A stretch of 64,000 nucleotides of DNA from Eledone cirrhosa (Eukaryota), in contig OZ024746.1 of assembly GCA_964016885.1 (NCBI GenBank), positions 25,048,001-25,112,000 of the forward strand. Direction: 5' to 3'. Position 1 is the first letter of the stretch. Each line of letters begins with the position of its first letter. Shown here in pieces: positions 1 through 64,000 of this stretch. The notes under the pieces are model-generated. The model saw only the letters and a program-made list of their open reading frames with translations. It had not been told where the DNA came from and did no database searches. The position numbers and the translations under genes are program-made.

Positions 1-352
1 ATTAGAGTAAAGACTTCAATAATTCATGTGATGCAATAATAGTACTATTTTGAACTTTTCAAGAATGTCTTGCTGGTACAGTTTTATGTGATACAGGAGG
101 TTAAGAGTTAATACCACAAGTCATTCTATCCAACACTCGTTACCTACATTAGATTAATAGCATTATCTGTAGCCATGCTATGATGTAATGCATTTATATA
201 TGTAATGTATATAATATATAATACATACTTATATACAATATGGAAAATCAGATGTATGATGATGATAATGATAGTATAAAATATATCCCAACTTATAATT
301 TATAGTCATGCTATAATATAAAGAGTTTATATAATATATAATATATCCCCAT

Positions 353-470
353 CTATGTGAGGTAGTGGAAGTTATTATCCACAGAGATAATCCTTCTTCT
401 TCCTCTCTTATCTAATATAGAATGAGCTAGTTCAGATGTTCTCTCTACTAACCCAGCTAATGACACAACT
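353..470 (-). CDS. Possible terminal coding exon (..DSFIESIVVSLAGLVERTSELAHSILDKRGRRRIISVDNNFHYLT*), product unknown
   Basis: Minus strand reads ttcttacattcacatgcAG as an acceptor-like site, then one open, non-repetitive frame to TAG; the other two frames stop early. No homology recognised. Confidence 0.25.
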
Positions 471-508
471 ATGCTTTCTATGAAACTGTCTGCATGTGAA
501 TGTAAGAA

Positions 509-688
<180 letters not shown>

Positions 689-1439
689 CATATTTAAGCC
701 AGCTAGTTCAATGATAATTATTTTTCTGTATTATCAACTAGTGAAATTACTATTACAGCTTTGAACCAACCAATGCTGTGTGAATGAATTTGCTACATGG
801 AAACTACAAGGAATATGATATATGTATATAAACAATCACCCAGTACGCACTGTAATGTGATCAGTGATAGAAAGGGCACCTATCCATAGAAAACCTTCCA
901 AACAAAGGGGTCAAGAAGACAGTTCAGCTATGCCAGAGATATGCCAACTTCCCTGGTGTTGGTGCCACGATAAAATGCACTCAATAGAGAACAGGATCGT
1001 ATGATGATGACCCTTTATACACACAGGTGAAACTCCAGAGTAACAGGACACTGACTCAACCTTGATAAACCTATTAATTACTACTATGGTATTGAGTACT
1101 CATTCTCATGAATATCAATACTAAATGGACACATACAAACACACACATAAATAAATTGCTCCTGGTTATATGAAACTAAACTGTTTCTATTTATCTAAAA
1201 ACCTTGCACTGTAAGAACCTTAGTTATGTTCCAAATACCAGATTAATAACAAGAAAGTTATATTATGAAATACCTCCAAATATTCGATTATTTTCAAAAT
1301 GATTTGAAAATTTATAAGTAGTGTCTTTCATTAGAAATATGGTAATGAAATGGTTCATCTATATTTATCTAAAAATCTTCTATCATAATTTTATTTAAGA
1401 ACATTAGTTAATTTATGTTCCAAACATCAGCTAAATAAT

Positions 1440-1628
1440 TGTTTCTACTTTAGGCACAAGGCCAGCAATTATCCAGTGCATTACTGGTACTTTATTTTAT
1501 CGACCCCGTAAGGATGAAAGGCAAAGTCAACCTCGGCGGGATTTGAACTCAGATCGTAAAGGGACGTAACTATGCTGGAAAGCATGGCGTCCGACCCTCT
1601 ACCGATACTGCCAATCCACCGCCCTTTT
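1440..1628 (-). mobile_element. Young tRNA-derived SINE, full length, inserted into an AT-rich MITE-like repeat
   Basis: A-box-like TGGCAGTATCGG and B-box-like GAGTTCAAATCC; 19-bp TSD caaacatcagctaaataat at 1421-1439 and 1629-1647; near-identical to the copy at 45863. Confidence 0.93.
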
Positions 1629-2549
1629 CAAACATCAGCTAAATAATGAAATCTCAACATATTACATTAGAAATACAGTAAAAAAAACCTTCTTGTGACT
1701 TTATTTCTAATGAAATACACTGTATTTCAATTAATTAATAAAGAAGTTTGAAGGATTCACTTAAGTTATTTCATTACTAAGATAGTAACTCAACTTTATG
1801 CTGAAAGTTATTGTTTTAAATAGGAACCCTTTAAAAGGGTGGTTTTGTTTCATAGAACCAGAACTGAGTTTTGGCTAGATTGGTAAGAAAAGGGTTATGA
1901 CAGTAGGGGTGCAAATATGGGATTTAAGGGCAATTTAGTTACTGAAAGGATTAAAATTATCTAGATTATCATTATTTTCCATACCACTTTTCATGTTTTC
2001 ATGTCACCATTTTCAGCCATGTCCTTGACTATCAGCTGATTTTTCTCATAGTCTTTGACAATCAGCTGATCTTCATTCTCATTCTCCCCACACATCTCAG
2101 CCAGTCACTCAGTCAGTAGTCACTTTATATTAGCTTCACTCAGGAATGTATGCACACACAATCTGTAATCTCACATCTACATCTATATATACAAACACAC
2201 ACATAATCACATCTATATATAAATTCACACACGCACACACACATATACATCTGTTGCTTCACATCTCTCTCTATACATACAAATATACACAGCAGACATT
2301 ATATACAAATAGGTATATATATAGAGAGAGATGTATACATTCATATCACACACCTCAGTATTCTTACATTTTTTTCTTTACACACACACACACACACACA
2401 CACATACATACAAATGCACACCACATTCTCAGCACTTCATGCCACACCTCACTGCCAACCTCTCCTACTCTTTATCTGTTTCTTCAACTCAAAGTCTGAT
2501 AAGTATATCATTCCTTTGCACACTCAGGAAGTCTTTAGCACTTTTATAC

Positions 2550-2740
2550 TAACCAACACTACCGCCTACACCACTATTATTAACACTACTACCACCACCA
2601 CCACCATCACCACTGTTATTAACACTACTTCCCCTCCCCCCACTATTATTAACACTACCATCGCCACCACCACACTCTTTGTTACCACTGCTATCATCAC
2701 CTTCAACAGTATTAGTACTACTATCACCACCACTTAACAT

Positions 2741-2773
<33 letters not shown>

Positions 2774-2945
2774 CATCATTGTGAACTGCATCATCACCAC
2801 CATAACCGCCATCATCATAGTTACCACAGCATCACCTTCAACAGTGTAAATACTACTATTACCACCAATGTTAACATTACTATTACTACTACAACCATCA
2901 TGTTAACTGCATCATTATCACCACCACTACTATTACTAATACTAT
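2550..2945. repeat. Degenerate (ACT/ACC)n trinucleotide tract
   Basis: actactact/accaccacc runs giving spurious Thr- and Val-rich ORFs. Confidence 0.9.
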
Positions 2946-3004
2946 GTAATAAGAGATCCATTGTACAAAGAAAAGAATTCAGTGACTGCCAGAAGACTTA
3001 GTAC

Positions 3005-6000
3005 TTAACGTGGGTAACATACGAATGCCCAAACATACACAACTGGCATTACCATTAAAGTCTACATGGGTAACATACATACTAACACATGTACACACAA
3101 CTGGCATTACCATTAAAGTCTACATGGGTAACATACATACTAACACATGTAGACACAACTGGCATTACCATTAAAGTCAACATGGGTTACATACATACTA
3201 ACACATGTAGACACAACTGGCATTACCATTAAAGTCAACATGGGTTACATACATACTAACACATGTACACACAACTGGCATTACTATTAAAGTCTACATA
3301 GGTAACATACATACTCACACATGTAGACACAACTGGCATTACTATTAAAGTCAACATGGGTAACATACATACTAACACATGTAGACACAACTGGCATTAC
3401 TATTAAAGTCAACATGGGTAACATACATACTAACACATGTAGACAACTGGCATTACCATTAAAGTCAACATGGGTAACATACATACTAACACATGTAGAC
3501 ACAACTGGCATTACTATTAAAGTCAACATGGGTAACATACATACTAACACATGTAGACAACTGGCATTACCATTAAAGTCAACATGGGTAACATACATAG
3601 TAACACATGTAGACACAACTGGCATTACCATTAAAGTCAACATGGGTAACATACATACTAACACATGTAGACACAACTGGCATTACTATTAAAGTCAACA
3701 TGGGTAACATACATACTAACACATGTAGACACAACTGGCATTACCATTAAAGTCAACATGGGTAACATACATACTAACACATGTAGACACAACTGGCATT
3801 ACTATTAAAGTCAACATGGGTAACATACATACTAACACATGTAGACACAACTGGCATTACCATTAAAGTCAACATGGGTAACATACATACTAACACATGT
3901 AGAGACAACTGGCATTACTATTAAAGTCAACATGGGTAACATACATACTAACACATGTAGACACAACTGGCATTACTATTAAATTCAACATGGGTAACAT
4001 ACATACAACAGGCATTACTATTAAAGTCAACATGGGTAACATACATACTAACACATGTAGAGACAACTGGCATTACTATTAAAGTCAATATGGGTAACAT
4101 ACATACTAACACATGTAGACAACTGGCATTACCATTAAAGTCAACATGGGTAACATACATAGTAACACATGTAGACACAACTGGCATTACCATTAAAGTC
4201 AACATGGGTAACATACATACTAACACATGTAGACACAACTGGCATTACTATTAAAGTCAACATGGGTAACATACATACTAACACATGTAGACATAACTGG
4301 CATTACTATTAAAGTCTACATGGGTAACATACATACTAACACATGTACACATAACTGGCATTACCATTAAAGTCAACATGGTAACATACATACTAACACA
4401 TGTACACATAACTGGCATTACCATTAAAGTCAACATGGTAACATACATACTAACACATGTAGAGACAACTGGCATTACTATTAAAGTCAACATGGGTTAC
4501 ATACATACTAACACATGTACACATAACTGGCATTACCATTAAAGTCTACATGGGTAACATACATACTAACACATGTAGAGACAACTGGCATTACTATTAA
4601 AGTCAACATGGGTAACATACATACTAACACATGTACACATAACTGGCATTACCATTAAAGTCTACATGGGTAACATACATACTAACACATGTACACATAA
4701 CTGGCATTACCATTAAAGTCAACATGGGTAACATACATACTAACACATGTACACATAACTGGCATTACCATTAAAGTCAACATGGGTAACATACATACTA
4801 ACACATGTAGACATAACTGGCATTACTATTAAAGTCAACATGGGTAACATACATACTAACACATGTAGACACAACTGGCATTACTATTAAAGTCTACATG
4901 GGTAACATACATACTAACACATGTAGACACAACTGGCATTACTATTAAAGTCAACATGGGTAACATACACACTAACGCATGTAGACACAACTGGCATTAC
5001 TATTAAAGTCAACATGGGTAACATACATACTAACACATGTAGACACAACTGGCATTACTATTAAAGTCAACATGGGTAACATACATACTAACACATGTAG
5101 ACACAACTGGCATTACTATTAAAGTCTACATGGGTAACATACATACTAACACATGTAGACACAACTGGCATTACTATTAAAGTCAACATGGGTAACATAC
5201 ATACTAACACATGTAGACACAACTGGCATTACTATTAAAGTCTACATGGGTAACATACATACTAACACATGTAGACACAACTGGCATTACTATTAAAGTC
5301 AACATGGGTAACATACATACTAACACATGTACACACAACTGGTATTACTATTAAAGTCAACATGGGTAACATACATACTAACACATGTACACATAACTGG
5401 CATTACCATTAAAGTCAACATGGGTAACATACATACTAACACATGTACACACAACTGGCATTACTATTAAAGTCAACATGGGTAACATACATACTAACAC
5501 ATGTACACATAACTGGCATTACTATTAAAGTCAACATGGGTAACATACATACTAACACATGTAGACACAACTGGCATTACTATTAAAGTCTACATGGGTA
5601 ACATACATACTAACACATGTAGACACAACTGGCATTACTATTAAAGTCAACATGGGTAACATACACACTAACACATGTAGACACAACTGGCATTACTATT
5701 AAAGTCAACATGGGTAACATACATACTAACACATGTAGACACAACTGGCATTACTATTAAAGTCAACATGGGTAACATACACACTAACACATGTAGACAC
5801 AACTGGCATTACTATTAAAGTCAACATGGGTAACATACATACTAACACATGTAGACACAACTGGCATTACTATTAAAGTCTACATGGGTAACATACATAC
5901 TAACACATGTAGACACAACTGGCATTACTATTAAATTCAACATGGGTAACATACATACAACTGGCATTACCATTAAAGTCAACATGGGTAACATACATAC

Positions 6001-9000
6001 TAACACATGTACACATAATTGGCATTACCATTAAAGTCTACATGGGTAACATACATACTAACACATGTAGACATAACTGGCATTACTATTAAAGTCAACA
6101 TGGGTAACATACATACTAACACATGTAGACAACTGGCATTTCTATTAAAGTCTACATGGGTAACATACATACTAACACATGTAGACAACTGGCATTACTA
6201 TTAAAGTCAACATGGGTAACATACATACTAACACATGTACACACAACTGGCATTACTATTAAAGTCTACATGGGTAACATACATACTAACACATGTACAG
6301 ATAACTGGCATTACTATTAAAGTCAACATGGGTAACATACATACTAACACATGTACACACAACTGGCATTACTATTAAAGTCTACATGGGTAACATACAT
6401 ACTAACACATGTACACACAACTGGCATTACTATTAAAGTCAACATGGGTAACATAAATACTAACACATGTAGACAACTGGCATTACTATTAAAGTCAACA
6501 TGGGTAACATACATACTAACACATGTACACACAACTGGCATTACTATTAAAGTCAACATGGGAAACATACATACTAACACATGTAAACACAACTGGCATT
6601 ACTATTAAAGTCAACATGGGTAACATACATACTAACACATGTAGACAACTGGCATTACCATTAAAGTCAACATGGGTAACATACATACTAACACATGTAG
6701 ACAAGTGGCATTACCATTAAAGTCAACATGGGTAACATACATACTAACACATGTAAACAACTGGCATTACTATTAAAGTCAACATGGGTAACATACACAC
6801 TAACACATGTACACACAACTGGCATTACTATTAAAGTCAACATGGGTAACATACATACTAACACATGTAGACACAACTGGCATTACTATTAAAGTCAACA
6901 TGGGTAACATACATACTAACACATGTAGACACAACTGGCATTACCATTAAAGTCAACATGGGTTACATACATACTAACACATGTACACACAACTGGCATT
7001 ACTATTAAAGTCAACATGGGTAACATACATACTCACACATGTAGACACAACTGGCATTACTATTAAAGTCAACATGGGTAACATACATACTAACACATGT
7101 AGACACAACTGGCATTACTATTAAAGTCAACATGGGTAACATACATACTAACACATGTAGACAACTGGCATTACCATTAAAGTCAACATGGGTAACATAC
7201 ATACTAACACATGTAGACACAACTGGCATTACTATTAAAGTCAACATGGGTAACATACATACTAACACATGTAGACACAACTGGTATTACTATTAAAGTC
7301 AACATGGGTAACATACATACTAACACATGTAGACAACTGGCATTACCATTAAAGTCAACATGGGTAACATACATACTAACACATGTAGACATAACTGGCA
7401 TTACTATTAAAGTCAACATGGGTAACATACATACTAACACATGTAGACACAACTGGCATTACCATTAAAGTCAACATGGGTAACATACATACTAACACAT
7501 GTAGACAACTGGCATTACTATTAAAGTCAACATGGGAAACATACATACTAACACATGTAGACACAACTGGCATTACTATTAAATTCTACATGGGTAACAT
7601 ACATACTAACACATGTAGACACAACTGGCATTACTATTAAAGTCAACATGGGTAACATACACACTAATACATGTACACACAACTGGCATTACTATTAAAG
7701 TCAACATGGGTAACATACATGTACACACAACTGGCATTAGTATTAAAGTCAACATGGGTAACATACATACTAACACATGTAGACACAACTGGCATTACTA
7801 TTAAAGTCAACATGGGTAACATACATACTAACACATGTAGACACAACTGGCATTACTATTAAAGTCAACATGGGTAACATACATACTAACACATGTAGAC
7901 AACTGGCATTACCATTAAAGTCAACATGGGTAACATACATACTAACACATGTAGACACAACTGGCATTACTATTAAAGTCAACATGGGTAACATACATAC
8001 TAACACATGTAGACACAACTAGTATTACTATTAAAGTCAACATGGGTAACATACATACTAACACATGTAGACAACTGGCATTACCATTAAAGTCAACATG
8101 GGTAACATACATACTAACACATGTAGACACAACTGGCATTACTATTAAAGTCAACATGGGTAACATACATACTAACACATGTAGACACAACTGGTATTAC
8201 TATTAAAGTCAACATGGGTAACATACATACTAACACATGTAGACAACTGGCATTACTATTAAAGTCAACATGGGTAACATACATACTAACACATGTAGAC
8301 ACAACTGGCATTACCATTAAAGTCAACATGGGTAACATACATAGTAACACATGTACACACAACTGGCATTACTATTAAAGTCAACATGGGTAACATACAT
8401 ACTAACACATGTAGACATAACTGGCATTACTATTAAAGTCAACATGGGTAACATACATACTAACACATGTAGACATAACTGGCATTACTATTAAAGTCAA
8501 CATGGGTAACATACATACTAACACATGTAGACACAACTGGCATTACCATTAAAGTCAACATGGGTAACATACATACTAACACATGTAGACACAACTGGCA
8601 TTACTATTAAAGTCAACATGGGTAACATACATACTAACACATGTAGACACAACTGGCATTACTATTAAAGTCAACATGGGTAACATACATACTAACACAT
8701 GTAGACATAACTGGCATTACTATTAAAGTCAACATGGGTAACATACATACTAACACATGTAGACATAACTGGCATTACTATTAAAGTCAACATGGGTAAC
8801 ATACATACTAACACATGTAGACACAACTGGCATTACCATTAAAGTCAACATGGGTAACATACATACTAACACATGTAGACACAACTGGCATTACTATTAA
8901 AGTCAACATGGGTAACATACATACTAACACATGTAGACACAACTGGTATTACCATTAAAGTCAACATGGGTAACATACATACTAACACATGTAGACACAA

Positions 9001-12000
9001 CTGGCATTACCATTAAAGTCAACATGGGTAACATACATACTAACACATGTAGACACAACTGGCATTACTATTAAAGTCAACATGGGTAACATACATACTA
9101 ACACATGTAGACACAACTGGCATTACCATTAAAGTCAACATGGGTAACATACATACTAACACATGTAGACACAACTGGCATTACTATTAAAGTCAACATG
9201 GGTAACATACATACTAACACATGTAGACACAACTGGCATTACCATTAAAGTCAACATGGGTAACATACATACTAACACATGTAGACACAACTGGCATTAC
9301 TATTAAAGTCAACATGGGTAACATACATACTAACACATGTAGACATAACTGGCATTACTATTAAAGTCTACATGGGTAACATACATACTAACAAATGTAC
9401 ACATAACTGGCATTACTATTAAAGTCAACATGGGTAACATACATACTAACACATGTACACATAACTGGCATTACCATTAAAGTCTACATGGGTAATATAC
9501 ATACTAACACATGTACACATAACTGGCATTACCATTAAAGTCTACATGGGTAACATACATACTAACACATGTACACATAACTGGCATTACCATTAAAGTC
9601 TACATGGGTAACATACATACTAACACATGTACACATAACTGGCATTACCATTAAAGTCTACATGGGTAACATACATACTAACACATGTACACATAACTGG
9701 CATTACCATTAAAGTCTACATGGGTAATATACATACTAACACATGTACACATAACTGGCATTACCATTAAAGTCTACATGGGTAACATACATACTAACAC
9801 ATGTACACATAACTGGCATTACCATTAAAGTCTACATGGGTAACATACATACTAACACATGTACACATAACTGGCATTACCATTAAAGTCTACATGGGTA
9901 ACATACATACTAACACATGTACACATAACTGGCATTACCATTAAAGTCTACATGGGTAACATACATACTAACACATGTACACATAACTGGCATTACCATT
10001 AAAGTCTACATGGGTAACATACATACTAACACATGTACACATAACTGGCATTACCATTAAAGTCTACATGGGTAACATACATACTAACACATGTACACAT
10101 AACTGGCATTACTATTAAAGTCTACATGGGTAACATACATACTAACACATGTACACATAACTGGCATTACCATTAAAGTCAACATGGTAACATACATACT
10201 AACACATGTACACATAACTGGCATTACCATTAAAGTCTACATGGGTAACATACATACTAACAAATGTACACATAACTGGCATTACTATTAAAGTCAACAT
10301 GGGTAACATACATACTAACACATGTACACATAACTGGCATTACCATTAAAGTCTACATGGGTAACATACATACTAACACATGTACACATAACTGGCATTA
10401 CCATTAAAGTCTACATGGGTAACATACATACTAACACATGTAGACACAACTGGCATTACCATTAAAGTCTACATGGGTAACATACATACTAACACATGTA
10501 CACATAACTGGCATTACTATTAAAGTCAACATGGGTAACATACATACTAACACATGTACACATAACTGGCATTACCATTAAAGTCTACATGGGTAACATA
10601 CATACTAACACATGTACACATAACTGGCATTACTATTAAAGTCTACATGAGTAACATACATACTAACACATGTAGACACAACTGGCATTACCATTAAAGT
10701 CTACATGGGTAACATACATACTAACACATGTACACACAACTAGCATTACTATTAAAGTCAACATAGGTAACATACATACTAACACATGTAGACATAACTG
10801 GCATTACTATTAAAGTCAACATGGGTAACATACATACTAACACATGTACACATAACTGGCATTACTATTAAGGTCAACATGGGTAACATACATACTAACA
10901 CATGTAGACACAATTGGCATTACTATTAAAGTCTACATGGGTAACATACATACTAGTACATGTAGACAACTGGCATTACTATTAAAGTCAACATGGGTAA
11001 CATACATACTAACACATGTAGACACAACTGGCATTACTATTAAAGTCAACATGGGTAACATACATACTAACACATGTAGACAACTGGCATTACTATTAAA
11101 GTCTACATGGGTAACATACATACTAACACATGTAGACACAACTGGCATTACTATTAAAGTCAACATGGGTAACATACATACTAACACATGTAGACACAAC
11201 TGGCATTACTATTAAAGTCAACATGGGTAACATACATACTAACACATGTTCACACGACTGGTATTACTATTAAAGTCAACATGGGTAACATACATACTAA
11301 CACATGTACACATAACTGGCATCACCATTAAAGTCAACATGGGTAACATACATACTAACACATGTACACATAACTGGCATTACTATTAAAGTCTACATGG
11401 GTAACATACATACTAACACATGTACACATAACTGGCATTACTATTAAAGTCAACATGGGTAACATACATACTAACACATGTAGACACAACTGGCATTACT
11501 ATTAAAGTCTACATGGGTAACATACATACTAACACATGTAGACACAACTGGCATTACTATTAAAGTCAACATGGGTAACATACACACTAACACATGTAGA
11601 CATAACTGGCATTACTATTAAAGTCAACATGGGTAACATACATACTAACACATGTACACACAACTAGCATTACTATTAAAGTCAACATGGGTAACATACA
11701 CACTAATACATGTACACACAACTGGCATTACTATTAAAGTCAACATGGGTAACATACATACTAACACATGTACACATAACTGGCATTACTATTAAGGTCA
11801 ACATGGGTAACATACATACTAACACATGTAGACACAATTGGCATTACTATTAAAGTCTACATGGGTAACATACATACTAATACATGTAGACAACTGGCAT
11901 TACTATTAAAGTCAACATGGGTAACATACATACTAACACCTGTAGACAACTGGCATTACTATTAAAGTCAACATGGGTAACATACATACTAACACATGTA

Positions 12001-15000
12001 GACAACTGGCATTACCATTAAAGGCAACATGGGAAACATACATACTAACACATGTAGACACAACTGGCATTACTATTAAAGTCAACATGGGTAACATACA
12101 TACTAACACATGTAGACAACTGGCATTACCATTAAAGGCAACATGGGAAACATACATACTAACACATGTAGACACAACTGGCATTACTATTAAAGTCTAC
12201 ATGGGTAACATACATACTAACACATGTAGACACAACTGGCATTACTATTAAAGTCAACATGGGTAACATACACACTAACACATGTACACACAACTGGCAT
12301 TACTATTAAATTCAACATGGGTAACATACATACAACTGGCATTACCATTAAAGTCAACATGGGTAACATACATACTAACACATGTACACATAATTGGCAT
12401 TACCATTAAAGTCTACATGGGTAACATACATACTAACACATGTAGACATAACTGGCATTACTATTAAAGTCAACATGGGTAACATACATACTAACACATG
12501 TACACATAACTGGCATTACTATTAAAGTCAACATGGGTAACATACATACTAACACATGTAGACACAACTGGCATTTCTATTAAAGTCTACATGGGTAACA
12601 TACATACTAACACATGTAGACAACTGGCATTACTATTAAAGTCAACATGGGTAACATACATACTAACACATGTAGAGACAACTGGCATTACTATTAAAGT
12701 CAACATGGGTAACATACATACTAACACATGTAGAGACAACTGGCATTACTATTAAAGTCAACATGGGTAACATACATACTAACACATGTACACACAACTG
12801 GCATTACTATTAAAGTCAACATGGGTAACATACACACTAACACATGTAGACACAACTGGCATTACTATTAAAGTCAACATGGGTAACATACATACTAACA
12901 CATGTAAACACAACTGGCATTACTATTAAAGTCTACATGGGTAACATACATACTAACACATGTAGACACAACTGGCATTACTATTAAAGTCAACATGGGT
13001 AACATACATACTAACACATGTACACACAACTGGCATTACTATTAAATTCAACATGGGTAATATACATACTAACACATGTAGACAACTGGCATTACCATTA
13101 AAGTCAACATGGGTAACATACATACTAACACATGTAAACACAACTGGCATTACTATTAAAGTCAACATGGGTAACATACATACTAACACATGTAGACACA
13201 ACTGGCATTACTATTAAAGTCTACATGGGTAACATACATACTAACACATGTACACACAACTGGCATTACTATTAAAGTCAACATGGGTAACATACATACT
13301 AACACATGTACACACAACTGGCATTACTATTAAAGTCAACATGGGTAACATACATACTAACACATGTAAACACAACTGGCATTACTATTAAAGTCAACAT
13401 GGGTAACATACACACTAACACATGTAGACACAACTGGCATTACTATTAAAGTCAACATGGATAACATACATACTAATACATGTACACACAACTGGCATTA
13501 CTATTAAATTCAACATGGGTAACATACATACTAACACATGTAGACAACTGGCATTACCATTAAAGTCAACATGGGTAACATACATACTAACACATGTAAA
13601 CACAATTGGCATTACTATTAAAGTCAACATGGGTAACATACACACTAACACATGTACACACAACTGGCATTACTATTAAAGTCAACATGGGTAACATACA
13701 TACTAACACATGTAGACACAACTGGCATTACTATTAAAGTCAACATGGGTAACATACATACTAACACATGTACACACAACTGGCATTACTATTAAAGTCA
13801 ACATGGGAAACATACATACTAACACATGTAGACACAACTGGCATTACTATTAAAGTCTACATGGGTAACAGACATACTAACACATGTAGACACAACTGGC
13901 ATTACTATAAAAGTCAACATCGGTAACATACACACTAACACATGTACACACAACTGGCATTACTATTAAATTCAACATGGGTAACATACATACAACTGGC
14001 ATTACCATTAAAGTCAACATGGGTAACATACATACTAACACATGTACACATAATTGGCATTACCATTAAAGTCTACATGGGTAACATACATACTAACACA
14101 TGTAGAAATAACTGGCATTACTATTAAAGTCAACATGGGTAACATACATACTAACACATGTCGACACAACTGGCATTTCTATTAAAGTCTACATGGGTAA
14201 CATACATACTAACACATGTAGACAACTGGCATTACTATTAAAGTCAACATGGGTTACATACATACTAACACATGTACACATAACTGGCATTACTATTAAA
14301 GTCAACATGGGAAACATACATACTAACACATGTAGACACAACTGGCATTTCTATTAAAGTCTACATGGGTAACATACATACTAACACATGTAGACACAAC
14401 TGGCATTTCTATTAAAGTCTACATGGGTAACATACATACTAACACATGTAGACAACTGGCATTACTATTAAAGTCAACATGGGTTACATACATACTAACA
14501 CATGTACACATAACTGGCATTACTATTAAAGTCTACATGGGTAACATACATACTAACACATGTAGACACAACTGGCATTACTATTAAAGTCAACATGGGT
14601 AACATACATACTAACACATGTACACACAACTGGCATTACTATTAAAGTCTACATGGGTAACATACATACTAACACATGTAGACAACTGGCATTACTATTA
14701 AAGTCAACATGGGTAACATACTAACACATGTAGACACAACTGGCATTACTATTAAAGTCCACATGGGTAACATACATACTAACACATGTACACACAACTG
14801 GCATTACTATTAAAGTCCACATGGGTAACATACATACTAACACATGTACACACAACTGGCATTACTATTAAAGTCTACATAGGTAACATACATACTAACA
14901 CATGTAGACACAACTGGCATTACTATTAAAGTCCACATGGGTAACATACATACTAACACATGTACACACAACTGGCATTACTATTAAAGTCTACATGGGT

Positions 15001-18000
15001 AACATACATACTAACACATGTAGACAACTGGCATTACTATTAAAGTCAACATGGGTAACATACATACTAACACATGTAGACACAACTGGCATTACTATTA
15101 AAGTCTACATGGGTAACATACATACTAACACATGTAGACACAACTGGTATTACTATTAAAGTCTACATGGGTAACATACATACTAACACATGTACACACA
15201 ACTGGCATTACTATTAAAGTCAACATGGGTAACATACATACTAACACATGTAGACACAACTGGCATTACTATTAAAGTCAACATGGGTAACATACACACT
15301 AACACATGTACACACAACTGGCATTACTATTAAATTCAACATGGGTAACATACATACAACTGGCATTACCATTAAAGTCAACATGGGTAACATACATACT
15401 AACACATGTACACATAATTGGCATTACCATTAAAGTCTACATGGGTAACATACATACTAACACATGTAGACATAACTGGCATTACTATTAAAGTCAACAT
15501 GGGTAACATACATACTAACACATGTACACATAACTGGCATTACTATTAAAGTCAACATGGGTAACATACATACTAACACATGTAGACACAACTGGCATTT
15601 CTATTAAAGTCTACATGGGTAACATACATACTAACACATGTAGACAACTGGCATTACTATTAAAGTCAACATGGGTAACATACATACTAACACATGTAGA
15701 GACAACTGGCATTACTATTAAAGTCAACATGGGTAACATACATACTAACACATGTAGAGACAACTGGCATTACTATTAAAGTCAACATGGGTAACATACA
15801 TACTAACACATGTACACACAACTGGCATTACTATTAAAGTCAACATGGGTAACATACACACTAACACATGTAGACACAACTGGCATTACTATTAAAGTCA
15901 ACATGGGTAACATACATACTAACACATGTAAACACAACTGGCATTACTATTAAAGTCTACATGGGTAACATACATACTAACACATGTAGACACAACTGGC
16001 ATTACTATTAAAGTCAACATGGGTAACATACATACTAACACATGTACACACAACTGGCATTACTATTAAATTCAACATGGGTAATATACATACTAACACA
16101 TGTAGACAACTGGCATTACCATTAAAGTCAACATGGGTAACATACATACTAACACATGTAAACACAACTGGCATTACTATTAAAGTCAACATGGGTAACA
16201 TACATACTAACACATGTAGACACAACTGGCATTACTATTAAAGTCTACATGGGTAACATACATACTAACACATGTACACACAACTGGCATTACTATTAAA
16301 GTCAACATGGGTAACATACATACTAACACATGTACACACAACTGGCATTACTATTAAAGTCAACATGGGTAACATACATACTAACACATGTAAACACAAC
16401 TGGCATTACTATTAAAGTCAACATGGGTAACATACACACTAACACATGTAGACACAACTGGCATTACTATTAAAGTCAACATGGATAACATACATACTAA
16501 TACATGTACACACAACTGGCATTACTATTAAATTCAACATGGGTAACATACATACTAACACATGTAGACAACTGGCATTACCATTAAAGTCAACATGGGT
16601 AACATACATACTAACACATGTAAACACAATTGGCATTACTATTAAAGTCAACATGGGTAACATACACACTAACACATGTACACACAACTGGCATTACTAT
16701 TAAAGTCAACATGGGTAACATACATACTAACACATGTAGACACAACTGGCATTACTATTAAAGTCAACATGGGTAACATACATACTAACACATGTACACA
16801 CAACTGGCATTACTATTAAAGTCAACATGGGAAACATACATACTAACACATGTAGACACAACTGGCATTACTATTAAAGTCTACATGGGTAACAGACATA
16901 CTAACACATGTAGACACAACTGGCATTACTATAAAAGTCAACATCGGTAACATACACACTAACACATGTACACACAACTGGCATTACTATTAAATTCAAC
17001 ATGGGTAACATACATACAACTGGCATTACCATTAAAGTCAACATGGGTAACATACATACTAACACATGTACACATAATTGGCATTACCATTAAAGTCTAC
17101 ATGGGTAACATACATACTAACACATGTAGAAATAACTGGCATTACTATTAAAGTCAACATGGGTAACATACATACTAACACATGTCGACACAACTGGCAT
17201 TTCTATTAAAGTCTACATGGGTAACATACATACTAACACATGTAGACAACTGGCATTACTATTAAAGTCAACATGGGTTACATACATACTAACACATGTA
17301 CACATAACTGGCATTACTATTAAAGTCAACATGGGAAACATACATACTAACACATGTAGACACAACTGGCATTTCTATTAAAGTCTACATGGGTAACATA
17401 CATACTAACACATGTAGACACAACTGGCATTTCTATTAAAGTCTACATGGGTAACATACATACTAACACATGTAGACAACTGGCATTACTATTAAAGTCA
17501 ACATGGGTTACATACATACTAACACATGTACACATAACTGGCATTACTATTAAAGTCTACATGGGTAACATACATACTAACACATGTAGACACAACTGGC
17601 ATTACTATTAAAGTCAACATGGGTAACATACATACTAACACATGTACACACAACTGGCATTACTATTAAAGTCTACATGGGTAACATACATACTAACACA
17701 TGTAGACAACTGGCATTACTATTAAAGTCAACATGGGTAACATACTAACACATGTAGACACAACTGGCATTACTATTAAAGTCCACATGGGTAACATACA
17801 TACTAACACATGTACACACAACTGGCATTACTATTAAAGTCCACATGGGTAACATACATACTAACACATGTACACACAACTGGCATTACTATTAAAGTCT
17901 ACATAGGTAACATACATACTAACACATGTAGACACAACTGGCATTACTATTAAAGTCCACATGGGTAACATACATACTAACACATGTACACACAACTGGC

Positions 18001-18709
18001 ATTACTATTAAAGTCTACATGGGTAACATACATACTAACACATGTAGACAACTGGCATTACTATTAAAGTCAACATGGGTAACATACATACTAACACATG
18101 TAGACACAACTGGCATTACTATTAAAGTCTACATGGGTAACATACATACTAACACATGTAGACACAACTGGTATTACTATTAAAGTCTACATGGGTAACA
18201 TACATACTAACACATGTACACACAACTGGCATTACTATTAAAGTCAACATGGGTAACATACATACTAACACATGTACACACAACTGGCATTACTATTAAA
18301 GTCTACATGGGTAACATACATACTAACACATGTAGACAACTGGCATTACTATTAAAGTCAACATGGGTAACATACATACTAACACATGTAGACACAACTG
18401 GCATTACTATTAAAGTCCACATGGGTAACATACATACTAACACATGTACACACAACTGGCATTACTATTAAAGTCCACATGGGTAACATACATACTAACA
18501 CATGTACACACAACTGGCATTACTATTAAAGTCTACATAGGTAACATACATACTAACACATGTAGACACAACTGGCATTACTATTAAAGTCCACATGGGT
18601 AACATACATACTAACACATGTACACATAACTGGCATTACTATTAAAGTCCACATGGGTAACATACATACTAACACATGTACACACAACTGGCATTACTAT
18701 TAAAGTCAA
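3005..18709. repeat. 58-bp tandem satellite, roughly 270 units; consensus acaactggcattactattaaagtcaacatgggtaacatacatactaacacatgtagac
   Basis: Continuous, highly homogeneous tandem array with 56-bp and shorter deletion variants and recurrent SNP variants. Confidence 0.99.
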
Positions 18710-18891
18710 TGGTGGATTGGCAGTATCGGTAGAGGGTCGGACGCCATGCTTTGACTCAGAGTTACAGCCCTTGCCATTCTGAGTTCAAATCCCGCCGAGG
18801 TTAACTTTGCCTTTCATCCTTACAGGCTCGATAAAATAAAGTACCAGTAATGTACTGGTTAATTGCTGGCCTTGTGCCAAAAATAGAAACA
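18710..18891 (+). mobile_element. tRNA-derived SINE (variant middle segment) inserted at the end of the satellite
   Basis: Same head and 3' body as the 1440 and 45863 copies; 17-bp TSD attac(t/c)attaaagtcaa at 18693-18709 and 18892-18908. Confidence 0.9.
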
Positions 18892-19285
18892 ATTACCATT
18901 AAAGTCAACATGGATAATATACATACTAACACATGCACACATCCACACGCAACTGGCATTACCATTAAAGTCAACATGAGTAACATACTCATGGTAACAT
19001 ACTAATAAACGCCCACATACAGCCAGCATTACCATTAAGGCCATGGGTAACATACTCATGCACACACACATAATGGCCGGCGCTATCATTAAGGCCTACA
19101 TAGGTAACATACTTATGCACAAACACACAGGGCTGGCACTACCATTAACATCCACATGGGTAACATACTCATGCACCCCACTCTCCACTCACACAAACAC
19201 ACAGGGCTCAGGCTACATTTAAGGCCAACATAGGTAACATACACACACACACACACACAGGAGCGGAGCTACTATTAAAGCCAGC
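18892..19285. repeat. Diverged relic units of the 58-bp satellite
   Basis: Recurrent (g)cattaccattaa(a/g)g..acat(g/a)ggtaacatac motifs with increasing divergence. Confidence 0.85.
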
Positions 19286-20529
19286 TTGGAATTCTTATAT
19301 TTGGAATTCATGAAACATGATTAAAAGTAATACAAGACAGAAGGAAGAGAGGACAAATGATCCAAAATGCTTTCATTTATGCCAGAAGTATTGTCTATCC
19401 TTTTCTCTATGAATTTGTGTGTATGTGTATGACAGTTATGAGTCATAGACAGATAGAATCTTAAGAGTAAATAGATACACAAACACACATATAAAATCCA
19501 CAAACATAGCTTTGTTTTGGTGAAGAAACCAAATATTATTTATTTCACCTGTAAAACAATGGGTTATGTACAAGTTTCCAACAACAGTGAGAGGGGAGAG
19601 ACAGAAAGAGGAGGAAACAGAAAAAGAGAGGAAGGTGAGAAAGATAGAGAGAAGGAGGGAACAGCAAGGAAAAGAAAGCAAGGAAAAGAAAGATTAAGTG
19701 ATATATGATGTTAACATGTTAATGTCTTTGAAAACCTTAGATCATATGGAATAGGTGAATGGATCTCCATGCTTAAATCAGAACTTGATATATCTAAACT
19801 ATAACTTTACATAATACAAATGCTTGTTTATATTTAAACAAAGCAAATCATTTATACATATATGCATACACACACTTTGTTTTTGAATGAGTTGCATTGT
19901 TTAAATGTATTGCTATGAAATCTGACTTCTCTTCTACCTACCTGATATTGTTCCTTGCTACTTTCTTACAAATTTCCATGCCTGTCTCTTAGTTTTTATG
20001 ACTCCATCTATTGTGTCATTCCACCCCATATAACTATCCTTACTTGTATCTATGTTGGTGTTCACTCAGGCTGGATTGAGCCAACTCCAACTGGTGAATT
20101 TACAGCATCATGAACAGATGTCCGATGCAAATATCGCCAGTCAGTCATAATTCCAACAGTGGACGCTATGTATGTCAGCTCCATCATGAGCAGAAGCTGC
20201 TCATGCATGTTGATCACAGATGTCCAATGCAAATATTGATAGCCAATCAAAATTTAAATAATGGACACCATATGCTAGCTCTGAATAGTGCATTCACAAT
20301 ACTGTTAACAGAGGTCACCCATACATGGCAATCACAACCGTCCAACTACTAACTATTGCCAGGTAATTGTGATTCCAATGGTATACACCATATATGCAAG
20401 GACCAGATCAGTCTTTATTGTGCCAGTCCAGACATTCAGCTGACCACCTCTTTGTTTGTACCATCTGAGGGGCTCAGACAGTGCTGAACTTACCTGTAAG
20501 CTATACCTTAGGTCCACACAACCTCGAAG

Positions 20530-20935
20530 GATCATGATCCATGTTTGCTAAACATGAGCATTATATGGAGGATATGTAAAAGCTGGAAAGTAATGAGGTA
20601 ACCATGCTCCATTGGGTGTGTAATGTTAGTGTGTATGAACAACAGAACACAAATGAGTTGAGAAAAAACATCTGGGTATGAGGTTGAATTATGGAAGAAA
20701 TGAGATTGCATCAGCACAAACATATGAAGGATGCCAGCAGGGTAAAGAAGTGTCAAGTGATCCAAGCAGAATGACCTGTAGAACAGGAAGAACTAGAATA
20801 TCATAGAAAGAAATGTTGTCAGTTGATCCCAGGAGACTAAATCTCACTAAGGAGATGAGAGAAGATTGCAACAAGTTGCAAGAGGATCTACTGAAGAAGG
20901 TCCATCTAATTCATGGAAGCATGGAATAATGGATG
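20530..20935 (+). mobile_element. Decayed 3' end of an RTE-clade LINE
   Basis: Broken frames resembling the RTE C-terminus (ELRK.. RVKKCQVIQAE.. GR.R.. RRLNLTKEM). Confidence 0.55.
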
Positions 20936-20974
20936 TTTGATGATTATATTAGATACACACATTACAGTGTTTAA

Positions 20975-21009
<35 letters not shown>

Positions 21010-22652
21010 TATTAAATGTATATATATGTTTCCATCTCTTTTCAGTTGTAGCACATTGGTTTGTAGCAAATTTAATTTTATTTGTAAATAGTCAAAAGAC
21101 TAATCGCCCTGTCTTATGTCCAATTGTTTCTGTCCTATGTGCATTGGAGTTAGTGGTATCAACTTCAATGCACCAAAACCATAAGGTCCTAAAGAGGTTG
21201 ACTGATAAGGGACTGTCCTGTGTTTTGTTCGTTTTTCCTTTGCTTTCACTGACCTTTTTTAATTATATATATATATATATATATGCACACCTTTCTATCT
21301 TGGGATAACAATCAATGAATTTATTTTAATTACCTAAGATGTATTTTCTTTTAATTAGCTCTGATAAGGGTAATAGACTGGAGGAGTGAACACTGTACAG
21401 TCTTTTTTGTCCATCTGTAACACCAACACTATGATCTGTCAAAAATGCTCTAAATATATTTATTTAGAATCAATGCAAGACAAATAAGGTGAAAGCTTGA
21501 GGGGATGGGCAAATGTTTTAAAACTGTTGCTTGTCTTTGTGTGTATATACAATCTGTCAAGTCATTTTAGTGTAGTGGTCTAAGCAGCTGTCTGGTCTAC
21601 AACAGCTGTGTTTCACATGTTTAAATGCATCATTTAAGTTTCGATTTATTTGTGAGGCTAGTCACTCAGCTTGAGTATAGACTTGCTCTTTGAAGACCCT
21701 TCCAATCCTTAATAGCAGAGTTGATAAATATATTATGATGACTTATAAAACGTCTTAACCATATATCATCATCATCGTTTAATGTCCATGTTTCCATGCT
21801 GGCATGGGTTAGACAAGTTATCCTGTTGTGAGCAATGCCAGGTCAGGTCTTGCTCATACAGAGCCAATAAATGATAACATAAATGGACCCGTTATTTTTA
21901 TCTAAAGACATTTTTTCCAATTTCACCCTGCCCGTCCCTTCAATCTATCTTATTTCTCATTTTTTCTTCTTTCGTCCAAAACATTAAGAACCTCTTCCTG
22001 CTATTTCAAGTGTTAACCTAATATATTCCTTCCATGTACTGTACCGATTGTGCTATTTCTGTTTACCTTATATATATATATATATATAACCCACAAACAC
22101 AGCTGGGTTACTACAGTTTGGTAAAGAAACCAAATATTACTTATTGTCTGTAAAACAACAGGTTAGGTACTAATGGTAATATCTTAATTTTTTAGGAAAT
22201 TAGATGGCGCATTGTTTGCTATTCTATCCTCTGTGCATGTTAGTCAGCTTATATGTAAACAAACTGACTACTTCTAATCCCATCGCTTCATTTGAATTAA
22301 TCCTTATCCACAAACCAGAGACTGTTCAACTGATAAACTAATTAGCATTAGTCCAAAGGGATGAGCACTACTGATGGTGAGATGTTAAATTATTCACCAA
22401 ACAATACTGAGAGTCACAAATTAGAGATTATAATGTACTATATATTTGTGTAGAAGAGGAAAGGAGCCAATCATCAAATTGGCTCAAGAAAGTAATGTTT
22501 ATATTGGTCAGTTCATTGCTGATAATATCTGCTAGTCACAACTGGCAGAAGTAAGGAGCCGATTGTCAGACCAGACCAAGAAAACAATGTTTCTATTAGT
22601 CTTTTTATTGCTGATTCTATCTGCCTGTTGCAATTCCTGGCAGAAGAAAAGA

Positions 22653-22810
22653 GCCATATCATGTTGTCATTATAGCTCACACTTATGTAGGTTTAGTTGT
22701 CCTCCTACAAGGTTTCATATCATTACAATACCCAAGAAACCTCCTATGAGATGAAACCTTGTAGGAGGCCAGCTAAACCTACATAAGTGTGAGCCACAAC
22801 ATGATATGGC
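22653..22810. repeat. Inverted repeat, ~60-bp arms with a 32-bp spacer
   Basis: gccatatcatgttgt..gctcacacttatgtaggtttag..cctcctacaaggtttcat against its reverse complement at 22751-22810. Confidence 0.85.
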
Positions 22811-23548
22811 CAGGGCCTCTATTATTAAAACACTCAAGGATCATACTTTGGGATGTAACATTGGAGGAGGCCAGCTGAACATATGTAGGAGCTATACATT
22901 TTATTTTGTTTATATACTTAATAGCTAGTATTAATTCACTCTAATTTCAGTTTGTTTTATCAAAGTACCAGCTGCCATCATGGTCCAATCAAACAACTCT
23001 TTAAAATCATGACTGTCACAATGGAAATTATAACCTCTTCCAGTTAAATACTACTATATGGTCACAAGTATCAAGAGTATTATTATTATCTAAACACCCA
23101 CATCGTCAGTGATGACACACATGATATACACACACTTAAATGTAATCAATACATTCTATGAAGCAGGTGTTTAACTAAAGAGTTGTAGGTGGAGAATGAT
23201 CAGGCCACAATATATTGAAGCTGACAGCAATAATTGTTTTGCTATTCTTGTAACCATTGTTGTTGCTGCTGCTGTTGTTGTGTAATAATTATAGAAACAT
23301 TACTTGAGGATAGTGTCAACATTATTTTATTATGTAGGTGTCAATTTCAACATTGCTTTACTCTTTTACTTGTCTCAGTCATTAGATTGTGGCCATGCTG
23401 GAGCATAGTCTTAAAGAGATTTAGTTGATCCTAGATCATATTGGGGGCATAAAGTCTGCCTCTTATTTTATGAATCTCTTTTCGTCGAACAGTTAGTTTA
23501 CAAATGTAAACACACACTTGTATGTATGTATGTGTATATATATATCAT

Positions 23549-23589
<41 letters not shown>

Positions 23590-23591
<2 letters not shown>

Positions 23592-23752
23592 ATGTGGTTG
23601 GTGTTAGGAAAGGCATCCAGCTGTTGAAATCTAATCAGAAACAGTTCTGTATGAGCAGAATACAATCACCTGACCCAACCTGCCTCAAATGGGACAACCC
23701 GTCTAACCCATGCTAGTATGGAAGGTGGACATTAAACGAAAGTGATGATGAT
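23590..23752 (+). mobile_element. SINE-like repeat with RTE-type (GAT)n tail
   Basis: ggttggtgttaggaaaggcatccagctg...gtctaacccatgctagtatggaaggtggacattaaacg..gatgatg; many related copies in the window. Confidence 0.7.
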
Positions 23753-24419
23753 ACACACACACATACACACAATGGGTTTCACCAATTTCACTCACAAAGC
23801 TATAGTAGAAGACACTTGCCCAATGTACCACACAGTGGGACTGAACATGAAATCCAATGTACCACACAGTGGGACTGAGCCTGAAATCATTTTTGATGTT
23901 TCATTTTATAGAAATAAAATCAATTACTCGAAATATTAACATTAGATGTTATTAAGGCTGATTAACTCTTAACGTCCTGTATGACATGAAACCACATTAA
24001 AAATACATTCTTGAAAAGTATTGACTATCTCTATGACTTCATCACATTAACAATTCAAGTCTCTATTCTAATACTGCAAAGTTGAACAATGCTCTGTCTG
24101 ATAGTAAATATACTATAAACATTTGAATCAACAAACCTGTTTTTCGATATTTTTTGTTAATGCAAGTTGAGAGATCTATTGCTCAAGGTTTGACCATACT
24201 CAAAGACCTGCTACTCAAGATGTGGACATCCACTACTTCAACCTTGTCTGCTTTTGAGACAGGTTATCACAACCACAGTCTTGAAGTTCTGAGTGTATTA
24301 TTTTGTCACATAAATATATTCAACACATTTCATTTTAAATACAAAACATTATATCTTTATTTGTGTTATCATTATCATCTAATGGCTAAAAAAATCATAA
24401 ATTAGTATTTATCAGTGTG

Positions 24420-24750
24420 CATGAATAGTGCAGCATAAATGAGTTGAGAGAGAAATTGAGCATAAGAAGAATCAGTTGTGTGTAAGAGAAGATTAAACTG
24501 GTATGGATGTGTGGTGTGTATGGATGATTGATGGGTGAAGTAGTTTCAAGAGATCCAAGTGGAAGGAAGTTGCAGAGGAGGAAGATCAAGAAAAACCTGA
24601 ACAGAAGTCATTAGAGCTGATCTCAAAATGCCGAACCTTACAGAGATGATGAAGGAACACAATGAATGGATGGAAACTGTACTGGAGCAGAGCTGGCCAA
24701 CTTGTGCAACTTTGGAAAAAACAAATGTAAAAACAATGATAATGATATAC
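24420..24750 (+). mobile_element. Decayed RTE LINE 3' fragment
   Basis: Similar to the 20530 and 60610 fragments; ends in aatgataatgat. Confidence 0.45.
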
Positions 24751-26937
24751 CAAGTACATCATCTGTGAGTTGGTAACAAGAATAGGAACCTTTTTGCTGT
24801 CACAATTTCAAATATTGATTCCTTCGTTTCTATTAATTTACCAATATTACCAAGATGGTAACTAGTGAGATATTGCTATAGAATATATTGTACATTGAAC
24901 GGATTGTAAATATAGCTGAAGCTGACTATTGAAAACTCCAGCATCACAATTATCAATGTCAGATTTAGCTATAAGTAATTCTGCTTCTCATGACTGTACG
25001 CTTATTTTCTTTTCAACACTTGATATCAATCCAGCTGAGACTGCCTCTCTTCTTAGAACACAAAACTGATAATTTTAAAGTGTTCATATTTAAATTAGAA
25101 ATATGCTCTCATAATTTTAACAAACAAACGTTTTAAGTTACGTTCTAATTACCATATTATTAATGAAAACTTCAGTTAGTGTACTACTAAATACTTCCAA
25201 AATTAATTCAAATACATGGACAGTGAAATATTATTTGATATTTGATAATGAATGGGTTGATTTGGTCTACTGGAGACTCTAGAACATTAATTTTTAAAAG
25301 AATTCTATTCAATAACATAATTACGTAAATTAGAATCAACTTACAGGTAATTTATACATACATATACATATGTATATGTATATATATATGCAGGGAGTAG
25401 GGGGGGGGGTGTCACAGAATATGCACTGCACCACCATCTTGCCTGTACCCAGTTACTTTAACCTTTTCACAATATTTTTGACCAGCAGAAACCCCCACAT
25501 CCCACCCCTTACAGCATCGCACTCTTTCATCTCCTATCACACACAGCCCTACCACATCTTACGCCAAAATGTCTATGATAAGCCAAAACACCATACCCCC
25601 CACTGCAACTCACAATAACCATCGCTTCCCACCACCAATCAAAACAACAGCAAAGGTCCGATGAGCTTTTGATTCCAGAGTCAGGCCAGATTGATACAGA
25701 TTGAACCTTGAGCTGATCAATATCAATAAATTGCGCATCACCAATCAATAAACGTAATGAAGACGTAACAAATTGTCCTTGTATTATTATATGTATATGC
25801 TAGCGTGGAAGATGGACGTTAAATGATGATGATGATGATATATATATGAAAAACAGACATAAGTTGGTGATGATGGTGACAATGACAGACACACAAACAC
25901 ACACACATGCATATTAATTTAGTAGCAATTGACAACTTTAAGAAGAAATACATTGGCATAAACAGCTAATAAGAGAGCTTCGATGATGTAACTTGACCTG
26001 ATCAACATAGCAACCAAATAACTTTTCATAAACTGCTTATTTTTAAAATACAAAGATTTTTGTTGGGTAAGAAATTTAGATTCACTTTTTCATTACCATA
26101 TTTTTAATTAAATATACAGCATATATATGTCAATTAATTCTGAAAATAATAAAGAACTTGGAAGGATTTATTAATATAACTTTTTCATCGTTTTGTTAGT
26201 GTTTGGAACATAACTTAGCAAAAGGATCTTACATAAAATTATAATGGAAGGTTTAAAGATATCTATGAACTCTTTAAAACAGTTTTTATCATTAGAATCA
26301 AGGGCAATTTGATGTCAAAATGGGTTAAAATATAGTACAGCCACAGCTAGATATCAATGAAGCAATGAGGTTCAAGACAAAATGTCACAGTAGACAGATA
26401 ATGGAAAGCTCAAGAGCTGATCTCTGCTACTGAACCACAGTGGACTTATCTGGTGTCCTGGGGTGTGTGGGAGGATCTTGAATATTTGAGTGGTTTATTT
26501 ATGTTGGATGTGACAGCTCAAGAGATGATTAGTCCTATTGAACACTAATGAAAGTAGGCAGTTCCTAGCATTATGGAAATACTAACAGTTATCTGAAGAT
26601 CAGCTTTTTGTATCAACTTTCTATTTTCTTGTTGGAGAACTTGAAAACAGATTTGTCTTTTCTTTTGTAGATATTAGAAATGTTGAAATCCAAACACAGA
26701 TTTGCTAAAATGATAATAGCACTCGAAAACTGGGTAAAATACAGTTAAGGACAGAAAATAAGGAATCAGCAGCCACTATACATGTGTGTAAATTTATTAA
26801 ATTCTCTGCTGACAAAGTTTCTAGGTTTATATCTTTTTATACCAACTTGACAAAAAAAAAAAAAAGAAAGAAACCATGTTAAGTTAATGAAACAATTTTA
26901 GCAAAATCCCACAAAATTCTTCATTAATTAATTGAAA

Positions 26938-27190
26938 TCATCATCACCATCATCGTTTAATGTCTATCTTCCACGCTAGCATGGGTCAGGACGGGAATTG
27001 TCCCACGTGAAGCAAGATTTGTTGTCTTGCTCGTATAGGACTGTCTGACGGGTTTTCTACAGCTGGATGCCCTTCCTAACACCAACCATGTTTACAGTGT
27101 GGACTGGGAGATTTTTACCGTGTTACCTACACGGCCACATTACAGCGTGGACTGTGTGTTTTTTGTCGTGACACCTACACAACCTCATTT
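26938..27190 (-). mobile_element. SINE-like repeat with RTE-type tail
   Basis: catcatcgtttaatgtctatcttccacgctagcatggg...ctacagctggatgcccttcctaacaccaacc, followed by ~47-bp internal repeats. Confidence 0.75.
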
Positions 27191-27274
27191 ATTTAGGACT
27201 GGCAGCCACAAAATATTCAAACATAAATGATGATAGTTTCTAGTTTAAGACCTAAATAGAGCTTCTAGGTTTAA

Positions 27275-27496
27275 CCCTTTTGATACAAAAATGCCTGAAA
27301 TCACCCTTGGTCCTATGAAACAAAACTGTTTCAAATCATCTAAAAATTTTCCACAATAATTTTATGAATGAACCTTTGTTAAATTATGCTCCAAATACCA
27401 GCTTGACAATGAGAAAGTTAGTTATAATTCTTGATTTTCAAAATTATTTGAAAAACATAGGCTGTGTCTTTCATTAGGAATATGGTAACAAAAGAG
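27275..27496. mobile_element. piggyBac-type MITE (AT-rich family; partial copies near 1160-1900, 25020, 26100, 48900, 59150, 59800)
   Basis: TTAA flanks at 27271-74 and 27497-500; imperfect terminal inverted repeats (TIRs) CCCTTTTGATAC / GTAACAAAAGAG. Confidence 0.65.
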
Positions 27497-27590
27497 TTAA
27501 ACATGTATAGTCAAACTTTCAAGTCAAGATCAAATGAAATCGATATAAACAAAATCATAGCAACAAAATTAAATTATTTTTTTCTCGATA

Positions 27591-28748
27591 TCAAGAGAAA
27601 AACCAACATACCGTTTTGTTAATTTTCTTTAAAGGGTTCTTAAGTTTTTTATTTATCTTCTGTTTTTTTGGTGGAGAATTGTGATGGGGAGGTTGAAGTT
27701 CCTGTGAAGTTGGATAATTGCGATTTGAACAACAGCACTTGCGGTGCTTCTGGCATAATGAATGTTTACACACAGCGTTATTGCTATCCTTTGAAGATTG
27801 TTCCGGATTATTACAAAAATTGGCAGACCTTACAACACTACCATTGTTGTTACGGTCCCCAGTAGTACCAAGCTGAAAGTCAGGGTTCTCTTTGGACTGT
27901 TTCTGGAGATCTTTTAGTTTCTTCTGTAGACATGCGGCTATATATTGTTGTTGAAGAATTTTAAGATCCTCTTCACTACAGCCTGTAATAGCTGAAGATG
28001 AAGAAGAGAAGAAAGAATTTCTCACTGAATCCAAAGAGGTAGCCATGTGTTGGTGGAAAGGCGAAGACGGCAGCGAAACAGGAAGTCTGTCGTAAATGGA
28101 TTCATCTTCACTGAGTGTTCCAAGCCATGGAGATGACAAAGAAGAGGAGGAAGAAGGGGAGTAGGAAAGTTGTGGTTCACTAGAATGGTGTTGAAACCAA
28201 CCATTCTCTTTACTTATCAGCTGAGTAAATGCTGATAACTGTTCAAGAAGATCATTGTCACGATCAATAATTATTGAAGGTAAATTAGCTACCATTTCTG
28301 CTGATGGTTCTTCTAGTTCTGGCTTGTCTTTCGAGAAGATTTTACCAAATAACATAGAATCTTGAATAAGAATATTTTCAAGCAACATTTTTGAATTGTA
28401 AATGTCTTTTCTTGGTCCCAATTTATTAAAACAACTTGGCAGGTGCTTTTTAGCAAGATCAGGTTTAATCTCTCTTTGATCAGTGTGAGAGAACAAGGGC
28501 TCAGTTGATGAGTCTTTTAATGATGTGGTCCACTCACTGGAAGAAGGTTCAGATAGTTTTATGTGTGTTTTATCAGTAGAAGAGTGTGCGCTGATAATAT
28601 CTTTCTTATTCCACAAGGTTTTTAAAAGGATTAGATGAGTAAGGTCAGTGCCATAGCGGCTAATTAACAAAACTAAGGCAAGTATTGTGTAGACAAAAAC
28701 AGCATGATTCCAAGATTCACAGACCAGCACCAGAACAGCAGTTAACAT
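27591..28748 (-). CDS. Unknown protein with an N-terminal hydrophobic segment and a Ser-rich body; probably a large first coding exon spliced at 27612
   Basis: 385-codon non-repetitive ORF in AT-rich DNA; in-frame stop 5 codons upstream of the ATG; donor-like ACG|GTATGT just before the stop codon. Confidence 0.7.
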   Translation of the reverse strand: MLTAVLVLVCESWNHAVFVYTILALVLLISRYGTDLTHLILLKTLWNKKDIISAHSSTDKTHIKLSEPSSSEWTTSLKDSSTEPLFSHTDQREIKPDLAKKHLPSCFNKLGPRKDIYNSKMLLENILIQDSMLFGKIFSKDKPELEEPSAEMVANLPSIIIDRDNDLLEQLSAFTQLISKENGWFQHHSSEPQLSYSPSSSSSLSSPWLGTLSEDESIYDRLPVSLPSSPFHQHMATSLDSVRNSFFSSSSSAITGCSEEDLKILQQQYIAACLQKKLKDLQKQSKENPDFQLGTTGDRNNNGSVVRSANFCNNPEQSSKDSNNAVCKHSLCQKHRKCCCSNRNYPTSQELQPPHHNSPPKKQKINKKLKNPLKKINKTVCWFFS

Positions 28749-31171
28749 TATCCAACCTAATCAATAGGGTGGTGGACGGAATGCAATTCAAAGGACAAGA
28801 AATTAGATGGTGACTACAACTACTAGACAAAACTAAGAAGCAACAAGGTGCCATAAAAATATAGTTATATATGCTGCCAAATAAAAATATACAAATATAT
28901 AGAGTCGAGTGAGGTCATCTTAACATTACTGTTCCATGTTCTTGAATTACAATCTATAGGACATTTCAGTGATTAAACTAAGGTGTACACATCATGGCAG
29001 TAGTCAATATCAAACATCAGTTGTACAGTATGGATATGCCAGAAAGGTTATGGAAAGGTAAATTATTTTAAATTACAAAAAAAAAAAAAAAGAAAAAAAA
29101 AAAAAAAAAAAAAAAAAATCAGCGTTGCGTGAAAGGTAAATTTATATGAAATAGGAAATGAGTCGGTTGTCAAGGTATGGAAAAGTTATTATGGCGAAGA
29201 ATTTTAAATGAAGTAGGGGGAAAATATGTCTATATATGTGTGCGCGCGTGTGTGTGCGTTTGTGAGACAAATGACTATAAATAGAATTGCTAAAGCGTTT
29301 CGAAAATGGTGGAACGAAACGGCAAAGAACAGTTAAGGCCTTTGATATGAACGTAAGCTCAGGAATCCTAAGAAGTTAGTGATGATCTGCGTGGGCTGAA
29401 GATAATATAACAATGACCCCCACCCGGAAATATAAGTCCAAGGACACAGGGTGAATGAGTTCTTAGGAAGTAGGATACAAAACACACATAACAACAACAA
29501 TAATAATAACACGGTAATGAATTCTACTATTATTATTACTAGTACTACTACTAACGATGTTAGCAGTCAACCAGAACCAATCCCAATAGTTGAAATGGCA
29601 ATGTATGAAATAATTGTATGTACGCTACTACTACTTATGTATTTCGGAAATGAAGTCGTTATTGAAGTAGATAAAAGACGAAGATGACGACAACGATAGT
29701 GATGATGATGTTATTGGATAGCCAAGAGAGGATTGTACACCAGTAAATGTAAATTAATGTGATATTTATTATTAAACAAATAAAAACAAATAAAAATAAT
29801 CACTAAAAACGAATTATGAGAATAAAAAGAAAGAAACTGATGTTTGATTTTTTCTGTGTAGATTATCTTTAATATATGAAATATCGATACAATTATCTAT
29901 ACGATCACAAATGTGCGTTTGTATGTGTGAGAAGCAGTTCCCAATGGAAAAAAAATTAGCCTTAAAATTATAATTTGTTTCTGGGGGATCAAAATTACAG
30001 ACTTTCTTAAGGAACACACGAAACAACAACCAACGAAACAAACACAGAAAATAGTTCCTTTCTCAAAAATTTGTTAAAGAATAAATAAACGGGTAATTAA
30101 TTCCGATGAAATGAAAAAAAGGGGGTCTTATAAACGTAGAAGAATTTCCCAAGAATTCTCTTCCCTTAAAACAAAAGTGGGAGTGTGTTATGTATTTAAT
30201 TATGTCAGTGTGTTCTTTCCTGGGACCGGTACAAACCCAGCCTCTTCTTCTGCAAATAAAATTATGTCCAAGCAACAAGAAAACTAAATAGTTTTTTTTT
30301 CTTTTTGTGCTTTTTTTTTAAATTTCAAATAATATCAATATGAGTAAAAATTACACATCAAAGCGATCTTGTGATGTTTTTGTTATAGTTGTCTATTCTG
30401 AAAAAAATATTAATATTTGGGGTGTATTTTTATTAAACACACCACATCCAGAAATATTCCCACAGTAAACACAGAATATCATAAAGGCCGATTAATGTCC
30501 AGTTGACTTTAAAGATGAAGAAAATTGGTAATTCCTTTGAAGATATATATATTTATATATACATATATATCTAAGATCCGGCACAAAATAAATGCTTTTT
30601 TTCTGTCCCGTTAAGATGAATTAAAATGTATGTATATTCCACTTATTGTTTTATTCTGTCTCCTCTCGGTATGTGCATATATATGTATGTATGCATATAA
30701 TGTACAAATACAAAACAAGTCACCGTTATATATCGTGGAATCAGAAAAAAACGGCCGGCGTGTCGATGACGACCAAATGCCGAGTGAAGACTGGAGAAAA
30801 GAGTGGAAGGGAGAGACAGAAAGAGGCAGTAGAAAAGTGTGTAAGAGAGGAGGAGTATGAGAGATAAAGTGAGAGACAGAGAGTTAGTGCGAGAGAAGAA
30901 CAGAGGGATGGCGTTGAGAAGAAGCGAAAGAGAAGTGTGAGAGTAAAACATGGAATGCGAGAGAGAAAGAGAGAGTAAAAAAGGAGGATGAAGTGATAGT
31001 AAGAAAGAGATAGAAATAGAGAGAATGATAGTGGTTACACCATATGGATGATGCTATTTCATTGTAAAGGGGGAGACGAGCATAAGATGTATTATGTGGA
31101 TCGATGAGCAAGTTAGCAACATCTCAGCTGTAGACTACATGTCGGACACTCCAGTGAGGGAAGTGTGTGTG

Positions 31172-31235
31172 TATAGGGCTTCCTGATGATTTCTCTCGAA
31201 TGAAACAGTTCTAGTCCTGTAGAAGCTCTTCTATA
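31172..31235 (+). ncRNA. Type I hammerhead ribozyme motif, family A
   Basis: gggcttc-CTGATGA-t ttc tctc gaa t-GAA ACAG ttctagtc CTGT A-gaagctc; predicted cleavage after GUA at 31221. Confidence 0.8.
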
Positions 31236-31308
31236 TTAAAACATTTATACTCTGCTATGCATTGAATACCTTACTTACTGTGGTTACCTCCGATTCAACC
31301 CGGAATAA
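31172..31308 (+). mobile_element. Short Penelope-type pseudo-LTR unit (hammerhead plus ~85-nt tail), family A
   Basis: Tail ttatactctgctatg.attgagtaccttactta..aacccgg is shared with the copies at 32080, 52095 and (minus strand) 56750; ends in (TA)n. Confidence 0.7.
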
Positions 31309-31390
31309 TATATATATAAAAACAAATAACGAAACGAAATTAAATTTCGTTTCGTTTGTAACTCACTTTTGTATGACTGACGCTTAAACA

Positions 31391-31987
31391 ATTAAGTTAA
31401 AAATGTACATCCACATATGTATACTGAAATACTAGTATGCATATGAATACACACACGTGTACATATGTAGATGTACCGAGTTTTTCACTGGACACTTTAC
31501 TGTGAGTGTCCAGCTATTCTGTATGTAAACACACAGACAAACCGGTTTTTAGAGTCATACTGGTTTTCGAGGAAACACCTTTCCTCTATTCTCCAGAAAG
31601 CCAGACAAGGAATACCGGTATGTACTCACGCTCTATGCAAATTAGTCTGCCCACTACTAATTTTCATAGAAAAAGCATATAACGATATGTGCTTTTACGA
31701 TTCTCTAGAAAGGCCGGAAGATAGGTAAATATTGCTGATGAGATGTAACAACATCGAAACTAGTCCAGTATTCCTTGTCTGGCTTTCTGGAGAATAGAGG
31801 AAAGGTGTTTCTTCGAAAACCAGTATGACTCTAAAAACCGGTTTATCTGTGTGTTTACATTCAGAATAGCTGGACACTCACAGTAAAGTGTCCAGTGAAA
31901 AACTCGGTACATCTACATATGTACACGTGTGTGTATTCATATGCATACTAGTATTTCAGTATACATATGTGGATGTACATTTTTAAC

Positions 31988-31992
<5 letters not shown>
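31391..31992. mobile_element. 228-bp inverted repeat with a hammerhead in the spacer (inverted pseudo-LTR structure)
   Basis: Arms 31391-31618 and 31765-31992 with about 4 mismatches by eye; the right end abuts (TA)n. Confidence 0.85.
31728..31772 (+). ncRNA. Minimal type I hammerhead ribozyme, family B
   Basis: aatattg-CTGATGA-gatgt aaca acatc-GAAAC ta GTC-cagtatt: 7-bp stem I, 5-bp stem II, palindromic ACTAGT stem III; cleavage predicted after C31765. Confidence 0.88.
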
Positions 31993-32016
<24 letters not shown>

Positions 32017-32021
<5 letters not shown>

Positions 32022-32074
32022 TGAGATTCTACAGGACTAGAACTGTTTCATTCATTAGAAATCATCAGGAATCC
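32017..32074 (-). ncRNA. Type I hammerhead motif, family A (inverted partner copy)
   Basis: Reverse complement of the adjacent plus-strand copy; stem I ggattc/gaatct retained. Confidence 0.7.
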
Positions 32075-32075
32075 T

Positions 32076-32134
32076 GATGGGATTCCTGATGATTTCTAAT
32101 GAATGAAACAGTTCTAGTCCTGTAGAATCTCATC
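32076..32134 (+). ncRNA. Type I hammerhead ribozyme motif, family A
   Basis: gatgggattc-CTGATGA-t ttc taat gaa t-GAA ACAG ttctagtc CTGT A-gaatctcatc; 10-bp stem I; family tail continues to ~32210. Confidence 0.82.
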
Positions 32135-32391
32135 TATATTAAAACTGTTATACTCTGCTATGTATTGAGTACCTTACTTACTGTGGTTACCTCCGATTCA
32201 ACCCGGAATAACGTATATATATATATATATGTAGATAAATATAATAATAAATATATATATGTAGATAAATCTACCAAAATATACGGTAGTGTCCAATCCG
32301 TATGAAGAACTCAATGTAATACAAATATCATGAAAAGAGAAGATGTATTCAAACATTTTTTAGATGAAAATCACAGGAAAACCGAGTCAAG

Positions 32392-32502
32392 ATAAATTAA
32401 TAAAAACAATGAATAAAAACAAAGAAACAGTTCCTTATATTAAAAAAATTTTAATATAAGGAACTGTTTCTTTGTTTTTATTCATTGTTTTTATTAATTT
32501 AT
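32392..32502. repeat. Perfect palindrome, 54-bp arms with a 3-nt loop
   Basis: ataaattaataaaaacaatg...ccttatattaaaa aaa ttttaatataagg...ttattaatttat, followed by (TA)n. Confidence 0.92.
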
Positions 32503-33625
32503 ATATATATATATATATTTATATATAGTATAATTAAAAGTAAACATGTATGCACGATTTTAAGTTTCGAGGTCCAGTTATAGCCGCCACTGTATAGTGG
32601 AGCAGCCGTTTCAATACTGGCCCCCAGTGTGGTATATTAAGTGTATGAAATTTTAATTATATTAAATAAGCTTTCTTCTAATAGACTGAGCATTGTTTTC
32701 CTTAGCCTTTTGTCTACGGATATCCTTCACACACAAATACACATCGTCAGTTATGATGAGTATTGCAGTTCCTGCTTCTGAAATTAACGTGTAAGTGGCT
32801 GAGCATTCCAAAGACACGTGTATCCTTAACGTAATTCTCAGGAAGATTCAGCCTAACACCGGCCCTTTGACTTACAGATACAGTCCATCCGACGAGCTTC
32901 CAAAGAGTTTCCGTCTACCTAGTTTCATTCAAAACATGAGTCGACTTGGGATCTTGGTGAATGACACTTGCTCGAGATCCCATGCAATGCGATTGAACTC
33001 GCGACCCAATGATTGGGAAGATAACTTAACCATACGGCCATGCTGTGTCCATATACACGCGCGCGCACCTCCTATTGAAGCGGCTTATTGCGATCGTTTT
33101 TGACCGGAATCTCTTAAACGACAATACACGACTGATAACATTAAGCAGACGGTATAGTAATACCCGGTGTTTGGAATCACTAATGTTGATAACAATAAGC
33201 GTTTGATAATATTATAATGAGCGGCTTCATCATCATATTCTTTTTTTTTTAACTGGTTAGTCATTGGACAGCGGCCATGCTGGGGCACCGCCTTTAAAAG
33301 TTTAGTGTGCAGGACCATATTTAGACGGGGGGGGGGGGGGTCCAAGGCCCAGTTTGACAAGGAGTGCCAAGGGCATTCGGTTCCACCGATAAATCCAGCA
33401 GTGTGTGTGTACATGATGTACTTATAAGTCACAAAACAGAATAAAATAACTACAACTAGAAGGGAGTGGAGAACTGCAAGATCGTGCGAAATGCTACAAA
33501 TAGCAGCCAAATATCGCTGAAATCATGCCCTACTGACCTTAGAAAAAAAGAAGAAACATTAAATTTAAGAAATAGGGAAATAGAGATATCTTCATATCGT
33601 CTGCTAGAGCAAGAATTATCATAAT

Positions 33626-33804
33626 TTTTTCTACTTTTGGCACAAGGCCAGCAAAACCCAGTTCATTACTGGTACTTTATTTTATCGACCCGATAAGGAT
33701 GAAAGGCAAAGTTAACCTAGACGGGATTTGAACTCAGACCGTAAAGGGACGTAACTATGCTGGAAAGCATGGCATCCGATCCTCTACCGATACTGCCAAT
33801 TCAC
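33626..33804 (-). mobile_element. tRNA-derived SINE
   Basis: Same family as 1440; TSD cataat at 33620-25 and 33805-10; absent from the inverted paralogous site near 34890. Confidence 0.88.
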
Positions 33805-33902
33805 CATAATGGAACTAAAAGGGTCAAATGCAATATAGATATAACGGATCTTGACCGAGGTTTTCGATTGGAAGAATTATTCACGCTTTATTATTTTAAT
33901 AA

Positions 33903-34004
33903 TCCCGCCGAGGTTAACTTTGCCTTTCATCCTTACGGGGTCGATAAAATAAAGTACCAGTAATGCACTGAGTAATTGCTGCCCTTGTGCCTAAAGTAGA
34001 AACA
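33903..34004 (+). mobile_element. 5'-truncated tRNA-derived SINE
   Basis: Starts inside the B box; 13-bp TSD attattttaataa at 33890-33902 and 34005-34017. Confidence 0.88.
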
Positions 34005-34435
34005 ATTATTTTAATAAAAATAATATTTATGTTTGTTTCTGCGGTCATTCGTGATGTCAGCGGAGCAAGATAGTTCAAATTGGGAAAGGAAATCTCTGTT
34101 ACTGATTTCGACCACAGTATTATTTTTATCAAAGTCTGGCATTTATTTTTTCGCTCTTTTAAATCGAACAGCTATATTACGGGATATAGATATAAACCTA
34201 ATGATAGGGAAAGTAACTTCTTAGTCATACGGCCATGTTCTGTCCATACACACATATGCGCACACTCGGGTTAAGTCGCTTATTGCGATCGTCTTGGACG
34301 GGAATCTTTGTGTACTGTAACTAAGAAAAATACAGTGTGATCAAATCTGGAAGTCCTTTGATATGAGCCTTACTGGATTAGGGCTGATCTGGGATTAAAC
34401 AACAAAAACATTATAGGATCGTAAACATTCTATTT

Positions 34436-34585
34436 AGTGTTCAAATTCCGCCGAGGTCAACTTTGCTTCTCATCCTTCAGGGTCGATAAAAGAAAGTACT
34501 AGTCAAGTATTATGGTTGATTTAATCGATTTCCTCATGCCCCTAAATTCTGGTCTTATGACAATGTTAGAAAGAATTATTATTAT
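34436..34585 (+). mobile_element. Older related SINE fragment (others near 36445-36590, 40050-40190, 56245-56440, 58020-58145, 58510-58630)
   Basis: gttcaaattccgccgaggtcaactttgc..tcatcc..gggtcgataaa, with an (ATT)n tail. Confidence 0.7.
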
Positions 34586-35246
34586 AGAAATGCTTCGTGT
34601 GTGTGTTTATCTATATCCCGTAACATAGCAGTTCGACAAAAAAGAGAGAAAGATAAAATAAGTACCAGGCTTTAATAAAAAAAATAATACTGTGGTTGAA
34701 ATCAGTAACTGGGAGATTTCCTTTCTCAATTGGAACCATCTTGCTCCGCTGACATCAGGAATGACCGCAGAAACAAAGCATAAATATTCTTTTTATTAAA
34801 ATAATAAAGCGTGAATAATTCTTCCAATTGAAAACCTCGATCAAGATCCGTTATATCTATACTGCATTCCTTGACCTTTTTAGTTCCGTTATGATAATTA
34901 TTGCTGTAGCATATGATATGAAGATATGACTATTTTCCCTATTTGTTTTTAATGGACTGTTCTGCACACATAAACGCGCGCGTATAAAGAAGGTAGATCC
35001 GTAAGACTTTGTATAGTGGGAGAGGAGAAAGAAAATAAGGGAGTGAGATGAGGATGTTGAGAATTAGATTTCTAGAGGAGTGTGTGTATATATATATATA
35101 TATATAAGCAGAAGGGATATTCAATTTGTTGGTAATTCAACAAATATAAATGTTTATAACTGATTCAGAGCACTCGACAAGTTTTCTGGAGTATAATATA
35201 CAATGATATTAAATAAATAGAAACTATATTTATAAAACCATATTTA

Positions 35247-35303
35247 TTCTATTATATATATTTCAAGGATACCAACATTTTGGTACACTTTCATCAGATA
35301 AAA
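35247..35303 (-). ncRNA. Type I hammerhead ribozyme motif, family C (AT-rich)
   Basis: Minus strand: ttttat-CTGATGA-aagtgtaccaa aatg ttggtatcctt-GAAAT atat ATA-atagaa; all three stems can form. Confidence 0.7.
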
Positions 35304-35379
35304 TACGAAGTGTGTTTTATAAATTTTGACATAACCAAGGAGAATATACCTTAACGGTTCAAGTTTTCCTTGGATAGAC

Positions 35380-36240
35380 TATCTAGAGAGAGAGGAATGC
35401 AAAACAGATAGACAAATAGATATAGAAAGAGAGAGTGAAATAGTATGAATATATTGAGAAATACGCGGAGAAAGAGAATGTGAGTGTGTGTTGATATATA
35501 GAGAAATACGAGGAGGGAGAGTGAGATGACAGGCAGTATGACTACACCGAGAAATGCTCAACAGGTAGAGAGATACATATAGAAAGAGAAATGAGAGTGA
35601 AATAGTATGAGTATATTGAGAAATACGGGAAGTGAGAGAGAGCGGAGAGAGTATGAATCAATAGAGATATACGCAACAGGTAAATATATATATATAGAGA
35701 GAGAGAGAGAAGGGGAAAGAAAGTGAAGTGAGAAAGATAGTATGAATGAACAGAGAAATACGCAACGGGTAGTGAGGTACAGAAAGTGACGGAGAGAGAG
35801 GAGTGAGAATGAAAGTATGAATATATAGAGAAATACTAGTGAGAAAAAGAAAGGGTGTTGAAGAAAAAGTAAATGACAAAAGGAGAGAAGGGAAGAAATA
35901 AGTAACGGGGAAAGATTAAGAAATAGGAAACCCGGGTGAATAAAGGAGACAACTAGAGAGAAGAAAAAATTAAGAAGATAGAGGAGAGAATAAGGTAGAT
36001 AGATAGAGAGGAATGAAAATAAGGTAGAGAAAAAGAGATGAAAAGGAGAGAGAGTGAGGTAGAGAGAGAGGATAAGGTTCATAGAAAGAAGGGAAAACAG
36101 AATGAGGTAGATAGATAGAAAAAGAGAATAAAGTAGAGAGAAAGATTGAGGTAGATATATACAAAATATAAGGTAGAGAGAGAGAGAGTGGGAGTAAATA
36201 GAGAAGGAAAAGTGAAGTAGATAAAGAGGAGGGAAAAGAA
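35380..36240. repeat. GA-rich low-complexity tract
   Basis: Purine-rich degenerate repeats with a recurring gagaaatacg motif. Confidence 0.85.
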
Positions 36241-36742
36241 AAATGCCCGAGAGTATTTGAAGTATTTGAAATATAGGGCCTTTAACTCCTGATTGAGTCA
36301 TAGGGTCAATGTCTTGATACATTGTGTGTCTTTGACAATATAAACATGGCAGAGCCCATTCTTCTTCAGGTTGGAACACTGCTGATTTCTTCCAGAGAAA
36401 GAGTGAGAAAGAGAAAATAATAAATAGATATAGAGGAAGACTCCACCTCAGTACTGGACTGGCACTTTATTAATCAACCTTGAAAGAATGAAATGTAAAG
36501 TTGACTTCAGCAGGATTTGAACTCAGAGTGCAGTGCGCCCAAATAAATACCAAGGCATTTTTAATCCAATGCCCTAATGACTCTACCAATTAACTCCCTA
36601 CCAACAGATAAAAAAAGAAAAAATCTATTTCAGAACATTTTTGACGATGACACCAAACAGCCATTATGATAGGATGGCAGTGTCACAGAAATACAAAAGT
36701 AAAATTCAAAGAGAAAATTATAAATCTGCAATATATATTTAA

Positions 36743-36952
36743 CCCTTTAGCATTTATATTACTCTATATATATATACGTAATATTTTTTGGTAAAAGCTT
36801 TATCTTACATAAAATTAAATCTATGAGATTTTGATGTTATTTATTTTGAGAACAATACCTTAACATAAGTATGAGTCGCTAGTTACAGCCAGTTTGAACA
36901 GAAAGAGTTGAGAGAATTCTGGCCGGATATGGCCGATTTAAATGCTAAAGGG
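36743..36952. mobile_element. piggyBac-type MITE
   Basis: TTAA at 36739-42 and 36953-56; perfect 14-bp TIR CCCTTTAGCATTTA / TAAATGCTAAAGGG. Confidence 0.85.
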
Positions 36953-38014
36953 TTAAAAGAATGTTAATCTGTCTTAACTTCCAGTAATGCATGCTCAATG
37001 ATAACTGATATGGACCAAAACCAATTATAAATTTATCTATTTACCTTTCTACCTCATCATCTGCCTATCTATCTAACTATCTGACTATTTTGTTTACTGA
37101 CAAATATAATATATCTATTTATCTAAATTTATTTATCAAAAATAATGAGCAACATCATTTGCAACCATGGAACAAAATAAAAAAAACATGTATACAAAAC
37201 ACAACCAACACAAATATATATTTTAAACATACACACACAAGGACTTGCACATAGTAAACATAAACATAGAGGTTAGAATACATGTTGGGCTGGAGAACAG
37301 TTATATAATACATTGGTAGGGGACAAGGACATTATACAATAGACTGATTAATTTAATAAAATATGAAATAAATATAAAATTATTATAAAACACAATAATT
37401 AAAAATCACGTAAACCCAGGTGATGATAACGTGAAACTCTAGGACAGCAAAATGTTGATGAAAATATCAAAATATTTTCGAGCTTGGAGAGACAGCTCAG
37501 AAAAAAATAGATATCAACAAAAGAAAGTATGTTATAAACTATCAAACATCTGGAAGAAGATTATTAAAATTAGACTCTTTTTACCAATGTTGAATTTATT
37601 TTGTTACATTGCTGTAAGACATAGACAGTGATATAGAGGTTTGAAAATCAGGTAGTAGAATGTCCCCCTAAATGTTATGAATGGTTCTTAACATCACATG
37701 GTGGAGCCACACCACCAATACAGAACTTAATGGCGGTCTGCCAAAGTTAACTGAAAAGATAGCTCAGTAAAGAGTGTGATTGGCAGGTTACTGTGTGAGA
37801 CATCCTGAAGAAATGACCTCAAATCTGGTGCTATGACAACCAATACATTGGTGGATTTCAATTATTGGAGAGAGATAAACCATTAACTTTATTGACATAC
37901 TTCAAAAAGACACTGGACTGAAGATTATCAGAAACATGAACAGTGATGGTGGAGTGAGACATCTTGTATTAGTTGGTTTCCTTGGTTCATTTGGAAGATC
38001 AGTGGATATTCATC

Positions 38015-38940
38015 ATCACCACCATCATCATCATCACCGTTTTACGTCCGTTCTTCCACGCTAGCATGGGTTAGACGGGTTGTCCTGTTGTGGGCAGTGT
38101 CTGGTCGGCTGACCATGCCTTGCTCATACAGGAACTGATTTGGCTTGGTTTCTACAGCTGGATGCCCTTCCTAACACCAACCTCATTTACAGTGAGTGCT
38201 GGGTACTTTTTTCCGTGGCGCCTACACGTGTATATATATATATATATATAATCATCATCATCATCATCATCATTGTTTAACGTCTATCTTCCACACTAGC
38301 ATGGGTTAGACGGGTTTGTCCCATTTAGAGGCAAGTTGGGTTTGGTGACCGTCTGTCACTCATATAGGACTGCTTCTGGCTGGTTTTCTACGGCTGGATG
38401 CCCTTCCTAGCGGCAACCACATTTACAGTGTGTGCTGGGTGCTTTTTGCCGTGTCTATTACACGACCAATTTACAGTGTGGGCTGAGTGCTTTTTGTCGT
38501 GACACCTACACAACCACTTTACAATGTGGGATGGATGTTTTGTGGTATCAACATAACATACATATATCATGATAATGATATATATATATATATACTTGTG
38601 CGTATATACATATATCATCATTATCACCACCGTTTTATGTCCATTTTCCACACCAGCATGAGTTAGACGAGTTGTCCTGTTGTGGGCAATGCTAGGTCAG
38701 GTGACTATATCTTGCTCATACTGGACTGATTCTGGCTTGGTTTCTACAGCTGGATGCCTTCCTAACACCAACCTCGTTTACAGTGAGTACTAGGTCCTTT
38801 TTGTCGTGATGCCTACACAACCACTTTACAGTGTGGACTGGGTGCTTTTGTCATGACACCTACACGATCACTTTACAGTGTGGGCTGGGCACTTTTTGCC
38901 ATGTCACCATCACAACCACTTTATAGTGTGGGCTGGGGCA
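38015..38940 (-). mobile_element. Three tandem copies of the RTE-tail SINE-like repeat
   Basis: Each starts with (CAT)n and gtttaacgtc..ttccacactagcatgggttagacggg, and carries ggatgcccttcctaacaccaacc; copies are separated by (TA)n. Confidence 0.8.
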
Positions 38941-40750
38941 TACTGTATATACGCTTCAGCATACACTTATGAAACTTTGTTTATACTAAATAAGTTCTCT
39001 TGAAACAGATTGAGCACTGTTTTCCACTGTTTTCCCTTTTCAGATTTCCACACACACAAACACACATATACTTGCTTGGTAAAGAGGGTGATTTTGGACA
39101 CTCTGTGGAATGAAAAACAAAACCCCTCAAAGGGCGGAGGAACTCAAGAGAGTCAACAGCGATCCTATAAAGAAAAACATTTTTTTAGGGGTGTAGTGGA
39201 ATAAGGGACTCCTAGTCTTCATTACGACATCTCTCTAGGAGAAGGTCACTCTGATATAAAAACCTGCAACTTCATTTGCACCCAATGGTGTAAACCAGTT
39301 CTACTTTTTGGGTAAATGCATTTGATGTTCAGAGAGTAAAACTGGCTCTATGCAAAGCCTTTCCTTACTTAAAAAAAGCTTCAAGCACTGGCATCACTTG
39401 TTATGTGACAGCTTTTGTGTTGCATAGCATGGCTGGCCGTAGGCAAGTCCCTAGCTTAAAGGCACAGTTCCTCTGATATCTTGACCTTGTATTGTCTATG
39501 TCACATATGATGACAGCTCAATGAAGGCTGACCTGGTCATAAACAACATCAACTTGAATCTAAACAGCTAAAAGCTACAGGTTTGCCTGGTCATATCTCA
39601 TGTCTGTTCATCAATCTATATTTCTAAATCAATACATGAATTGCCCTGCTGCAGCTAGCTGCTTAAACAAAGAAGAATGATACACAGTAGATATTGATAA
39701 TGTCAGTGCTGATTGTGAATTATTGTAATGGTCATCTATATTATTTATTGTAGATTAATCCAATAGTTTATCCTGTTATATAGTGATGACATCATAGTGT
39801 CATATGACAAAGTCAGACAGCATAGCTAGATAGTAAGCCAGATAGATAACCAGATAGTTAGATAGTAGTGAGCTGGCTAGTAAGTTAGCTGGCTATATTC
39901 ATTAGTTAGTTAACTTCTCATGTCATAACATGTTTGTTTCTTTTAACCCTTTTGATACCAAAACATCTGAAACTGTTTCTGCAATACAAAACTGATTTAA
40001 ATTTAACTCAGAACATAAACAACCAAAACAATCACCAGTTCAGCACCCCTCAATTGGTGCTTTATTTTATTGACTCCAAAAGGTCAGAAGGCAAAGTTGG
40101 CATCGGTGGGATTTAAACTCAGAATGCAGAGAGCCACAACAAATACCATAAAGCCTTTTATTCTATACACAAATAGTTCTGCCAATTTGCCACTTGTGTA
40201 TGTAATGTTACTTGGTTGTTGATAGGAAGGATATCCAACTGTAGAAAGCAAGCCAAAATACAGATCTGTATGAGTAAGACGTGGTCTCCTGACCTGATTT
40301 GTCCCATCTAACCCATGCAAGTGTGGAAAAACAGACATTAAATGATGATGATGACGACATTACAATAAATCATTTCATTGGCTATTTCTGTGTCATAGAG
40401 TTTATTTCACCAGAGACATCCAGCATTAACATTAGATATTTGATATTTCTGATATGTTTGTTGATTTTCAAAAAAAAGAAAAAGAAAAACAATTATCTCT
40501 TTCAAGATTAAGGCCATTTTTTCAGTTAGAGCAAGGGTTGTTAGGTTTATGGGCCTTTTTGAGACAATATTTTTGGAAAAAAAACCATATCTGAATGAGT
40601 AATTGAATTAAATGTAGTGTAAAAGTGGTCTCTGCCATAAGTGTGACTGAAGTAAGTAGTTAATATATGAGTAATTACTATATAATATCCAAGAGTAGGT
40701 TAACACCACCAGATGATGTAGCTGAAATAATTTAACCATTCAACTATGTA

Positions 40751-40944
40751 CAAGGGTTGGCTGAAAAGTTCATAGACTGACCAAAATACCCTCATGCAAT
40801 GACCAAATGAGGTTTATTTTTCAACATTGTCCCTGAATACAGTGCAGGTATTAATAAGAAGAGTTAAAATTAATGCATGCAAGATTTTAAAGCTCTAGCA
40901 TCACTCCTTCATAGTCAGCCCATGAACTTTTCAGCCTACCCTTA
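40751..40944. mobile_element. Tc1/mariner-type MITE
   Basis: TA flanks; TIR caagggttggctgaaaagttcat / atgaacttttcagcctaccctta; one-ended copy at ~63446-63550. Confidence 0.8.
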
Positions 40945-42114
40945 TACTTAACTGTGACATTTTATCTAACAGACATGGTTGTGTGGTTAAGGAGGTTTGC
41001 TTTGCAACCATGTGGTTTCAGGTTCAGTCCTACTGCATGGTACCTTAATACAAAGTTTGATGAGATATGATGCTTGTGAATAGCTTTTGGTGCCTTTTTA
41101 AAAAATTGATTCCCATTATTTTTGGCTGATTTCTAGTACATTTCATTTTTTGAGCTTTGGAAGGAAAGTAAACTTTGGGAAAACTACCTTGATTGACCTG
41201 ACCACCCATCAATATACACCTTGAAGTATTTTTTCTGCTTTTCAATCCCCTGAATGTATAACATATTGCAGAAGAATGAAGCCTCATTTGCCAATCACAT
41301 TAATGATATTTTATAGTCAAGAGGTCAATGTCAAAGAATTTTTAGGTTTAAAAGATTTCCATATTGTCCCACATTGATCTTTGGGGCTCTGAACTACTCC
41401 CAAAAGCAGGAATTTCCATTTTAAGCCATTTTCAGGGGATACAAATAGATTCTTACATCAGTTTAAAATACTTTATGTCTACTTTTCTAGGCTCACCTCC
41501 AGGTGTACTTTTAGAATATGTATTGTTTTATATGGTTTCAATTTCATAATAAGCAATCATCATGGTTCAAAAATTAAAAAGGTCTGTGCATTTTTCCACT
41601 TTTTCCACTTTTTAACCTCCTTCGTGCACTTACAATCAGGCCTTTGGGTAACTGAATTAAAGAGTTCTGTCAAGTTTTGAAGCGATACTGCATGATTAGA
41701 AAAGATGGGGTGCTCAACAGTTGTTGATATTCAGTATCAGCCACCTAAACTTTTTTTCAAAAATAGCCCTCAAACCTGGATTTTTCAAATTTTCGGTTAA
41801 TGTTTTTTTTTAAATGACCAGCTTAAAGCAATTGGATTTTAGTGCCTGAGGGACTTCAGACAGTGGAATTTAAAGAAATCAAGTTCCAAAGGCATGGGAT
41901 AAAAGTCACTTTGGAGTAATAGATATCTAAAAATCAAATAAATTTGATATTTTCAAAATTTCAGAAATTTCCCAAATCTTTAAATGGCCATAAAATCTGA
42001 TTGATAAGCGATTGAAGAAAATCTGAAGACCTCCGGGACAGATCCCTGTTGAATTTCATTGGAATGACCCTTTACATATAGTCCATATATATATATATAT
42101 ATGTCAGAATGGAG

Positions 42115-42302
42115 GCGGTAAAAAAACAGTTAGACCATAACTCACCTGAGTACTTGATACTTGGGGTAGTAGAGTGGGTAATATGAAAAATTGGGGACCC
42201 GACAGCTGAACTCCTGCCACTTCAACAACTAGATCTGAACAGAGTTTGGATCTAGCTGTCGAAATGGCAGGAGCTCAGCTGTCGAAGTCCCAAATTTTTT
42301 AT
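42115..42302 (-). mobile_element. Decayed pseudo-LTR of family D with an inverted partial copy
   Basis: Homologous to 52260-52385 (gaccataac..tacttggggtagtagagtgggtaata..gaccc gac.gctga); forms an imperfect hairpin holding only the 3' half of the hammerhead; flanked by (TA)n. Confidence 0.65.
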
Positions 42303-42969
42303 ATATATATATATATGGAGGTGTATATAAAGACATATATAAACATATATTATACATTTATATACAATAAACATATGGGTATATTTTTCGTAATGAAAAC
42401 ATTTCATTTTTCTCTATTTCTCTTTGAGAATATATCAGTGTTGCTAGTACATTTTGAGAATGTCAGACAGTGCTGTTTCAAGATTTGACACTTACTCAAC
42501 CCATACTGGCATGAAATAGACTGGAGTCTATATAGAATTTTGCATGATGATCATTTGCTGGTGATGTTCATTTGCATATAGGAAATAGAAAACATCAGCT
42601 GTAAATGCTCATTTGCATATAATGTGAACTTGGCTGGTTATATTTAATTGGCAGTAGCAATATCTATCTATTTACCAACCTGTCTATCTGTCAGCTATCT
42701 GTAGACAGCTGTTTATGTATAACAACAACAAGGCACAAATCTCAGTAGCAGTCCAAAGATAGATAGATCTATACATAGGAAGAACAAAGTCATCTTAATA
42801 TAATGGATATATGTTTGATAATGATTAAAGGAAACTGTGTGAACTGTAACAACAACAGCAACCATTAGCTGGGTATTTCTACACACTCTCAGTGTTTCCA
42901 TCCTTTGCAATTTATCCTTCTCTATAAATTTACAGACATTGTACACCCATCAGACCCTACTCTCCTAAC

Positions 42970-43333
42970 TAAGGATGATGATGCTGTTGAAGGCAATGGT
43001 GATGGTGATGAGGATGGTGATGATAGTGATGGTGATGAGAATGATGAAGGTGATGATGGTAAGGATGGTGATGAAGATAAGGTTGGTAATGATGAGAATG
43101 TTGATGACAATGAGGATGATGATGATAATTATGGTGTTGGTGATAGTGATGAGGATGGTGATGATGGTAGTGATGGTGATCATAGTAGAGATGGTGATGA
43201 TGAGTACAGTGATGATAAGGGGGATGGTGATGAGGATGATGATGACGATAAGGATGGTGATGGTGACGATGAGTGATGATGATGGTGGTGAGAATGGTGG
43301 TGATGATGGTGGTGAAAATGATGGTGGCGGTGA

Positions 43334-43365
<32 letters not shown>

Positions 43366-43405
43366 ATGGTGGTGGTGGTGGTGGTGGTGGTGGTAGTGGT
43401 GGTAA
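42970..43405. repeat. (GAT/GGT)n degenerate trinucleotide tract
   Basis: Directly visible. Confidence 0.92.
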
Positions 43406-43544
43406 TATATAAAAGAAATATGAACATAATGTACAAAAACAGAACAGAAAACTCACAAAAATTCTAATAAAAAAAATACAGAAAAATATGAAAACTGAAA
43501 GTGGAATGACTTCTGTGAACTGTGCCTCTCCTCTACCTCTCACA

Positions 43545-44200
43545 GCACCACTACCACCTGCAGCATCACCATCACAGCTGCCACCATCTGCATCACCATC
43601 ACAGCTGCCACCATCTGCAGCACCATCACCACTACCACCTGCAGCATCACCATCACAGCTGCCACCATCTGCATCACCATCACAGCTGCCACCATCTGCA
43701 GCACCATCACCACTACCACCTGCAGCATCACCATCACAGCTGCCACCATCTGCATCACCATCACAGCTGCCACCATCTGCAGCACCATCACAGCTGCCAC
43801 CTGCAGCATCACCATCACAGCTGCCACCATCTGCATCACCATCACAGCTGCCACCATCTGCAGCACCATCACAGCTGCCACCATCTGCAGCACCATCACC
43901 ACTACCACCTGCAGCATCACCATCACAGCTGCCACCATCTGCATCACCATCACAGCTGCCACCATCTGCAGCACCATCACAGCTGCCACCATCTGCAGCA
44001 CCATCACAGCTGCCACCATCTGCAGCACCATCACAGCTGCCACCATCTGCAGCACCATCACAGCTGCCACCATCTGCAGCACCATCACAGCTGCCACCAT
44101 CTGCAGCACCATCACAGCTGCCACCATCTGCAGCACCATCACAGCTGCCACCATCTGCAGCACCATCACAGCTGCCACCATCTGCAGCACCATCATCACC
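43545..44200. repeat. 27-bp minisatellite (ccaccatctgcagcaccatcacagctg) with triplet-length variants
   Basis: Tandem units; all length variants are multiples of 3, which keeps several frames open. Confidence 0.92.
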
Positions 44201-44714
44201 TCAACCTATACCACCACCTCCACTAGCACCCGCACCAGCACCAGTAGTACCACCACCACCAGCACCACCACCTGCACCACCACCACCACCACCACCAGCA
44301 CCAGTAGTACCATCACACAATCGCCCCCCCCCCCCCCCTCCTCGCCACAAACAGCATTACCACCTACACCAACAGTGACTGCTATAAACTGCACCTCCTC
44401 TTTCACCCCCCTCTTTCTCTCTCCTATGACCACAACCACCACCTGTAGCACAATCAACACCCTCTTCACCATCACCATCTTCACAAACACCATTTGCACT
44501 ACCAACATCAGCAGCACAACTGCATGCACTCCCACCAACATCATTTGCACCAACACAAATCTGCACCACTATATGCACCAGCAGCACCAGTAGTAGTTGC
44601 AATATCCTCATCACCCCACCACCCCCACCCCCCACCATCTACAGCAGCAGTGACTCACTTGTTGCATTGGATTCATGGTCACATACCTCTAGAAAGACAT
44701 ACACACGCGTGTCG

Positions 44715-45254
44715 CAGAGAAAATATATAGAGAGAGACAGAGAGAATATACAGAGAGAGAGAGAGAGACAGAGAGAATATATATAGAGAGAGAGACAGAG
44801 AGAATATATATAGAGAGAGACAGAGAAAATATAAAGAGAGAGACAGAGAGGATATATATAGAGAGAGACAGAGAGAATATACAGAGAGAGAGAGAGAGAG
44901 AGAGAATATACAGAGAGAGAGAGACAGAGAGAATATATATATAGAGAGACAGATAAAATATAAAGAGAGAGACAGAGAGGATATATATAGAGAGAGACAG
45001 AGAGAATATACAGAGAGAGAGAGAGAGACAGAGAGAATATATATAGAGAGAGACAGAGAGAATATACAGAGAGAGAGAGAGAGAGACAGAGAGAATATAC
45101 AGAGAGAGAGAGACAGAGAGAATATACAGAGAGAGAGAGAGAGACAGAGAGAATATATATAGAGAGAGACAGAGAAAATATAAAGAGAGAGACAGAGAGG
45201 ATATATATAGAGAGAGACAGAGAGGATATAGAGACAGAGAGATAGAGAGGATAT

Positions 45255-45316
<62 letters not shown>

Positions 45317-45520
45317 GAGAAAGAGATATAGAAAGAATATAGAGAAAGCGAGGCATAGAGAAGATGGTGAGAGACAGAGAGGATATAGGGAAAGGCAAAA
45401 AGAAAGAAAGGACAGACTATAGTAAGTGAAGAGAAGTAGAGAGACAGTGAGACAAAGAGGGGCTGGAGGAAGATTAGAGGGTAAGAGCTAGAATAGATGC
45501 ATATATAGAGAGGCAGATAT

Positions 45521-45569
<49 letters not shown>

Positions 45570-45591
45570 GGGGGGAGAGAGAGAGAGAGAA

Positions 45592-45630
<39 letters not shown>
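44715..45630. repeat. (GA)n/(TA)n compound minisatellite
   Basis: Repeated gagagacagagagaatata units and pure GA runs. Confidence 0.92.
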
Positions 45631-45636
<6 letters not shown>

Positions 45637-45862
45637 CATGGTAAAAGAGAGAAAGAGCTAGAAATGGAAAGGATATGATAGAGAGGTAAAGATAGAGATA
45701 TGGAGAGGTGAGAAAAAGGTAGTGGTAATTAAAGTGAGAGAGAGAGTGAGAGAGGAGAGAGAGATAGTGGGAGGAAGAGACATTTTCCTGATGTGTATGT
45801 GTGTGATGTGACAGTGACATATGCCAATAGATCTGGACATTATTATACTGTAATGACATAGA

Positions 45863-46046
45863 GGGCGGTGGATTGGCAGTATCGGTAGAGGGTCGGACGC
45901 CATGCTTTCCAGCATAGTTACGTCCCTTTACCATCTGAGTTCAAATCCCGCCGAGGTTGACTTTGCCTTTCATCCTTACGGGGTCGATAAAATAAAGTAC
46001 CAGTAATGCACTGGTAATTGCTGGCCTTGTGCCTAAAGTAGAAACA
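45863..46046 (+). mobile_element. Young tRNA-derived SINE, full length
   Basis: A and B boxes; 21-bp TSD attatactgtaatgacataga at 45842-45862 and 46047-46067. Confidence 0.94.
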
Positions 46047-46089
46047 ATTATACTGTAATGACATAGAACAGGAGATAGTAAGGAGCCTT

Positions 46090-46870
46090 GGGTGGTGGCG
46101 TTGAGGTGGGGGATGGGGGTGGAGTGTTGTTGCATTGGTGGGGTGTTGTTGTTGGGGTGGTGGGGGTGTTGTTGTTATGGTGGGATGTTGTTGTTGGGGT
46201 GGTGGGGGTGTTGTTGTTGGGGTGGGGTGTTGTTGTGGTGGGGTGTTGTTGTGCTGGGCTGTTGTTGTTGTGGTCGGGTGTTGTTGTTGGTGTGGGGTTT
46301 TGTTGCATTGGTGGGGTGTTGTTGTTGTGGTGGGGGTGTTGTTGCATTGGTGAGCTGTTGTTGTGGTGGGGTGTTGTTGTGGTGGGGTGTTGTTGCATTG
46401 GTGGGGTGTTGTTGTTATGGTGGGATGTTGTTGTTGTTGTTGTGGTGGGGTGCTGTTGCATTGGTGGGATGTTGTTGTTGGGGTGGTGGGGTGTTGTTGC
46501 ATTGGTGGGGTGTTGGGGTGTTGTTGCATTGGTGGGGTGTTGTTGTGGTGGTGGGGTGTTGTTGTTGTGGTGGGGTGTTGTTGTTGTGGTGGAGTGTTGT
46601 TGTTGTGGTGGTGGAGTGTTGTTGTTGTTGTAGGGTGTTGTTGTGGTGGGGTGGTGTTGTTGTGGTGGGGTGTTGTAGCTGTGGTGGGGTGTTGTAGCTG
46701 TGGTGGGGTGTTGTTGTTGTGGTGGGGTGTTGTTGTTGTGGTGGGGTGTTGTTGTTGTGGTGATATGTACTGGACAGCGGTGGTGGTATAGTGGTATGGT
46801 GGTGAGGTGTACTTTAATGGGGGTGGTGTGTTGGTGATGTAATTGTTATGGTGGTGGTGGTGGGGGATGT
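46090..46870. repeat. G/T-rich (GTT)n/GGGG minisatellite
   Basis: Repeating ggtggggtgttgttg units. Confidence 0.9.
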
Positions 46871-46999
46871 GGTGTAGTTAAAAGGACATTTAGCAATGGT
46901 TCCAGAAATATCATTACACCAGATACAGGGGGGAGGGACACAGCAATGTATAAATAACTGTAATAAAACTTATATAGAATACAAGGTGCACATGTCTAC

Positions 47000-47795
47000 A
47001 AGCGTGCGTGGGTGTGTTTATATATATTCTATTTATGTACATTGTACTTGCGTGTGTATGTGTATGCAAGTATGTATGCATATGTGTATGCGTGTAGATA
47101 TATCTGTATGCGTGTGCATGTGTATGTGCACATATGTGTATGCATTTGTATGCGTGCACATGTATCTGTGCAAGCATGTGTAAGGGGGCATATGTTTCTA
47201 TGTAGATGTGTGTATATGTGTGCATAAGCATATGTGCATGTGTCTATCTATGCATGTGTAAGAGTGCTTACATGTGTGTGTATTTGCATGTGCATATGTA
47301 TAAGTGTGCATGTATGTATGTGTGTACATATATGTGCATGCATATGTACACATGTATGTATGTATGTATATTTATGTGCATGTATATATGTATGTGCACA
47401 TATGTGTGTGAGCATGTTTGCATTTGCATGTATAATTGCATACAAATGTGTACATGTGTATGCATCTGCATATGTGACTATGTGTGTGTGTGTCTATATG
47501 TTTGCACATCTATGTATGTTTGTGCACCTATGTATGTATGCATACATATACGTATGTATGTGTGTGCATGTGTGAGTGTGCATGCATATGAGCATATATG
47601 CAAATGCATGTATGTATATGTGTGCTTGTGTATATGTATGTGCGCAGATGCATATTCTCACACATATGTTTGTTTACAGACACGTGTATATTCTATTAAC
47701 GACATTTGCACGTCTAAATGGACATACTTTCACATAAATATAGTTATATAGTCATGAAATGTAACTATATGTGTATAGTTACATATGTATGCATT

Positions 47796-47835
<40 letters not shown>

Positions 47836-48322
47836 AACACACTGAGTCTAACTCATGTCAACATGGAAAACAGACGTAAATTGATGATGAAGATGATGAT
47901 GGTGGAGGTGGTGACACTGATGAGTGATGTCGATGATGATGATGATGTAAAGAAAGAGAAAAAGGAAGAGTGTGGATGGAGAAGTTGGTAGAGAAATGCA
48001 GTTTTCAATGTATATTTTTCAAGAAATTGATTAATTCTAACGAAATACACATACACATATATATGCCCACTCACAAATACACATATATGCAATCACATAC
48101 ACACATAAATATGCACACACATACACGAACACATAAGTAAACACATGAGCACACATACACATGTACACACATACACATACTCATGAAAACACACACACAC
48201 ATAAACACAAACAAATGCATATGCATCCAAACAAACATACACACACACACAGACATGCACACAAATCCATATGCATCTAAATAGAAACATCAAAGTAAAA
48301 TATAGATACACATATATGCAAA

Positions 48323-48355
<33 letters not shown>
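47000..48355. repeat. Degenerate alternating purine-pyrimidine (TG/CA/TA) tracts
   Basis: Directly visible. Confidence 0.85.
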
Positions 48356-48357
<2 letters not shown>

Positions 48358-50785
48358 TCCTCCTCATCATCATCGTTGTTTTGCCCCCATTTGCCAAGCT
48401 GACATTGGTTGGATGACTGTCCTGTTCTGAGACTAGGACAAATCATTCAGCATGTTTCCATGGCAGAATGCCCTCTCTAACACCAACTGCTTCACTGTGT
48501 ATATTCCATGAATTTTATCATGGCACCAGCACAATCACTTTAGAGAAACTGCCTATAATTTTCAAATAATTTTGAAAATTATTAAGAATTGAAAAGGATG
48601 TAACAAATTTTTTTCATGGTGATCTACAAAATAAAAACAGCCAGTACATGCTGCAAAGTGATTGGTGTAAGGAAGGGCATCAGTCATAGAAAGCTTGCCA
48701 AACAAGGAGTTCAGAGAACCTTTCAGTTTGTGTCAAAAAACACAACTTTTCCTCTACACTGGATAGAATATATGACCATATATAAGCAAGATGCAGACCC
48801 CTCGGCCTGTCTGGGAGATCAGTAGCCCTACTCAGTACTTATTTGGTATATGTAGACCTATCCAACACCTTGCTAACAGAGAAAGTAGATGTTAAACGAT
48901 GGTGATGATGATGAAGCTGATGTTTGGAACATAACAAAAGTTCTTATCTAAAATCCCTCTATCATAAATTTATGTAAGTATAGACATTTCAAAATAAATA
49001 GTTTTGAATCATTAAACCAGGGCAGTTTCAGGCAGTTTGGTCTGAAAGGGGTCAATCATTAATATCTTGGTCTGTTATTGACAGTAGTGGTCATTGTGTG
49101 TATTGATGATACATTGACAAAGTGACCACTATTCTTGACTGTTACTGACCACACATCAAAAGATCTCCAAAGGCCATTCAATCTAGTCTGTTATTGAGAG
49201 TTGTGGTTATTTTGTGTATTGACCATACAGATAAATAACATGTGGTCTGTTATTGATATATCAACATATTGATTGATACTCCATCAGTTTTGAAGTTGAG
49301 TGACTGAGCATTCCTTTGTTCAATCAACTGACTGTCCTATTTCATCAAATTAACATGCATGTGGCTGAGTATTCCACAAACCAATGCAACCCTTAACACA
49401 GGTCTTAGGCAGAATCAGCATGACACTGTATGACAAGTATGGCCTTTGGAATTACAGGTACAGTCCACCTTGTAATATACTGTAAGTGGCTGAGTATTCC
49501 ACATGTGCCAATTCTGCCCCTGGAATTACAAGTACTGGAGTTGATTTAATCGACTTTCCCCTCCCTCCAAATTGCTGACCTTATGTCTAAATCAGAAGCC
49601 ATTATAGTGTAAATGGCTGAGTATTCCACAGACAAACATACACTTAATGTAATTCTCAGGGAGATTCAGCATGATCATGTTTGAAAAGCTGATCTTTTGA
49701 ATTACAATTACAGGTCATCTGATGGGTTTCCATTTACCTAATTTCACACATAAACCTTCGGTCAACCCAAGATTGTCTCTCTCTCTCTAACCACGTCACT
49801 TTCTCAAATTCCCACTCACTACCCTCCCCTCCCTTATCCTTTCTCTCTCTCTCTCTCTCTGACACCGTCTTTCTCACTACCTCTGCCCTATCTCACTCAC
49901 GCTCTCCCTCTTACCCACCTGCTATCTCTCTCTTTCACCAAGCAACAATTAACTATTTATTTACAGCCCCAACCACAGCCACACCCAATCGTCATCAGTA
50001 ATAACCATTTATCAACTATCCACATTATGTCAGTGGAATTGGTCAAAAACCAGAACTCCCAGACAGAGGGCTGTTCAATTGACCATTCCTAAACATAAAT
50101 AAAGAGAACAGTAATTCCTAGAACTGTCTCCAGATTGTGATGTCCAACCAATCATATGACAGCATAGAAAGTGAATCTAAAATAATGATTAAAATGATAT
50201 ATGTAGGTTTATAACTAACCTATATTATCATAAGAGCGCTGTCTGTCTGCCCGTCCCTCCGTCTATCATGTTCACTTTATATAGATAGGGGGAGCGCCAA
50301 GCAAGAGATATGTACACAGAGAGAGATAGAGGATTGCCGTGTGTTTTCAAGGTGACAGAAAGAGGTAGATAGACAGAAAGTTACGACATCGCCCACATCT
50401 ATATAGAGAGAGGTGGAGTGGCAAGCAAGAGATATGTACATAGAGAGAGAAAAGGGAGTACAGTGTGTTTTCAACGAGACTCAAAGATGTAGTTAGACAG
50501 AAAGTTGTGTTGCCCTCATCTATATATAGAGAGAGGGAGACCAAAGCAAAAGAGATGTACATAAATAGAGAAAAAAGGAACGTCAATAGTTTAGAGAGAG
50601 GGAGCATGCGTGTGTGTGTGACACAAAGAGAGAGAAGACGTTGCCCTCATCTAGTATATATATATATATATATATACACATAAGGTCATAGGTAAGTCAC
50701 CACGGCATATTTACACCAGTTGGTACTGACCACTAATATGCACAACGAAAGGTAATGTTTTGTTAATTTTAATTTAATTTTTTTA

Positions 50786-50858
50786 TAAACCCTGATGAAA
50801 TGGTCTACAGGAGCGTATTACACGTTCTTAGTAGTCTGGCAAAACATATGTCGGCTAA
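50786..50858 (+). ncRNA. Degenerate hammerhead-like motif
   Basis: cc-CTGATGA-long hairpin (ctac aggagcgt..acgttctt agtag)-AAAAC atat GTC-gg; G12 replaced by A and stem I weak. Confidence 0.4.
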
Positions 50859-50905
50859 TTAAATGTACAACAGTCTGGGTTCTTTTGTTTTTATATATAT
50901 ATATA

Positions 50906-51643
50906 AGCAAGTATTGCACCAAGAAGAATATAAACATCGGCGTGAAAGGAGATTAGGAATTTATTTGCTTTAACATATGTTTCTGTGTTTATTAAAATCG
51001 TCTACATATACTAACTATAATATATATTGTTCAATCATATGTAATACTTAATTATTTACCACACTTCATCAGAAAGCCTATAATTGTGGAAGTGACTATT
51101 CACTATGCTGTAGAATTCATGAATGGGATTTTCATTTAAGGAAATGTAAATAAGTTAAAATGACAATAAAAATAGAATAAAATACAGTCAGTTAGTGAGA
51201 TAGTAGTGAGTAGAGGGAGTGGGGGGTAAAGAGTTTCACCTTATCAATCTATGTGCTGTGATGTGGAACAATTATTCTTTGACCATTGGTATGGGTGAAG
51301 GTGTTGATGTTTGCCATATATGGTCGAGAGGATAGAAAAGGAAAGGGTAGAAATTAAGAGTAGGGTAGAGTGGTTAGGGAGGAAGGGAATTAAGAAAATG
51401 AGATTGTTTTGAATAGGTGTGAATTTTTTTGGGTAGGTGTGAAAAATTCAAATGCCGCAAGAAATGTACTAAATCGAATGTAGTAAAATCTAGGTATTAG
51501 GGATCAAATCTTGTTCTCGTCCAGTTTGTATTTAGCAAAGCTTTTTAGAACCTTGTGTTTGCCAGGAATTTAGAATGTCCTTTCCGGTCACTATTTCAAT
51601 GACCTCCACCAGACATAATCCACAGGGGCGTCTTTCATTCCGG
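50906..51643 (-). mobile_element. 5'-truncated Penelope-like element 3' end (GIY-YIG C-terminal relic, 3' UTR, hammerhead)
   Basis: 51642-51532 translates RNERRPCGLCLVEVIEIVTGKDILNS, matching the C-x-LCL-x-E...LN motif at the end of PLE endonucleases; hammerhead downstream; (TA)n at both ends. Confidence 0.7.
50967..51077 (-). ncRNA. Type I hammerhead ribozyme motif with long stem II, family C-like
   Basis: Minus strand: gcttt-CTGATGA-agtgtg..~70 nt..caca-GAAAC atat GTT-aaagc; perfect 5-bp stem I and palindromic ACATATGT. Confidence 0.72.
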
Positions 51644-51811
51644 TATATATAAATTTATATATACATGTATATCATTTCATTTTACGTACACTTTTTCCCT
51701 GCTTGCAAGGGTGTGACGGGAACTGATTTTGGCTTGGTTTCTACAGCTGGATGCCCTTCCTAACACCAACCTCATTTACAGTGAGTGCTGTGGCACCTAC
51801 ACGACCACTTT

Positions 51812-52222
<411 letters not shown>

Positions 52223-52342
52223 CACATATATGTATATATATATATATATAACAAAGGAAATGTGGTAAGGAACCAGATGGACCATAACACACCAAAGTAC
52301 TCAATACTTGGGGTAGTAGAGTGGGTAATAGGAACGAGTAGG

Positions 52343-52438
52343 ACCCCGACGGCTGAGCTCAAGCCGTTTCGACGGCTAATTCTGGACTAAATGAACATTT
52401 TTATCCTGGAACATGAATAGCCGAGCTTCTCAGGGGGT
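52343..52438 (-). ncRNA. Type I hammerhead motif, family D (G8 read as A)
   Basis: acccc-CTGAGAA-gctcggcta..tagccgtc-GAA ACGGCT tgagctc AGCCGT C-ggggt; stems intact, one core substitution. Confidence 0.65.
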
Positions 52439-53412
52439 AATTCCATATATGGTAAAAGTGATTGTCACAAGTATTGGTCAAAAGTTTGTTGTTGAGACAC
52501 ATGATTCTATCATGGCATTTTGTGGAAGGAAGGGGTAGCTGAACTTGCCGGTAGAAGAAAGAGGGAGAGGGAGTGGAGGAAACCCAGTCGTGCGTTGATA
52601 GTGCCAACTACAGCGGGATCCTAAGGGTAGGAGGTCAAGAAAGTATACTAGGGAGGGGGATGAAGTCGAGACAGTAAGTAAATCAATATGGAGTGAATAT
52701 ATAGAGGGATAATAGGAATGTTAAAAATATAAAAAAACAATTTCTGGTTACTATTCCCTTACCACAATCATCAAGTCTCTCACTGGTACTGCTAAACTAT
52801 AGAGAAGTTTAATAGGTGGGACGGAATTGTAGTGAAAGAATTTCATGAGTTAGTAGTAATCATCCAAATCTATCTTACAGTGACAGGTCAACAAGTAGGG
52901 GGCCAAAATACTAAAGAAACTACTACTAGATAATAATTCAGAGTCCCGAAACTAATACGAAATAATAATTCAGAATCCCGAAAATGAATACTAATACAAT
53001 CTATAAGGGTGCCGCTACGATACAGAAATTCTAATACAAACTACATAAATGCTCGTACGGTATATATGAAAAATTTGATACAAAAAAATTAATTCAGAAC
53101 GCTATTTAGGTTATTTCTTCCATAGGGGTTGAGTTTTTTGTTGTTAGAGGAGACGATGTTTTGTGCAAAGTTAGGTGTGGTGCTGTAGGAGAGTTTGAAG
53201 GTATTTTTGTTGATTATATTGTGGTAGCGGTGTTGTAGTGGGAAGTGTTTTTCGATGAGCCTAAAGAAGATTTCCCGATAGGTGTTGTCACCTCGGCGTT
53301 GTGGGGAGGATTGAACCATGTTACGTTGCGTGAGCAGCGGTGTCGCCTGCTGGTTCCGCTAATGGAAGCTGGACCAATCCTTGTGACAATCACTTTTACC
53401 ATATATGGAATT

Positions 53413-53508
53413 ACCCCCTAAGAAGCTCGGCTATTCATGTACCAGGATAAAAATTTTCATTTAGTCCAGAATTAGCCGTCGAAACGGCTTGAGCTCAGCC
53501 GTCGGGGT
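53413..53508 (+). ncRNA. Inverted family D hammerhead copy (core CTAAGAA, probably inactive)
   Basis: Same stems as the 52343 copy, with a further core substitution. Confidence 0.5.
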
Positions 53509-53559
53509 CCTACTCGTTCCTATAGATATATATACATTTAATGTCAATGCACTTAGCAG

Positions 53560-54600
53560 CACTGATGCTCAAAGAAAAAGACCTGGAAATGCTACTATGA
53601 AAGGCTAATGAATGTGGAGAATGAGTGTGGGGTAAGGTGACTATACACATGTTACTCAGTAAAAGGACTAGCTATTGAGGTTGACAGTTACAGGGTCAAA
53701 GAAGAAATCAAGGAGATGTAAAAGAATAAAGCCGCAGCACCATCAGAGATAGTCGCTGAGATGCTAAAAGCATAAAGATAAGTCGGGGCTAAACTAGTCA
53801 CTTGCATAATCAATCAGGTGATACAGGATGGAGTAATACTCAACAACTGGTGCAACAGTATACTAATTAATTACTACAACGGAAAAGATGACATTATAGA
53901 ATGGGGCAACTACAGAGGAATAAAACTAACCAACCAAGTTATCAAAGTAACAGAAAGAGTTCTAGCACAACTAATTAGGGAAAGTGTTAAATTAGATGAG
54001 ATGTAGTTTGGCTTTGTATCTGGGAGAAAGAAGTACTACAGATGCACGCTTCCTAGTGAGATGACTACAAGAGAAGTTTCCAGCAAAGAATAAGCTGCAT
54101 TATTTAACTTTTGTTGATCTAGAAAAGGTATTTGACAGAGCACTTCAATCTATTATCTAGTCGTCCTTAAGGAAATTTAGTGTAGAAAAATCGCTTGTGA
54201 AAGGAGTGCAAGCCATGTACAGAGAAGTTGTCAGTAAAGTGATAGTAGATAATGAATATAGTGCAGAATTCAAGGTACATCAAGGTAGATTTACATAGTA
54301 GATAATGAGTATATTGAGGAATTCAAGGTGCATCAGGGCTTGGCTCTCAGCCCACATCTGTTTATTATAGTTCTTCAGGACATAATAGAGGAGTTTAAGA
54401 CCAGCTGCTGTGGGAATTACTACATGCTGATGATCTGGTTCTTATAGCTGAATCAGTGGAAAAAATAGAGAATAAATTCTGGTTGTGAAAACAAAACTTA
54501 AAATCAAAAGTGCTGAGAGTAAACTTTGGAAAAACTAAAGAGTTGATAAGTAGGAAAGAAGATAGGGCCCTGATCCCATCAGTTGGACAGAAACCGTAAG
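53560..54600 (+). pseudogene. RTE-clade LINE reverse transcriptase relic
   Basis: GNYRGIKL..KVTERVL, FGF, FVDLEKVFDR, VHQG..LSP.LFIIVL and LLHADDLVLIAES motifs, broken by stops and frameshifts. Confidence 0.9.
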
Positions 54601-55514
54601 AAAGTCCATCATGTGTGTGTGTGTGTGTGTGCATGTCAGTACTTGTGTGTGTGTGTATGTGTGACTCCTTTAAAAAGACAATGGTGATGTTTCTTTATGC
54701 CCTACATTAAGCGAAAGACAATACATCTTACAGCTTCTGACTCTATGGAGGTCACTACTATATTCCATACTTAGAAATAATGTATGGGTTGGTATCAAGA
54801 TGGGCATCCAGTAATAAATAAAAATGCTGCAAAAAGGCCTCATTCAATTCATGCCAGCATCAAATGATGGACATAAAAATGATGGTAGTAACGATAGAAA
54901 TGATGGTAGTAACAATAGAAATGATGATGATGATATATACATCGAAACTGGTTTTGATAAGCAAACTATATCAGCAGAACTTTAATATACATACATCCAC
55001 ATATATATATCATTATCATCATAATTCCATCAGCTGGAGTGGGGGAGATGCATGAGGATTGGGGAGGTAGATCTAGAGACTAGGGTGAGGTGTGTGTGGT
55101 ATTAGGATGTGGGAGGTGTATAGAAGGGGGTAAGTGGTGTATACTAGATGTGTGCTTCAATTCATGCATATATATATATATATATATACATACATATACA
55201 TACATCTCACCCTGTCCTATGCACTAACTCACCAAACAACAATCAACTGTTTATTTACCACTTCCACCACACCCAGTTGTCATCAGTAACAACTATCAAC
55301 TATCCATGAAATGTCTGTAAAATTGGTCAAAAACCAGAACTCCCAGACAGAGGGCTGTTTAATTGACCATTCCTAAACATAAATAAAGAGAACAGTAATT
55401 CCCTAGAACTGTCTCCAGATTGTGACGTCCCACCAATCATATGACAGCATGGAAAGTGGATGTAAAATGATAATGATTAAAATGGTATATGTAGGTGTAT
55501 ACTAATATTTACAT

Positions 55515-55865
55515 ACATCATCATCATTGTTTAATGTCTATTTTCCACACTAGCATCATCATCACCGTTTAACATCCATTTTTCTAAGCTAGCATGAATT
55601 AGACACGTTGTCCTGTTGAGAGATAGGCCAACTCATGTGCGCATGTCTTGCTCATACAGAACTGATTTTGGCTTCGTTTCTACAGCTGGATGCCCTTCCT
55701 AAGGCCAACCACATTTACAGTGTGTACTGGGTACTTTTTGTTATGGCACCTACACAATCACTTTACAGTGTGGGCTGGGTGCTTTCTGCCATGACACCTA
55801 CATGATCCCTTTACAGTGTGGACTGGGAACTTTTTGCCGTGGCACCTATACGACCACTTTACAGT
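55515..55865 (-). mobile_element. RTE-tail SINE-like repeat with ~48-bp internal tandem units (similar copies at 59505-59750, 60040-60260, and plus strand 40205-40360, 63820-63960)
   Basis: Same diagnostic motifs as the 38015 cluster. Confidence 0.75.
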
Positions 55866-56749
55866 ATATATATTTGTAAATCCTGGGGTACTCTATATAA
55901 TAAATATATAGTACCTAGTAGTGCTATTTTCTGTATGCTATATATATGTATGTAAATCCTGGGGTACTATATTGGTAGTGTGGAAAGGACTAAGCTAAGT
56001 TGAGCTAAGCTAAGCTAAGCCAAACCAAGCTGAGCTAGACAGAGCTGTGTTCGCCGATCTGATCCGAGGTCCCTGATCCTATCTTAGATTCCTGATTCAA
56101 TATTGGATCCCCAATGTGATCCCGGACCCATGATTTGATACTGCATCCCCAATTTGATACCAGATCTCTAATCCAATAACAGATCCCGATTTGTTACAAA
56201 TCCTCAATCTGATACCGGTTTTGTTATTATATATTGAATAAGGTCAGTAGATTGGCAAGGTTGTTAGAGTATTGGATAAATATTTAGTTGTATTTGTTCT
56301 GGCTCTTCACATTCTGAGTTCAAATCCCACAAAGATCAACTTTACCTCTCAGCCTTTCACTATTGATAAAATGAAATACCTGGAGCCAATATAAATGATG
56401 TTCCCTTCCACCAATAATTGCAGGCCTTAGAAATTGTTATTGTATCATCCTCATCATTTAATGTCTGCTCTCCCAGCTAGCAAGGGTTGGATAGGTCTAC
56501 ATTGACCAAATCAGTACTGAAGCAGAGCTACTGATCTCCCAGACAGACCTGGGGTGGGTGGGAATATATGTGTGTATACTGTGAGCTTGCAGTGGTTTTA
56601 AACAGTGCTCTTTTTAATATGCAGTCGGAAAATATTTCATTTGAGTTACAAAAAACTGTACAAAAATATACAATTCACAGACTACAATATATATATGTGT
56701 GTATGTGTGTGTGTATATTCCCAGAGTTGTGTCGGGGGTGGGGGCCAAA

Positions 56750-56937
56750 GTTAAAAGATGTACTCAATACATTGGTAGAGTATAGGCATCTTTATTATAT
56801 ATATAGAAATTACTTCTACAAAACTAGAACTGTTTCATTTGTATGAAATCATCAGGAATGTCTCAATGATTTCACTCTTGATGATTTTATTCCTGATGAT
56901 TTCATATGAATGAAACAGGTCTAGTCCTGTAGAAGTC

Positions 56938-56945
<8 letters not shown>
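56750..56945. mobile_element. Family A head-to-head pseudo-LTR pair with hammerhead cores on both strands
   Basis: Plus strand: ttc-CTGATGA(56893)-tttcatatgaat-GAAACAGGtctagtCCTGTA-gaag. The minus copy at 56805-56860 carries the family tail. Followed by (TA)n. Confidence 0.7.
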
Positions 56946-57002
<57 letters not shown>

Positions 57003-57323
57003 ATCTTGTAGTCAGTAAATTGTATAATCAGTATAAATGACGACGATGATGATGATGATTAATAACTTTAAATAAAGATCTTAATCAGGAATATACTAGT
57101 TGGTAATTACCACTTAATTATAAGTTTGTTAACCAAATAGTGCAGTTTTAAACATATGCTGTTGAAAAATATTTTTTTTAAATTACAAAAAGCTGTAAAG
57201 CCTCCAAAAGATTGTACATATGCGTTTGTATATGAGCCTTGAACATAGACTGGGGTTTTAATAACAATGAGGGTTGGGAAAACAATTAACCATGTAAGTT
57301 ATGGTTATACTGTGTGTGTTTAT

Positions 57324-57389
<66 letters not shown>

Positions 57390-60300
57390 ACTGGTGCATC
57401 AAACAAAAATACTTTGTTAAGTTACGTCCCTTCACGTCGAGGTAGATTTACATATCTGAAAATAGAGATTGCTATGACAAATACAAAATTAAGAGCTGGG
57501 GGTTGATATAATCGATTAAAACCTCTAGTAGGCAATGTCCCAACATGGCTGCCCTCCTAAAGCTGGAACTACTAAAGAATAGACATATACACACACAGAC
57601 AAACACAAATAGGCGCGCGCACGCGAACGTAAACATTTAATTATCAAGGGAAGTTACTCTGAAGTTCCCAGGGAAACTAACTCTTGCAGATACGCTTTTT
57701 TTTTGTGTGTGTTATTTTAAACAAACTGTAATGATTGTCTTGTAGGTTTATATATACCGGAACAGTTTTATATATACGAGTACATAATTGAAAATATAGC
57801 CAGCTTCGATATGATTTAAGTCTACATACTTTGATGAACACAGGCATGGCTGAATAGTTAAGAAATTTGCTTCACAATCAGTCTCAGATTCGATCCCACT
57901 GTGTGGTATCTTAGGCAAGTATTTTTACAATAGCCTTGGATTGACTCCAGCCTTGTGAGTGAATTGTACATGTAATTCAAAAGGTCCAGCCTTGTCACAT
58001 ATTGTGTCATGGTGATTCAGCTTGTAGCAGAATCATTAGAACGTCAGGTAGAATCCTTCGCTGCATTCATTTTACCTCTCTGCCCTCTGAGTTCAAATCC
58101 CACCAAGGTCAACTTTACCTTTCAATGTTGATAAAGTACTGCAGTCAATTTTTCCTCTGTACATCTTTCTCACTTCTCTCCCTCACACTATCTCTCTCTT
58201 TAGAAGAAATTGGCTGTGTTCAAACCTGAAGAGGGATGAGATCCACCAGCTTTAAGACACACCCTTACGAGTCCATTGGGAATTAAGGGCCAAAATGAAA
58301 TGAAATGATTCAGCTTGATAATTATGTTAAGGGTACACGTGTCTGTGGAATACTCAACCACTTACACATTAATTTCATAAGTTGTATGACCAGTTGATTG
58401 AACCACTGACTGCATTTAATCAATAGTGATGGCGGATTCATCATCATCATTTTATAATTATAATCAATTCAATTTCTGTTTCATCGTTAACTTCTACTTA
58501 GCAAAAGTAAATTGGCAGAGTCATTAGAGCATCAGATTAAAGACCTCTGTAGTTGCTCAAGCTCTCTGCACTCTGAGTTCCAATCCTGCCAAGGTCAACT
58601 TTGCCTTTCATCCTTTCAAGATTGATAAATATGATATCAGTCCAGCAGCAGTTGCCTGGTGGATTTGATAAAAATTTGGACAAGATTCTTTGTGGTATCT
58701 CATCTGGCTCTGTATGTTCTGAGTTGAAATACCATCTTCTACCAGAAATCACAACCAGCAGGTAGTATTAGCAGTAGAAAGACCATTAGAAACCTAGGTA
58801 TACTACCAAGAGTTGTGATCCACAGAGAGTATCAGCAATGGAAAAACCAATGGAAACATTGCTTCCTTGGTCTGATTTAATGATCAGCTCCTTTCCGCCA
58901 TCTTAATAAAACAAAATTTATGGTAAAGAATTATGTTTTATTTGTTCCCAGTAACTAGATAAGATCTTTTTATTAGTTGCTTCATTCTTACTGAAAATAG
59001 TTGGAATTGAAGAAAAAAGAAAACTGTTCATATAACTACATTGAAAATAAATTAGAATATTCAAATATATAAAATGGAAAGTCACACATGAATATCTACC
59101 ACTACTTCCACTGTCATTACCACCATGAGATGAAAAATCTGGCAGTTTGGCAGGAAAGGAGTTCATAATAAAAATGTCAGTTATTTTATTAAATTCTTCA
59201 AGAATCTTTGATTATTTTCAAAATTACTTGAAACACATTGGCAGTGTATTTCGTTAGAAATGCGATAACAAAAGTGTTTAAAGTTTCTGTGAGAGAAATG
59301 GATATTGAAAGGAACAAGATATAAAACTTACTTTCAAGTCAGATGGTTCTTGAGGGTCACCATATGCTATATTTAGTTGGTAAAACCCCAAAATACAAGT
59401 GGCTCCAAAAACTGTCCCAAACGTGACTCTTTTAATAAGGCTTCTCCGGGAGTGTTTCGTTGGACCTTCAATACAAGAAGAACATTGTTATAGATTACCT
59501 GATCCTTATCATCATCATCGTTTAACGTCCATTTTTCCACGCTAGCATCGATTAGATGGGTTGTCCCGTTTGAGGCAAGTTGGATCAGGTGACCATATCT
59601 TGCTCACACAGAACTGTTTCTGGCTTGTTTTCTATGGCTGGATGCCCTTCCTGATGCCAACAACATTTACAGTGTGTGCTTTTTGTCGTGACTCCGACAT
59701 GACCATTTCACAGAGTGGGCTGGACACTTTTTGTCGTGTCGCCATCATTGAGCACATAATTCTTGATGGAGCCCTATGTTGAGGTGCTGTGTCTTGGACA
59801 TTTTAACCCTTTCATGGTCACATTTCTAATGAAATATACTTTATTCCAATTAATGAAGAATTTAGAGAGATTTACTGAAATTATTTCATTATTAAGTTGG
59901 TAGTTGTACCACAATTTGACAAAACTAGATTATAATTCAAATAGGAACTTTTTACAGTGAGTGCTTGTGTTTCTCAGTGAGGTAGGACAATGAGATATGA
60001 CAGTGCTATCCAGTTATCCAAAAGAAGACCAAAAAATTGCATCATCACCACCATGATCAATTTACGTCCAGTTTTTCATGCTAGCATGAGTTGGACATGT
60101 TGTCACGGTCAAAGACAAAATATAGTCAGGTAACCACGTCATGCATATTTTATGCACATTACATATTTTGGTAAGGTTTCTATAGCTGGATCCCCTTCCT
60201 GATGCCAACCACTAGACAGTATGTATTGGATGCATTTTATCATGGCACCAGCACTGGAGAGATTGTTAGGTCCTTGACATGACCAAAGGTTTGTCTCTAC

Positions 60301-60609
60301 ATGCTAATACATATTATTTACACATTTTCTCATATTTTCTATCCCATTCTCTGAAAATTAATTGCACGATACAAATGAAGAGAAAAGTTTCTCTTTCTCT
60401 ATCCCCCTCTCTCTTTCATGGTTGTACATTCTACTTACTGGTTGACTGAAGTCTACAAGTTTGTGACAGTCTGGTGAAGAGTCTGGCAGGGAGCAGAGGT
60501 GACCGATAGGTTTTAGCGGCCAAATATCGTAGAGACATCATGGTTTCTGAAAAATAAAATAAAATTATAGAAAGATAAAGAAATAAAAATTTGGTGGTTG
60601 ACTGGCAGA

Positions 60610-60922
60610 ATGTTGAGTGCCATGGACAAATTCCTTGCTGTAATTATTTTGATTCTTCCATACACATCACATGTCCATACCATTGCAGTTTTCACTCTTG
60701 TTCATTGGACCCTTCTAATACAGAATTTTTCTGTCAGCTCACATCATTCTTGTACACTAGTATAACACATCCACCAGTTCAGGCTCACTTCATTTCTTAC
60801 TAACCTTCTCAGGTTTTCTGCAGTCAAGTAGTTCACTTCACTCTGAGGATGAGACACTTTGTTGTCAGAAGAGGTATCAGATGCCTAAACTTCATCCAAC
60901 CTGTTCTTATTCTGGTTATGAC
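60610..60922 (-). mobile_element. Decayed RTE LINE fragment
   Basis: Minus strand resembles the post-RT region (RIRTGWMKFRHLIPLL..; R..QWYGHV). Confidence 0.55.
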
Positions 60923-60924
60923 TT

Positions 60925-61236
60925 AGTAGTGAGGGTATTTAGCACACAATTGTAAGGTCATGAGTTCAGTTCTTGGCAGCACATTGTGTCCTTGAGCAAG
61001 ACACTTTATTTCACATTGCTCTAGTCTACTCAGCTGGCAAAAATGAGTTGTACCTGTAATTCGAAGGGCCAGCTTTGTCACATTCTGTACCACACTGAAT
61101 CTTCCTGAGAACTATGTCAAGAGTATATGTGTCTGTGGAATGCCCTGCCACTTGCACATTGATTTCATGAGCAGGCTGTTTCGTTGTTTGTATCAAATGA
61201 AAGACTCATCATCATAACCGACAGCTTGCCAGTTTT
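60925..61236 (+). mobile_element. CORE-like tRNA SINE, near full length (fragments at 32740-32885, 49300-49715, 57845-58005, 58310-58420)
   Basis: B-box-like gagttcagttc; CORE-like gtgtccttgagcaagacactttatttcacattgc; shared 3' body. Confidence 0.7.
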
Positions 61237-61494
61237 ATATATAACAGTAATATTGAAATATCAACACAGTTGTCTTTTACACATCTCTCCCTCCTTCTCT
61301 CTATTGTAAACAGAATCACCAAAAAATAACTAAAGATAAGTAATCAATTTTGTGGTGGTGTGAAATTGTGTTAATGTAGAGTAAAGGTTGTCAAACTTGT
61401 TGGGCCTCCCCCACCCCAGCAACCCCACTCCTGTTTCCAGAGAGGCCTGCCTACACACAAATTGTAAATAATATATAATAAATAAAATCGTTAA

Positions 61495-62353
61495 TCTATA
61501 TATAATCTGTATATATATAAAATTAAGTATGTGTGTGTGTGTCTGTGTATTACCTACAGGGGCCTACATCTTACGACCGATTTTCATGAAACTTTACAGG
61601 CTCATAGATTAGTCATCGGGGAGTGTTTTCTATATATCAGCGTATCGTTTTTTTATTCCGGGGTCATTCTGCAGATAAAAATCGATAGGGAGTCACCTTT
61701 TTTTAGGTATCGAAAAATAAGATTTTTGGCTCTAGCTCCCACATTTTGCCACCGATTTCGTTCAAATTTTAAAGCAAAACAGAATTTATCATTGCACATC
61801 CTGTAATGGCTTTTTATTTTGCATTTGTTGTTCAGGGACGGTGTGGCAGCCACTTAAATATTCAAAAATACCACTTTTAGACTCAAATTTCCACTTTTTC
61901 AGCTCTAGCTCCCACATTAATCAACCTACTTTGTTCAAATTTTACACTACGCTAGATCTGATTATTTCACGCCTTAAAGTGGTTTTACATTTTAGAATTT
62001 ATCATTGTACATCCTGTAATGGCTTTATATTTTGCATTTTTTTTGTTCAGGAACGGCGTGGCAGCCGCTTAAATATTCGAAAATACCACCTTTTCGTTTA
62101 CATTTCGGCCTTTTTGGCTCTAGCTCCCACATTTTTCAACCGATTTCGTTCAAATTCGAAACTCCCTCCCCCAGCATGCCCCTTCGTCAGTTACCTGCGT
62201 TTCTCAGTGATAGAGGTCATCACCACCATCCCCCGCATGGCCTGTGTGTGGGCATAGATGAGTCATCGAGAAGCAGTCGCTAAGATCAACACCTTTTCAT
62301 CAAAGCAGATATTATTTTACCTACCCAAGCAACGCTGGGTACTGGATACCTAT
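61495..62353 (+). mobile_element. Non-autonomous Helitron-like element with ~210-bp internal repeats
   Basis: A|TC start, gtgtctgt microsatellite, accgattttcatgaaactt motif, 3' hairpin acccaagcaacgctgggt, then a degenerate CTA(G). Confidence 0.6.
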
Positions 62354-62600
62354 GAAAGTTATACTATGTATAAATACATATATATATTTTATTTTACTAT
62401 ATTTATATATAATATGTATCATTTGATATTCAATATACTATTATATCATATGCATACAATACGATAATATTATTATAAATAATAAATTCATGGTGTCCCT
62501 CAATCCACCACCAAAAAAGAGACTTTCCTACATGCGCAAATATATTCTTACTCAATAGAATAATGCACAAATTTACAACACATATTGGTGAAGTCAATAA

Positions 62601-63196
62601 TCTATATATCTAAAACAGAGAATGTCTGTCTGTCAGCTTCCTAAAACTCGAGAACCACCCAACCGATTGTTTTCAAACTTTACACATGTAATACGTATGG
62701 TCCTGTGAGTGTTTTGAGAAAAAAATTTCAAATTTTCAATGTCCTAGGGACTACATTAGGCGATTTAGCGATCTCTCTCTATAATTCTTGGTCTTTCTTT
62801 TTAGATAGATACATAGATATAACGTTGCGCCCTTATAATATCTGTCTGTATGTCTGGCTGTCTGCATTACGACATTATGACGCTGTGTGTGTATATATAT
62901 ATATAGTGTGTCACGTTTTTCGAAATATTTACTTCTGCGTTCACAGATTGATTTTTTTAGTTTCAGAAGATCCCGTTAAGGGTGAAAGCAGCGATTCTTT
63001 GTTTAAACTTTAATCTGTTATTTTAATATATATATATATATATATAATTATATATTCGTGTACAGATATTTTTGCATACACGATAACAAAATATGAACAA
63101 ACGTATTTATATCACGAGGCTCGATAAGGATAAATATATATCAAATGTATAAGAACCCTAGAGCAAATCCCGAGCAACGCCGGGCCATTCTGCTAG
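62601..63196 (+). mobile_element. Non-autonomous Helitron
   Basis: Inserted between A and T with no TSD; 5' TCTATATAT, (GTCT)n, 3' hairpin cccgagcaacgccggg, then CTAG at 63193-63196. Confidence 0.85.
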
Positions 63197-64000
63197 TATA
63201 CCACTAAAACAGACTGTCCAGATAGGTTTTTAGGGAGGGGCTCAATGAGAAGGGTGAGTTTAGTGAAATGAAAATAACCTCACAATCTCAGACTGAATTG
63301 TTCTAAGAATAACAGTCTCTCCATTCCTCCAAATGCCCCCTTAGGCCCCAGTGCCCCCCCCCCCCGGATCTTCTCAATGTACCGGGAGGGGGCAGCACGC
63401 CCACTTTGAGAACCTTTGATGTAGAGTGTATATAATATTAACATACAAGGGTAGGCTAAAAAGTTCATAAGCTGACTAGGAAGGAATGATGCCTGGTGCT
63501 GTGCAATCTTGTATGCATTAATTTCAACTCTTCTTATTAATAACTGTATTGTTTGTTTCCAGGAACTATGCTGAAAAATAAACTCTCTCAAGTGGTAGTA
63601 CTAGTACTACAATAAAATGTGCTCAATACTAGTTGAGCCTGTCTAGTCTCAAAATGTGATCAGCAGGTGGTGATATTAAGTTAGACATGGTCTTGGCCAA
63701 TACTGGCCAAAAACCTATCAAAGTTATCAAAGTTAGTTATAGTCCAAGCCATTCCAACATGGAAAACAGATGTAAAAATGGTGATGATGATAAAGTTTTA
63801 TGCTGTTGTTTTTATTTTTAATTAAACTGGAAGGGCATCCACGCCGAAATACAGTTTCGTATGAATACGACGTGGTATCTGGACTAGACTTGTCTCATAA
63901 CATGACAACCTGTCTAACCCATGCAAGCATGGAAAGTGAATGTTAAATGATAATGATGATTACTAAATTTAAATTCTCACTTAATTATTCTTCATATTTG

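What the first reader, a model, noticed from the sequence alone, without database searches (positions are those of the whole stretch)
31391..31992. 228-bp inverted repeat whose inner boundary coincides with a hammerhead cleavage site
Seen: the right arm begins at 31765/31766, and the intact minimal hammerhead at 31728-31772 is predicted to cut after C31765. The left, inverted arm therefore copies only sequence 3' of the cut. Inferred: a fossil of reverse transcription of a self-cleaved RNA whose 5' end was made by the ribozyme, then joined in inverted orientation. That would be indirect evidence of cleavage in vivo. Stem III is only the palindrome ACUAGU, which suggests a dimeric active form. 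The structure could be mistaken for a MITE.
Basis: partly seen in the sequence, partly recalled or inferred. Interest (0 to 1): 0.85.

Follow-up and report, generated by a model that had tools for sequence, protein, structure and literature searches.

The report
Penelope-type hammerhead retrozyme, chance cut-site junction
This is one of thousands of back-to-back insertions of a 466-base non-coding repeat with a predicted self-cutting RNA motif, likely pasted into TA repeats by a Penelope-type retrotransposon; its junction lies a few bases from the predicted cut, but other copies break all along the repeat, so the match is likely chance.

Summary
The inverted repeat and the type I hammerhead are real, but the repeat is the overlap of two truncated copies of a 466-bp tandem unit with at least 2,313 tail ends in this genome. 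The element spans 31316-31992, 75 bp more than reported. The true junction is 31614, so the left arm starts 2-4 nt 3' of the predicted cut, not at it. In 153 sampled arm starts none lies at the cut and they cover the whole unit; 122 of 153 arms read through at least one cut site. Two further sets of 100 and 98 breakpoints show no spike at the cut. A broad, roughly twofold excess over unit 228-277 did replicate and is unexplained. Two fixed outer ends in (TA)n, a 75-bp tail and head-to-head arms match Penelope-like insertions; an RT+GIY-YIG element here shows the same two-end footprint. Verdict: new family of a known kind (animal non-LTR retrozyme); not evidence of in vivo cleavage. The scan noted such elements before on other DNA of this genome.

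The parts
31316..31614 (-). Tail-bearing arm: unit 243-466 followed by unit 1-75; 5'-truncated 2-4 nt 3' of the predicted cut
   Evidence: 1 difference in 299 nt from the reference unit, at a site where all 68 sampled units carry the window's base
31316..31390 (-). 75-bp tail (unit 1-75, with a 29-nt hairpin at unit 35-63); its end is one of two fixed outer ends of the family
   Evidence: 2,313 exact tail-end matches; 88 of 95 followed by ATATAT/ATATAC
31614..31992 (+). Second (inverted) arm: unit 88-466, ends at the family's other fixed end; 4 differences from the unit
31614..31615 (.). Head-to-head junction with 1-2 nt microhomology
31727..31773 (+). Type I hammerhead motif; C3 31735, predicted cut after C31765; palindromic ACTAGT in stem III
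   Evidence: cleavage predicted, not shown
31308..31315 (.). Left (AT)n target flank, itself the end of a copy of a second hammerhead family
31993..32019 (.). Right (AT)n target flank

Best explanation
The locus is a head-to-head pair of 5'-truncated copies of a 466-bp non-coding hammerhead repeat (an animal non-LTR retrozyme), likely written into a TA microsatellite by a borrowed Penelope-type reverse transcriptase-endonuclease, and the junction's closeness to the predicted cut is likely chance. Shown: two fixed outer ends 69-75 nt apart on the unit, both abutting (TA)n; free inner ends spread over the unit; arms of under one to over ten tandem units that read through the cut site; both arms sharing one sequence variant. 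Inferred: the endonuclease nicks both strands of (TA)n; each 3' end primes cDNA at one of two fixed internal sites of the RNA; each cDNA stops at a near-random point; the two cDNA ends are joined, often by microhomology. The template was uncut at the time of copying, most likely a ligated circle read round (which would itself need earlier ribozyme cleavage) or an uncut tandem transcript.
For: 466-bp tandem arrays at 88-100% identity; 2,313 exact tail ends. Tail end followed by (AT)n in 88 of 95; inverted arms end at unit 466 plus 0-7 nt in 59 of 61 and abut (TA)n in 54 of 61. 62 of 91 insertions have a clear inverted arm, and 5 of 21 'armless' ones show a short stub. Starts: KS P=0.27, 0 of 153 at 240; no spike at 238-243 in either enriched set. 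69 of 91 tail arms and 53 of 62 inverted arms cross at least one cut site. Junction overlap of 3 nt or more in 23 of 62 against 6.3% by chance. Arm-to-arm divergence median 0.64% against 5.6% family-wide; 34 of 150 two-armed insertions carry a variant fixed in all covering units of both arms and absent from the other 149, in up to 12 units. Circular fold -155.5 kcal/mol, z=-12 against 60 shuffles. Young RT+GIY-YIG elements exist in the genome (938-aa frame) and one family has two (TA)n-abutting 3' ends 66 nt apart. The layout matches PLE insertions (PMC8557442) and two internal RT start sites on both strands were shown in vitro (PMC11167929).
Against: A pre-set test for unit 240-260 replicated in new data: 22 of 85 against 11.9 expected, P=0.003, so breakpoints are not fully independent of the hammerhead region. 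No sequence link between the unit and a PLE terminal repeat was found in 50 GIY-YIG loci, of 150 matches listed and 10,596 candidates, so the driver is unidentified. Circle versus homogeneous tandem transcript versus later gene conversion between arms cannot be told apart from DNA. In 10 of 48 insertions the two arms were farther apart than the nearest other locus.
Confidence: 0.8

Rival explanations
1. One reading: this arm, and a small share (about 5%) of arms in the family, ended because RT ran off a ribozyme-cut RNA and the cDNA end lost a few to some tens of bases before joining.
For: Window arm is 299-300 nt against 302 predicted for a cut monomer primed at the tail. 14 of 153 starts in 240-260 against 6.9 expected (post hoc); replicated 22 of 85, P=0.003; density 0.42 per nt upstream against 1.05.
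Against: No spike at the cut: 3 of 85 in 240-243 (2.3 expected) and 5 of 98 in 238-243 (9.2 expected); the raised stretch begins about 10 nt upstream of the cut (9 of 85 in 228-237) and runs to about 277; 240-260 against 261-297 is not significant in the narrow set (P=0.22); the excess is no larger in GUC loci (5 of 28) than in GUU loci (12 of 44). Other stretches are as dense (unit 25-47 and 441-460; 188-197 and 290-292). In the anole PLE no RNA reads ended at the cut and uncut RNA was the main substrate (PMC11167929).
Confidence: 0.15
2. Head-to-head arms arise by fold-back self-priming of one cDNA or by DNA-level palindrome formation, not by two primings.
For: 5 of 62 junctions have both arms starting within 5 nt of each other, about 1.5 expected (counted); self-priming was proposed for rotifer PLEs (PMC3846280); arm identity would follow.
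Against: 57 of 62 junctions are asymmetric, including the window (243 and 88); the two outer ends are different fixed sites, and either arm can be the longer.
Confidence: 0.1
3. A MITE or fold-back DNA transposon.
For: Long near-perfect inverted arms, TA target, high copy number.
Against: The true ends are not inverted copies of each other (unit 75 against unit 466); arm lengths run from under 20 to over 7,000 nt; there is no constant spacer; arms are tandem arrays.
Confidence: 0.02

Closest known systems
Animal non-LTR retrozymes (PMC7229834; bioRxiv 10.64898/2026.07.22.740005)
   Same: Non-coding tandem unit with one type I hammerhead per unit, low GC, strongly self-paired circular fold, many dispersed arrays.
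   Different: Unit is 466 bp against 150-450 bp reported; head-to-head two-armed insertions with two fixed ends in (TA)n were not in the passages seen ('inverted' occurs 0 times in PMC7229834 and once, in a reference, in the preprint); about half of copies have GUU at the cut triplet; RNA circles not shown here.
Penelope-like element insertions (PMC8557442 Fig. 2 legend; PMC3846280; PMC11167929)
   Same: 5'-truncated partial tandems, adjacent inverted 5'-truncated copy, tail at one end only, microsatellite target, microhomology joins, palindromic-stem-III hammerhead (PMC4209133).
   Different: No ORF; tail is 69-75 nt against 30-40 described; no homology to a PLE terminal repeat found here.
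Chlamydomonas MRC1-type non-autonomous Chlamys elements (PMC8557442, passage)
   Same: Non-autonomous PLE passengers forming multicopy head-to-tail insertions.
   Different: Those share 3' sequence with their autonomous families, and that clade lacks canonical hammerheads.

Membership tests
Animal non-LTR retrozyme | Tandem repeat with a complete type I hammerhead in consecutive units | tested here: met
   466-bp arrays; hammerhead read in 85 sampled loci, one compensatory stem II pair A-T 45 / T-A 38 of 84, probably a single event. The window copy itself holds one complete motif.
Animal non-LTR retrozyme | No protein coding, no LTR/PBS/PPT | tested here: met
   No ORF of 100 aa or more over 31316-31992; no constant direct terminal repeats. 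PBS/PPT not searched separately.
Animal non-LTR retrozyme | Stable self-paired monomer fold | tested here: met
   Circular MFE -155.5 kcal/mol, z=-12 against 60 dinucleotide shuffles.
Animal non-LTR retrozyme | Self-cleavage and expression as linear and circular RNA | not testable with these tools
   No RNA holder listed; needs bench assay.
PLE-mobilised non-autonomous element | Tail at one end, inverted 5'-truncated copy, microsatellite target | tested here: met
PLE-mobilised non-autonomous element | Sequence shared with the terminal repeat of an autonomous PLE | tested here: inconclusive
   None in 50 GIY-YIG loci, a small part of 10,596 candidates; same two-end footprint in one PLE family.
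MITE / DNA transposon | Fixed terminal inverted repeats at both true ends and constant length | tested here: not met
   Ends are unit 75 and unit 466; lengths vary over 100-fold.
MITE / DNA transposon | Constant target-site duplication | tested here: inconclusive
   Targets are (TA)n tracts, so a TSD cannot be read.

The most novel reading that the evidence does not exclude
The replicated twofold excess of arm starts over unit 228-277 is a blurred genomic record of ribozyme cleavage in vivo: about 1 arm in 20 ends where a Penelope RT, copying one RNA circle from both ends of the cut target, met a ribozyme-opened template. The family would then be a natural readout, in thousands of copies, of when a dimer-dependent hammerhead cuts during retrotransposition.
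Probability: 0.15. Interest if true: 0.6.

Novelty: new member of a known kind. Interest (0 to 1): 0.3.

Why it matters
As a single locus it is ordinary. As a family it gives a counted answer to an open point, whether hammerhead cleavage defines the template end in Penelope-type retrotransposition: here at least 80% of arms were copied through intact cut sites and none of 153 starts at the cut, in line with the in vitro result for the anole element. The two fixed priming sites, shared in layout with a resident autonomous PLE, name an enzyme-RNA pair that can be tested, and the both-arm private variants argue for one template molecule per insertion.

Tried and rejected
1), first negation pattern for breakpoints: swamped by intact units of one subfamily; discarded and redesigned. 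2) RT stalling at 3' strands of stems as the cause of the 228-277 excess: 58 of 153 starts in 3' strands against 53 expected, rotation null 0.24; not supported. 3) RNA editing fossilised in insertions: A>G 8 against T>C 2 in 59 loci fell to 10 against 6, P=0.45, in 150 insertions; rejected. 4) Autonomous partner by sequence: none in 50 GIY-YIG loci; hits were insertions of this family or of a 62%-identical sister family beside PLEs. 5) Window ORFs as a driver: no Pfam RT or nuclease in five ORFs. 6) Expression: no RNA holder listed, no evidence either way. In runs X4 and X5, of unknown kind, the family stands as one contig of 495 and 497 nt, one unit plus about 30 nt, as either a tandem array or a circle would assemble; whether these runs are DNA or RNA stays open. 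7) Cofolding two hammerheads gave swapped stems I and II, not the double-hammerhead stem III; uninformative. 8) alignment used wrong coordinates for three rows and was not used. 9) Literature: three searches gave no paper mapping insertion breakpoints against the hammerhead cut; subscription papers and preprint supplements were not visible.

Full report
Observation. The repeat finder gives arms 31391-31618 and 31765-31992, 228 nt, 98% complementary. Rfam finds Hammerhead_HH9 at 31717-31788, 37.6 bits, E 6e-6, under the gathering score of 52. A descriptor scan places C3 at 31735 and C17 at 31765 with stem I of 7 bp, stem II of 5 bp and ACTAGT in stem III. These parts of the finding stand.

What it is. 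A search of the own genome (3.0 Gb) with 31391-31992 returned 267 matches, many spaced 466 bp apart (only 40 of 98 candidates scored). A unit cut from L020 puts C3 at unit 209 and C17 at unit 239. The window holds unit 243-466 plus 1-75 on the minus strand (31614 to 31316) and unit 88-466 on the plus strand (31614-31992). The 228-bp repeat is only the overlap of these two truncated copies, and the element is 677 bp. The junction is at 31614 with 1 nt of microhomology, or 2 nt if the private G at 31768 was in the template; the left arm starts 2-4 nt 3' of the predicted cut. The last three bases of the reported left arm belong to the right copy. An exact pattern for the tail end has 2,313 matches, 0 in the reversed control; a few of these are internal variants, not ends (3 of 98 fetched).

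Anatomy of insertions. I fetched 98 regions covering the first 100 listed tail ends, all on the first 124 Mb of C1, and dropped three internal variants (L038, L106, L107), one duplicate (L062) and three arms that ran off the fetched edge. Of 91 insertions, 62 have a clear inverted arm head-to-head with the tail arm, 8 have odd or very short hits that were not counted, and 21 have none called, 5 of which show a stub. Outer ends are fixed: unit 75, followed by (AT)n in 88 of 95, and unit 466 plus 0-7 nt (peaks at +1, +3, +6) in 59 of 61, abutting (TA)n in 54 of 61 (these counts include the window). Junction overlaps of 3 nt or more occur in 23 of 62, against 6.3% by simulation; 16 have 1-31 inserted bases (BLAST ends, so approximate, and six large overlaps probably reflect internal palindromes).

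Among 153 arm starts: 0 at 240, 5 in 237-243 (2.3 expected, P=0.08), 6 in 235-245 (3.6, P=0.16), KS against uniform P=0.27. 69 of 91 tail arms and 53 of 62 inverted arms cross one or more cut sites. 14 starts fell in 240-260 (6.9 expected, post hoc P=0.01; 4% of windows are as high), so I fixed that window in the notebook before reading breakpoints from new data, drawn with patterns that demand a conserved anchor at 297-316 and non-consensus bases upstream. Wide set, the first 100 of 445 matches, range 148-297: 47, 28 and 25 starts in 148-239, 240-260 and 261-297; without first-sample loci 39, 22 and 24 of 85, P=0.003 for 240-260 (six rows from loci fetched for the other set were removed and one added from L002). 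The excess is real but broad: ten-base bins from 228 to 277 hold 9, 8, 10, 9, 10, so it begins upstream of the cut, and 240-243 holds 3 against 2.3 expected. Narrow set, the first 100 of 243 matches, range 234-297, one indel false positive and one duplicate dropped, 60 computed and 38 read by eye: 5 of 98 in 238-243 against 9.2 expected; 240-260 against 261-297 P=0.22 (0.04 if the 288-297 hot spot is left out). The two sets overlap in part and are not independent. In the wide set the share in 240-260 is 5 of 28 for GUC loci, 12 of 44 for GUU loci and 11 of 28 where the triplet could not be read; from general hammerhead knowledge (recalled) GUU cuts more slowly, so cleavage would predict the reverse. 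A structure-stall explanation failed too. 4 of 91 insertions have an arm starting at 239-244, so the window's layout is a one-in-25 event in a family of thousands. The neighbouring insertion of a second hammerhead family (32015-32212) has both arms starting about 44 nt 5' of its cut and reading through it.

Template. Arms of one insertion differ by a median 0.64%, against 0.86% to the nearest sampled locus and 5.6% family-wide; closer in 29, tied in 9, farther in 10 of 48; within insertions 268 variants are singletons and 19 shared by a subset of units. In 150 two-armed insertions from all fetched loci, 34 carry a variant fixed in every covering unit of both arms and absent from the others, in up to 12 units. 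This points to one template sequence per insertion: a circle read round, a homogeneous array transcript, or later conversion; DNA alone cannot separate them, and unsampled subfamilies may explain some 'private' variants. The circular fold is very stable (z=-12) and sets the hammerhead at the tip of a long stem, 174-208 with 240-269. The motif is conserved: ACTAGT in 85 of 85, one compensatory stem II pair, cut triplet GUC 41, GUU 43, GUA 1 (the set includes the window and one sister-family motif).

Driver. GIY-YIG gives 150 scored matches of 10,596 candidates. Fetched loci include RT+GIY-YIG frames of 938, 636, 477 and 436 aa with copies up to 97% identical. The L330 family has two alternative 3' ends abutting (TA)n, 66 nt apart: 5 at the first and 9 at the second among 14 ends read, two of the latter followed by little TA. 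That is the retrozyme's footprint. No homology between the unit and a PLE end was found in 50 loci, so mobilisation by a PLE is inferred.

Comparison with what is known. PMC8557442 (passages) describes PLE insertions as 5'-truncated partial tandems with an adjacent inverted 5'-truncated copy and a 30-40-bp tail. PMC11167929 (parts 1-2 of 4, the whole main text before most methods) shows a PLE nicking and extending both strands of AT-rich DNA, starting RT at two internal sites that bound the tail, using uncut RNA, with no RNA-seq reads ending at the hammerhead cut. PMC4209133 (passages) describes palindromic helix III and dimer action. PMC7229834 (passages) defines animal non-LTR retrozymes and their circles; bioRxiv 10.64898/2026.07.22.740005 (part 1 of 5 and passages; supplements closed) ties them to PLEs. 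PMC3846280 (passages) proposes self-priming for head-to-head repeats. Searches gave no paper mapping breakpoints against the cut. Earlier notes of this scan on the same genome describe a 467-nt unit, probably this family, the two-ended circle reading for a 310-nt family, and the same cut-site coincidence in a 487-nt family; they are leads, not support. A repeat at 33901-33961 recalls an octopus SINE; this is recall, not a call result.

Verdict. A new family of a known kind. The proposed fossil of in vivo cleavage is not supported at this locus; a weak, broad, unexplained excess near the ribozyme remains worth a whole-genome count. Interest 0.3.

Noticed in passing
window 31177-31308, 32015-32212, 52096-52222, 56760-56958: A second hammerhead family (GUA triplet, 4-bp stem III, short stem II) with the same two-armed layout and a tail of about 74 nt; two copies flank the finding in the same (AT)n tract. 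Deeper than the 466-bp family in run X1.
   Followed up: partly
window 35253-35297 (-), with nested inverted repeats over 33575-34938: A third hammerhead-like motif beside a decayed nested inverted structure; a similar motif occurs at L340:6051.
   Followed up: no
L340:6779-8001, L341:1890-2500, L324:2666-3264: A sister repeat family of about 510 bp, 62% identical to the 466-bp unit over its length, with a hammerhead whose stems differ but keep ACTAGT.
   Followed up: partly
L330:3809-6622 (-), L331, L335, L338, L339, L341: Young RT+GIY-YIG Penelope-type family with a 938-aa open frame, inverted arms and two 3' ends 66 nt apart in (TA)n; candidate driver. Two-cysteine-pair linker suggests the Neptune type (recalled).
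   Followed up: partly
G000:C1:95620582-95686943 (L106, L107, L148-L159): An array of about 66 kb of the unit with higher-order repeats and a strand switch near its end; local amplification far beyond typical insertions.
   Followed up: no
unit position 239 (window 31765): About half of sampled copies have GUU instead of GUC at the cut triplet, mostly linked to the T-A form of stem II, yet this subfamily is the most common single variant (33 of 85).
   Followed up: partly
window 31768 and 31615: The private A>G in stem I pairs with the first base beyond the left arm; either carried by the template or converted within the palindrome.
   Followed up: partly
window 3037-18709: A 58-bp satellite of about 270 copies, 15.7 kb.
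   Followed up: no
window 51872-51941 (-): tRNA-like match just over the Rfam threshold (30.2 bits against 29), possibly a SINE head.
   Followed up: no
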